This document shows positions 1-42,926 of a DNA stretch of 42,926 bases, piece after piece. The translations under genes and the position numbers were made by a program. The notes under the pieces are model-generated. The model had not been told where the DNA came from, made no database searches, and saw nothing but the letters and a program-made list of their open reading frames with translations. Every line of letters starts with the position of its first letter. The first letter of the stretch is position 1. The stretch is taken from positions 1 through 42,926 of IMG/VR virus record IMGVR_UViG_3300037467_001770; one strand, written 5' to 3'. Origin of the DNA: a virus. Lineage: Duplodnaviria > Caudoviricetes.

Positions 1-13
1 CCGCCCCCGACCC

Positions 14-334
14 TCACGCGACCGGCCATCCATCGGCGCCGATCCGCTTACGTGGCTTGAAGCCCTTCTGCTCCATCGTGATCCGTTCGTGGCAGTCGTG
101 ATTCACCGCCTCCAGGTTGGACGGATCATCGATCTGCTCCTGGGTCCATCCCATGCATTCAGCCTGGGCCTTTGGAACCTTGTGGTTCACCTCGTTGGCA
201 GGCAAAGGAAGGAAGCGCTTGGAGCACTCGCTGCACTGGCACAGCCCTTTGTCACGAGCCAAGATGAAGAGCCGCAACTTCCGCCACTTCGGGCCGTACC
301 CGCGGGCTGCGCTGCTTTCCTTGCTCCATGCCAT
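14..334 (-). CDS. HNH endonuclease, HK97 gp74-like terminase cofactor
   Basis: RGYG..W.KLR..IL.RD..LC..C...EVNH...NL...CH..T and GADGWP tail; last late-region gene, adjacent to terS on the circular map. Confidence 0.9.
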   Translation of the reverse strand: MAWSKESSAARGYGPKWRKLRLFILARDKGLCQCSECSKRFLPLPANEVNHKVPKAQAECMGWTQEQIDDPSNLEAVNHDCHERITMEQKGFKPRKRIGADGWPVA

Positions 335-1157
335 AAGCAGTCGGCTTCCAGTCCAGTTTGGCGCCCTTGGCTATGTTGTCAGCTGCCCAGAGTGGGCGAT
401 AGTTGGTGAAATGATTGAGGCGGACGACGTCTTCCGCTGTCACCGCTGTAGCGAGCGGAACAATGTGATCCAGGTGCCATTGCTCTCGGTTCGCCCACGT
501 CATCCCCGACAGGAACTGACTTTCAATGTGCGCCTTGAATGCTTCGAACGAGCAGCCAAGAATTGCCTCAGTTTCCGCGCTCTTTGCGATTGCGACTGAC
601 CGGAAGGCATTTGACATCAGCGACCGCAGGCGTTTCTTGAGGGCGAACATTTCGTCCTCCTTCAGCTTCTCCTTTGCCCAGCGGTTCTGCCGATCCGTAA
701 CCTTTTGACGGTTGGCGGCCACGTATTCGCGCTTCTCGGCATTCAACCGATCTCCGTGGCGCTCCCGGCGCTTCCTTCCGTGCTCGCGCAGGTACTCACG
801 GATACCGCCTCGGTTCTCCGCATAGTTCTCGCGCAATACAGCGTTCTGGCAGCCGCTGCACTTCCTGGCTCGATGCCCGTCCTTCAACCGGAAAGCAGCC
901 AGGTCGAGCGTCTGGCTGCATGCCACACATTCACGCTTCCCCTGCTTCTCCAGCTCAGCATTCCTCGCCCGCAGGTCTTGGCCGGCCTGCTGCCCGGGCA
1001 GTTTGGCGTACCGTCGGTTCTGCGCCTTGTTAATGCATGACCGGCATGACTTGGTGGCGTAGCGTTTGTCGCCAGCTTTCTTCAAAGGGAACTGCGAAAC
1101 GTGCTGCTCACAGCCGCACTTCGCGCAGACCTTTGTGTCTTCCGGGATCGTTGCCAT
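252..1157 (-). CDS. Free-standing HNH homing-endonuclease-like protein with two N-terminal Cys4 zinc fingers
   Basis: CxxC...CxxC twice, charged helical linker, C-terminal LGCS..F..HIE.QF..GMTW.N...WHLDHIVPL...NHFTN..PLW..DN..K. Confidence 0.8.
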   Translation of the reverse strand: MATIPEDTKVCAKCGCEQHVSQFPLKKAGDKRYATKSCRSCINKAQNRRYAKLPGQQAGQDLRARNAELEKQGKRECVACSQTLDLAAFRLKDGHRARKCSGCQNAVLRENYAENRGGIREYLREHGRKRRERHGDRLNAEKREYVAANRQKVTDRQNRWAKEKLKEDEMFALKKRLRSLMSNAFRSVAIAKSAETEAILGCSFEAFKAHIESQFLSGMTWANREQWHLDHIVPLATAVTAEDVVRLNHFTNYRPLWAADNIAKGAKLDWKPTAYGMEQGKQRSPRVRPEVAEVAALHLGS

Positions 1158-1194
1158 CTGCCAATATTAAAGCCGGGAAGCCGGATAGTCCTTC

Positions 1195-1366
1195 CAGATC
1201 CAATGCCATTCGCCCGCGCTACGGTCGCGCCGACGGTGTTCTGCCGGTGGAGTTCGTCAGGCAGGCCGTTACCACGGACACCGCTGCCCGCTGGCTTACC
1301 GAAGCCTTGGTTCGTCGAAGGTGCGCCCGTTATTGCCGCCACTGGAGCGCTCTGGCGGGCTGCCGC
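1195..1366 (-). ncRNA. Candidate structured RNA (block A) upstream of the HNH endonuclease
   Basis: Intergenic with nested stems: CCGCCA/UGGCGG, GGCUU/AAGCC, GCGGUGU/ACACCGU enclosing CCGU/ACGG and CUGCC/GGCAG, CGCG/CGCG. Confidence 0.35.
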
Positions 1367-1555
1367 TTAACTCGTTGTGGATTGGCCGCCGATGGCTCTG
1401 TTCACGTCCAGGCGCATCTGAAGCAACTGTTCTGCCTGGGCCAGTCGACACAGGTTGCGCAACCCATCACGGACGAACTTCCGCTCTCGCTCGCTGCGCA
1501 ACATGGGCCCGAATGCATCGACCATCTGCTCGATTGCTTGATCGGTCTGGGTCAT
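1367..1555 (-). CDS. Small hypothetical phage protein (62 aa)
   Basis: ATG at 1555; amphipathic helical sequence, co-oriented with the late operon. Confidence 0.65.
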   Translation of the reverse strand: MTQTDQAIEQMVDAFGPMLRSERERKFVRDGLRNLCRLAQAEQLLQMRLDVNRAIGGQSTTS

Positions 1556-1566
1556 TCGAGGCCCTG

Positions 1567-1603
1567 AATAAGAAAACCCGCCGAGCATTGCTGCTGGGCG
1601 GGT
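1567..1603 (-). terminator. Intrinsic terminator
   Basis: ACCCGCC...AGCA-GCAA-UGCU...GGCGGGU followed by UUUCUUAUU on the minus strand. Confidence 0.7.
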
Positions 1604-1656
1604 GAAATCCATCTCTCAAGGGAAAGAGTTGGAGGGATTCTTGGTGATGAAATCAT

Positions 1657-1851
1657 AGGCCCGGACGCCACTTGAGCGCCCGGGAACCGTATGCGTCCTC
1701 CACGTGAGGCCGGCCGTTTCGAATACAGCGAAGCTGGCAGGAGTCGTTATGGGCGCCACCCCATTGTGCGTCCCGGTGTTACCCCGAGCGGCCAAAACGT
1801 CGAGTGTTTCACTCGACTAGCCGACGGACATTGACCGGACTGCTCTCCCAT
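1657..1851 (-). ncRNA. Candidate structured RNA (block B) in the late leader
   Basis: No credible ORF; dense stems (GUCGAGUG/CACUCGAC, CGGCUA/UGGCCG, AUGGG/CCCAU, CCUC/GAGG, CCCGGGCGC/GCGUCCGGG); G-U wobbles form only on the minus strand. Confidence 0.45.
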
Positions 1852-1882
1852 GTAAACGCAAAAGCCCGCTTGCGCGGGCTTT
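1852..1882 (-). terminator. tR'-like terminator just downstream of the late promoter
   Basis: AAAGCCCGC-GCAA-GCGGGCUUUUGCGUUU. Confidence 0.8.
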
Positions 1883-1915
1883 GGTGGCACTGATTCACAG
1901 TGCATGAATGACCTC

Positions 1916-1944
1916 TATTTTCCGCACGTTTTGCGGAAAGTCAA
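1916..1944 (-). promoter_or_regulatory. pR'-like late promoter with palindromic spacer (candidate Q-binding site)
   Basis: TTGACT (1944-1939) immediately after the Q-like gene, weak -10 GAAAAT, inverted repeat TTTCCGCA/TGCGGAAA at 1919-1939. Confidence 0.6.
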
Positions 1945-1954
1945 GGAAAAGAGT

Positions 1955-2548
1955 TCAGCCGACAAGTCCGGTGTTGTTCAGCCGCCCTTCGGCCATCGCA
2001 ATTGCGCGGGCGATCTCGCCCACCTTGGCGTTCGGAATGGTCCGCTTCTCGCCCGCCAGCCAGGTGGTAATGATGGCGTTGTGCTCCGAAGCTGTGTCGC
2101 GGTTCACTCCGCAGGCGTCGGCCAGGTCGCCGATCTTGTGCTTCACCCCGAACTGACGCTCCACGATGCCCCGGCGCAGACGATAGTGCGTCAGCTTGCC
2201 AGACAGGCGGGAGACTGCCTCCGTAGTGATGAAGCCGATCGCGTCCGCCCATTCGGGATTCAGCTTCTCGCCCGAGCAGCATGCCGCCCCGCAGGCGCAA
2301 GGCGTGGTCCTGGGCGCATAACGGGCGGTGACAATCGCTTCCACAAATCGGCCCAGCGACTGGACTTCCCTCCGGATCATTCCGGATTGGCCCGCGCCAT
2401 CCACGCCGACCAAGCCCTTCCCCGTGCGCTTCACCTTGTCCGCAAGGCGATTCATCAGCGGCCGGTCGTACTGCTCGGTGGTGAACCGGTATGCGAACTT
2501 CAGGGCTCCATCAGCGGTTTCAAATAGCGATTCGACGCAGGCTTCCAT
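1955..2548 (-). CDS. Putative late antiterminator (Q analogue) with Cys cluster and C-terminal HTH
   Basis: Position after nin genes and before pR'/tR'; PCACGAACC cluster; IGDLADACGVNRDTA HTH; SD GAGGGAGG before ATG 2548. Confidence 0.7.
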   Translation of the reverse strand: MEACVESLFETADGALKFAYRFTTEQYDRPLMNRLADKVKRTGKGLVGVDGAGQSGMIRREVQSLGRFVEAIVTARYAPRTTPCACGAACCSGEKLNPEWADAIGFITTEAVSRLSGKLTHYRLRRGIVERQFGVKHKIGDLADACGVNRDTASEHNAIITTWLAGEKRTIPNAKVGEIARAIAMAEGRLNNTGLVG

Positions 2549-2561
2549 TTTTCCTCCCTCT

Positions 2562-2822
2562 TCAAACCGTCTTATCAATCCCGTTCACCACCAGCACCAG
2601 CGCTGCCATATCAAGTTCGTCCACCCGCTGCTCAAACACCTGAACCTCTTTGGTGACGACTTTTTCAATTTCTGGCGTGTAGTTCAATATCGGCTTCGTC
2701 TTCCCGGACCCGTCGCCGATGGGCTCGTGCGCCACGGTCGTCCACTCTTTGCCGACCGTCTCCGTGCGTTCAATGATTGCGGTGACAGTGATTCGATAGC
2801 CCTTTGCGCCATTCATGTTCAT
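2562..2822 (-). CDS. Hypothetical nin-region protein
   Basis: Coupled ORF with SD in the PR operon. Confidence 0.7.
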   Translation of the reverse strand: MNMNGAKGYRITVTAIIERTETVGKEWTTVAHEPIGDGSGKTKPILNYTPEIEKVVTKEVQVFEQRVDELDMAALVLVVNGIDKTV

Positions 2823-3022
2823 CCCCTTCTTTTGTTGGGTTGATGTTTCTTTTGCTTTGCTGCCTGCCGGCGCGCCCGCTCGGCTTCAAACTCGACCGTC
2901 TGCGCTGGATCCCGGTAGGCATGCGCCGGCAGCGCGCGGCTGGCTTCTTTCTTCAGCCGCATGCGGGCTTCGTGGACTGCTATCAGTTCGTCCAGGCTGA
3001 CCGCGCTCATGCCATCGCCCAT
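2819..3022 (-). CDS. Hypothetical nin-region protein
   Basis: ATGA-type overlap with neighbour; YRDP motif, basic tail. Confidence 0.65.
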   Translation of the reverse strand: MGDGMSAVSLDELIAVHEARMRLKKEASRALPAHAYRDPAQTVEFEAERARRQAAKQKKHQPNKRRG

Positions 3023-3489
3023 ATTTGAGTCGGCGCGCCGGTTTCGCCCTTGGTCTTGCCGATGACCTTGATGTAACCGTCTCGGCCAAGCTGAGTCATG
3101 TAAGCGGAAAGCGTCCGGGCTGGCAGGATCAGCTCATCAGCAATCTCCCGTGGAGTTGCAGGGCCCTCTTTCAAAACCTCAAATATCCGATCCTTCCACT
3201 TCGAAGACGGCAAAACGGAAGGCCTGCTTTCGCCGTCTTGGTAGAACTCGGACAAGTCCTCCCACACTGCGCGCGGATCGGCGCCATCGTCATAGACGCC
3301 GACAAGGTTGTTCGCAAGGCGCTCCACGTTGTTTTCGAAGCACTTGGATTTGCGCGGGGTCGAGTGGACTTCACCGGCCACCATGAAGACAGCGCATCCG
3401 CCTTCGTGGCTGTCGATCAGCTCCAATGCCTTCCGGTGCGCATCGTCCAGGGGGACGGCCGGCTCTTTGAATTGACCGCGGTGCGCCAT
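3007..3489 (-). CDS. Winged-HTH domain protein
   Basis: C-terminal RIFEVLKEGPATPREIADELILPARTLSAYMTQL..DGYI; ATG at 3489 overlapping the upstream stop. Confidence 0.7.
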   Translation of the reverse strand: MAHRGQFKEPAVPLDDAHRKALELIDSHEGGCAVFMVAGEVHSTPRKSKCFENNVERLANNLVGVYDDGADPRAVWEDLSEFYQDGESRPSVLPSSKWKDRIFEVLKEGPATPREIADELILPARTLSAYMTQLGRDGYIKVIGKTKGETGAPTQIWAMA

Positions 3490-3743
3490 CACTTCCCCTC
3501 CGCAAATCGTTTGAGCTTTTCCCGGTACTTCCCCCTGGCCGCGATGGCTTCTTCGTCGACCAAATCGAACTCCGGACACTGCCGCTCGGTGTCCATGCTC
3601 ATCCACTTGGTCATGTGGCCGCCGTCGGTGACGGAAGGACCAGGCAGGCCGGTGCACGGGCCGAATCCGTGATTCAGCATTTCCTTGTGCTCGCGGGTTT
3701 CATTGCCCTTGAAGTCCAGCTTTGAGCAGTGGAGGCAGATCAT
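3489..3743 (-). CDS. Small Cys-rich hypothetical protein (possible Zn binding)
   Basis: C-x2-C...C...C pattern; coupled to the replication gene. Confidence 0.7.
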   Translation of the reverse strand: MICLHCSKLDFKGNETREHKEMLNHGFGPCTGLPGPSVTDGGHMTKWMSMDTERQCPEFDLVDEEAIAARGKYREKLKRFAEGK

Positions 3744-4828
3744 TCGACCTCCGCCGGCTCACGGACAGCGCCAGCAGGAGCGCCGCGCGATATGCGCTTT
3801 TGCTCTGCAATGAGGGCGAGCGCAGCCTCGCGCGCCGACTTGGCCTCTTCCGGAGTGATCCTCTTCACTGGCTCCAGCGGCACAGACAACTCGGCCTGCA
3901 CAAGCTCCGGTTGAGGCGCGTTCTTCGCTTTCTCGTCGGCCTCCAGCTTCTTCAGGATGCGGTCCACGGTCTGCGGCAGCGTTTCGCCCGGGCGCGTCTG
4001 CATGCCCTCGGCGGTCAGCTTGTCGAGCACTCCCTCGACGGTGCTGTACCAGTAGCGATTGCGCGTTCCTTTGCCGTTCGTAGCCTGGTCGGAGGGCTTG
4101 ACCCGCTGGCGCAGGTAGTTGCGCCAAGTCGCGAACCAATCCGTCTTCTTCGCGAAGCGGTTGTCCGGCAATGCGGTCCAGTAGTCCTTGAATGCTTCGC
4201 CCAGCTCGCGGATGTAGGCGTCAGTCCAGCCCGGGTCGTAGTCCTTGGCCCAGAGCCCGAATTTCGAAGGCAGCACCCAATCATTCGGCAGCCGCGAAGC
4301 GGATGCTTGATTCGGTTGATCTTCGTTGACAGAACTATTGGAGCCTTTCTTATCTCCTCTCTTCTTATCTTCTCTAGCGTTCCCGTGCGTTACATCGCGT
4401 TTCGCGGGCTTACCTTGCGCTTCAAGTGCGGCATTTGCCTCGTCAAGTTGACGCTGCAATTCCTCGACCTTCTTCCGCGCGCGGTGCTCTGCCACCCGCT
4501 CTGATCCGGTGGGGTCTTCGCGCTTAGGCTGGCGCTTATCCCAGCTCGCAATCGCGCCGTCCTCGATCAGTCCCTTCTCTTCCAGGGCGGCCACAACGGT
4601 AGCCACCACCCCATCATCGACGCCAAAAAGAACGTCGAAATCGCTGGCGTCAAAGCCTTGCAAGTTACCGCGCGCAACCCCTGCGTTACACTGCGTTACG
4701 CCGCTGGCATGCTCCAGCAAGGCCACCCAGACAGCGACTACGGTTGGCAGCGGCTGCTTTGCTTTACGGGCCACCCACTGGAATTTCGGGTCGGTCAAGG
4801 ACCCATGCCACCACCTGAACCAGTCCAT
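3740..4828 (-). CDS. Phage replication initiator / replisome organizer
   Basis: MDWFRWWHG..TDPKF N-terminus, W.KRQPKRED, EDKKR linker, F.DYW......K.DW.ATWRN domain; start revised to ATG 4828. Confidence 0.8.
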   Translation of the reverse strand: MDWFRWWHGSLTDPKFQWVARKAKQPLPTVVAVWVALLEHASGVTQCNAGVARGNLQGFDASDFDVLFGVDDGVVATVVAALEEKGLIEDGAIASWDKRQPKREDPTGSERVAEHRARKKVEELQRQLDEANAALEAQGKPAKRDVTHGNAREDKKRGDKKGSNSSVNEDQPNQASASRLPNDWVLPSKFGLWAKDYDPGWTDAYIRELGEAFKDYWTALPDNRFAKKTDWFATWRNYLRQRVKPSDQATNGKGTRNRYWYSTVEGVLDKLTAEGMQTRPGETLPQTVDRILKKLEADEKAKNAPQPELVQAELSVPLEPVKRITPEEAKSAREAALALIAEQKRISRGAPAGAVREPAEVE

Positions 4829-5424
4829 TACTGGCCCTCCCCTTTCTTCAATTCCTTCAGCTTGGCCTGGTAGGCCTTCTTCATGGCCTTCAGGTCTTCG
4901 ATGGTCCACTTGGCGACCGTTTGATCCGCTTCCAGCGCTTCGACCGCGGCCAGGCCGATGCGGGCGATAACGCCGGCGCGGAACGCTGCGCGCGTGGTGC
5001 CGCCGGGGCGATTGCAGTTCTTGCGCTGGCCGAAGACGTTGTTTTCGTTGAAGCGCAGATGCGATGAGGATCCGCGGCTCAGGTAATGGCCGGCGTCCAT
5101 GGAGCCGCCCGGCTTTTGCGGTTCGAACGGCTTGCCGCAGCAGATGCAAGGCTGGTAACGATCGCGGAAACGGATGAAGGCATTGAACGCGGTCTGTACT
5201 TCCTTGATCCACTCGTTGCGGCTCTTCAGGGCTTCTTTCCGATCCCGGTCGTCCTTGCGCTCATCACGCTTCGCCTTGGCCGTTTTCAGCGCCTTCTGAT
5301 GCGCGACATAGGCTTCGGCGCATCCTTCCTTGGTGCAGACCTTCTGCCAGGGCGTGCGGCGCTCGAAGCGCTCACGGCAGGCGGGATTGCCGCACCTCGG
5401 ATGTCGGGACGGTTTGAGGCTCAC
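4828..5424 (-). CDS. ninG: NinG/Rap recombination endonuclease
   Basis: Q.AFN.FIR.RD...PCICCG...DAGHY.SRG....LRFNE.N...Q...CN; IG...VE.LE. Confidence 0.92.
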   Translation of the reverse strand: MSLKPSRHPRCGNPACRERFERRTPWQKVCTKEGCAEAYVAHQKALKTAKAKRDERKDDRDRKEALKSRNEWIKEVQTAFNAFIRFRDRYQPCICCGKPFEPQKPGGSMDAGHYLSRGSSSHLRFNENNVFGQRKNCNRPGGTTRAAFRAGVIARIGLAAVEALEADQTVAKWTIEDLKAMKKAYQAKLKELKKGEGQ

Positions 5425-5942
5425 TTTTCAAAGCCTCTCAGAACCGCATCCATCATGTCAGCGGCCTCATCGGCGTCGAGGTGACGCCAGAGGAAAGGAG
5501 CGGCGTGCTCGCCGCGCAGGAAGGCCAGCATGCTGTCGTGAAACTCGCGCATCTCCTGCTCTTCCAGTTCGGCATAGGAGATGGATTTCGGCAGCGGCAC
5601 GATCCCGCCTTTGGCGCCGGGCACCCAGGTAACGAAGCCGGCGCCGATCTTCACCCAGTTGCGGAACTGCTCGAAGTCGGTGAAGCGCTCTTGAGCATTG
5701 AAGACTGCCTGCTCGACGGCCATATGGAAGCGGTGGAACGGGCCGGAGCGGGGGATGCGCGTGCCGATCTGGGCGATCTCGCCTTCTTCAAGGGAGAACA
5801 TGCGGCGCAGGAATCGGCGCCAGCGGTTGTGGTTCTCTTCGTCGACGCCGCGCAGGCCGGTTTCCAGCACACGCTGGGCGATCTGCTTCTCGTTGTCGGA
5901 GAAGGCGATCGAGCGGTCGCGCATGATGAGGGCTTTGCTCAC
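5421..5942 (-). CDS. DUF1367-like protein
   Basis: R.GPFHR.H, F.DFEQFR.W.K.GAG, PKSISYA motifs; GTG start at 5942. Confidence 0.7.
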   Translation of the reverse strand: MSKALIMRDRSIAFSDNEKQIAQRVLETGLRGVDEENHNRWRRFLRRMFSLEEGEIAQIGTRIPRSGPFHRFHMAVEQAVFNAQERFTDFEQFRNWVKIGAGFVTWVPGAKGGIVPLPKSISYAELEEQEMREFHDSMLAFLRGEHAAPFLWRHLDADEAADMMDAVLRGFEK

Positions 5943-6112
5943 TTCACTGCCCTCACTGTGCAACGGTTGCAAACGTCAGCGCCGGCCGTCCACTGCCCGC
6001 GGCTGCGATTCAGCTTGCAGCCTGGGCAGAAGCGGGAAGAGAAGTTGAGCGGCGCTGATTCGGCAGTGCGAACCCGGTACTGCGCGGCCATGTGGGGATT
6101 GGCGAGGCTCAT
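5939..6112 (-). CDS. Small zinc-finger protein
   Basis: FCPGC...RS.GQW.....C.RC. Confidence 0.65.
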   Translation of the reverse strand: MSLANPHMAAQYRVRTAESAPLNFSSRFCPGCKLNRSRGQWTAGADVCNRCTVRAVK

Positions 6113-6116
6113 CGTT

Positions 6117-6473
6117 TCAAGCCGCGTACGGAATCCAAGTGATGACCTTTTCACCTGTCTTCCTGTTGATCACTGGCAATCCGTGTTTGTCGATCCTCTC
6201 GCCGCGTCGCATGACCTTCGGGGCTCGGATGAAACCTGAGCGCGTGCCGACCGCTATCCAGTCATTCGCGAACTGCGGTGCGTCGAAGGCTGGTGAAATC
6301 TGTTTTGGCCGGGCGGCGCCTTCGAACAGCTCTTGAGCGAGAGTCGCAACCCGCTGCGAATACTCTTCCTCGGTCAACTCCCGATTCAACACTTTGTCGA
6401 AGGTCAGCGTCTTTTCCTCGGCCATTTTCTTGCACTGGGCCCGAGTCACTCCGAAAACACAGAAGGCGGACAT
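6117..6473 (-). CDS. Hypothetical protein
   Basis: SD GGAG before ATG; operon context. Confidence 0.7.
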   Translation of the reverse strand: MSAFCVFGVTRAQCKKMAEEKTLTFDKVLNRELTEEEYSQRVATLAQELFEGAARPKQISPAFDAPQFANDWIAVGTRSGFIRAPKVMRRGERIDKHGLPVINRKTGEKVITWIPYAA

Positions 6474-6476
6474 GGT

Positions 6477-6794
6477 TTACTCCAGGTCGAATGAGGTTTG
6501 AACAGGGCGCGGCACAGGACGAGCCGGCAACCGGCTGGGCGTGATGGTTACGCCGGTAACGGTGCACTTTCGCTCGGGCGCCGGCTGCAAGCGATTTGCG
6601 GCGCGCAGGCCATTGACCACGCGCGACATGCTGGATTTGTCGATGCCGTGGACCAGGGCCATCAACTCAGAGAGGGAATAGTCACGGCCAGGCTGGATCA
6701 CCTTCATCACGCGCTCGTTCTGGCTGGCGGCCAGCTTCGGCACCACGCGGCCGTAAAAAGCGTCGATGGAAGTGAGGGCGACGTTCGTTTTCAT
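6477..6794 (-). CDS. Winged-HTH DNA-binding protein
   Basis: YSLSEL.....IDKSSMSRVVNGL and RKC.VTG wing. Confidence 0.75.
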   Translation of the reverse strand: MKTNVALTSIDAFYGRVVPKLAASQNERVMKVIQPGRDYSLSELMALVHGIDKSSMSRVVNGLRAANRLQPAPERKCTVTGVTITPSRLPARPVPRPVQTSFDLE

Positions 6795-6904
6795 TCCTCG
6801 CCCCCTTCGTCGTCGTCACCGCTCCAGAACGGGTCTTGCACCCAGCAGACCAGCGCATAGCCAAGGGCCATTGCAGCGGTCAGAATGAGAAGTCCAGTCA
6901 CCAT
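6791..6904 (-). CDS. Small membrane peptide (37 aa)
   Basis: MVTGLLILTAAMALGYALVCWVQDPFWSGDDDEGGEE; fills the gap and overlaps the next start (ATGA). Confidence 0.5.
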   Translation of the reverse strand: MVTGLLILTAAMALGYALVCWVQDPFWSGDDDEGGEE

Positions 6905-6907
6905 GGT

Positions 6908-7129
6908 TCACCCCGCTTGAAGTTCAGCAGCCAAGGACATTGCCGCGCGCGCCGGCAGGCGCTGGTTCTTGATCGCGGCATCGGTGAGTGCCTTGCCATA
7001 CGCGGCAAGCCACAAATCTTTGTCAGGCAGGAATTCAGGCGGGCAGGTGTCAGCCAGGCGGCCAGCAGCCACTGCAAGTTGGGCGTTATCGCGGATGCGC
7101 TGGCGGGACATGAAGACGTCGGCCATCAC
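6908..7129 (-). CDS. Hypothetical protein
   Basis: Coupled to the cII-like gene. Confidence 0.6.
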   Translation of the reverse strand: MMADVFMSRQRIRDNAQLAVAAGRLADTCPPEFLPDKDLWLAAYGKALTDAAIKNQRLPARAAMSLAAELQAG

Positions 7130-7632
7130 GCCACCCGCAGAGAACTGGATTGCGCGGCAAAGCGCTGGCGCGCGCGCTCACGAAGTTCGGCAAAGGCGGC
7201 CATCGCTTCCTGAAACTCGCGCTCGATGTTGTCCATCTCGGCCAAGGTCAGCTTGCCATCGGCCAGTGATTCATTCAGCACGCGCGCAACGTCGCCGCTT
7301 TCGGTCATCACCTTGAAAACAGCCTGGGCGAGCTGTTCATCCGAAAGGTGGTCAGCGGCCGGCATCGGGAAGGCGATCAGGTTGTGGCGCCAGTTCATGG
7401 CCAGCAGCGGCAGAGTCGCGCAATCGACCTTTGCCTCCTGCAGGAATTCGACGATACGCGAGGCTTCTTCGAACGTGATGTGGTGGGTCTTCACGCCAGG
7501 CGCAAGCTTTGAGCGCAGCACATTGGCCGACATGTCCATGCGCTGGGCCAGCGCTTCAATCCCACCCGGGTATTCACGCGCCGCGTTGTAGAGGGCGTCG
7601 TGCTGGTTCATGTCGGTGTACTGGCGCGTCAT
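7126..7632 (-). CDS. cII: CII-like phage regulatory protein
   Basis: YPGGIEALAQRM.MS..VLR.KL.P...H HTH, E.GDV......LADG..T..E; position after cro. Confidence 0.75.
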   Translation of the reverse strand: MTRQYTDMNQHDALYNAAREYPGGIEALAQRMDMSANVLRSKLAPGVKTHHITFEEASRIVEFLQEAKVDCATLPLLAMNWRHNLIAFPMPAADHLSDEQLAQAVFKVMTESGDVARVLNESLADGKLTLAEMDNIEREFQEAMAAFAELRERARQRFAAQSSSLRVA

Positions 7633-7807
7633 GTAGAAATCCCCTTGAATATTGGCGTTTTTCAATCTTTCCCCTCTGCCTATCCTTCCCATCAACAATT
7701 CAAGGGAGGTGGCGATGCTTCTTGTTCTCGTGGCGCTTCACAGCGCGGAACCCGGTTTGATCTGCTGCTACTCAGTTGACATTCATCAAACTGCGGCAAT
7801 CGGGCTC

Positions 7808-7836
7808 AAAAAAAGACCGCCACAGGGGCCGTCTTC
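7808..7836 (-). terminator. tR1-like terminator between cro and cII
   Basis: AAGACGGCC-loop-GGCGGUCUUUUUUU. Confidence 0.7.
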
Positions 7837-7903
7837 GGAATTACTGCTGTCTCTCCAGCGTCACGCCTGCAAAGGGGGCGTTCCCTCGCTCACAGGTTTT
7901 CGG

Positions 7904-8137
7904 TCAGATGACTTTGTCGGGGGCTTTGCGGCGGTCGGGGCCGGCGCGGCGGTCGGGGCCGCGCTTCTTCAGTTCGCTCAGGAACAGGTCGGGGCGAGAA
8001 GCGGCGAAGAACTTCATCCACGAGACAGGGATGCGCCCGGATGTCGCCCACTGAGAAATGCGGCCTTTGGAAAGCCCAGTCATCTCCATGACCTTCTTCC
8101 TACCGCCCAGAGCATTGATGATGTTTTCACAGTCCAT
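7904..8137 (-). CDS. cro: Cro-like repressor with GPDRR-repeat tail
   Basis: IINALGG...V....GLSKGRISQW...G.IP; divergent from cI. Confidence 0.85.
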   Translation of the reverse strand: MDCENIINALGGRKKVMEMTGLSKGRISQWATSGRIPVSWMKFFAASRPDLFLSELKKRGPDRRAGPDRRKAPDKVI

Positions 8138-8142
8138 GGCTA

Positions 8143-8207
8143 AGTATAGTGTTCTAAACCGCCGCGAGTCAAGCACTCTAAACCATCGAAAGTTTAGATT
8201 CCTAGAC
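8143..8207. promoter_or_regulatory. OR operator region (three 16-bp operators) with PR and PRM
   Basis: GTATAG-N4-CTAAAC 8144-8159, GTCAAG-N4-CTAAAC 8168-8183, GTTTAG-N4-CTAGAC 8192-8207 (24-bp pitch); PR on minus strand TTGACT-18-TATACT; PRM -10 TAGATT at 8195-8200. Confidence 0.85.
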
Positions 8208-8621
8208 ATGAAGAATCTGCAAGAACGATTGCGTGAAGTGCTGGAGGCCGGCTATACCCAGAAAAACTTAGCCACGGCGAGCGGCCTGACGAAGGCCGCC
8301 ATTAACCAGATGCTTTCTGGCGCAATCAAGTCCATAAAGCTAGAGAACGCCCAGGGCATCGAGCTGCTCACCGGGTTCCGGGCTGAATGGGTCGTCACGG
8401 GAAAAGGCGAACAGCGCGGAGGGCTGGCGCGTCGTGTCACGCCACCCGAAGAGACTGTCGAGCAAGCTGACGAACGAATTGCTGCCGCCAGCGCCTTGGA
8501 GGGTGCCGCACTGATACTGTCCGTTTATGCGTCGCTGCCCACAGAAAAGAAGAAGGACCTACTGGGGCTCGTCCGTGATTTTGGTGAGCAATTCGGAGTT
8601 ACGAAGAGGACCAGCCTCTGA
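8208..8621 (+). CDS. cI: CI-like XRE repressor lacking the S24 autopeptidase domain
   Basis: LQERL......TQ.NLA...GLTKAAINQ...G...W...GKG; 137 aa with short helical CTD; no SD, probably leaderless. Confidence 0.85.
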   Translation: MKNLQERLREVLEAGYTQKNLATASGLTKAAINQMLSGAIKSIKLENAQGIELLTGFRAEWVVTGKGEQRGGLARRVTPPEETVEQADERIAAASALEGAALILSVYASLPTEKKKDLLGLVRDFGEQFGVTKRTSL

Positions 8622-8741
8622 GCGGCCCGACAGGATCAACCGCCGGGCTCGCGAAGTGAGGGAGTTGTAGTAGAAGTCTCTCATTTCCGGCTCGACCACC
8701 CGAAACGCTTCGACGAGGATTTTTTCTTGCTGACTAAGCAT
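8559..8741 (-). CDS. Putative SOS-induced antirepressor (60 aa)
   Basis: SD-like GGAG/GGGA before ATG 8741; downstream of a LexA-boxed promoter; overlaps the cI 3' end convergently. Confidence 0.6.
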   Translation of the reverse strand: MLSQQEKILVEAFRVVEPEMRDFYYNSLTSRARRLILSGRSEAGPLRNSELLTKITDEPQ

Positions 8742-8829
8742 TTGCTGTCCCACTCCGATTTCTTTTTATCATCAGACCAGTGCTGTGGTTCATGGGAGGT
8801 ACGATGCCACCCTGTCGGGGAACAGAACA

Positions 8830-8873
8830 CTGTATGCGCATCCAGTATAACCAGAATGCAAAAGCTGACGCAA
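8830..8873 (-). promoter_or_regulatory. SOS (LexA) box overlapping a sigma70 promoter
   Basis: CTGT-ATGCGCAT-CCAG at 8830-8845; minus-strand TTGCGT-18-TATACT, with the -10 overlapping the box. Confidence 0.8.
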
Positions 8874-9238
8874 TGCTGAAGAAATTTCAAACAGTCTCGA
8901 TTGTTTCTTGCCTATTCGTCATGGGCTGTGCGACTCCGCAGTCACTTCGGCAGGAGATCACGCCCTCCGCCTACACCAGCTCCCGCGGCTCGAAAGAAGT
9001 GGCTATCTGCATCGCAGACGGTTTCGAGGCCGGCGGGTATGCGGCGCCCGTAAACATGCGCCCCACCAGGGAAGGCTACGCGCTCACAGTCGCAACCGGG
9101 TCAAGCGCGGCAGGCGTGCTGGTCGACGTATTGGATGTTCCATCCGGCTCCAAGACGAACTATTACGTCGGCCCAATGATCGTTACGCCGGGTATGAGTA
9201 AGACAGTAAGCGAGTGCCAGCAGGGATCCGCAAGGTGA
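8873..9238 (+). CDS. Lipoprotein moron (possible superinfection exclusion)
   Basis: MLKK + hydrophobic stretch + VMG-C lipobox; between cI and PL. Confidence 0.75.
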   Translation: MLKKFQTVSIVSCLFVMGCATPQSLRQEITPSAYTSSRGSKEVAICIADGFEAGGYAAPVNMRPTREGYALTVATGSSAAGVLVDVLDVPSGSKTNYYVGPMIVTPGMSKTVSECQQGSAR

Positions 9239-9267
9239 CGACAACCCGAAGGACGAGAAAAACAAGC

Positions 9268-9648
9268 ATGGAATCTCACCAAAAAACAGTAACTGCACTC
9301 CGCGCTGCAGTGTCGACGTCAATCGCATTTACAGCCCTTTTCCTAACCGGACTGCAGCCCGCTTTAGCCGGAATGGAAATGCCGTGTCCCAAGATGGAAT
9401 ACGCTCGCTTGAAGGACATGAGTCGGAAGGAGTTGATGTCCGAGTTTTGTGCAGCAAAAGACAAAGCTGACCTCAATTTCAAACTGCAAAAGATTTCGGA
9501 TGATGAGTACGACAGAACCATGAGCCGGTCAGCAAGGAATTCCTCTGAGGCGCGCGGAGACGCTCGGGTGTCCTGCATCGCTCACCAGGAGGAAGTCGCC
9601 CGCATGCTCAAGAAGAAGTTCAAAGCTCCAGAGCCGAACTGCCCATAA
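9268..9648 (+). CDS. Secreted/periplasmic Cys-containing protein moron
   Basis: Signal peptide ending ALA; four Cys; followed by a terminator. Confidence 0.65.
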   Translation: MESHQKTVTALRAAVSTSIAFTALFLTGLQPALAGMEMPCPKMEYARLKDMSRKELMSEFCAAKDKADLNFKLQKISDDEYDRTMSRSARNSSEARGDARVSCIAHQEEVARMLKKKFKAPEPNCP

Positions 9649-9683
9649 CGAGAGCGAAGCCGGGCCCAAGCGGCCCGCTTCAT

Positions 9684-9708
9684 ATCCCGCTTCGGCGGGA
9701 TTTTTTTT
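9684..9708 (+). terminator. Intrinsic terminator
   Basis: AUCCCGC-UUCG-GCGGGAU followed by a long U-run. Confidence 0.9.
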
Positions 9709-9716
9709 GCCCCGTG

Positions 9717-9757
9717 GTTTAGAGTTCTTGACTATCCGTAGTTTAGTCTTCTATACT
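9717..9757 (+). promoter_or_regulatory. OL operators and PL promoter
   Basis: GTTTAG-N4-CTTGAC 9717-9732 and GTTTAG-N4-CTATAC 9741-9756; TTGACT-18-TATACT. Confidence 0.85.
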
Positions 9758-9801
9758 TCCCTTAACCCGGCACCAATACCGGGACGTCAAGGGGAAGAGG
9801 G

Positions 9802-10023
9802 ATGGCAAACGAACAGCAGCAGCGCCCGGCCGCCAGGCGCTCCAGCAAGAATGAATGGCTGAACAGGATCAGCCGCTCCGTCGAGTACGCGTCCGGAGAG
9901 CGCGACGCCGATTCAGCCGCGCGTTGTTTTGTGGCTCATTTTTCTGGCGCTATCGACGACATTGACGAGGTACTGTCCGAGCGATTGTTCGCGCCGATTC
10001 AGAAAGAGGCGGTCGAAAAATGA
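9802..10023 (+). CDS. First PL-operon protein, unknown function
   Basis: Purine-rich SD; Arg-rich N-terminal segment. Confidence 0.7.
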   Translation: MANEQQQRPAARRSSKNEWLNRISRSVEYASGERDADSAARCFVAHFSGAIDDIDEVLSERLFAPIQKEAVEK

Positions 10024-10277
10024 CCACCGCCATCAACCACGGCCGCGAGTTGGCCGAAGCCGTTGACCGCGACGGCTTCCAATACACGCCCGAGCAACAG
10101 GAGCGCGACGAACTGCGCCGCGAATACGCGCCTCGTCGCCGGCCGGCGCGTGAAGATGCCGACGAGTCGCTCGACCCGATCCGCGCCCTACTCTTCTTCC
10201 CTATCCCTATGCCGCTGGTGTGGGTGCTGCTGGTCGCCCTGTACGGCCTGGCCGGTGTGCTGGGGGTGATGCCGTGA
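10020..10277 (+). CDS. Small membrane protein
   Basis: C-terminal hydrophobic helix; coupled overlap. Confidence 0.65.
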   Translation: MTTAINHGRELAEAVDRDGFQYTPEQQERDELRREYAPRRRPAREDADESLDPIRALLFFPIPMPLVWVLLVALYGLAGVLGVMP

Positions 10278-10723
10278 GCCTGCCCTACGAAAACGCCACC
10301 AGTGGCGACCGCGCGGTCAAGGACATGCAGAAGCTGCTGCAGGAGTTCGGATGCGGCAGCTTCGGACAGATGATGAACTTCGAGACGGGTGAGCTGCTTG
10401 TCCAATTCACCTACCGCGACCGCCAAGTATCGGTGAAGGCCAGCGCCACTGGATACGCGGCAGCATGGCTGCGGAAGCACCCCTACAGCACACGCATGCG
10501 CGGCACTCGCCAACAGCATGAGGCGAAGGCAAAGCAAATCGGCTGCGTGGCGGTCTATTCCATTCTGCGCGACTGGATCAAGGGGCAGATAACCGCTGTT
10601 GAGACTGGAATCCTATCCTTCGAAGGCGCTTTCCTTGGCCAGATCATGCTGCCAACCGGGAAGACCGTTCTCGAACAGGCGCAGGCCAGCGGCATGCTGG
10701 CGCTGCCGGGAGCCCAGCCATGA
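10274..10723 (+). CDS. Conserved phage hypothetical protein
   Basis: GTG start 10274; SILRDWIKGQ.TAVETG.LSFEGAFLGQI. Confidence 0.75.
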   Translation: MSLPYENATSGDRAVKDMQKLLQEFGCGSFGQMMNFETGELLVQFTYRDRQVSVKASATGYAAAWLRKHPYSTRMRGTRQQHEAKAKQIGCVAVYSILRDWIKGQITAVETGILSFEGAFLGQIMLPTGKTVLEQAQASGMLALPGAQP

Positions 10724-10929
10724 CGACCACCGTCCGCATCCGCCTGCCAGAACTGCTCTGCCTGTCCCTTCGCGGGCCTTGCCGGGCCATCCGCAACTGG
10801 TATCTGACCAGGGCGGAGAACCATTACCTCATCTGTGCCGACGTCGAGGCCAAGCGCGCGCGCGAGGCCCAGCAGAACGTCGCCTGGTATCAAAAGCGCG
10901 CCGCTATGGCGCGGTCCCAACGCATCTAA
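10720..10929 (+). CDS. Hypothetical protein
   Basis: Coupled ORF with SD GGGAG. Confidence 0.65.
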   Translation: MTTTVRIRLPELLCLSLRGPCRAIRNWYLTRAENHYLICADVEAKRAREAQQNVAWYQKRAAMARSQRI

Positions 10930-10944
10930 GCCCTGGAGAAGAAA

Positions 10945-12018
10945 TTGAACGATCAAGTCGCATCCAATGCGCTCGCCGTCCGCCAAGAATTTGGCGGCAC
11001 CAGCACCACCTTGGCAGTACAGGAAACCGCCTCCGCCGCCGTCGCCGCCCAGGCGCGTGCAATGGTCGAATCGCGCTATGTCATGGCGATGCGCCAGCCG
11101 CGCAACTGGGATCAGGTGCGGCAAGACCTCATCAAGGAATGCCGCCGGCCGTCCTTTGCCCACAACAAGAGCGCCTACTACCGCAAGCCGATCGGCCAGG
11201 GTGTTGAAGGCCTGGGCATTCGCTTTGTGGAAGTCGCGCTGCGCTGCATGAAGAACGTCCTGGTCGAGACGACCATGATCTTCGAAGACGAGGCGAAAGA
11301 GGTCCACCGCGTCAGCGTGACCGACTTAGAATCGAATCTCACTTATCCGCTGGATGTACGCGTTTCGAAGACGGTTGAGCGGTCGAAGCCCATGGACGAC
11401 GGCACGTTCATTTCGATGCGCAAGAACAGCTACAACAAGCCGGTCTACACCGTGCCGGCGAACGATGACGACCTGCTGAACAAGCGCGCGGCGTTGATCT
11501 CCAAGGCGATCCGGACGCTGGGCCTGCGCATCATCCCGGGCGACATGCAGGACGAAGCCGAGGACATCATCAAGGCTGTGCGCCTGGATGAAGCAGCGCG
11601 CGATCCAGACGCCGAGCGCAAGAAGATTGCCGACGCCTTCGCCGGCATCGGTGTCAAAGCGGCCGACCTGGTTGAATATCTGGGCCACGCGCTGGATGCA
11701 TGCTCCCCCACCGAGCTGGTCGACCTCCGCGGCATCTACGGCGCCATCAAGGATGGCGAATCCACTTGGAAATCGGTCATGGAGAACAAGGCCGAGCAGG
11801 CGGGCGCCGGAAAGGGCGAAGGCGGCGAAAAGAAAGCCCTGCCGGCCTGCACCGATGAAGTATTCGAGAAGAAAAAAGCCGGCTGGAAAGCGACCATCGA
11901 AGGAGGTAAGAAGACGGTCAATGACCTGATCGCCACCATCGAAACCAAGGAACTGCTTACCGCTGATCAGAAGGTGGAGATTGCGTCCTGGGCCAAGCCG
12001 GCAGAGGCGCAACAATGA
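10945..12018 (+). CDS. Putative single-strand annealing protein (partner of the YqaJ exonuclease)
   Basis: TTG start with SD GGAG; directly upstream of and coupled to the YqaJ gene; function inferred from position. Confidence 0.55.
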   Translation: MNDQVASNALAVRQEFGGTSTTLAVQETASAAVAAQARAMVESRYVMAMRQPRNWDQVRQDLIKECRRPSFAHNKSAYYRKPIGQGVEGLGIRFVEVALRCMKNVLVETTMIFEDEAKEVHRVSVTDLESNLTYPLDVRVSKTVERSKPMDDGTFISMRKNSYNKPVYTVPANDDDLLNKRAALISKAIRTLGLRIIPGDMQDEAEDIIKAVRLDEAARDPDAERKKIADAFAGIGVKAADLVEYLGHALDACSPTELVDLRGIYGAIKDGESTWKSVMENKAEQAGAGKGEGGEKKALPACTDEVFEKKKAGWKATIEGGKKTVNDLIATIETKELLTADQKVEIASWAKPAEAQQ

Positions 12019-13589
12019 GCCGCGTCATCCACGACCTCCAGCAAGGCAGCGAAGCCTGGAATGCGTTCCGCCTGACCCACTTCGGCGCCAGCGAGGCGGC
12101 CGCAATGCTGGGCCTGTCGCGCAAGGTGAAACGGAACGAACTGCTACACATGAAGGCCACCGGCACGCCGAAGGAATTCAGCGACTGGGTGCAGGAACAC
12201 GTCCTGGACAAGGGCCATGAAGTGGAAGCGCTTGCCCGGCCCAACGCCGAAACCATCGCCGAAGATGATTTCTATCCGGTGACCTGCTCTGATGGCCTGA
12301 TTTCCGCTTCCTGCGATGGCCTGAACATGGCCGAAACCATCGGCTTCGAACATAAGCAGTGGAACGAGGAATATGCCGAGCTGGTCCGCCAGAGCATCGT
12401 TCCGGAAGAGCACATGCCGCAGTGCCAGCAGTGCCTGATGGTGACCGGCGCCGAGAAGTGGCTGTTCATGATCTCGGACGGCACGAAGGAGCGCTGTGTC
12501 TGGACATGGGTCACTCCCGATCCGGAATGGTTCGCCCGCATTCGTGCCGGCTGGGCGCAGTTCGAAAAGGACCTGACAACCTATCAGCCACGCGAACTGG
12601 CCGAGAAGCCCAAGGCCGAGCCGATCATGGCCCTGCCGGCGCTGAACATCCAGATCCGCGGGGAAGTCACCGCAAGCAACCTGGTCGCCTACCGGGACGC
12701 CGCCGAGCGATTCATCGAGCAGATCAAGACGGACCTGCAGACGGATGAAGATTTCGCCCAGGCCGAAGCCACGGTCAAGTTCTGCGACGAGTCGGAGAAG
12801 AAGCTGCAACTCGCCAAGGACCAGGCGCTTTCCCAAACCGCTAGCATCGACGAACTGCTGCGCACCATAGACCACATCAAGGAAGCCATGCGCCGCAAGC
12901 GCCTGGACCTCTCCAAGCTGGTCGAGGACAAGAAGAAGTCGATCAAGGAAAAGATCGTCAGCGACGCGCGCGCCGCGTTCGCTGCTCACCTGGCCGCACT
13001 GGAAAAGGAAATCGCGCCTCTGCGCCTGTCGGTGCAGAACCAGCCTGATTTCATCGGCGCCGCCAAGAACAAGCGGACGCTGGCCAGCCTGCACGATGCG
13101 GTGGACACCTGCCTGGCCAACGCGAAGATCGCTGTCGATGCCGACGCCAAAGCCGTGCGCGGCCGGCTGACCTGGTATCGGGAGCATGCCGCCGGTTTCG
13201 AATTCCTGTTCGCCGACCTGCAGCAGCTGATCGGCAAGGCCGACGAAGACTTCATGATGGCGGTGAACAACCGCATCACTGTGCACAAGCAGTCTGAGGC
13301 AGACAAGGAAACGGCGCGCGCGAAGGAAATGACAGAGCAGGCCAAGAGCGCCGGATTGGCCGTTGGCGGCCCGGTGCCGCCATCGCCGCCCTATGCGGTC
13401 GACGGATCCACGGCCCCTGACTTCTTCCCGGTACCCGCGAAGCCAGCCGCCAAGCGCGGCATTCCCAGCGCCGCCGCAATCGTGTCGGCCCTGGCCTCTT
13501 ACTACAGCGTCAGCGAAGCGACTGCCCGCGAATGGCTGTGCGCGTATGACTTCGCCCAGCTTAGCCAACCGGCTGCAGCGGCGGCCTGA
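12015..13589 (+). CDS. YqaJ-like (lambda-exo family) exonuclease with long coiled-coil extension
   Basis: QGS..W...R.....ASEA, GH..E..AR, SAS.DG, FEHK, QCQQ motifs. Confidence 0.88.
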
Positions 13590-13612
13590 TCAATCTACCA
13601 GGGAGAACAGAC

Positions 13613-14548
13613 ATGTGGTTCAAGAATCTTCAGGTGTACCGCTTGCCCGCCCGCTGGGCGATGACCGCAGCAGGTCTGGAAGCCGCGTTACAGCCGCAGC
13701 GCTTCGCGCCCTGCGGCAGTCTGGATGCCGGGAGCATGGGATGGGTCGCGCCACGTCCGCATGGCGGCCTGGTGCATGCCGTCGATAAGCAGATGCTGCT
13801 GTTGCTCGGCCGGGAGAAAAGGCTTCTGCCGACCTCCGTTATCAACCAGGTCACGAAAGAACGTGCCGCCGAGCTGGAAGAGCAGCAGGGATTCCGCGTC
13901 GGCCGCAAGCAGATGAAGGAACTGAAGGAGCAGGTTGCCGATGAACTGCGGCCGCGTGCTTTCTCGATTTACAGCAGCACCTTCGTCTGGATTGATCCGA
14001 TCAATGGCTGGCTGGTGGTGGACTCTTCCAGCCCGGGCAAGGCCGAAGACGTCCTCAAGCTCTTGCTGAAGGCGGTCGACAAGTTTCCGGTCCAGACCCT
14101 CCATGTGAAGCAATCGCCGCGTGCGGCCATGACTGAATGGCTCGCCTCCGATGAGGCTCCGGGCGGCTTCACGGTCGACCAGGACACGGAATTGCAGTCT
14201 GCCGGCGAAGGCCGCGCCACCGTGCGCTACCTGCGCCATAGCCTGGAAGCGGAAGACCTGCGCCGCCACATCGCCGCCGGTAAGCAATGCACGCGGCTGG
14301 CCATGACCTGGGCGGATCGCGTTTCCTTTGTGTTGACCGAAACCTTGGCAATTCGCCGTGTGACGCCGCTGGACGTGCTCAAGGAGCAGGATGGCCAGGT
14401 GCAGGATGAAGACGAGCGCTTCGACGCCGACTTCCTCTTGATGGCCGGCGAATTGGGCAGGCTGCTGGCTGACCTGCTGCAGGCCCTGGGCGGCGAGGAA
14501 AACGATCAATCGGACTGGGTGCAGCAAAATTCCCAGGAGGCGGCATGA
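13613..14548 (+). CDS. rdgC: Recombination-associated protein RdgC
   Basis: MWFKNLQ.YRL, GW..P, EK.LLP.SVI, L.PRAF, GK.CTRLA.TW, FDADF.LM.GEL. Confidence 0.95.
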
Positions 14549-15927
14549 GCGCCCGCCTTCGCGCCTCCCCCGCCCCGGCAGCAGGGGGGATGACCGTACC
14601 AGATGGCTGGCAACTTGTGCCGGTTGAGCGCAGCTACGATATGAGGGCGCACGCCATCCTTGCGTTCAACTCTTGCAAGGGCGACCGCGACGGTGCGCTG
14701 CAAGCAGCTTGGGAAGCCACACTTAGGCATTCATACGCGCCCGCCCCCAGCGCAGACAATGCGCTGCCAGCCGACAGCGATGAGCCGCCCCACTTGACCA
14801 TTGGCGATGCCGCGAAATCGGTCGGCGCTTGGCAGGACAATGACGACGTGAGCGGCTACGTCCACTTCGGTTCGTGGATGGCGGTTCATGCCTTTGTGCA
14901 GAAGATGCAAGCGCCGCTGCTCGCCGCGCTCCGCGATGTTGGCTATTCCAAGCCAGTCACCGCATCGCCCGCGCAAATGCTGAACTTCGTGCAAGGAGTC
15001 GCAAAGGACGCACTCGCCGCCCAGCCAGCCGACAGCGCGGCAGCACCAGCAGCGATACAGCAGTTTCCGGGCGTTTCGCTTCCAGTCGGCCAGATGAGCG
15101 GCGCACCGTGGAACATCCTGGACAAGACCGGCGCGCGGGTCATCATCTGCGGCAGCATCGAGCCGGGCAATACGGAATGGGACACCAATCCCGAACTGGC
15201 GGCAGCGCTGGTCGAAATGATTAACTGCGCCGGCAAGGCATTGGCTGAAGACACGCCCGCGCAGGCAGACCATTCCGCGCAAGCGCAGGGTGAGTGCGAC
15301 GATTGCCAAGACACCGGCCAGGTGTGCGTCGGCATCAGCGGCCAAGCGGAAGACGGCAACGCGCCAGTATTCGAGCGCTGCCCGAGTTGTGGCTATGGCG
15401 ATGAAGCGCAAGCGCAGGCTGACACGCCGGAATTCATGTGCGAGCGGCTGCGCGCCACCAAGCTACGGTTTTGCGCCGAAGCTGCCGACATGATCGAAAA
15501 GCTTGCGGCGCAAGCGCAGGCTGGGGAAGTGGCGTTGCCGGAGCGCGTAAAGGAGTTGATTGAAACTCATGGCTCTCTGAGGTCCGCTGCTCGTGCGCTC
15601 GAAATTGACGCGGGCTACCTGCACCGTCTTGGTTCTGGCGAGAAGCAGAACCCGGACGATGGCTTGCTGGAAAAAATGGGGCTTCGGCGCGTGATCTATT
15701 TCGAGCGCGCCGTCCGCGCCCTTGCGGCTGGCGCTGGCATGCAGGGTCAGGATGCGAAAGACGCGGCAAGGTATCGCTGGCTGCGGGATTGCGTCATACC
15801 GGACGAGGCGCAGGAGTGGATTTGCGCAGGGAAGTTCGATGACTTCGGGGTGGATGGACTCAAGGGCCAGGAACTTGACGCTGCCATCGACAAAGCGGTT
15901 TACGCCACCAGGGAGGCAGGGAAATGA
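14545..15927 (+). CDS. Mosaic multi-module accessory protein (Zn finger and HTH modules)
   Basis: VPDGWQLVP start, CxxC..CxxC module, [31 protein letters not shown]...LDAAID tail. Confidence 0.75.
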
Positions 15928-16355
15928 GTACCGTGCGACAGCACTTGGGTTTGCTGTGGCTGTTAGGGCGCAAGCTCAGGGCATCAGTGACCAGCAACCC
16001 TCAATACGACCCCGGATGGGCTGCGCAAGCCGCGCTATTTGTCGAAGTACATCTGGACGAACTGATCGAATTGGCGGGCGGTGCCGAGATAGATGAAGCA
16101 TGGCGCGAGCACATATCAGTACTGCCGGATGACTTCCCCGCCCCCGCATCCCCCGCCAATACGGCGGAAGCGACAGGGGAAAGGGAAGCGTTTGAGGCGT
16201 GGGCGCAATCGCGGGGCTACTGGATTGCGCGGAACGAAGGAACGGGAATCTACAAACAGATTTCCACTCACTGCGCATGGGAAGCATGGAAAGCCGCCCG
16301 CGCACTCAAAGACAGGAGCGCCATTGAGCGCCATCTGAACGGGAGCCAGCCATGA
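15924..16355 (+). CDS. Hypothetical accessory protein
   Basis: EREAFEAWA...Y......AWEAWKA module typical of phage accessory genes. Confidence 0.7.
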   Translation: MSTVRQHLGLLWLLGRKLRASVTSNPQYDPGWAAQAALFVEVHLDELIELAGGAEIDEAWREHISVLPDDFPAPASPANTAEATGEREAFEAWAQSRGYWIARNEGTGIYKQISTHCAWEAWKAARALKDRSAIERHLNGSQP

Positions 16356-17089
16356 TCCTGATTCAACTCAGGCAGATATTAGACGCCTTGGAAAGCTGCA
16401 CGCCGGGCGACTACAGCACCGGGCACGTCATTGATCCGAGCTTTGACGAAACTGCCGTCAACGCTGCCATTGCTACAGTCACCTCTGCCATCTCTGAGGC
16501 TGAAGCGGGGGATAAGCCGGTGGCGTACCTCCTGCCGAATGGAAGCATCCATGAGTCCCGCGAGCTGGCTGAAACGTTCGACGGCAGCATTGCGCTCTAC
16601 CGCACCCCTCCCACCCATACAGCAGCGGTGCAAGCAGCGCTGGAAGCGGCAAAGCAGGCAGTGATCAGAACCACGGATGGATGGCGCAATAACGATGCGC
16701 AAGTGGCGCTTGAAGAAGCGATAGCCGCCATCGAGGCTCTGGGGACCAAAGACATAACTCGGACTCATGGCGCGGAGGCGCAAGGAGCAGTTGAGCCAAC
16801 TCCGATGAAGGAAACTAAGATCGGCAGGCCAGAGCCCGCCTTTAGGATGGACGCCTATTACTACGGCTTTGAACCGACTGGAATCAAGATCATCGACCTG
16901 ATCTTGTCCGCAGTTGCTTGCGCTGGCAAATCTTTCCACCACACGGAATCATGGGGCGATGACTGTAGTGAGCCCTATCACGACCTGCTGCGCGGGAAGT
17001 CGCCTGTGGACTGGATTCAGAACGCCGCCGACGATGCAGCCGCCGCCATTCGCGCCATCAAGCCAGAAGATGTGCTGGAGGGGAAATGA
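16352..17089 (+). CDS. Hypothetical mosaic accessory protein
   Basis: KPVAY...ALY module; AYYYGF.PTG...ID.ILSAVA.AGK.FHHTE.W module. Confidence 0.7.
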   Translation: MILIQLRQILDALESCTPGDYSTGHVIDPSFDETAVNAAIATVTSAISEAEAGDKPVAYLLPNGSIHESRELAETFDGSIALYRTPPTHTAAVQAALEAAKQAVIRTTDGWRNNDAQVALEEAIAAIEALGTKDITRTHGAEAQGAVEPTPMKETKIGRPEPAFRMDAYYYGFEPTGIKIIDLILSAVACAGKSFHHTESWGDDCSEPYHDLLRGKSPVDWIQNAADDAAAAIRAIKPEDVLEGK

Positions 17090-17589
17090 GCGCAACTCGC
17101 TCTCAACGTGTGGGCGCGGTGATGGACTGGCTCCGGCCCATCGCCGAGCCAGTCGCGAGACGCGCGGAGTTCTCGCGCTGGATCAGCGCCAGGAATGCCA
17201 GCGATCCAGACCAGTCCGAAGACTGGTGCGCCGCTTGCGCGCATGCCGAAGTTAACCGTCTGAACGCAAGCAACCCTGACCACCAATATTTCGTTGATGG
17301 CGGATGGGGATCTTCGACCGACTGCCCGGCCTACTGCTGCAAATGCGGGACGACGCTGGACGATGAGCTGACCGAGTACGCCATCATGAACGAGGTGGAT
17401 CACTACTCGGGATGCACGGTGAGCCTGCGCGGAAAGCATGGCGCCTACCGGGCGTTTCGATTCATGCAGGCCTTCGGCGCCGCGGCATTCGACCAGAACA
17501 ACCCAGACATGTGGCGGTTATTCCGCAGGGTGGAGCGCTTGTTCAAGCGCAAAACGACGCCCACCCCTCCCCGCGACAAGGAAAGCTGA
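17086..17589 (+). CDS. Hypothetical Cys-rich protein
   Basis: C-x2-C and C..CG..L motifs; coupled. Confidence 0.7.
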   Translation: MSATRSQRVGAVMDWLRPIAEPVARRAEFSRWISARNASDPDQSEDWCAACAHAEVNRLNASNPDHQYFVDGGWGSSTDCPAYCCKCGTTLDDELTEYAIMNEVDHYSGCTVSLRGKHGAYRAFRFMQAFGAAAFDQNNPDMWRLFRRVERLFKRKTTPTPPRDKES

Positions 17590-17590
17590 C

Positions 17591-17782
17591 ATGAGCCCGG
17601 ACATAGTTGTTCGCCTGGCTCAGCCGGTGGACCTGCACGAAGTAAAGCCGCTCCTGTCGGCGGCCAGGCAGGAAATCATCGAACTGCGCATGGCGCTCAA
17701 TGACCGCGTTTGCACGCACTGCGGCGGGGAAGGACATCGGGCTGGAGATTGCCCGTGGAAGAAGGAAGCAAGGAGGATTTGA
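17591..17782 (+). CDS. Small CCHC zinc-knuckle protein
   Basis: CTHCGGEGHRAGDC (C-x2-C-x4-H-x4-C); SD AAGGA. Confidence 0.7.
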   Translation: MSPDIVVRLAQPVDLHEVKPLLSAARQEIIELRMALNDRVCTHCGGEGHRAGDCPWKKEARRI

Positions 17783-17784
17783 GA

Positions 17785-18000
17785 ATGGAAGCAGTCGCAA
17801 CACATCCGCTGGTCGCGCCGGCCGAGTATGTTACCGTGAGGCTTGCTGCACTGATAACAGGGCTGACGGAAAAGGCCATCCGCCGCAAGATCCAGGAAGG
17901 CAAGTGGGTGGAAGGTAAGGAGTTTCGCCGCTCGCCTGATGGCGGCATCATGATCTCAATGAGGGGCTATCAGAAATGGGTCGAGCAGGGTCGGGCGTAG
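17785..18000 (+). CDS. xis: Excisionase
   Basis: YVT...AA..TGLTEKAIRRKI..G.W.EG.E.R..PDG; directly upstream of int. Confidence 0.88.
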   Translation: MEAVATHPLVAPAEYVTVRLAALITGLTEKAIRRKIQEGKWVEGKEFRRSPDGGIMISMRGYQKWVEQGRA

Positions 18001-19301
18001 AAGCGCGCACCAGCAGCATTCGCGTTCAGTTCGTCCTTGATGGCGAAACTGTGCGCGAGCGGGTAATGGTCAATGGGAAGGCACTGCCGCCCACGCCCGC
18101 AAACATGAAATATGCGACACGCCTGGTCGCGGACATCAAAAAAGCCATCGCCCTTGGCACCTTCAGCTATGCCGACTTTTTCCCGGACTCGCCACGGGCA
18201 AAGGATAAAGGCGACAATCCAACCACTTTCGGCCCGCTGGCAGACTTGTGGCTCGAATCCCAGGGCCGGCTTGCCGACGCATCGCAAGACCAATACGGCA
18301 CCGCCGTGCGCTTCTGGAAGAAGCTGCTCGGTGCCGACCGTCCGCTTGAGCAGCTGACCCATCAATTCCTGGTCGCCAAGATCGGCGGTTACCCGTGGTC
18401 AAGCGCCAAGACACACAACAACTACCTGATCGCCCTGCGCGGCATTCTCGGGCTGGAATATCGCGGCGCCAAAGCGCTGGCCAACCCGCTTGCCGGCATC
18501 TCGAACATGAAGGTGGTCCGCAAGCTCCCGGATCCGCTGACGATTGCGGAACGCGAACAGATCCTAGCTGACATGGCCGAGCGATACGATGAGCGCGTCT
18601 ATGCCTATTTCCTGTGGCAATTCTTCACCGGTATGCGGCCAGAAGAAGCGATCGCCCTGCGCTGGTCAGACCTGGACGCGAATCGCGGCATGGTGCGCGT
18701 GCAGCGCGTGCGTACCTTCAAGGGCGCCGAGCGTGACGGTTCCAAGACCCATACCGAACGGGATGTTGACCTGGTGCCGCAGGCGCTGCAGGCCTTGGCC
18801 ATCATGAAGAAATACACCTTCATGCAGAAGGTCGAGCGCGAAGGCGATGACGACACGGCCGCGGACATCTTCATGAACCCCGTCACGGGCCGCCCCTGGC
18901 ACGACGAGCGCAGCCAGCGCGACACCTACTGGCGGCCGGCAATGAAACGCCTGGGGATTCGCTGGCGCCGGCCGTACAACACCCGCCATACCTTCGCGAC
19001 CGTCGCCCTGATGGCCAGCGTCCCGCCGGCGTACATCTCCAGCCAACTGGGCAATAGCGTCAAGATGCTGCTCGAGGTGTATGCGCGGTGGATTCCGGCC
19101 AACGATCAGGGGAGCGCGCGGGCCATGCTGGCCGCAGCGATGGGAGGCGCAGAAAAACAAAAAGCCGTCGCGAACGACGGCTTTTCATCCCAAATTCATC
19201 CCAACATTCCGACTGCAGATTCTAATTCGTTGAATCTTAAGAAGATTGTTGGTAGGCACGATTGGACTCGAACCAAAAAGCCGGGCAATTCCGGGCAATA
19301 A
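17976..19301 (+). CDS. int: Tyrosine integrase with N-terminal arm-binding domain
   Basis: TGMRPEE..AL.W.D, K, YNTRHT.A, QLGN, YARW; arm domain G.F.YA.FFPDS. Confidence 0.95.
   Translation: MGRAGSGVEARTSSIRVQFVLDGETVRERVMVNGKALPPTPANMKYATRLVADIKKAIALGTFSYADFFPDSPRAKDKGDNPTTFGPLADLWLESQGRLADASQDQYGTAVRFWKKLLGADRPLEQLTHQFLVAKIGGYPWSSAKTHNNYLIALRGILGLEYRGAKALANPLAGISNMKVVRKLPDPLTIAEREQILADMAERYDERVYAYFLWQFFTGMRPEEAIALRWSDLDANRGMVRVQRVRTFKGAERDGSKTHTERDVDLVPQALQALAIMKKYTFMQKVEREGDDDTAADIFMNPVTGRPWHDERSQRDTYWRPAMKRLGIRWRRPYNTRHTFATVALMASVPPAYISSQLGNSVKMLLEVYARWIPANDQGSARAMLAAAMGGAEKQKAVANDGFSSQIHPNIPTADSNSLNLKKIVGRHDWTRTKKPGNSGQ
19160..19185. terminator. Bidirectional terminator-like hairpin inside the int 3' region
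   Basis: AAAAGCCGTCG-CGAA-CGACGGCTTTT. Confidence 0.55.
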
Positions 19302-19384
19302 CGGGCAACGAAGGGTGGAGGACGCTAGGGCGATACTCGCCCAGTACCCCTGATTACCCCGATTCATCCCAAAATTCATCCCAA
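19184..19384. other. attP: tRNA-derived core flanked by arm-type and Xis-type repeats
   Basis: Core 19250-19276 is the reverse complement of a tRNA 3' end (TTGGTTCGAGTCCAATCGTGCCTACCA); TTCATCCCAA pairs at 19184/19195 and 19363/19375; CGGGCAA x3 at 10-bp pitch in 19281-19310. Confidence 0.88.
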
Positions 19385-19396
19385 ATTGCCTGTTCT

Positions 19397-19741
19397 TCAG
19401 GCGTCGGGCTCAGCCGGCTTGAGCACCCAGCTTTGGACGAAATGGACTGGTTGGCCGTCGGCATCGCCTTGGATGATCCAGCCGGTGAAAATCATCTTCG
19501 AGTCGTCCACCTTGATGCAAGCCGGCTCGAACAGCGGCGGAAGCAGTTCACGCCTGGCGGTCGGATGGGGTTCGAAGATGCGCGCGGCCAGCACTGTGCG
19601 GCTGGCGGCGGAGCCTGAAAACTGGCCGTTGGCCGGCCATTCCTCGATCACGAAATTTCCCGTATAGCGGGGAGCGTCTTCCAGCTCGGCGCGCGAAAGC
19701 CGCCGGCCCTTGTCGTAGAGGCAAATCAGTTGCATGTGCAT
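19397..19741 (-). CDS. Hypothetical att-proximal protein
   Basis: Globular sequence (LLPPLFEP...M.FTG...QSW); ATG 19741 or 19735, just after the ligase stop. Confidence 0.7.
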   Translation of the reverse strand: MHMQLICLYDKGRRLSRAELEDAPRYTGNFVIEEWPANGQFSGSAASRTVLAARIFEPHPTARRELLPPLFEPACIKVDDSKMIFTGWIIQGDADGQPVHFVQSWVLKPAEPDA

Positions 19742-19754
19742 GGCCGCTATCGTC

Positions 19755-20669
19755 TCACAACGAAAGATCCGGCCGCAGCCGCGAAAACACGGCATGCCGC
19801 AGTTTGCCGTGCAGTATCTCGAAGTACCGTACTTCGCAGACAATGCGCGGCGTCACCCAGACCAGCTTATAACTGGGTGGATTCAAGACTTGAGGCGAGA
19901 GTGTTATCAGCCCCTGTAGCTCTATTTGCAACGCGGCCGCATCCCGACGTGGCATTGCCGCCCCTACCCTGCCGACATACCGCCAGCCTTGATCCGTCGG
20001 CTCTGCCAGAACAAGCGCCTGGAGCCCGTCGCGGTTGGCCAAGTAGCCGACGATCGCATAGTCGCCGGTCTTGAACGGCTTGACCTTCAGCCAGTCCTGG
20101 GTGCGCTTGCCAGGGGAATATCGGCTGGCTTTCCGCTTGGCGACCACGCCTTCGAGCCCTGCAGCCAAGGAGGCATCATAGAGGGCCGGACCATCGTCTT
20201 GGCTATGCACCAGCTTCACGAACTCGCCCTCAACCAGGGCAGATTCCAGCAGCCGCCGGCGCTCGGTATAGGGCAGATCGCGCGGATTCTGGCCGTCCAG
20301 ATGCAGGATGTCGAAGCAGTAGAAGGCGACGTTGTTCTTGTGGGCTGACTTGGCGCCGAAGCGCGTCTGCAGCTCAGCGAAGGACTGGCGGCCGCTGTCA
20401 TCGAAGGCGACCAGCTCGCCATCAAGGATCAGGGCTTGGTGAGGCTGATGGGAGAGTTCGGCGCACAGGCCGGGTAGCAGGCGGGCAACGGATTGACCGT
20501 TTCTGGTGAGGATGCGCACCTGGCCCGCTTGTAGGTAGGCGATGCCCCGGTAACCGTCCAGCTTGGGTTCGAAGGCCCAGCCATCGGCGCTGAACGGCCG
20601 CTCTGCGATGGCAACGGCCATAGGCTCGATCAGTTTGGGGAAGGCTTCCTTCGGAATATCACCGGACAT
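19755..20669 (-). CDS. ATP-dependent DNA ligase (LigD/LigC-type ligase plus OB domain)
   Basis: EPKLDGYR, LDGELV, FDIL, EGVVAK, WLKVK, LRHAVF..LRPD motifs. Confidence 0.92.
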   Translation of the reverse strand: MSGDIPKEAFPKLIEPMAVAIAERPFSADGWAFEPKLDGYRGIAYLQAGQVRILTRNGQSVARLLPGLCAELSHQPHQALILDGELVAFDDSGRQSFAELQTRFGAKSAHKNNVAFYCFDILHLDGQNPRDLPYTERRRLLESALVEGEFVKLVHSQDDGPALYDASLAAGLEGVVAKRKASRYSPGKRTQDWLKVKPFKTGDYAIVGYLANRDGLQALVLAEPTDQGWRYVGRVGAAMPRRDAAALQIELQGLITLSPQVLNPPSYKLVWVTPRIVCEVRYFEILHGKLRHAVFSRLRPDLSL

Positions 20670-20812
20670 GCAGCCGATAATCGCATGCGCCTTTTTATGG
20701 CGCGCCTTCTTCGATCAAGAAGCGGCCGGCAAACCAACCTGTGCGTGGCACTTGACCGGACGAACCAGCAGCGGGACACTTGCCACGTAGGCAATCGACA
20801 GGAGGCCGGGTC

Positions 20813-21019
20813 ATGGAATGCAATTCCAATACGGTGCGGCAACGCTGGGTCTTTGGGGATTATGTCGTCTACGCCCGGGATCGCTTTCTGGCGCGGGAGA
20901 TCTTCGAGGCTGTCACCGAGCGTCCGGAACCTGACCGGCCATTCGGGATTGTTACCTTGCCGACCGGAACCGGGAATTGGCTGCGGCTGGCGCGGCGGCG
21001 AGGTGCGCCGCCTACTTAG
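20813..21019 (+). CDS. Small hypothetical protein
   Basis: SD AGGAGG before ATG (MECNSNTV...); divergent from the ligase, convergent with the o-spanin. Confidence 0.5.
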   Translation: MECNSNTVRQRWVFGDYVVYARDRFLAREIFEAVTERPEPDRPFGIVTLPTGTGNWLRLARRRGAPPT

Positions 21020-21021
21020 CT

Positions 21022-21273
21022 CTATTTCGGCCAAGCGTCCACGGTCTTCGCATGCCTGACACCGCAGTCGGCATAGTTCGGCAGCACCACATCTACCATC
21101 CAAGTCAGCCAAGCGTCGTAATCGTCAGCGGCCGGCTGGCCGTTCGGCTTGCACGGCTCGGCCAGCGACTGGTCCAGCGATGGCTTGATCGACGGCGCCG
21201 GCGGCGGCAGTGAGCTGGCGCACGCGCACAGAATCAGGCTTGCAGCCAGCAGGCAAAGGAATCGGTTTCGCAT
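21022..21273 (-). CDS. Rz1: o-spanin lipoprotein (Rz1-like)
   Basis: MRNRF + hydrophobic stretch + LCA-C lipobox, Pro-rich, C..RH; overlaps the i-spanin. Confidence 0.85.
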   Translation of the reverse strand: MRNRFLCLLAASLILCACASSLPPPAPSIKPSLDQSLAEPCKPNGQPAADDYDAWLTWMVDVVLPNYADCGVRHAKTVDAWPK

Positions 21274-21538
21274 TCTTGAAGTCCAGTCGGATGGCGGCCA
21301 GTTGGTTGGTGACGGCGGCCAGGTCAAGCTTCGCGCCAGCGGCCGCTGCCTGGATGCGATCGCTTGCGGTCTTGAAATCGTCCAGGGCGGCTTTGTACTG
21401 GTCGGCCGCGGTCTGGGCTTGGCCGCGCTCCAGGTCCGCGATCACCGCGTCTTTCCGCCAGCCCTGGGCGGTCCAGCCGCCGGCGAAGCCGATTGCAAGC
21501 AGAGCCACGGCGAGCAGGATCTTCATTGCAGTCGTCAT
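21125..21538 (-). CDS. Rz: i-spanin (Rz-like)
   Basis: N-terminal TM, GW..QGWR, coiled coil, LP..C. Confidence 0.85.
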   Translation of the reverse strand: MTTAMKILLAVALLAIGFAGGWTAQGWRKDAVIADLERGQAQTAADQYKAALDDFKTASDRIQAAAAGAKLDLAAVTNQLAAIRLDFKNAKPIPLPAGCKPDSVRVRQLTAAAGAVDQAIAGPVAGRAVQAERPAGR

Positions 21539-22041
21539 TGCGCCTCCAGACATTTCGCATGCCGCCCCTGCTGGCGGGTCCAGACGCCGGCACAGACCCT
21601 GTTCCCCGGAATCGAGCAGTCATACCCGCCCGAGAACCTGTACAGCAGCAGCGCGTCGCAGGCCTGCCTGTAGTGGCCGGCCAGCAGCTCGCGGCGCATC
21701 GATGACGCATTCCAGCGGCCGTTCCCGTACTGATAGACCCAATCCATGTAGAGGTCGTATTCCGCCTGGTACAGCGCAACACCCGGCAGCGAAGCCCGAA
21801 ACGCCGCTTCCTCCTTGCTGATGTGCGCCGCCGCCGCAATCACCGCCCTGACAGGCGTTGTCTTGTCGCCCATCGCCACCGGCGTGCCGTCCTCGCGGAA
21901 GGTGCTACCGAACCCGACAGTCGGCCGATCATTCTTTGTCGGCACGATGGCGGTGTCGGTGTAGCCCTCTTGGCCCACGATGGCAACGAAGCCCGCTGCG
22001 CTCAGCGACAGGGCTGCGACCAGGATGCGGACTTTGCTCAT
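21535..22041 (-). CDS. SAR endolysin, GH24 (T4-like) lysozyme
   Basis: N-terminal Ala/Gly-rich SAR segment, EG...D.PT.GFG, AC.ALL, GVWTR. Confidence 0.9.
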   Translation of the reverse strand: MSKVRILVAALSLSAAGFVAIVGQEGYTDTAIVPTKNDRPTVGFGSTFREDGTPVAMGDKTTPVRAVIAAAAHISKEEAAFRASLPGVALYQAEYDLYMDWVYQYGNGRWNASSMRRELLAGHYRQACDALLLYRFSGGYDCSIPGNRVCAGVWTRQQGRHAKCLEAQ

Positions 22042-22205
22042 GCGCTGCGTTCCCTCTTCTTTCGCTGGTGCCGGTCGTAGAACTGAACGATCAGCCAAGC
22101 AATGGACAGCACGGAAGCGATATGGGGAAGCCAACCCAGCAGGGCGGCGAAGGCGTTGACCGCAGCAGCGGCGTCGAGCGTCGTCTTGATCGGGTTTCCG
22201 TTCAC
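22038..22205 (-). CDS. Putative holin/pinholin
   Basis: 55 aa, hydrophobic core, very basic C-tail, coupled to the endolysin; GTG start. Confidence 0.7.
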   Translation of the reverse strand: MNGNPIKTTLDAAAAVNAFAALLGWLPHIASVLSIAWLIVQFYDRHQRKKRERSA

Positions 22206-22239
22206 TGGGATTCCTGTCTGAGTTGGAAGGTTTGAAGGG

Positions 22240-22590
22240 TCAGACGTGCTTGCCGGTCGGGTCGAAGGCATCGAGCAGATTTGCCGCCATCCAGCGGGCG
22301 ATGGCGCCGCGCCAGGTCTGCTGGTAGTAGTGGCGCTTGAGCCTGGCCGTGACGACCCATTCCCGCGGCACTTCCAGCAGGACGATAGTCATCACCGTGA
22401 TGTTCGCGAGGAAGTCCAGGAACAGGCCGAAATACAGCAGCGGCAGACCCAAGACATAGGCCGGCTTGGGCAGTGTTCCGGCGTCCCGCGCGCGCATCAG
22501 GTTCATGACGGCCAGGTAGAAAACCCAGAGGCCATACATCAATGCCAGCGACGCGCCGGCGCCCTTCAGCAGCATCAGCCCAGTGCCCAT
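22240..22590 (-). CDS. Membrane protein (two TM segments)
   Basis: Hydrophobic helices; P.EW.VT.RL.R and LD.FDP.G.H motifs. Confidence 0.7.
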   Translation of the reverse strand: MGTGLMLLKGAGASLALMYGLWVFYLAVMNLMRARDAGTLPKPAYVLGLPLLYFGLFLDFLANITVMTIVLLEVPREWVVTARLKRHYYQQTWRGAIARWMAANLLDAFDPTGKHV

Positions 22591-22904
22591 ATTTGCTCCC
22601 TCAGTGCGGTGATTTGTTCATCCAGCGCCTTGAACTTCACATAGGCCGGGATGGTTTCCAGGTCTTCGCCAAGCTGGCCAGCCATGAATTCCATCTGGCG
22701 CAGCGAAAGCTCGCGCACGCCGCGGTTCATCAGCGATTCCAGTTCCAGACGGTCGATTTCCCTCTGCAGGCTCGCAGCCTGGTCAGCCGCCGTTGGAGCA
22801 AGGTCAGGATGGCCTTCATCCAGCCACTCTTCGGCTATTCCCGGCTGAGCAATCGCAAAGCGGCCAATCACCGCGCCGTCTTGATTCCGTTGAACGTAGG
22901 GCAT
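22575..22904 (-). CDS. Putative tail fibre assembly chaperone
   Basis: Follows the fibre gene; YVQR...G.V...F...Q...EE.L....P and I..LR tail. Confidence 0.6.
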   Translation of the reverse strand: MPYVQRNQDGAVIGRFAIAQPGIAEEWLDEGHPDLAPTAADQAASLQREIDRLELESLMNRGVRELSLRQMEFMAGQLGEDLETIPAYVKFKALDEQITALREQIWALG

Positions 22905-22913
22905 GCCTTCTCC

Positions 22914-23885
22914 TTATGCTTCACGGCCACGGCGGTCCACCCAGCCGTGGGTATTGATGTTCAACGTGTTCACAAACGTGGAGCGCGCTCCAATTCGCGC
23001 CGAGGTGTCGGTGTAGATGCTCGCCATCCCGCCGTGACTTGCCCCGGATGTCTGGTTCGAGCCGGCGATGGTGAATGCCGAAAGTCCAGGCGCGGTATCG
23101 GCCGTTGAGGGGTCGGTCAGCAGCGTGGCATGGGTGGCCGTGACCGAGCTGAAATGAGCCACCGAGACATTGGCCTGCACTCGAACTCCGGTCGGCACCG
23201 ACAACGTGTACAGCGTGCGATTGGCGGCGGTGGACGAAGTATTCACGTCTGCGACCGGAACATCCCACTGGAACACGTCGCCGTCCTGGATGAACTTGGT
23301 CCACTGCCCTGACCCGTTTGTTCGGCCGGAACCGATCCGCCGCTTGTAGATGTACCCGGTCGGCATCGTGGGGGCGCTGACCGAGAGCGAAAACAGGACG
23401 TCAGTCGTACCATCCGCCTTGGCAACCTGGTAAAAGTGATACCAGGTGTTGTTGGCGATGGCCCCGGTGTCGAGGCCGCCATTGCCGCTTCCCGCCGCCC
23501 AGGACGAGGTTGTTTTGTTGATCGAAGCGGCCAATGTCATCAGGACAGCATTGCCACTATCCGCAGCGACGCCAGCGGCGATCGTCATCGTGGTGGAGCT
23601 CCCTGCTGTCGACATGCCGAGGCCAGCAAGGTAGGAGCGCAGAGCGCCGGACAGTCCAGTGCCACCCCTTGCCGCAGGAAGCGTTCCTACGGTCAGATCG
23701 GACGCAGACCCGGAGGATGCGACGGCGGCGAGCCCGAGTGCAGTACGCGCATCCGCCGGGAGGCCACTGGTTCCAAGCAGCGCAGTCACAGCTTGGAAGA
23801 ACTGCTGCCATTTGGTCTTCGCGGTTGCCGGCGCCAGCGCACCGGCGGGGAACAGGTCACTCTCAGGAGGGAATGCAGTTGGCAT
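22914..23885 (-). CDS. Tail fibre / receptor-binding protein
   Basis: ARTALGL..VA.SG, GTLP.ARGGTG, GGLDTG.IA.NTWYH, P.GY..KRRIG. Confidence 0.8.
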   Translation of the reverse strand: MPTAFPPESDLFPAGALAPATAKTKWQQFFQAVTALLGTSGLPADARTALGLAAVASSGSASDLTVGTLPAARGGTGLSGALRSYLAGLGMSTAGSSTTMTIAAGVAADSGNAVLMTLAASINKTTSSWAAGSGNGGLDTGAIANNTWYHFYQVAKADGTTDVLFSLSVSAPTMPTGYIYKRRIGSGRTNGSGQWTKFIQDGDVFQWDVPVADVNTSSTAANRTLYTLSVPTGVRVQANVSVAHFSSVTATHATLLTDPSTADTAPGLSAFTIAGSNQTSGASHGGMASIYTDTSARIGARSTFVNTLNINTHGWVDRRGREA

Positions 23886-23909
23886 GTAATTTCCTTTGTC
23901 GGTATTGCT

Positions 23910-26900
23910 TCAAAAGCCGCGCACGCGGGCGGCCTGCCCGGTGCAGTTGACCGGGGCGCCGGCCGAATTGATGAACTCCACCAGGGGCCCCAGGACGGGA
24001 TCAAATTCCTTCACCCGGCCTGCAATGGCCCCAGACCCATCGGCCGATACCGTGAACAGCACTTCCTCGATCTCGATCCAGTCGATGGCCGGCACGCCGG
24101 CGCCAGGCGCAAGGCGAGTTCCGGCAGAGCTGATGGTCAGCCCGGTAAAGACCTGTTCAAGAGCAGGCATCTGCAGGCGGGCGTCCAACGCAGACAGTTC
24201 TCCCCGTTGGGGGCCGCTGTCGACGCTCACCTGAACCAGAATCCCTTGGTCAGCGGCGCTTGGAATGCCACCCAGGTAGGGTTGCAGCGCGCCCATTGCG
24301 CCATAGAGGCTTTCGTAGCCGGACCAGAAGTCAGCCGAATCCGGCGCCCAGTAGTCGCCGGTCGAGGCGCCGTCACGCTGCCACTGGATCGAGCTGCGGG
24401 ATCCTGCAACCGCCGTCTCCACGATGACAGTTCCGTCGCCATACGCCGGAACGAAGCGGGCCGTATAGGTCATGGCCAGGTAGTTCGTGCCACCCCAGAA
24501 ATCGGCAGCGTTGTCGCGCACCCAGAAGCTTTCGCGGCCGATGGACCAGAAGTCGGCGGCCGGATCGACGTTCGCCAGCACCTCGCCACCGGAAGCAGCG
24601 CAGTTGAATAGAGCGCCAGGCCAGCCGGCGCCGGCGTAGTCAACGTCTTGGGCGACATTCAGCGGATCTTCCACGCCGAAATCCAGCGTTTCAAAGCCTG
24701 GCAGGCCGTAATTTCCGCTGGTGTCGACGGCGGTCACAAAGATGGTCTGGACGCCCTGCAGCCGCTGCTTGAACTCGTATGGGCTGTCGGTGATGAGGCC
24801 TTCATGCAGCGGCACAGCCAGGGACCATTGATCCGCGCCAGCTTCACCGGGCAGGGAACGCACCTGGTAGCCCGCCAAATCCTTGTCCGTCACCTTGGGG
24901 AAATAGGCGAACTGCTGGGTCAGCGCCAGCCCTGTAATTGCTGTCGGCGGCTCGGTCTTTCCAATGACGGTATGCCGCTGATAGGCCCAGTCGCTCCGAA
25001 CGTTCAGGAATGGCGCCACAGAGCGAGTGCGGACGATATAGACCGCACCTTCCTCGACCGGAGACAGATAGCGCTGCGACACATCGCCGGCAACCGCGTC
25101 CTTCTGCCAGACCTCGCTGCCTACCTTCTTCCACTGAATCTCGACTTCGCCGTTCGTGAAAACGGATTGCGAGGCGGGCAAATCCCATTGGGCGAGGATG
25201 CGCGATACCACCGTTCCATCAGCCTGCAATTGCAGCGCATCGGTGCCGGAAGTGCAGGTCAGGCCGGTGATAGCGGGCGCAAAGAACGGATTGGGCAGAT
25301 CACTGTTCGGCGTGCTGTCGACTTCAACGGCGTCTTCCAAATCCCAGATGCTGGCCGCGTCTTCCTTCAGTGTCAGCGAGACAGCAGACCGCGGCGAATA
25401 GTTTTTGTCGGTAATGCGGAAGACTTTGGCCGACCAGCCATAGAAGGGGCTTGTCAGCGTCACGCGCTCACCGACCTTGCGGTCCCAGGCCTTCAGCGAG
25501 AATTCCGCTTTGACGGTGTAGCCGTTGCGCTGGTCTTCCGTGAAGATGCGTGCCAGGTTGTGAACGCGCTGGGTGCTGTCGGTGTAAGGGAAGTCGATGT
25601 CGGTCCAGAGTTCCCCGCCATCGGAATTCAGGTAGGCATTGTTCTGGTAGGGCTGGAAGTCAGTCGGAACGTAATCGTTCTCCGCGCTGATGAACTGCCC
25701 GCGCACTCCGTTATAGAGGTCGGCGTCCGCAACGCCAGGCGTGATTGAAATCGCGCCTACGATGTCCGACTGCTGCAGCGCCATCACCGGAGCCACATAC
25801 TTGCCAGCCCATACCGACCACGAAGTGGAAACGATGCCGCCAGCCATGGACTGCGCCATCTTCTCCAACACCTTCTGCGCCGACTGGTCAGCCGTCACAT
25901 CGCCATTGAAGGTATAGCGCGGGCCGTAGACCGTCGACTCGTCGCAGACGTTGGCGGCGGCAATGAAATCGGCCAGCGGCAAATCAGACGCCGGCACGCC
26001 GCACATTTCGCTGGTCAGGTAGTCATAGATCACCAGTGCGTTGTTCTGGCTCCATGCCGTGGTGCTGGTGCGGGGGTCAAAAAGCTTCTTTCCGCGCAGC
26101 AGGACTTCGATGTCGGGGATACCGCCCTGGAACTCAGGCTGGTTCAAGTCCAGCGTGACGACGGTGTAGGTGAAGCCGCGCAGCACCGAGGTCGCCGGCC
26201 ACTTGGCGGGCAGCAGGCCGTTCAGGTAGGCATCAACCGGATCGTTCGCTGTGCCAAGGTGCTTCTGTACCCGCACCGTGCTGGTGTTCTGGGTGTATCG
26301 GCACTCCATGAAGAACGGAGCCTCGCCGCTGGTAGCGGTGAGGGTGTTCCCAGAAATGGTAAAGGTCGCCGTTGGGTAGCTGCCGCCAAATCCGCTTTCG
26401 TCGCCGCCTGAATATTGTCCGTAGCTGACAATGATCGTGCTGGCGTCGAATCCCTCGGGCAGGGTGAAAACGTTTGTATTCCCCCAGCCAGACGAGTAAT
26501 AGCCTGAAGTCGTCTTGAAGTAGTCGCCGGATGTGACCCTCCCCTGCGCATCAAGCGGTCCGAGCGCCTTGCCAGCGACGTAGATTTCTTCGAAGGCGTC
26601 GCATTCATGCGCGGCGTGCACGCAAACCAGGTGCTTGAATTGGTCGCGGTCGCCGCTGGCCAGGATCGCCACGATCGCAGAGCCCACGCGCGCACGGCCG
26701 TAGACGTAACGGAATGGAGCAGCCGCGCTGAGAGCGGTTACCGTGCGGTCCTGCAGAGATCCGTTATAGGCGTCGCGGCGTGCGCGCTCCTGCTCTTCGA
26801 CCTGGCGCTGCGCCTTCTTCTGCTGGGCATCACCAAAGATGATCGAACCAGCAATGGCAAGCACCATTCCCCAAGGGCCGGGAACAAATGCGGACGCGAC

Positions 26901-26978
26901 TATCATGGCCGCACCGACTACATCCTGCGCAAATGCGGTTGCCGGGATCAGGGCTAGGATTAGTAAGACCAGGCGCAT
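23910..26978 (-). CDS. Tail tip / central fibre protein (gpJ-like) with FnIII domains
   Basis: YVYGRARVG, L.G..Y, G.K..DPR, N.AL...DYL, AANVCDE, YNGVRG.F, GK..PP. Confidence 0.88.
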   Translation of the reverse strand: MRLVLLILALIPATAFAQDVVGAAMIVASAFVPGPWGMVLAIAGSIIFGDAQQKKAQRQVEEQERARRDAYNGSLQDRTVTALSAAAPFRYVYGRARVGSAIVAILASGDRDQFKHLVCVHAAHECDAFEEIYVAGKALGPLDAQGRVTSGDYFKTTSGYYSSGWGNTNVFTLPEGFDASTIIVSYGQYSGGDESGFGGSYPTATFTISGNTLTATSGEAPFFMECRYTQNTSTVRVQKHLGTANDPVDAYLNGLLPAKWPATSVLRGFTYTVVTLDLNQPEFQGGIPDIEVLLRGKKLFDPRTSTTAWSQNNALVIYDYLTSEMCGVPASDLPLADFIAAANVCDESTVYGPRYTFNGDVTADQSAQKVLEKMAQSMAGGIVSTSWSVWAGKYVAPVMALQQSDIVGAISITPGVADADLYNGVRGQFISAENDYVPTDFQPYQNNAYLNSDGGELWTDIDFPYTDSTQRVHNLARIFTEDQRNGYTVKAEFSLKAWDRKVGERVTLTSPFYGWSAKVFRITDKNYSPRSAVSLTLKEDAASIWDLEDAVEVDSTPNSDLPNPFFAPAITGLTCTSGTDALQLQADGTVVSRILAQWDLPASQSVFTNGEVEIQWKKVGSEVWQKDAVAGDVSQRYLSPVEEGAVYIVRTRSVAPFLNVRSDWAYQRHTVIGKTEPPTAITGLALTQQFAYFPKVTDKDLAGYQVRSLPGEAGADQWSLAVPLHEGLITDSPYEFKQRLQGVQTIFVTAVDTSGNYGLPGFETLDFGVEDPLNVAQDVDYAGAGWPGALFNCAASGGEVLANVDPAADFWSIGRESFWVRDNAADFWGGTNYLAMTYTARFVPAYGDGTVIVETAVAGSRSSIQWQRDGASTGDYWAPDSADFWSGYESLYGAMGALQPYLGGIPSAADQGILVQVSVDSGPQRGELSALDARLQMPALEQVFTGLTISSAGTRLAPGAGVPAIDWIEIEEVLFTVSADGSGAIAGRVKEFDPVLGPLVEFINSAGAPVNCTGQAARVRGF

Positions 26979-27319
26979 TCCGCTTCCGTCCGATCAACAA
27001 AGGTGAGGCTTCGAAGGCCCGGGCCCACGATGTGCGGGCCAGTGAAAATGCAAAGGCAGCCTTGGCGCAGCGCTATGTCGCCGTCCTTGGCCATGTGCGG
27101 GTGAATCCGATTCAGGGCTCGATCAAGCGCGGCCTCCAGACCGCCAACGGTCTTCATGACGCGCGCGGCGCCGATTTGGGAGTGCCACGGCGGCAGGCCG
27201 GCAAGGTGATCGATGCCGGTAGCCAGCTGCACCCACGTCGCGGCGAAATGCACGCAGTCGAAGCGCCCCCAGGCGAACTCTCTTTCGAGGTTCGCCGCGA
27301 TGTAATCAGCAAGGGTCAT
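26960..27319 (-). CDS. NlpC/P60-like tail assembly protein
   Basis: F.WG..DC..F...W....TG.D; GDI. Confidence 0.8.
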   Translation of the reverse strand: MTLADYIAANLEREFAWGRFDCVHFAATWVQLATGIDHLAGLPPWHSQIGAARVMKTVGGLEAALDRALNRIHPHMAKDGDIALRQGCLCIFTGPHIVGPGLRSLTFVDRTEAECAWSY

Positions 27320-27891
27320 ATCTGCTGGAAGCGCTTGCTCAGCCAGCTCTGCGGGTTGGCGATCAGGTCTTCGACGTAATCAAAGCCGGTATCGCCTGGA
27401 TAGCGCTGCTTCTGCTGCGCTGCGTTCATGCGCATCGGCGCGCGCCGCTTCAGGCCGTAAGCCGAGCCCTCGCAGCGGAGGACGATCCTCCCCTTCTCGC
27501 CGTCGACGTTGCTGGTGACCGTTTGCATGGTGCCGGCCCAGCAGCGCTGGGGCGTGCCCACCAGGCGGAACTGGTCGTCCATCGGGCAGAAGTACATCAG
27601 CACATCGCGGCCGCGGTATTCCTCAACCGAGCCGACCGCCATCGCCAGCCATTCCAGCTTGGCGGCGTTCAGGCTGAAATCCAGCGGCTTGGCGTCCAGG
27701 CTGTCGGATTCCTGAACGGCGCCGATCTCGCCCAGGGCGGCAAGGCCGCTCCAGTCGTAGCCGCCCCATGTGATGACCTGATTGGCCGTGCAGACACGCG
27801 ACGTGCCGGACTTGAAGCGGAGTTCCACGAAGTAGACGCCGCGCGCTGTCGCCCCTTCCAGCGCCGTCTGCTGTGCTGTTGTAAGCGGCAT
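27316..27891 (-). CDS. Tail tip/hub protein (gpL-like position)
   Basis: W.G..W.G...LG.I; Q..RYPGD.GF.YV. Confidence 0.75.
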   Translation of the reverse strand: MPLTTAQQTALEGATARGVYFVELRFKSGTSRVCTANQVITWGGYDWSGLAALGEIGAVQESDSLDAKPLDFSLNAAKLEWLAMAVGSVEEYRGRDVLMYFCPMDDQFRLVGTPQRCWAGTMQTVTSNVDGEKGRIVLRCEGSAYGLKRRAPMRMNAAQQKQRYPGDTGFDYVEDLIANPQSWLSKRFQQI

Positions 27892-29000
27892 CAGGCTCTC
27901 CAGTCTTCAATAAGGTCCAGCGTCATGCCGGAAGTCACAGTGTTCTTCCCACGGTAGTCCCAGCCCAGCTCATTGCTCACGCGCCGGAATAGCGCCTTGG
28001 GCTTGTCCCAAACCACGGCTTGGCCAGCCGGGAAGGAATTGCGCAGTGGCGGCTGGAACTGAACAGTGATATTTCCTTGGCTGGTGCTTACCGCGTCTTC
28101 GGTCACCATGACCACTTGCTGAGTGGTGCCGCTGCCAATGCCGAGCAGGTCGCCTTTCTTCAGGGTCTTGCCAAAGCCGTATGGCGTCGGCGCGGTTCCC
28201 GGGTTCACTTTGGCGCCCCACATGAAAACTGAGCCGGCCGCAGTATTGTTGTATTGGTCCGGGTAAATGTACATTCGGCAGCTGGTTACTACTGGCAGCG
28301 TCGCGGCGAGCCAGCAAGAGAACCAACCGTCACCAAAATCGGATATGCCCAGAGCCGCTAAATTTGTGCTGGACACGCTTACCGCGGTTTTTGCCACGAA
28401 GTCAAAAATGGCACGACCATGGAGGGTCACGGCGTTATCGCCAGTGAGCAAGATCGACAGCTTGGAAAGCGTATCGGCCTTACCGAACACCGATGCAGCA
28501 TACGTCGCACCGGCAACGCCAGTAAATGGCCGCAGGATGCTCCGGAAGCCGGTCGCATCTTTGTTGATACGATCAGCGGTGAAAAGGCCATCTGGAGCAA
28601 TGGAAACATCTGGATTGACTGTCGTGCCGTTCTTCGTCCAAGCGGCGTTGTCGAACGACTCCGGAAACAGCATCAGATTGTCATTCGCCGCCACGATGCT
28701 CATCGACGTCGCGCCGGCCGCCAAGCTGGAAACGAGCGACAGCACGCCGCGCATGGTGCCCACCGGTGCCGGCCGCGCCCAGTCGTGCAGCTCAAGCTGG
28801 TTCACCCCGCCGCGCAAGCGCATGAGCAGCGCTTTGAGGTAGCCTGAATTCGCTTCCAGATCAGGACTGAACTCCAGCGATGCGCGCCATAGCGGGTCAG
28901 ACGCGCGCATGAACATTTCCCCGAAGCCGACGTCGTTGCGTTGCAGCTCCCAGCGCAGGCTCTTGATGCCGGCAGAGGATGGCAAGGACAGGACGCTCAT
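27891..29000 (-). CDS. Distal tail protein paralog 2 with inserted putative carbohydrate-binding domain
   Basis: Position after TMP; ARPAP.GT.RG, GDLLG, F.PPLR, WDKP.ALFR; insert about 28175-28682. Confidence 0.75.
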   Translation of the reverse strand: MSVLSLPSSAGIKSLRWELQRNDVGFGEMFMRASDPLWRASLEFSPDLEANSGYLKALLMRLRGGVNQLELHDWARPAPVGTMRGVLSLVSSLAAGATSMSIVAANDNLMLFPESFDNAAWTKNGTTVNPDVSIAPDGLFTADRINKDATGFRSILRPFTGVAGATYAASVFGKADTLSKLSILLTGDNAVTLHGRAIFDFVAKTAVSVSSTNLAALGISDFGDGWFSCWLAATLPVVTSCRMYIYPDQYNNTAAGSVFMWGAKVNPGTAPTPYGFGKTLKKGDLLGIGSGTTQQVVMVTEDAVSTSQGNITVQFQPPLRNSFPAGQAVVWDKPKALFRRVSNELGWDYRGKNTVTSGMTLDLIEDWRA

Positions 29001-30100
29001 GGATATACGCTTTCAACGAGGTCGAACTTCAGATTCTTCGCGCGCGAGCGCTCGTAATCCCAACCTGGGCGGTTGTTCCGCAGACGGAACAAGGCTTTCG
29101 GCTTGTCCCAGATGACAGTCGCCCCAGCCGGGAATGCGTTGCGCAGCGGATGTTCAAAGTTGACGGTGATGTTCCCCTGCCCGGTCGAAACAGCATCCTG
29201 CGTGACCATCACTACCTGCTGCTTGCTGCCAGAGCCGATGCCGAGAAGGTCGCCGGCGAGAAGGGTGAGGCCGAAGCCGTAGTCAGTCAGTACATCAGCG
29301 TTGATCTGTTTTCCGCCCCAGACATGCACAACCGCGGAATCCGATGTTCCTTGGGTACCACGCAGGCGGAGAACCATACGCCTCTGCGCATCAATCACGC
29401 TCGCGCCGGCCAGTCTTCCAGGCTGCAAAAACTGCCAATTTGGGGTGATCGTGAACAGTGGAGTCGGAGTGGCGCTTCCGTTGTAATCGACCCGCATTTT
29501 GACCGTACTACCATCTGCAGTTTTCACCCAAATCCCGCCCACTGTAGGTGTACCAACTACAGTAGTTACGTTAGTCGCAAGACCTGAGTTGTCGGCATTG
29601 GTAGTTCCACCATTCAGGTTGAAAGTGGCCCGGTCCGCGGTCAATGTCCCATCAGGGGCGACGGCATCATTGCCAACGACGGTTGGCGCACTACCGACCC
29701 CACCGGCCGTTTTATTCCAACCACCCACGGAACCCAGCTGGGTAAAGTCTTCCGGAAACAAAATCAGGTTGTCGGTGACCCGCTTCAGCGACATAGACGT
29801 CGCACCCTGCTGGACATCGGCGGCAAGGGTCAGCGTCCCGCGATAGGTGCCAAGCGGCGCCGGCCGGGCGGTGTCGTAGGCCTCAAGCTGGTTCCCGCCG
29901 GCGAGTTGCATCCAGAGCGCTTTGATGTCGCCGGACAGCCAGTCGGCGCGGTCATCGAACTCAAGCTCAGTTGCCCAGACCGGCGGGACCGGCTGCAGAA
30001 TCTGCGAGCCGAACACCGAGCGAAGCTCAATGTCCTGCTGCTCTTCCTGCCAGCGCTGGCGCAGCGGGATCATCGAAGACGGAAGGGAAAGTACCGTCAT
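28997..30100 (-). CDS. Distal tail protein paralog 1 with inserted putative carbohydrate-binding domain
   Basis: Same framework as 27891-29000; insert about 29275-29773. Confidence 0.75.
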   Translation of the reverse strand: MTVLSLPSSMIPLRQRWQEEQQDIELRSVFGSQILQPVPPVWATELEFDDRADWLSGDIKALWMQLAGGNQLEAYDTARPAPLGTYRGTLTLAADVQQGATSMSLKRVTDNLILFPEDFTQLGSVGGWNKTAGGVGSAPTVVGNDAVAPDGTLTADRATFNLNGGTTNADNSGLATNVTTVVGTPTVGGIWVKTADGSTVKMRVDYNGSATPTPLFTITPNWQFLQPGRLAGASVIDAQRRMVLRLRGTQGTSDSAVVHVWGGKQINADVLTDYGFGLTLLAGDLLGIGSGSKQQVVMVTQDAVSTGQGNITVNFEHPLRNAFPAGATVIWDKPKALFRLRNNRPGWDYERSRAKNLKFDLVESVYP

Positions 30101-32547
30101 CCGAGCAGCCCCGCGCGCGACATGTCTTCCACCAGCTTCGCGTTGCCCTCGGCGACGACATTGCGCATCATTCGCTCGCTCGAGGCTTTGTCGACATCGC
30201 TATGCACAGTGACGTTGTAGACCGGCGAGAGGGTGATTGATTTCTGTGCCGGCTGCGACATTGCCGCCGGCAGCGACTTGTTCGGCGCGATGGCGCCGAA
30301 GGACTGGGGAATAAACAGTTCCGGGCCTCGCTCGCCAACGATGAACGGGGAGCCGGGCGAAACCGGCCCACCCTCGGCGCGGAATTGCAAGCCGGTACCG
30401 CCGCCCATGCTGCCGAGCCCAGAGCCGCCGCCGAGCGTCAGGCCAGAGCCGCCGCCCATGTTGACTGGCGCTCCGCTGGCGCCGCCAGCAGCGCCGAACA
30501 ACGAACCAATCGCGCTCAAGAATGATGCCCCGCCGCCGCTCCCACCGGTGAGGAACGCAATTCCCTGTTGCGCCTGCATTCGGGCCAAATTCGCAATCAC
30601 GGATCTCGCCAGACTGTCGAATGACAACTTCCCTGTGGTGACATAGCTGACCCATGCGTCTTCCGCAGACTTTATGCCGTCGGTCATCGCATCGCCAATC
30701 TGCTTGCCGACGTTGGCCGCTTCCTCGCCATAGGCCCGCACCGATTCAGTCAGATTGAACCAGGGATCGCGGGACTTCTGGTATTTCGCATCGATCAGCA
30801 TGTTGGCTGTCGCAATCGCATTGGCAGCCGCCTTGTCGTATTCCGTCCGGTCGATGGGCTTGCTGCTGAGCTTCTGCGCCTGTCGGATGCGCTCTTCGAC
30901 ATCCAGCTGAATGCGGCGTGCGTTCGTGATCTTTTCGATTTCCTGCGCCGACCGGCCCATCAAATCGATTTCCAGCGCGGCGTTCTCAGCCGCATAGCCA
31001 TGAAGGGCGATCCAGTCCTTCAGGCCTCGATTGAGGTCACTCTGGGCGCGATCCTGCTGGACCAGGGCGAGCGTGGTTGCATTGGCGGCGTCGCGCTCAG
31101 CCTTGGCCCTCTTCGCCTTGGCATCGGCAATCTTATTGTCCGCGTCCGCCCGGTCTTCTGGCTTGCCGGCCTTCGCCTTGTAGTCTTGAAGGGCCGCGAT
31201 TTCCGCGTCGAAGGCCTTTTTCGCTGACTCCAAGCCATGCTGAATGGCGGCGATCTTCGCCTGCTCATAGGCGTTGACGTCGACCAGATCCTGCGCGCGC
31301 AGCTCACCAATCAGCGCCAGGTTGAAGGCGGTTGCATCGCGCTCGGCCTGGTAGGCGTTCTGGATCGCCTTCAGCTGTCCTTCAAGTTCCTTCTTGTCGG
31401 TGTCGCCCTTGTTGGGAAGCGCCGGAGCCCTGCCCTTCGTTCCCTGGAGCGCCCCGGTGCCGACGAAGCCGGATTCGAACGTTTCCGATCCGCCCTGCTG
31501 CCGGGACATGATTCGCTTCTCGAAGCCGTCCAGTTCCTTCCGGGCCGCTTCGGCGTCGCGCTTCATGGCCTCGCCAATCGCAGAGAAGGCCTTGAAGTCA
31601 CCGGTGGCCAGGGCGGCAAGCTGAGCGGCGATCCCGCCAATCTCGTTGCCGATTCCCTTGAAGACATAGACGACGTTGGCGCCCACGATGACCATCGTCT
31701 CGAACAACGTCGCGACGCCGTTCGCCGCCGTCTTGAAAAGGTCCGAGTTCTCTTTGCCCTTGAGCAGGTAATCGACCAGCGTCTGCATGTTCGGCAGCAT
31801 TTCTGCGGCCAGGGTGCGGCTGAAGGCGCCATTGAGCAGATGCAGCTTACCCAGCGCATCGTTGTAAGCGTCTGCCTTGCTGGCCACATCCTCTGTCACG
31901 CCGGCGAACTGCTTGTAGTACGCGATGTTTTCCTTCAGCGCGTCGCCGCCGTCGTTCAGCAGCGGGATCATGTCGGCGCCGGCCTTGCCGAACAGGCGCA
32001 GCGCGATGGCAGCTTTCTCCGGGCCGTCCTCGTATTGCGCAAACTTGTCGGCGACCTCGGCGATCACCTCATCGGCTTTCTTGAGCTGGCCGCTCGTGTC
32101 CTTTAGCGAAATCCCCAGCACCTGGAAGGCTTCCGCCGCCTCTTTGTTGCCGGTGGCCGCGTCGGCGATCGCCTTGTTCAGCTTGCCGGCGCCGGCCGAA
32201 ACGCTGTCCAAATCCATCCCGGCTTGGCCAGCGGCGAAGCCTAGGCCGCCCAGCGTATCGACCGCGATGCCTGTCTTCTTCGACAGGTCGTTCAGATGGT
32301 CGGCAGCATCAATTGCCGACTTCAGCCCATCCACAACCGCCCGCACGCTCAGAAGCGCGGCCGCTGCCGCCGCGGCGCCCTTCACCATGCCAGTGAAGTA
32401 TTCCCGACTGGCGGACGATGCCTGGTCGAACGACTTCTGAACGCCTTGAGCAAAGCGCAGCGACTCCTGGGAGCTTTTGTCGAGGCCCTTGGTGTAGGAG
32501 GCATACTCCAAGGACAAGGAGACGACAAGGGCGCCGAGTGCGGAAAT
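30097..32547 (-). CDS. Tape measure protein (probable ATT start at 32547)
   Basis: Ala-rich helical repeats, lambda-like C-terminal region, GG.V.....F.VGE.GPELF.P; SD AAAGGAG 7 nt before the in-frame ATT. Confidence 0.9.
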   Translation of the reverse strand: MSALGALVVSLSLEYASYTKGLDKSSQESLRFAQGVQKSFDQASSASREYFTGMVKGAAAAAAALLSVRAVVDGLKSAIDAADHLNDLSKKTGIAVDTLGGLGFAAGQAGMDLDSVSAGAGKLNKAIADAATGNKEAAEAFQVLGISLKDTSGQLKKADEVIAEVADKFAQYEDGPEKAAIALRLFGKAGADMIPLLNDGGDALKENIAYYKQFAGVTEDVASKADAYNDALGKLHLLNGAFSRTLAAEMLPNMQTLVDYLLKGKENSDLFKTAANGVATLFETMVIVGANVVYVFKGIGNEIGGIAAQLAALATGDFKAFSAIGEAMKRDAEAARKELDGFEKRIMSRQQGGSETFESGFVGTGALQGTKGRAPALPNKGDTDKKELEGQLKAIQNAYQAERDATAFNLALIGELRAQDLVDVNAYEQAKIAAIQHGLESAKKAFDAEIAALQDYKAKAGKPEDRADADNKIADAKAKRAKAERDAANATTLALVQQDRAQSDLNRGLKDWIALHGYAAENAALEIDLMGRSAQEIEKITNARRIQLDVEERIRQAQKLSSKPIDRTEYDKAAANAIATANMLIDAKYQKSRDPWFNLTESVRAYGEEAANVGKQIGDAMTDGIKSAEDAWVSYVTTGKLSFDSLARSVIANLARMQAQQGIAFLTGGSGGGASFLSAIGSLFGAAGGASGAPVNMGGGSGLTLGGGSGLGSMGGGTGLQFRAEGGPVSPGSPFIVGERGPELFIPQSFGAIAPNKSLPAAMSQPAQKSITLSPVYNVTVHSDVDKASSERMMRNVVAEGNAKLVEDMSRAGLLG

Positions 32548-32563
32548 TTTCGTTCTCCTTTAC

Positions 32564-33457
32564 TTAATCATTGATGGAATTCGTGCGAACGCCATAGCGG
32601 GACTCCTGCCTCTTTCTGATGGCTTCGGCTGACATTTTTCTTCCCTTGCCAGCTTCGCTAAGCTTCCGACGATGTTCGGCCTTGCGTTCTTCCGACATGC
32701 CTTGCATGGTCTTGCGGCGCTTTTCAACAGCGGCCGGATCGGCCTTTCTCCCGGTGAGAGTTGCGCTTATCTTGGCTCTCATTTCCGGCGGCTTTGCCCT
32801 TCCCTTCTGGGCTTCGCTGATCTTTTTCTTGGTTTCATCAGATACGGAGTGCCCGAGCATAGAAGCGGCGCGCCGAGCAATTTCGTCTGCCGGCTGCTTC
32901 CGCCCGGTGAGCGACGCTCGTTGCTTTTCGATCGTCTCTGGCGACCTCTTCTTGCCCTTTAATGCGGCGCTGATGCGGGCCCGCCGCTCTTCAGAAAACA
33001 CCAGGCCGACGCGAGCCGCTGCGGATGCGGCAATGTGCTCGGGAGACTGCTTATACCCCCGCATGGCGGAACTCATCTTCATCCGGTTCTCCGGGGAGAT
33101 GCCTCGCCGCTTCGCGACCTCGCTCATGAGCGCGCGCGTTTCCGCGGTACGAACAACGCCAAGGGCACTTCCGGCGGTCGGCGCTATGTTGTAGCCGGCG
33201 TTTACCGCATTGAGCGAATCAATCCAGAACTGCTCTCGCTCGATCAGCCGCTCTTTCTCCGGAACGACTTCGACGATCTCAAATGCAAATGCGGACTCTC
33301 CGTACTTCACCCAGGCGCGCTGCAGCTTTTGGTTGTCGTGCGTCGCGTACCGCAACTGCCACTTATGCCGCGCCCAACGCTTTTTGAAGTCGACCGCGCT
33401 CCCGATGTAGAGCTTCCCATTCACGCTGTTCGTGATTGAGTAGATTCCACCGGCCAT
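32564..33457 (-). CDS. GIY-YIG homing endonuclease with NUMOD3 repeats
   Basis: GIY.I.N..NGK.YIGS, R...H, N..LQ.AW.KYG...F, E Q.WI, GYN; repeated S.ET..K.S...KG motifs. Confidence 0.92.
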   Translation of the reverse strand: MAGGIYSITNSVNGKLYIGSAVDFKKRWARHKWQLRYATHDNQKLQRAWVKYGESAFAFEIVEVVPEKERLIEREQFWIDSLNAVNAGYNIAPTAGSALGVVRTAETRALMSEVAKRRGISPENRMKMSSAMRGYKQSPEHIAASAAARVGLVFSEERRARISAALKGKKRSPETIEKQRASLTGRKQPADEIARRAASMLGHSVSDETKKKISEAQKGRAKPPEMRAKISATLTGRKADPAAVEKRRKTMQGMSEERKAEHRRKLSEAGKGRKMSAEAIRKRQESRYGVRTNSIND

Positions 33458-33469
33458 CGTCTTTCCCAG

Positions 33470-33859
33470 TTATTTCGAATTGAGCACTTCGAGCGCCGCG
33501 CGCTCCATGATCTTGACGTCGGCGTAAACCTTCTGCCGATCGGCCCGCTTGATTCCCTGCATCCGAATTTCGACTTCTGCAGAGGCGTAGTTCAGCCCGG
33601 TCCACAACGCCCCGGACATGCCTGCCTCGATATGCCACTGCGTTGCCAGTCCTTCAAACACCAGGAAGGCCGGCCAGTTCTCTTCCCAGACCTCGCAGAC
33701 GTCTTCAACGGTCGGCGCCCTCTCGCCCCGCGCCGCGTCGATCTGCTCTTCTGTGAACCCTGCGGCGCGCATGCCGGCCACAACGTTGTCATCGATGGCC
33801 ACCCGCCCGGCTTCCGGCCGCTCGCCGGCCCAGTAGCGGGCGACCTCGATCAGTTTTTT
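33470..33859 (-). CDS. Tail assembly chaperone gpT (DUF1799-like), -1 frameshift extension of gpG
   Basis: VW.ENW.A..VF....TQW...G....GL.Y, ME.AAL; frame open from the slippery site. Confidence 0.85.
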   Translation of the reverse strand, partial: KKLIEVARYWAGERPEAGRVAIDDNVVAGMRAAGFTEEQIDAARGERAPTVEDVCEVWEENWPAFLVFEGLATQWHIEAGMSGALWTGLNYASAEVEIRMQGIKRADRQKVYADVKIMERAALEVLNSK

Positions 33860-34179
33860 TCGCGGGCCTTGAAGACGGAGTTCCAGAAGGCATTCACCGT
33901 CGCGTGCAGCGCCGGCGGAATCCGCAGCAGGGCGTCGAGGTTCGCCGCGTTGTACGGCACATCCTCATTGTTCTCATCCAGCAGGCCCGACCAGCCGACC
34001 AGCACCTGGCGAAGCACGTTGTCCTGTCCTTCCACCGCCTTGAGCTCTTCCAGGTCCTTCATGTCGACCCGCTTGAACTCCGCCATGAAGTCCGATTTGT
34101 CCACGGTCCCCTTGTCGTTCGGGGTTTCGACGATGACCTTGACCTTGTAGGTGGGTGAAAGGACGATCTTGAAAGCCAT
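33850..34179 (-). CDS. Tail assembly chaperone gpG
   Basis: F.AEFKR, L.GW.G..DE....VPY, ends EKN. Confidence 0.88.
   Translation of the reverse strand: MAFKIVLSPTYKVKVIVETPNDKGTVDKSDFMAEFKRVDMKDLEELKAVEGQDNVLRQVLVGWSGLLDENNEDVPYNAANLDALLRIPPALHATVNAFWNSVFKAREKN
33853..33859 (-). other. -1 programmed ribosomal frameshift heptamer A AAA AAC
   Basis: GAA AAA AAC TGA ends gpG; the -1 frame continues KLIEVARYWAG into gpT. Confidence 0.88.
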
Positions 34180-34241
34180 GTGCTGCTCCGGTTTTGTAGT
34201 TGGGGAACGATGAAGCCCGACGCGCGGCCGGGCGTGCTGGA

Positions 34242-35171
34242 TCAGGTGATGACAAGGCTTGCTTCGTCGTTACCGCTGCTCGGCTGGATCGAGATGGGGA
34301 AAGTCACCATGGCAATGCCGTCCTTGTTGGAGTAGGACGGTTCCAGCGGCTGCGCTTTGGGCCCGGACAGGGTGCAGATATTGCCGGCCACGGTGCCATG
34401 CACAATGGAGAGCGTCGAGGCAGTGCCGGCGCGCACGATGGCGAGCCAGTCTTTGGATGCGATGGCGTCGAGTTCCATCATCACGCTGCCGGTCATGTTG
34501 CGGTCAGCGATGATCACTTCCTCGTTACCAACGCGGTTGATGTAGTTCACAGTATTGCCAACATCCAGCGTGAACGATTCCATCTTGCCGCTGTAGCTGT
34601 GCAGGGTGAACGTGGTGTTCGCCTTGTTGACGGCAACTGGCTGAATGAAGCCGCTGAAGGTGGTGCCGGTGGCCATCGCGGTATCCGTCACCACGCTTTG
34701 CAGGCCGACCAAGCGGTACTTCATGACCGGGATGCCCTTGGCGTTCAATTCGAACGACACGTTTCCGCGGCAGCCGGTCATCTTGTGCAGCAGGCCGTCC
34801 AGGTAGTAGTAAATCGCGACCGATTCCTGCGCCACGCTGATCGGCGCGTAGGTGACGTTCACGCCGGCTGAGATCGTTTCCGAGAAGCCGCAGGCTCGAA
34901 GGAGCGGCCCCCACTTCGGAGCAGTGCCAGCAGCGCCGGCGCCGGCCAGCTCCACCTCAAACTCGGCCGTGCTGTAGTTGGCAGCGACAACTTGCGGACT
35001 GTTGCCGTAGTAGGGGCGCACGGTGTCGCGGTCCTGAACCTCCAGTTTCAAAGGCTGCACGTCCAGGTTGCGGCACAGGATGGAGTTCGTCGCGGCGGCC
35101 GGCGTCGGGTCGGTTCCGTAGGTGGTTTCGATCTTCGCCAGCAGCAAGGCGTTGCGCTGTTTCTTCGACAT
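34242..35171 (-). CDS. Major tail tube protein
   Basis: LLAKIE.TYG.DP.P, G.G.AGTAP.WG.LLRACG, G.RG, HG..AGN. Confidence 0.88.
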   Translation of the reverse strand: MSKKQRNALLLAKIETTYGTDPTPAAATNSILCRNLDVQPLKLEVQDRDTVRPYYGNSPQVVAANYSTAEFEVELAGAGAAGTAPKWGPLLRACGFSETISAGVNVTYAPISVAQESVAIYYYLDGLLHKMTGCRGNVSFELNAKGIPVMKYRLVGLQSVVTDTAMATGTTFSGFIQPVAVNKANTTFTLHSYSGKMESFTLDVGNTVNYINRVGNEEVIIADRNMTGSVMMELDAIASKDWLAIVRAGTASTLSIVHGTVAGNICTLSGPKAQPLEPSYSNKDGIAMVTFPISIQPSSGNDEASLVIT

Positions 35172-35190
35172 GGCTTTTCCTTTTCAGATG

Positions 35191-35352
35191 TCAGTCTTCG
35201 GCAACGACTTTCATGCGCGCGCCGGTTGCGGGGTCGAGCACGAACGAGCCGCCCTGGCCCGCATGCTCATCGGTGGTGATGATGTCCATCGGGTCGACCG
35301 GCTTCTTTTCCGGCGCCGCGGCGGGCTGCTGATTCGTCTTCGTCGTCGCCAT
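35191..35352 (-). CDS. Small protein upstream of the major tail gene (53 aa, below ORF-track cut-off)
   Basis: SD GGAG; MATTKTNQQP...DEHAGQGGSFVLDPATGAR. Confidence 0.65.
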   Translation of the reverse strand: MATTKTNQQPAAAPEKKPVDPMDIITTDEHAGQGGSFVLDPATGARMKVVAED

Positions 35353-35368
35353 TGCTCGGCTCCAAATG

Positions 35369-35390
35369 AAAAAGCCCGCTCGCGGCGGGC
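35369..35390 (-). terminator. Intrinsic terminator within the late operon
   Basis: GCCCGC-CGCGA-GCGGGC-UUUUUCAUUU. Confidence 0.75.
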
Positions 35391-35397
35391 CTGGTGG

Positions 35398-35745
35398 TCA
35401 ATATTTCAGGGTTCGAATTCGGAAGTTCATGAAGTAGCCGTAGACCTCCGGATCGTCTTCATATCCGGAATCGCCGTGCTCTTCCTCGCCCATGAAGCCA
35501 TCCAACGCTTCCATGGCGGCGCGGACCTGCGGAATCATGGTTTCGATCTGGCCCAGCTCGCGCGCCAGGATGACGACGGTGACCACGTTCTGGTCGTATC
35601 CGCCGCCCAGGCACCAGCCAAGCTCGGGCTGGCTGTCGACTTCAAAGACGATTGCCGGCCAGGTCGGGCGCTGCGGCAGTTCGACCGCCCAGGTGTTTGC
35701 CAGCACAGGCTCCAGGGCGGCCAGGACGGTCTGCTTCACGCTCAT
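35398..35745 (-). CDS. Tail terminator protein (DUF3168-like)
   Basis: P....P.IVF, VR.AM, YE.D...Y; neck gene order. Confidence 0.75.
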   Translation of the reverse strand: MSVKQTVLAALEPVLANTWAVELPQRPTWPAIVFEVDSQPELGWCLGGGYDQNVVTVVILARELGQIETMIPQVRAAMEALDGFMGEEEHGDSGYEDDPEVYGYFMNFRIRTLKY

Positions 35746-36230
35746 TTCTTGCCCGCCCTTTCAAGCGATTTCTGCAGCCGGTCATCCATGGCCTGGATTG
35801 CCCCGTCGCGCTTGTTCTCAAGCGCCGGCGCCAGGTACGGCCGGGCCTGCATCTTCTTCGTGCCCAGCTCGTGGAAGCGGAAGTAGAACGGGTCATTCGC
35901 ACGCACGATGCGGCCGCTCTTGCCGACCTTCAGCAGCAGCTTCTTTTCACCCTTCCGTGTGATGTCGCGTCCGTGGCGCACGCCGACGTTGTACTGGACC
36001 GTTCCTTCCGGAGCGCCGCGATCGCGCTTGAAGGCGATGTTGTTGATCATGGCGCCGGTCTTGCGCAGGCCTTGCGCTTGGGCCAAACGCTTTGCCTCGC
36101 CGCGCACCACGGATCCCGCGCCGGCCACCATCTTGAAGGCGGTCGAGCGCTGCATGTCTTCCCGGACGTCCTTGAAGGCGGCGGTCAGCGCGGCAGTACC
36201 CAGCACTTCCGCTTTCAATCCGTCAGCCAT
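35742..36230 (-). CDS. HK97 gp10-like tail completion protein
   Basis: TG.M..NI, FY.RF.E.GT.KM.ARPYL.PA. Confidence 0.88.
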   Translation of the reverse strand: MADGLKAEVLGTAALTAAFKDVREDMQRSTAFKMVAGAGSVVRGEAKRLAQAQGLRKTGAMINNIAFKRDRGAPEGTVQYNVGVRHGRDITRKGEKKLLLKVGKSGRIVRANDPFYFRFHELGTKKMQARPYLAPALENKRDGAIQAMDDRLQKSLERAGKK

Positions 36231-36561
36231 CGTTTACACCCGTATCGCAGGTCAGCAGAAGCCACTCCCGGTTCATCCGACCGAACGGCTTCACATGCTT
36301 GATGTTGAAGAACTTGCCCTTGAAGACAACGCGCATGCTGGCGTCGATGCCTTCGCGGAAGTTGATGACGAACTCTTCGCGCGACTCGGCGGCCTGGCCT
36401 CCATGCTCCGTCACGCGGCGTTCATTGCCCGAAACCGAGCGCCAGGCGGCGCGGATGTTCGCAAGGCGATCGGTCCACCCACTCACCTTCCCGCCGAAGG
36501 AATCCTTCGTCTGACCCAGCGCCTGGATCGTGATCTGGCAGTTGAATTCCGTCGACTTCAC
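36223..36561 (-). CDS. Head closure / head-tail adaptor (SPP1 gp16-like)
   Basis: ITIQ......D.FG.....W, G.E, I..SMRV...G..FNI; GTG start 36561. Confidence 0.85.
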   Translation of the reverse strand: MKSTEFNCQITIQALGQTKDSFGGKVSGWTDRLANIRAAWRSVSGNERRVTEHGGQAAESREEFVINFREGIDASMRVVFKGKFFNIKHVKPFGRMNREWLLLTCDTGVNDG

Positions 36562-37109
36562 GGATAGACCTTTGCGCCGTCCAGCAGCCGGTAGACATGC
36601 GGAGAAAGGTCTTCGCCTCTGTAAGCCGCCTCCACGTGGGCCAACATGAAGGATTTGACTTCCTTTGGAACCGCAGCCGCACCAGCATGGCCAGCGGTGA
36701 ATCGGATCAGAACGGCATTCGGACGGCACTGCGTAGTCGACCATGCGAAGTTCGGCGCCAGGCAGACTGCCGGTGGTGTTGCGTGGTCGTCGACCAAGTA
36801 GCTCGAATCATCAAGCGTCTGAAGCTGGCCGGCCGGGTCGTAATACTTGACGCTTTCCAGAGCGATCAGCGGCGCAATACGCAATGAAATTCGGCCGTCG
36901 CACGGAAATCCGTCAAGGCCGAGCTCCAGTTCGCGCTCGATCAGCGCTATGCCGGTTTCCTGCTCGGCAGCGGCCCGTGCGGCAGGGATCAAAACATCCT
37001 GGATTTGACTGTCATCTGCCGTATTGTCCGCATCCAGCCTGAGCGCAAGTCGGGCTTCGGCGAGCGAAATTGGCTCTTCCGTCGGCGCAGTGATGAGTTT
37101 CAGGCTCAT
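36558..37109 (-). CDS. Head-tail connector protein
   Basis: P..EPISLAEA...LR.D, AAR..AE..TG, V.Y.D..G..QTL, F.AG. Confidence 0.88.
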   Translation of the reverse strand: MSLKLITAPTEEPISLAEARLALRLDADNTADDSQIQDVLIPAARAAAEQETGIALIERELELGLDGFPCDGRISLRIAPLIALESVKYYDPAGQLQTLDDSSYLVDDHATPPAVCLAPNFAWSTTQCRPNAVLIRFTAGHAGAAAVPKEVKSFMLAHVEAAYRGEDLSPHVYRLLDGAKVYP

Positions 37110-37135
37110 GGGATGACAGTCAGATCAAGGATGAA

Positions 37136-37155
37136 GGGACGCCCGAAGGCGTCCC
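37136..37155 (-). terminator. Stable cUUCGg hairpin after the capsid genes (terminator or mRNA stabiliser)
   Basis: GGGACGCC-UUCG-GGCGUCCC with a short U tail. Confidence 0.55.
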
Positions 37156-37170
37156 AGGGAGGCGCGGCGA

Positions 37171-37590
37171 TTAGGCCGGCGGGTTGGCGGTGGGGGACAT
37201 CTGGGGCGCGCCCAGGATGGCCACAGCCGACAGGAGCGCTGCAGAAGCGTTGTTCGCCGGGGTGATGGTCAGCCGGGTATAGCGCTTGGCGCCCTTGTAG
37301 CCCAGCTTGCGGCACTTGTCGTCATCGCTGAAAACGAAGCCGGCCAGCGCCTCCGTACCGATCAGGTCAGCATCGGCCACAGCGGAGAAGCCGGAACCGG
37401 AGGCATCCGATTCCTCGAGCAGCACCGTAAACGTTGCGTCGGCATCGGCGATCGATCCCATGGCGATCAGATAAGTGATCGACCCGGCACCTTGGCCGTC
37501 GATTACCTGTCCGACTTGCGCCGTGTTATCCGCGACGGATACCGGCGAAATGACGCGTTTCACGTCGATATTGTTCATCAGGTCTTTCAT
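37171..37590 (-). CDS. Capsid-associated (decoration-like) protein
   Basis: Follows the MCP; G..ID, L.ESD, GY.G.KRY.RL. Confidence 0.7.
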   Translation of the reverse strand: MKDLMNNIDVKRVISPVSVADNTAQVGQVIDGQGAGSITYLIAMGSIADADATFTVLLEESDASGSGFSAVADADLIGTEALAGFVFSDDDKCRKLGYKGAKRYTRLTITPANNASAALLSAVAILGAPQMSPTANPPA

Positions 37591-37653
37591 GGCGATTCCT
37601 TGAAGTCGAGAGGATGGATCGGGCGCCGCTCATTGGCGGCACCCGGGAACCGA

Positions 37654-38970
37654 TCAGGTGGAGAACTTGGCGAACTTGATCGCCTCGAAGTTCACGGCAC
37701 CGCCGCCGGTGCGTTTGGTGCTGTAGAACACCACATACGGTTTGGCGGTGTACGGATCCCGCAGGGTGCGGATACCCATGCGGTCCACGATCTGGTAAGC
37801 CTCGCGGAAGTCGCCGAAGGCGAGCGACAGGGATCCATTGCCCAGCGCAGGCATGAATTGATCGCAGCGTACCGCGTAGCCGTTCAGGCGCTCGGGCTGG
37901 CCGACCTGCAGACTGGGTTCCCACAGATAGCGGTTCTGCGAGTCCTTGAGCTTGCGGGCCTTGGTGCGCACTTCGCGGCGCATCACCCAGGTTGCATTGC
38001 CCAGGTATTGGTCTTTCAGCGCGCCCTGCAGATCCTGGATGGGGTCCAGTTTCAGGGTGCCGTCGAAGTCGCCGTTGGCACCGGTGACAACGTGCTCGAA
38101 CTTGCCCCAGTCGCGCGAACCGTCGCCGGTCGCAACGGTGGCGTAAGAAGCCAGGCCCATCGGCTGCCCGACTCCAGTGCCGGTCCAGAAGGCAGCGCCT
38201 TCGACACGCGCGAACTTGTCAGCGACTTTGCCGCCGAGCCATTCCTCAACGTTGACGGCCGCGTCGTCCAGGATGCGTTGCGAAGCTTTCGGGCTTGCAT
38301 ACATTTCGAACGCCTCGATGCGCCACTTCCCGACCTGAGGCGTGTTTGTCTCGGAACGGGAACCCAGTTCAGAAACCCATCCGGCGTCGGCTTCGTTGTT
38401 GTCGATGATGCCTTCGATGTCGTTCGTGCTGATGGTCTGCACGGACGCGATCTGGCGCATGATCGACTGTTCGTAGACTTTACCCACGACACGGCCCATG
38501 GTCGAGTGCGGCAGGAAATAGCCGCCGTCCGGATCAGATCCGGCCTGCAGCGCCTTGCGCTCGTTCGATTCCAGGTTATCGATCGACACACCGGCCGCCA
38601 TCTTGAAGAAGGCGGACTTGTAAGCGCGGTAGCCATCAGCATCGAACTCAGCCGGAATCGGCTTGCCCTTGACAGCGCAGTCCGCGCGCAAAGCCAGGTT
38701 GAAGTTCTTCACTTCGGCTGCGAAGTCGGCCTCAGCCTTGACTTCGCTGTCGGTGCGCGGGCGGCCCAGCTTCTTTTCGACGGCTTCGAACTGCTCCTTC
38801 AGGTCCGTCAACGAGTCGATGGCTTCGCTCAGCTTCGCCATCTTAGCTTCCAGATCACCGATGGCCTTGCCGTCAGCCTTCGCCTTCAGCAGTTCATCGT
38901 TGGTCTTCTTGTGCTCTTCCCAGGCTTGACCCAGCTTTTCGATGGTGTCGGCCAGTTGTTTGATTTCCAT
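37654..38970 (-). CDS. Major capsid protein, HK97 fold with delta domain
   Basis: DGGY..P, WV.E, S..ILDD, E..AF..G.G..QP.G, FGDF...Y...DR, R.GG. Confidence 0.95.
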   Translation of the reverse strand: MEIKQLADTIEKLGQAWEEHKKTNDELLKAKADGKAIGDLEAKMAKLSEAIDSLTDLKEQFEAVEKKLGRPRTDSEVKAEADFAAEVKNFNLALRADCAVKGKPIPAEFDADGYRAYKSAFFKMAAGVSIDNLESNERKALQAGSDPDGGYFLPHSTMGRVVGKVYEQSIMRQIASVQTISTNDIEGIIDNNEADAGWVSELGSRSETNTPQVGKWRIEAFEMYASPKASQRILDDAAVNVEEWLGGKVADKFARVEGAAFWTGTGVGQPMGLASYATVATGDGSRDWGKFEHVVTGANGDFDGTLKLDPIQDLQGALKDQYLGNATWVMRREVRTKARKLKDSQNRYLWEPSLQVGQPERLNGYAVRCDQFMPALGNGSLSLAFGDFREAYQIVDRMGIRTLRDPYTAKPYVVFYSTKRTGGGAVNFEAIKFAKFST

Positions 38971-38991
38971 GATTGTCCTTTTGCTGGAAAT

Positions 38992-39013
38992 GAAAAAGCC
39001 GCCCGTAGGCGGC
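38992..39013 (-). terminator. Terminator-like hairpin between the protease and MCP genes
   Basis: AGCCGCC-UACG-GGCGGCU-UUUUCAUUU. Confidence 0.7.
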
Positions 39014-39035
39014 TGGTTTCGGTGGTGATGCGGGA

Positions 39036-39698
39036 TTACCGTTTGCCGATGCTCTCCAGCGCCAATTGCGCGGCGCGTTGGGCCCTCAGCAGTTCGGCGC
39101 CCTCCCCGGGATCACCCCGGCCGATGACGCTCTTCATGCGGGATACCAAGGCGGTAGCCTCGCTTTTCGACATGCCACAAGCATCACGCAGGTGGCGCTC
39201 GATTTCGGAAAGACTCTCCAGTTCCTCGATGGACTTGACCGCCGAGATGCGGGAGGCGTCGTTCATGGGGAAGGTGACCAAGGAAAGCTCAAACAGGTCA
39301 GCCTTTTTGATGGTGCGGACGTCGGTGACGCGATCCCAACTGTCATCGCGCACCCGATAGCCAATGGACATACCGCTCAGGGCGCCCATTTTCATGAGTT
39401 CGTATGCTTCCGCGCCGCGCGCGGTTTTCAGTGCCAGTTTTCCCTTTACCCGCAGTCCAACCGCGTCCTCTTCCATTTCGGTATAGACGCCGATCGGCTC
39501 GCGCGGATTGTGCTGCCACAGCATTGCAGGCAGGCGGCCGGCGGCCTTTGCGGCAGAGAGGGTTTCGGCGAAGGCGCCAGGGACCACAATGTCACCGCCC
39601 TTGTCCGTGATGTTGAACACGGATCCATAGCCTTCGAAGGTACCGGTATCGCCGGTTGCCTTCAACTCACAGGCGAAGTCAAGATTCTTGGTAGTCAT
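39036..39698 (-). CDS. HK97-family prohead protease
   Basis: FEGYGSVF, MLWQH, GL.V.G.L, GMSIGY, E.SLVTFP.N. Confidence 0.95.
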   Translation of the reverse strand: MTTKNLDFACELKATGDTGTFEGYGSVFNITDKGGDIVVPGAFAETLSAAKAAGRLPAMLWQHNPREPIGVYTEMEEDAVGLRVKGKLALKTARGAEAYELMKMGALSGMSIGYRVRDDSWDRVTDVRTIKKADLFELSLVTFPMNDASRISAVKSIEELESLSEIERHLRDACGMSKSEATALVSRMKSVIGRGDPGEGAELLRAQRAAQLALESIGKR

Positions 39699-39709
39699 GG
39701 TGTTCCTTT

Positions 39710-40915
39710 TCAGGCGGGATTCGGGTCCGGCTGATTGCCAGTGTTGGCGCCAGGCGGCAATTTGTCGGCATCGCCGCCGCGAGGGTTCATCTCTTCCAGC
39801 GCGCGGACTTCGTCAGGCGTCATCCATCCCGGATGGCCGCCGGAACCCAGCGCCCGGGCGTAATACTCCGCCCTGTCTTTGGCCGAGCCGCGCATAAGAG
39901 CATTGGCGTTGAACTTGCAGTAGTAGCCTTCCTTGCGCTCTTTCTTGGTCAGCAGGTACGCATTTGCCGACAGCTCAATCCGCCGATACCAGCGCGAGAG
40001 AGTTAGCTTGTTGTTGGCTTCGAAGAACGACTCCGAAGACGCGAAGGTGCTAGTCTTGTCGCTGTGGAAGACAATCATCGGGAACACGCCAAAGAACCGG
40101 CAGACCTCTTCGATCTGGAACTTGCGAGTTTCCAGGTGCTGTGAGTCAACCCCAGTCATCGCAGTACTAATCCACTTCGCCGCCCGATCAAGAATCATCG
40201 GCGTGCCGGCATTTTCCGCGCCACCGAACTCAGCTTCGATCCACTTCCGCAATGCTTTGTGCTGTTCTGCGCTGAGCGTGCCTTCTACTGAATAGATGCC
40301 CGAAGGGCGAACCCCCTTGGAGTGCAGCTTCGAGTGGCTCTCCTCGGTAGCAACCGAAAGGCCAAGGGCTTCTCTGGCGAGACTGATGATGTCCAGTCCG
40401 TTGAGCCCGTCCCAACTCGGCCCGCGTAGATGCCATATCGTTTCGGCCGGAAATTCCTGCATGGCGCCGGTCGGCGCCGTCACCTTGTAGACAATGCTGT
40501 AATCGGGCCTCTGCATCTTCTGGACGCGACTCGGGTCCAGGATAATCAGCTCCAGCAGCTTGCCGCTGGCGCCGACGTTCTTGTACGCATAGCCATTTCC
40601 AAGGCTGGTATGCATCAACAGCGTTTCGATGAACTCGAAGGCTGTGCTCCAGTCATTCGGCATCGCCGTCAGAAGCTCATACAGCGGGTGGTCGGTCGCT
40701 TCCTGTCCACCCTTTTTATAGATCTTGAACGGAACCTGAGCGCAGCCCTGAGCAATCTCCCGTATGCAAGCAAAGGCGGTACCCACCCGAAGAGTGTTTT
40801 CCAGGTTGATGGTCGGGCCGGCTTTGGAGGTGCGGCCTCCGCGCATCATCTCCGCAAGAATGGCAAGCGGATCGGTCGACTTTCGCCAGATCTTGAATCG
40901 GTCGAAAAGTCCCAT
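39710..40915 (-). CDS. Portal protein, HK97 family
   Basis: HPL..LL...PN, GN.Y, H.RG...DG..G, E.RKFQ.EE.CR.FGV, T.DEVR.LE; ATG 40915. Confidence 0.95.
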   Translation of the reverse strand: MGLFDRFKIWRKSTDPLAILAEMMRGGRTSKAGPTINLENTLRVGTAFACIREIAQGCAQVPFKIYKKGGQEATDHPLYELLTAMPNDWSTAFEFIETLLMHTSLGNGYAYKNVGASGKLLELIILDPSRVQKMQRPDYSIVYKVTAPTGAMQEFPAETIWHLRGPSWDGLNGLDIISLAREALGLSVATEESHSKLHSKGVRPSGIYSVEGTLSAEQHKALRKWIEAEFGGAENAGTPMILDRAAKWISTAMTGVDSQHLETRKFQIEEVCRFFGVFPMIVFHSDKTSTFASSESFFEANNKLTLSRWYRRIELSANAYLLTKKERKEGYYCKFNANALMRGSAKDRAEYYARALGSGGHPGWMTPDEVRALEEMNPRGGDADKLPPGANTGNQPDPNPA

Positions 40916-42432
40916 CAGGCGGTTTCCCAAAATGATTTTGTTGTTTCGACGGCGTCAGGCATCACTCCGACAGCCATCGCCAAGGCCTGCATGCCGTCAA
41001 TACGGCCGCTTGCCTTCGCTTTCGTAAACTTCCGGTTCTCGGCCGGGTCTTTTACCACCACTGCATTTGCCGCGCACATGGTCAGCACCGGGTGATTCCC
41101 ATGCCGCAGATTCTTGGAGAGCAGCTTTTCCTCCAGTGAGCGCAAAGCCGGCGACATGCTGACGAATCCCTGGCCGAACTCGATGAAACGCTCCAGTTCG
41201 TCGTCCGTGAATCCTTCCCGGACCAACCAAGGCCGCAAATGCCTCATGTTGAACCGATCGAACGCGAGCGCCAGCACCACATGCGTGTCAAACACCTGCC
41301 GCAGATGCTTTGCCACGAACGAGTACTCAATCGCCCGGCCCGGAGTCGTCAGCAGGTAGCCCTGTTCGGCCCACAAGTCGTATGGAACCCGATCCGCGCG
41401 GGCCTTTTCGGCCAGCCCTTCTTCCGGTAGCCAGAAAGTCGGGTGTACATCGCCGTCCTGTGACGTCAGCACTAGGGCCGTCAGGTCATTCACCGAAGAC
41501 AGATCGAGGCCGCCGTACACCTCGCGCCCCTCAATTGGCGCCGGATCGGCGCCGTTTTCCAACCAGATCGCCCGCGCAATAAAGGGGCTTTTCGCCTCAA
41601 CCCGCTGATTCAAGATCAGGTTTCGGTAACTAGCCTCCCGGCTCGGCATCCGCTTTGCGTCGCTCGCCTGGCGGAACACCTCTTCCTGGTTCATGAAGTC
41701 CGCGAAGTGCGGATTCGCAGCCTTGATCGCCTTCGGACTGAACGGATCGGCGTCTATCGGAGCGGTGTACAGCTCCACCTTGATGCGCGGGTCTGAGCCA
41801 GTCAGGCCGTCGTCAATCAGCAGGCTCAGCAGGTCAGCGTCCGTCGGCGCCTGGGTCGAAATGATGATCGACAGCGGTGATTCCTGGGCCGCTGACGCAG
41901 TTTCAAGCGCCTCGTACAGCTCGGACCGTGGTCCTTTCACCTGGCCCAACTCGTCGTGCACAGTGAAAACGGGGCTCAAGCCGTAGGCTGTCGCTGCATC
42001 CGCTGACAGCGCTCTGTACAGCGTGCCCAGCTCGGCACAGAACAGCTGCTTTGCCGTGTCCCGGACGGTCACGTACTCCGACAGGTCCGGTGACATGCGC
42101 ACCACTTTGGCTGCCAGGGCGAACAGGATAGAAGCCTGCTCACGAGACTGCGCCGCGCTGTACAGCTGCGAATTTGGCTTCGCCTCCGGTCCGCACAGGT
42201 GCAACAGCAGCAGGAAAGACGACAGCGCCGTCTTCGCGTTCTTTCGCGCCATAGACAGGATGAACAGCCTGGTCGGACTGTCGTATATCCGCTTGATCCA
42301 ACGCCTTTGGTGCTTGGTCAACTTGACCGGCTTGCCGACCAAGCGGCCCTCCGGGATCCTACAGTGAGCCTCGATCCAGGCAATGTTCCTGTCGCCGCGG
42401 GTCAGTCTTCGACGTCGGCTGGCAGTTGCCAC
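40915..42432 (-). CDS. terL: Terminase large subunit
   Basis: ARKNAKT Walker A, HDELG Walker B, ISTQ, GLDLS..DLTA, RIDG..AL. Confidence 0.95.
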   Translation of the reverse strand: MATASRRRRLTRGDRNIAWIEAHCRIPEGRLVGKPVKLTKHQRRWIKRIYDSPTRLFILSMARKNAKTALSSFLLLLHLCGPEAKPNSQLYSAAQSREQASILFALAAKVVRMSPDLSEYVTVRDTAKQLFCAELGTLYRALSADAATAYGLSPVFTVHDELGQVKGPRSELYEALETASAAQESPLSIIISTQAPTDADLLSLLIDDGLTGSDPRIKVELYTAPIDADPFSPKAIKAANPHFADFMNQEEVFRQASDAKRMPSREASYRNLILNQRVEAKSPFIARAIWLENGADPAPIEGREVYGGLDLSSVNDLTALVLTSQDGDVHPTFWLPEEGLAEKARADRVPYDLWAEQGYLLTTPGRAIEYSFVAKHLRQVFDTHVVLALAFDRFNMRHLRPWLVREGFTDDELERFIEFGQGFVSMSPALRSLEEKLLSKNLRHGNHPVLTMCAANAVVVKDPAENRKFTKAKASGRIDGMQALAMAVGVMPDAVETTKSFWETA

Positions 42433-42875
42433 GGCTTCCTTGCTTTCGCCTTGTTGTTCAGCGCGCGGCCGGCGGTCGTCGGGTGCTCGACAGCCTGCCT
42501 GGTGATCCGCAGCCGGGTTGCCAGCGACGATGCCGCGCGGCTTTCGCGCTCAGCCATGGCCAGCATCCGGTCATAGCGCTTGAGACTGGCGTCCGAATCC
42601 GCGCCATCCGCCCCATACAGCCAGGAGCGGTCGAAGTTCGATATTTCCTCGGCCAGCACCCGGCCATTCACAACGTGCCGGCAATACGCCTCCAGCAATG
42701 GAATGTGCATTGCGGAGAAAGTGTCGGCGGGGTTGTCATTGACGACGTCCAGCCAGATCCCTTGCTCCGCATCGGACAAATGGATCGGCGGCGACAGGCG
42801 ATTTTCCTTCGCAACGGGCGCAACAAGGGCCGCGACTTCAAGCGAAGCCGTCGATGTTCTTCCCCGTTTTGCCAT
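42402..42875 (-). CDS. terS: Terminase small subunit (P27-like)
   Basis: PP.HLS.....W, LL..YC, LA..LR.T; upstream of terL. Confidence 0.88.
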   Translation of the reverse strand: MAKRGRTSTASLEVAALVAPVAKENRLSPPIHLSDAEQGIWLDVVNDNPADTFSAMHIPLLEAYCRHVVNGRVLAEEISNFDRSWLYGADGADSDASLKRYDRMLAMAERESRAASSLATRLRITRQAVEHPTTAGRALNNKAKARKPWQLPADVED

Positions 42876-42926
42876 TTCCCACCGCCCTTAATTGACCTTT
42901 TTTGTCCACGTTTATGAAAAGAGAGA

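What the first reader, a model, noticed from the sequence alone, without database searches (positions are those of the whole stretch)
8208..8873. SOS-boxed antisense mini-gene that may mimic the C-terminal domain of a non-cleavable CI
Seen: CI is only 137 aa with no S24 peptidase domain, so RecA autocleavage is unlikely. A near-consensus SOS box (CTGTATGCGCATCCAG, 8830-8845) overlaps the -10 of a minus-strand promoter. That promoter faces a 60-aa ORF (8741-8559) whose 3' end overlaps cI head-on by 63 bp. Its start, LSQQEKILVEAFRVVEPEMRDFY, has the same helical pattern as the CI tail, ALEGAALILSVYASLPTEKKKDLL. Known: LexA-controlled antirepressors exist (186 Tum, N15 AntC), and SinI inactivates SinR by mimicking its oligomerisation domain. 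Inference: a compact induction switch that combines a dominant-negative CTD mimic with convergent antisense transcription into cI.
Basis: partly seen in the sequence, partly recalled or inferred. Interest (0 to 1): 0.85.

Follow-up and report, generated by a model that had tools for sequence, protein, structure and literature searches.

The report
SOS-switched repressor-tail decoy gene
A soil phage whose repressor lacks the usual self-cutting domain carries, tail-to-tail with the repressor gene, a tiny gene behind a host DNA-damage (LexA) site; it is likely a divergent member of an unannotated family that resembles the repressor's own tail and would wake the phage by jamming the repressor, a logic already shown in Bacillus phages.

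Summary
Observation confirmed: a 137-aa peptidase-less CI, a convergent 60-codon ORF overlapping it by 63 bp, and the window's best SOS box over a leftward promoter. No close relatives were found, but the layout recurs. Related betaproteobacterial prophages carry a family of 50-80-aa helical proteins, without convincing PHROG or PDB match, convergent on short CIs: 20 of 20 checked pairs overlap in the same codon register, 18 of 18 partner repressors lack S24, and the family profile matches the CI tails (HH probability 75%, E 2.4e-5). One subfamily keeps the SOS box (4 of 4) and shows protein-level purifying selection. The window's ORF is a weak, divergent member: best of 953 window segments with one profile, marginal with another, lacking the FP and LxLV motifs. 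Only 4 of 15 genomic modules have an SOS box, and a rightward promoter ties by match count. Best reading (0.6): LexA-released antirepressor that displaces the CI C-terminal partner; binding is untested. Antisense action is probably secondary. The same architecture is described for Bacillus AimX/AimC (bioRxiv 2025), so this is a new, arbitrium-free Gram-negative variant rather than a new principle.

The parts
7126..7698 (-). CII-like regulator (CP76 family); longest ORF shown, likely start further in
   Evidence: Pfam PF06892 E 8e-35, phrog_101
7904..8137 (-). Cro-like gene, 77 aa
   Evidence: weak P22_Cro and YdaS hits below cut-off; position divergent from cI
8143..8172 (-). PR-like promoter TTGACT-18-TATACT
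   Evidence: 10 of 12 matches
8154..8207 (.). Predicted OR operator half-sites CTAAAC (8154, 8178), GTTTAG (8192), CTAGAC (8202)
   Evidence: the hexamer and its complement occur 5 times in the window, all at OR or OL; none at the mini-gene promoter; operator role inferred
8208..8621 (+). cI repressor, 137 aa, XRE HTH plus short helical tail, no S24 peptidase
8517..8594 (+). CI C-terminal segment (residues 104-129) that aligns weakly to the mini-protein family profile; predicted oligomerisation hairpin
   Evidence: 2.6 bits, 52 of 3000 shuffles reach it; low-confidence model with helices 84-107 and 112-128, pLDDT 45
8559..8741 (-). 60-aa mini-gene, predicted antirepressor; helix 4-14, break, helix 18-38; cI stop lies opposite its codon 41
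8753..8756 (-). SD-like GGAG, 11 nt before the ATG
   Evidence: sequence
8828..8847 (.). SOS (LexA) box, core 8830-8845, covering the end of the -10 and the predicted start site of the leftward promoter
   Evidence: 14 of 20, best in window; 5 of 5 lexA loci from hosts of related modules carry the same motif at 15-16 of 20
8844..8873 (-). Predicted leftward promoter TTGCGT-18-TATACT
   Evidence: 8 of 12 matches; same geometry found in 74 viral loci by pattern
8873..9238 (+). Lipoprotein-like accessory gene (label from the signal-peptide-like start; family of unknown function)
   Evidence: phrog_914 E 1.6e-8
9684..9757 (+). Terminator (9684-9701), OL half-sites GTTTAG (9717, 9741) and PL-like promoter TTGACT-18-TATACT (9728-9757)

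Best explanation
The peptidase-less CI gene has, tail-to-tail and overlapping it, a 60-codon gene behind a LexA-type box; DNA damage would lift LexA, and the small helical protein likely binds the CI C-terminal hairpin in place of a second CI subunit, which would break repressor oligomers and start lytic growth. Shown: layout, box, lack of S24, recurrence of the module, profile likeness of the family to CI tails. Inferred: promoter direction, translation, binding and induction. Convergent transcription into cI may add a little but is likely not the main switch.
For: Module recurrence: among 84 loci of related phages (65 viral, 19 genomic; 1,215,529 bases) the family profile hit 4 loci at E<1e-5 (L105, L082, L084, L097), all beside short CIs, none beside the 21 distinct long CIs of the viral set (long = judged by length and by eye; Fisher 3/14 vs 0/21 p=0.056 without the window). 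In 401 genomes of the family of Herminiimonas, 29 had a hit, 14 of them by construction; of the best locus in each, 15 lie convergent on an HTH gene (14 by threshold, L237 by eye). 18 of 18 partner repressors scanned lack S24. 20 of 20 pairs overlap in codon register, with the cI stop read antisense as the Leu/Ser at or within 2 residues of the LxLV motif (19 by script offset, L097 by eye); the window has the same register. Mimicry: family profile vs CI-tail profile, probability 75.5, E 2.4e-5, 29 columns, score 25.3 against at most 13.9 in 200 column shuffles and 7.4 reversed; 12 of 12 cognate CI tails score at p<=0.03, against 3 of 11 other short CIs. Real protein: in four L105-type loci codons 1-38 change mostly silently (syn:nonsyn 11:3, 18:4, 17:12, 21:6, 14:14, 18:12) and the box is kept 45-48 nt upstream in 4 of 4 while the flank beyond is 45-53% identical; 54 clusters at 50% identity. 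Window ORF: top of 953 six-frame segments, 12.3 bits, 0 of 3000 shuffles, with a profile that excludes it; helix-break-helix model, pLDDT 88. Only 5 boxes of 14/20 or better in the 1.2 Mb, 3 at cI-mini modules including the window's own copy. Precedent: AimX/AimC and SinI/SinR (abstract).
Against: The window ORF matches the family only over residues 2-22, lacks the FP and LxLV motifs, scores 3.5 bits (36 of 3000 shuffles) and is not in the top 5 window segments with a second profile from 52 database representatives, 2.1 bits with the 7-member profile (96 of 2000), and ranks sixth at E=0.2, behind an unrelated segment, among 26,570 segments. The CI-tail profile recognises neither the window ORF (-0.4 bits) nor the window's CI tail (-1.1 bits). 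No BLASTP alignment between ORF and CI. No close relative of this ORF or CI was found, so its own conservation is untested. 11 of 15 genomic modules have no SOS box within 800 nt, so the family is not generally LexA-controlled. A rightward promoter ties at 8 of 12. Short amphipathic hairpins resemble each other easily; 3 of 11 unrelated short CIs also pass.
Confidence: 0.6

Rival explanations
1. The SOS promoter works through RNA: convergent transcription or antisense pairing shuts cI down, and the window's ORF is a decayed passenger.
For: Head-on overlap of 63 bp and no terminator-like site between the box and cI on the minus strand before 8286; the window ORF has lost family motifs. A LexA-controlled antisense RNA at lambda oop is recalled, not from a call.
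Against: Relatives show protein-level selection outside the overlap; cI-free copies exist; in phi106 recoding the overlap had no effect and a stop allele abolished the response; a stable, uncleavable repressor would fall only by dilution (inference).
Confidence: 0.13
2. The box controls the rightward lipoprotein-like gene (or both directions), and the minus-strand ORF is incidental here.
For: AGAACA-16-TATAAC ties at 8 of 12 and lies directly before the gene at 8873; such an ORF arises in 2.6% of shuffles.
Against: The rightward -10 lacks the final T and the -35 lacks TTG; in relatives the box stays beside the mini-gene while the gene on the other side changes or is absent (L166, L167, L168, L169); the phage has no other recognised route to SOS induction.
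Confidence: 0.12
3. The protein is real and SOS-induced but acts on another target: a co-resident prophage's repressor, Cro, or as a co-repressor that tunes rather than destroys CI.
For: Family copies occur in tandem without a cI beside integrases and ORF6N genes (L242, L243); Gifsy antirepressors act across prophages (PMC3121763, abstract passage).
Against: The fixed in-register pairing with cI in 20 of 20 loci and the absence beside S24 repressors point to the cognate CI.
Confidence: 0.1

Closest known systems
AimX/AimC of Bacillus phage phi106 and other extended arbitrium systems (bioRxiv 10.1101/2025.11.23.689978; abstract, passages, sections 7, 9, 10 read)
   Same: Short non-cleavable HTH repressor with divergent cro-like gene; small convergent ORF overlapping its 3' end antisense; LexA site upstream in some members and absent in many; antirepressor binds the C-terminal oligomerisation domain.
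   Different: No AimR/AimP pair seen near the module here; Gram-negative CTG-N10-CAG box; sequence-level likeness of the antirepressor family to the repressor tail is detected here, while the sections read describe AimX as divergent and report no such homology; fixed codon register; homology to AimX was not tested.
SinI/SinR of Bacillus subtilis (PMC3163267, abstract read)
   Same: Small protein sharing residues with the repressor's two-helix oligomerisation domain, forming a heterodimer.
   Different: Chromosomal biofilm switch under Spo0A, not a prophage or SOS switch; no sequence match to solved structures was found for this family.
Gifsy GfoA/GftA antirepressors with 136-aa GfoR/GtgR-type repressors (PMC3121763, passages read)
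   Same: Uncleaved short repressor, LexA-controlled small antirepressor, Gram-negative lambdoid prophage.
   Different: The Gifsy antirepressor unit lies far from the immunity region, beside a dinI homologue; no tail mimicry in the passages read.
Coliphage 186 Tum (recalled; also named in earlier finding e1-274496)
   Same: LexA-repressed promoter driving an antirepressor.
   Different: P2-like phage, gene remote from cI; the mini family has no PHROG match shared by its members.

Membership tests
cI-linked mini-protein family found here | Convergent overlap with a peptidase-less CI in codon register | tested here: met
   63 bp, register 0 as in 20 of 20 relatives; 1 in 3 by chance for one locus
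cI-linked mini-protein family found here | N-terminal ExxLLxx(Y/F)RxMxPxAR hairpin | tested here: inconclusive
   12.3 bits, 0 of 3000 shuffles with the 18-member profile; 3.5 and 2.1 bits with two other profiles
cI-linked mini-protein family found here | (F/W/Y)P then LxLV opposite the cI stop codon | tested here: not met
   cI stop lies opposite Ser41, followed by no LxLV; only an LIL stretch at 35-37
AimX/AimC extended arbitrium module | aimR and aimP upstream of the small ORF | tested here: inconclusive
   the genes upstream are a 121-aa phrog_914 protein and a 126-aa unknown, no AimR-sized ORF within 2 kb; no dedicated AimR search run
AimX/AimC extended arbitrium module | Short uncleavable repressor, convergent overlapping small ORF, LexA site | tested here: met
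AimX/AimC extended arbitrium module | Direct heterodimer that blocks operator binding | not testable with these tools
   needs two-hybrid, SEC-MALS, EMSA
SinI-type oligomerisation mimic | Residues conserved between antirepressor and repressor C-terminal helices | tested here: inconclusive
   met at family level; weak for the window pair
Lambda-type self-cleaving CI | S24 peptidase domain | tested here: not met
LexA regulon | CTG-N10-CAG box over a promoter, recognised by the host LexA | tested here: inconclusive
   motif met and used at 5 of 5 lexA loci of related hosts; the window's host is unknown and binding untested

The most novel reading that the evidence does not exclude
Betaproteobacterial lambdoid prophages use an unrecognised, widespread antirepressor family born from a copy of the repressor's own C-terminal domain, locked in register onto the 3' end of cI, whose upstream control box is swappable (LexA in some, other host palindromes in others), and which cI-less mobile elements carry in tandem arrays to wake helper prophages in trans.
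Probability: 0.3. Interest if true: 0.8.

Novelty: new variant of a known kind. Interest (0 to 1): 0.58.

Why it matters
15 of 36 distinct repressors seen in the viral relatives are short and cannot self-cleave, and how such prophages are induced is usually unknown. A recognisable antirepressor family next to cI gives a direct, testable answer for part of them, shows that the AimX/AimC and SinI/SinR logic likely extends to Gram-negative phages without arbitrium, and points to non-SOS induction signals through the other upstream boxes.

Tried and rejected
Close homologues of the ORF, CI and CII: only the window's own record or an identical copy; phage tblastn gave only N-terminal HTH hits or noise. 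ESM Atlas: scores under 0.9 for the ORF, generic XRE clusters for CI. Promoter-plus-box pattern scan: 74 viral loci, only the window's copy had a convergent CI; my 'Tum-like' label for 30 of them was recalled and not confirmed (phrog_8554/698, unknown function), so it is dropped. Pfam VirD1 and FliG_C hits to the ORF are below cut-off and rejected. PDB sequence and Foldseek searches: nothing significant. Single-sequence CI model: pLDDT 45, not used for folds. Complex prediction of CI 80-137 with ORF 1-45: no answer, score 0.05 against a mark of 0.32, controls not folded; neither for nor against. Sequencing runs: no RNA holder listed; contigs of four DNA runs showed no variant letters. Search of 299 scored genomes of the Paraburkholderia family: 15 weak hits, of 5 inspected only L194 looked like a module. 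The ATCCCAT-N4-ATGGGAT palindrome was not assigned to a regulator. Literature: six searches found no description of this family in proteobacterial phages; the library lacks most subscription papers, and the supplements of the bioRxiv preprint, which list AimX sequences, could not be seen.

Full report
Setting. The window is a 42.9-kb virus record, 91% complete by CheckV, with integrase, RecE-like exonuclease, replication, NinB/NinG, terminase and major head genes: a lambdoid temperate phage. Its host is unknown; the 19 genomic relatives of a neighbouring 357-aa gene (phrog_3657) lie mostly in Burkholderiales such as Cupriavidus, Paraburkholderia and Herminiimonas.

Observation. All stated features are present. 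cI (8208-8621) has an HTH and no peptidase; the record holds no S24 or M78 peptidase. The 60-codon ORF 8741-8559 overlaps it by 63 bp. The SOS box is the best of 19 CTG-N10-CAG sites (14 of 20 against a recalled consensus; next 11). The leftward promoter shares -10 and spacing with PR and PL. A rightward candidate ties at 8 of 12, though without TTG or the final T. The putative operator hexamer occurs only at OR and OL, so the mini-gene promoter is predicted to be outside CI control.

No close kin. Searches with the ORF, CI and CII returned only the same sequence, and four DNA runs showed no variants. The ORF's own conservation could therefore not be tested.

The layout recurs. I fetched 65 related viral loci through the 357-aa gene and listed their repressors: 14 distinct short and 21 long ones, with a 15th short one, L097, noticed later. 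Two short-CI phages, L105 and L082/L084, had a convergent overlapping ORF with a similar start; I picked them by eye, so the seed was chosen for resemblance. Profiles from these, without the window's sequence, found 54 clusters at 50% identity and hits in 29 of 401 genomes of the Herminiimonas family, 14 by construction. Taking the best locus per genome, 15 lie convergent on an HTH gene and 14 do not (L237 by eye; one of the 14, L231, comes from unpublished genome G086). Of 18 partner repressors scanned, none has S24 and 12 have an HTH-type hit. In 84 phage loci the profile hit only beside short CIs (3/14 vs 0/21, p=0.056). In 20 of 20 pairs the overlap (30-117 nt) is a multiple of three and the cI stop is read antisense as the Leu or Ser at the start of the family's LxLV motif. 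This points to one ancestral gene pair. The window shares the register but not the motif.

The family is protein-coding. In four L105-type loci, codons 1-38 outside the overlap change mainly at third positions and often silently, whereas codons 39-76 change at first positions, the wobble of cI on the other strand. The working part is thus the N-terminal hairpin and the overlapped tail drifts. The SOS box is kept 45-48 nt upstream in 4 of 4 while sequence further up is 45-53% identical. Among the 15 genomic modules, 4 have a box of 16/20 or better within 45-214 nt and 11 have none within 800 nt; 0 of 14 cI-free loci have one upstream (p=0.057). Background is low: 5 boxes of 14/20 or better in 1.2 Mb, 3 at modules, of which L097's is 739 nt away with a gene between. 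Five of five host lexA loci carry the same motif.

Mimicry. The 18-member mini profile aligns to a 12-member CI-tail profile over 29 columns (probability 75.5, E 2.4e-5; score 25.3 against at most 13.9 in 200 column shuffles). All 12 cognate tails score at p<=0.03, against 3 of 11 other short CIs; some of the 12 are close relatives. For the window pair the signal is weak: ORF 12.3 bits (0 of 3000 shuffles, first of 953 segments) but over residues 2-22 only; CI tail 2.6 bits (52 of 3000); two other mini profiles give the ORF 2.1 and 3.5 bits; the CI-tail profile recognises neither; BLASTP finds nothing. AlphaFold with 19 sequences models ORF residues 1-45 as helix 4-14, break, helix 18-38 (pLDDT 88).

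Mechanism. Most likely (0.6): LexA represses the leftward promoter in the lysogen; after damage the small protein would occupy the CI tail's partner site, CI oligomers would fall apart, and PR and PL would fire. Layout and family statistics are shown; direction of transcription, translation, binding and induction are inferred. The RNA-only rival (0.13), the rightward-promoter rival (0.12) and an other-target rival (0.1) remain.

Comparison. It works like AimX/AimC. In phi106 a 29-aa ORF lies just downstream of a LexA site and overlaps the short, uncleavable aimC by 30 bp antisense; recoding the overlap had no effect, a stop allele abolished the response, and AimX forms a heterodimer that blocks oligomerisation, which the authors liken to SinI (bioRxiv 10.1101/2025.11.23.689978; abstract, passages, sections 7, 9, 10). 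Many of their systems also lack the LexA site. It is not filed as a member: no arbitrium genes are seen and homology was not tested. SinI/SinR supplies the precedent for shared residues (PMC3163267, abstract). Gifsy phages supply LexA-controlled antirepressors of 136-aa repressors, encoded far from cI (PMC3121763, passages). A review of phage small proteins (PMC11323111, passages) showed no such family in the passages read. Six literature searches found none for proteobacteria; members have no shared PHROG, none of 10 representatives passed a Pfam cut-off, and no PDB match.

Verdict. A real, recurring induction module; a new variant of a known kind. Interest 0.58.

Noticed in passing
L178 (G168), L181 (G331), L188 (G143), upstream of the mini-gene: Modules without an SOS box share another palindrome, ATCYCAT-N4-ATGGGAT; it occurs 2-3 times per genome in these three and not in two others, once before an nrdR-like gene (label by eye). 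Regulator unknown.
   Followed up: partly
L183, L184, L187, L082 upstream of the mini-gene: Repeated TGTAAC/GTTACA words, possibly a third control motif.
   Followed up: no
L242:6946-7797, L243:7486-8317, L244:7490-7998: Two or three tandem copies of the mini family with no adjacent cI; L242 and L243 also hold an integrase and an ORF6N gene, suggesting mobile elements that might act on other prophages.
   Followed up: partly
L185 (G300), L192 (G213); P0051: The mini domain fused to the N-terminus of a longer protein, and a protein with two copies of it.
   Followed up: no
L006, L008, L013, L025, L062 and similar: SOS-boxed promoter pointing head-on into a short Arc/ribbon-helix-helix-like gene (label by eye); L097:5156-5443 has a similar gene between its box and mini-gene.
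   Followed up: no
L095, L096, L103, L106, L152, L163: A second group of short CIs with a different tail and no mini-gene or SOS box nearby; their induction route is unexplained.
   Followed up: no
window 19755-20669 (-), 32564-33457 (-), 252-1157 (-): ATP-dependent DNA ligase near the integrase, a GIY-YIG-type homing endonuclease among the tail genes, and an endonuclease VII-like gene.
   Followed up: no
window 8797-8875 (+): GGGAGG followed by an in-frame ATG at 8804 could extend the lipoprotein-like ORF upstream across the SOS box.
   Followed up: no
L233:1132-1515: A CI tail of this group hits Pfam PF24409 (wHTH-PRTase associated) just under cut-off, a lead for the tail's wider family.
   Followed up: no
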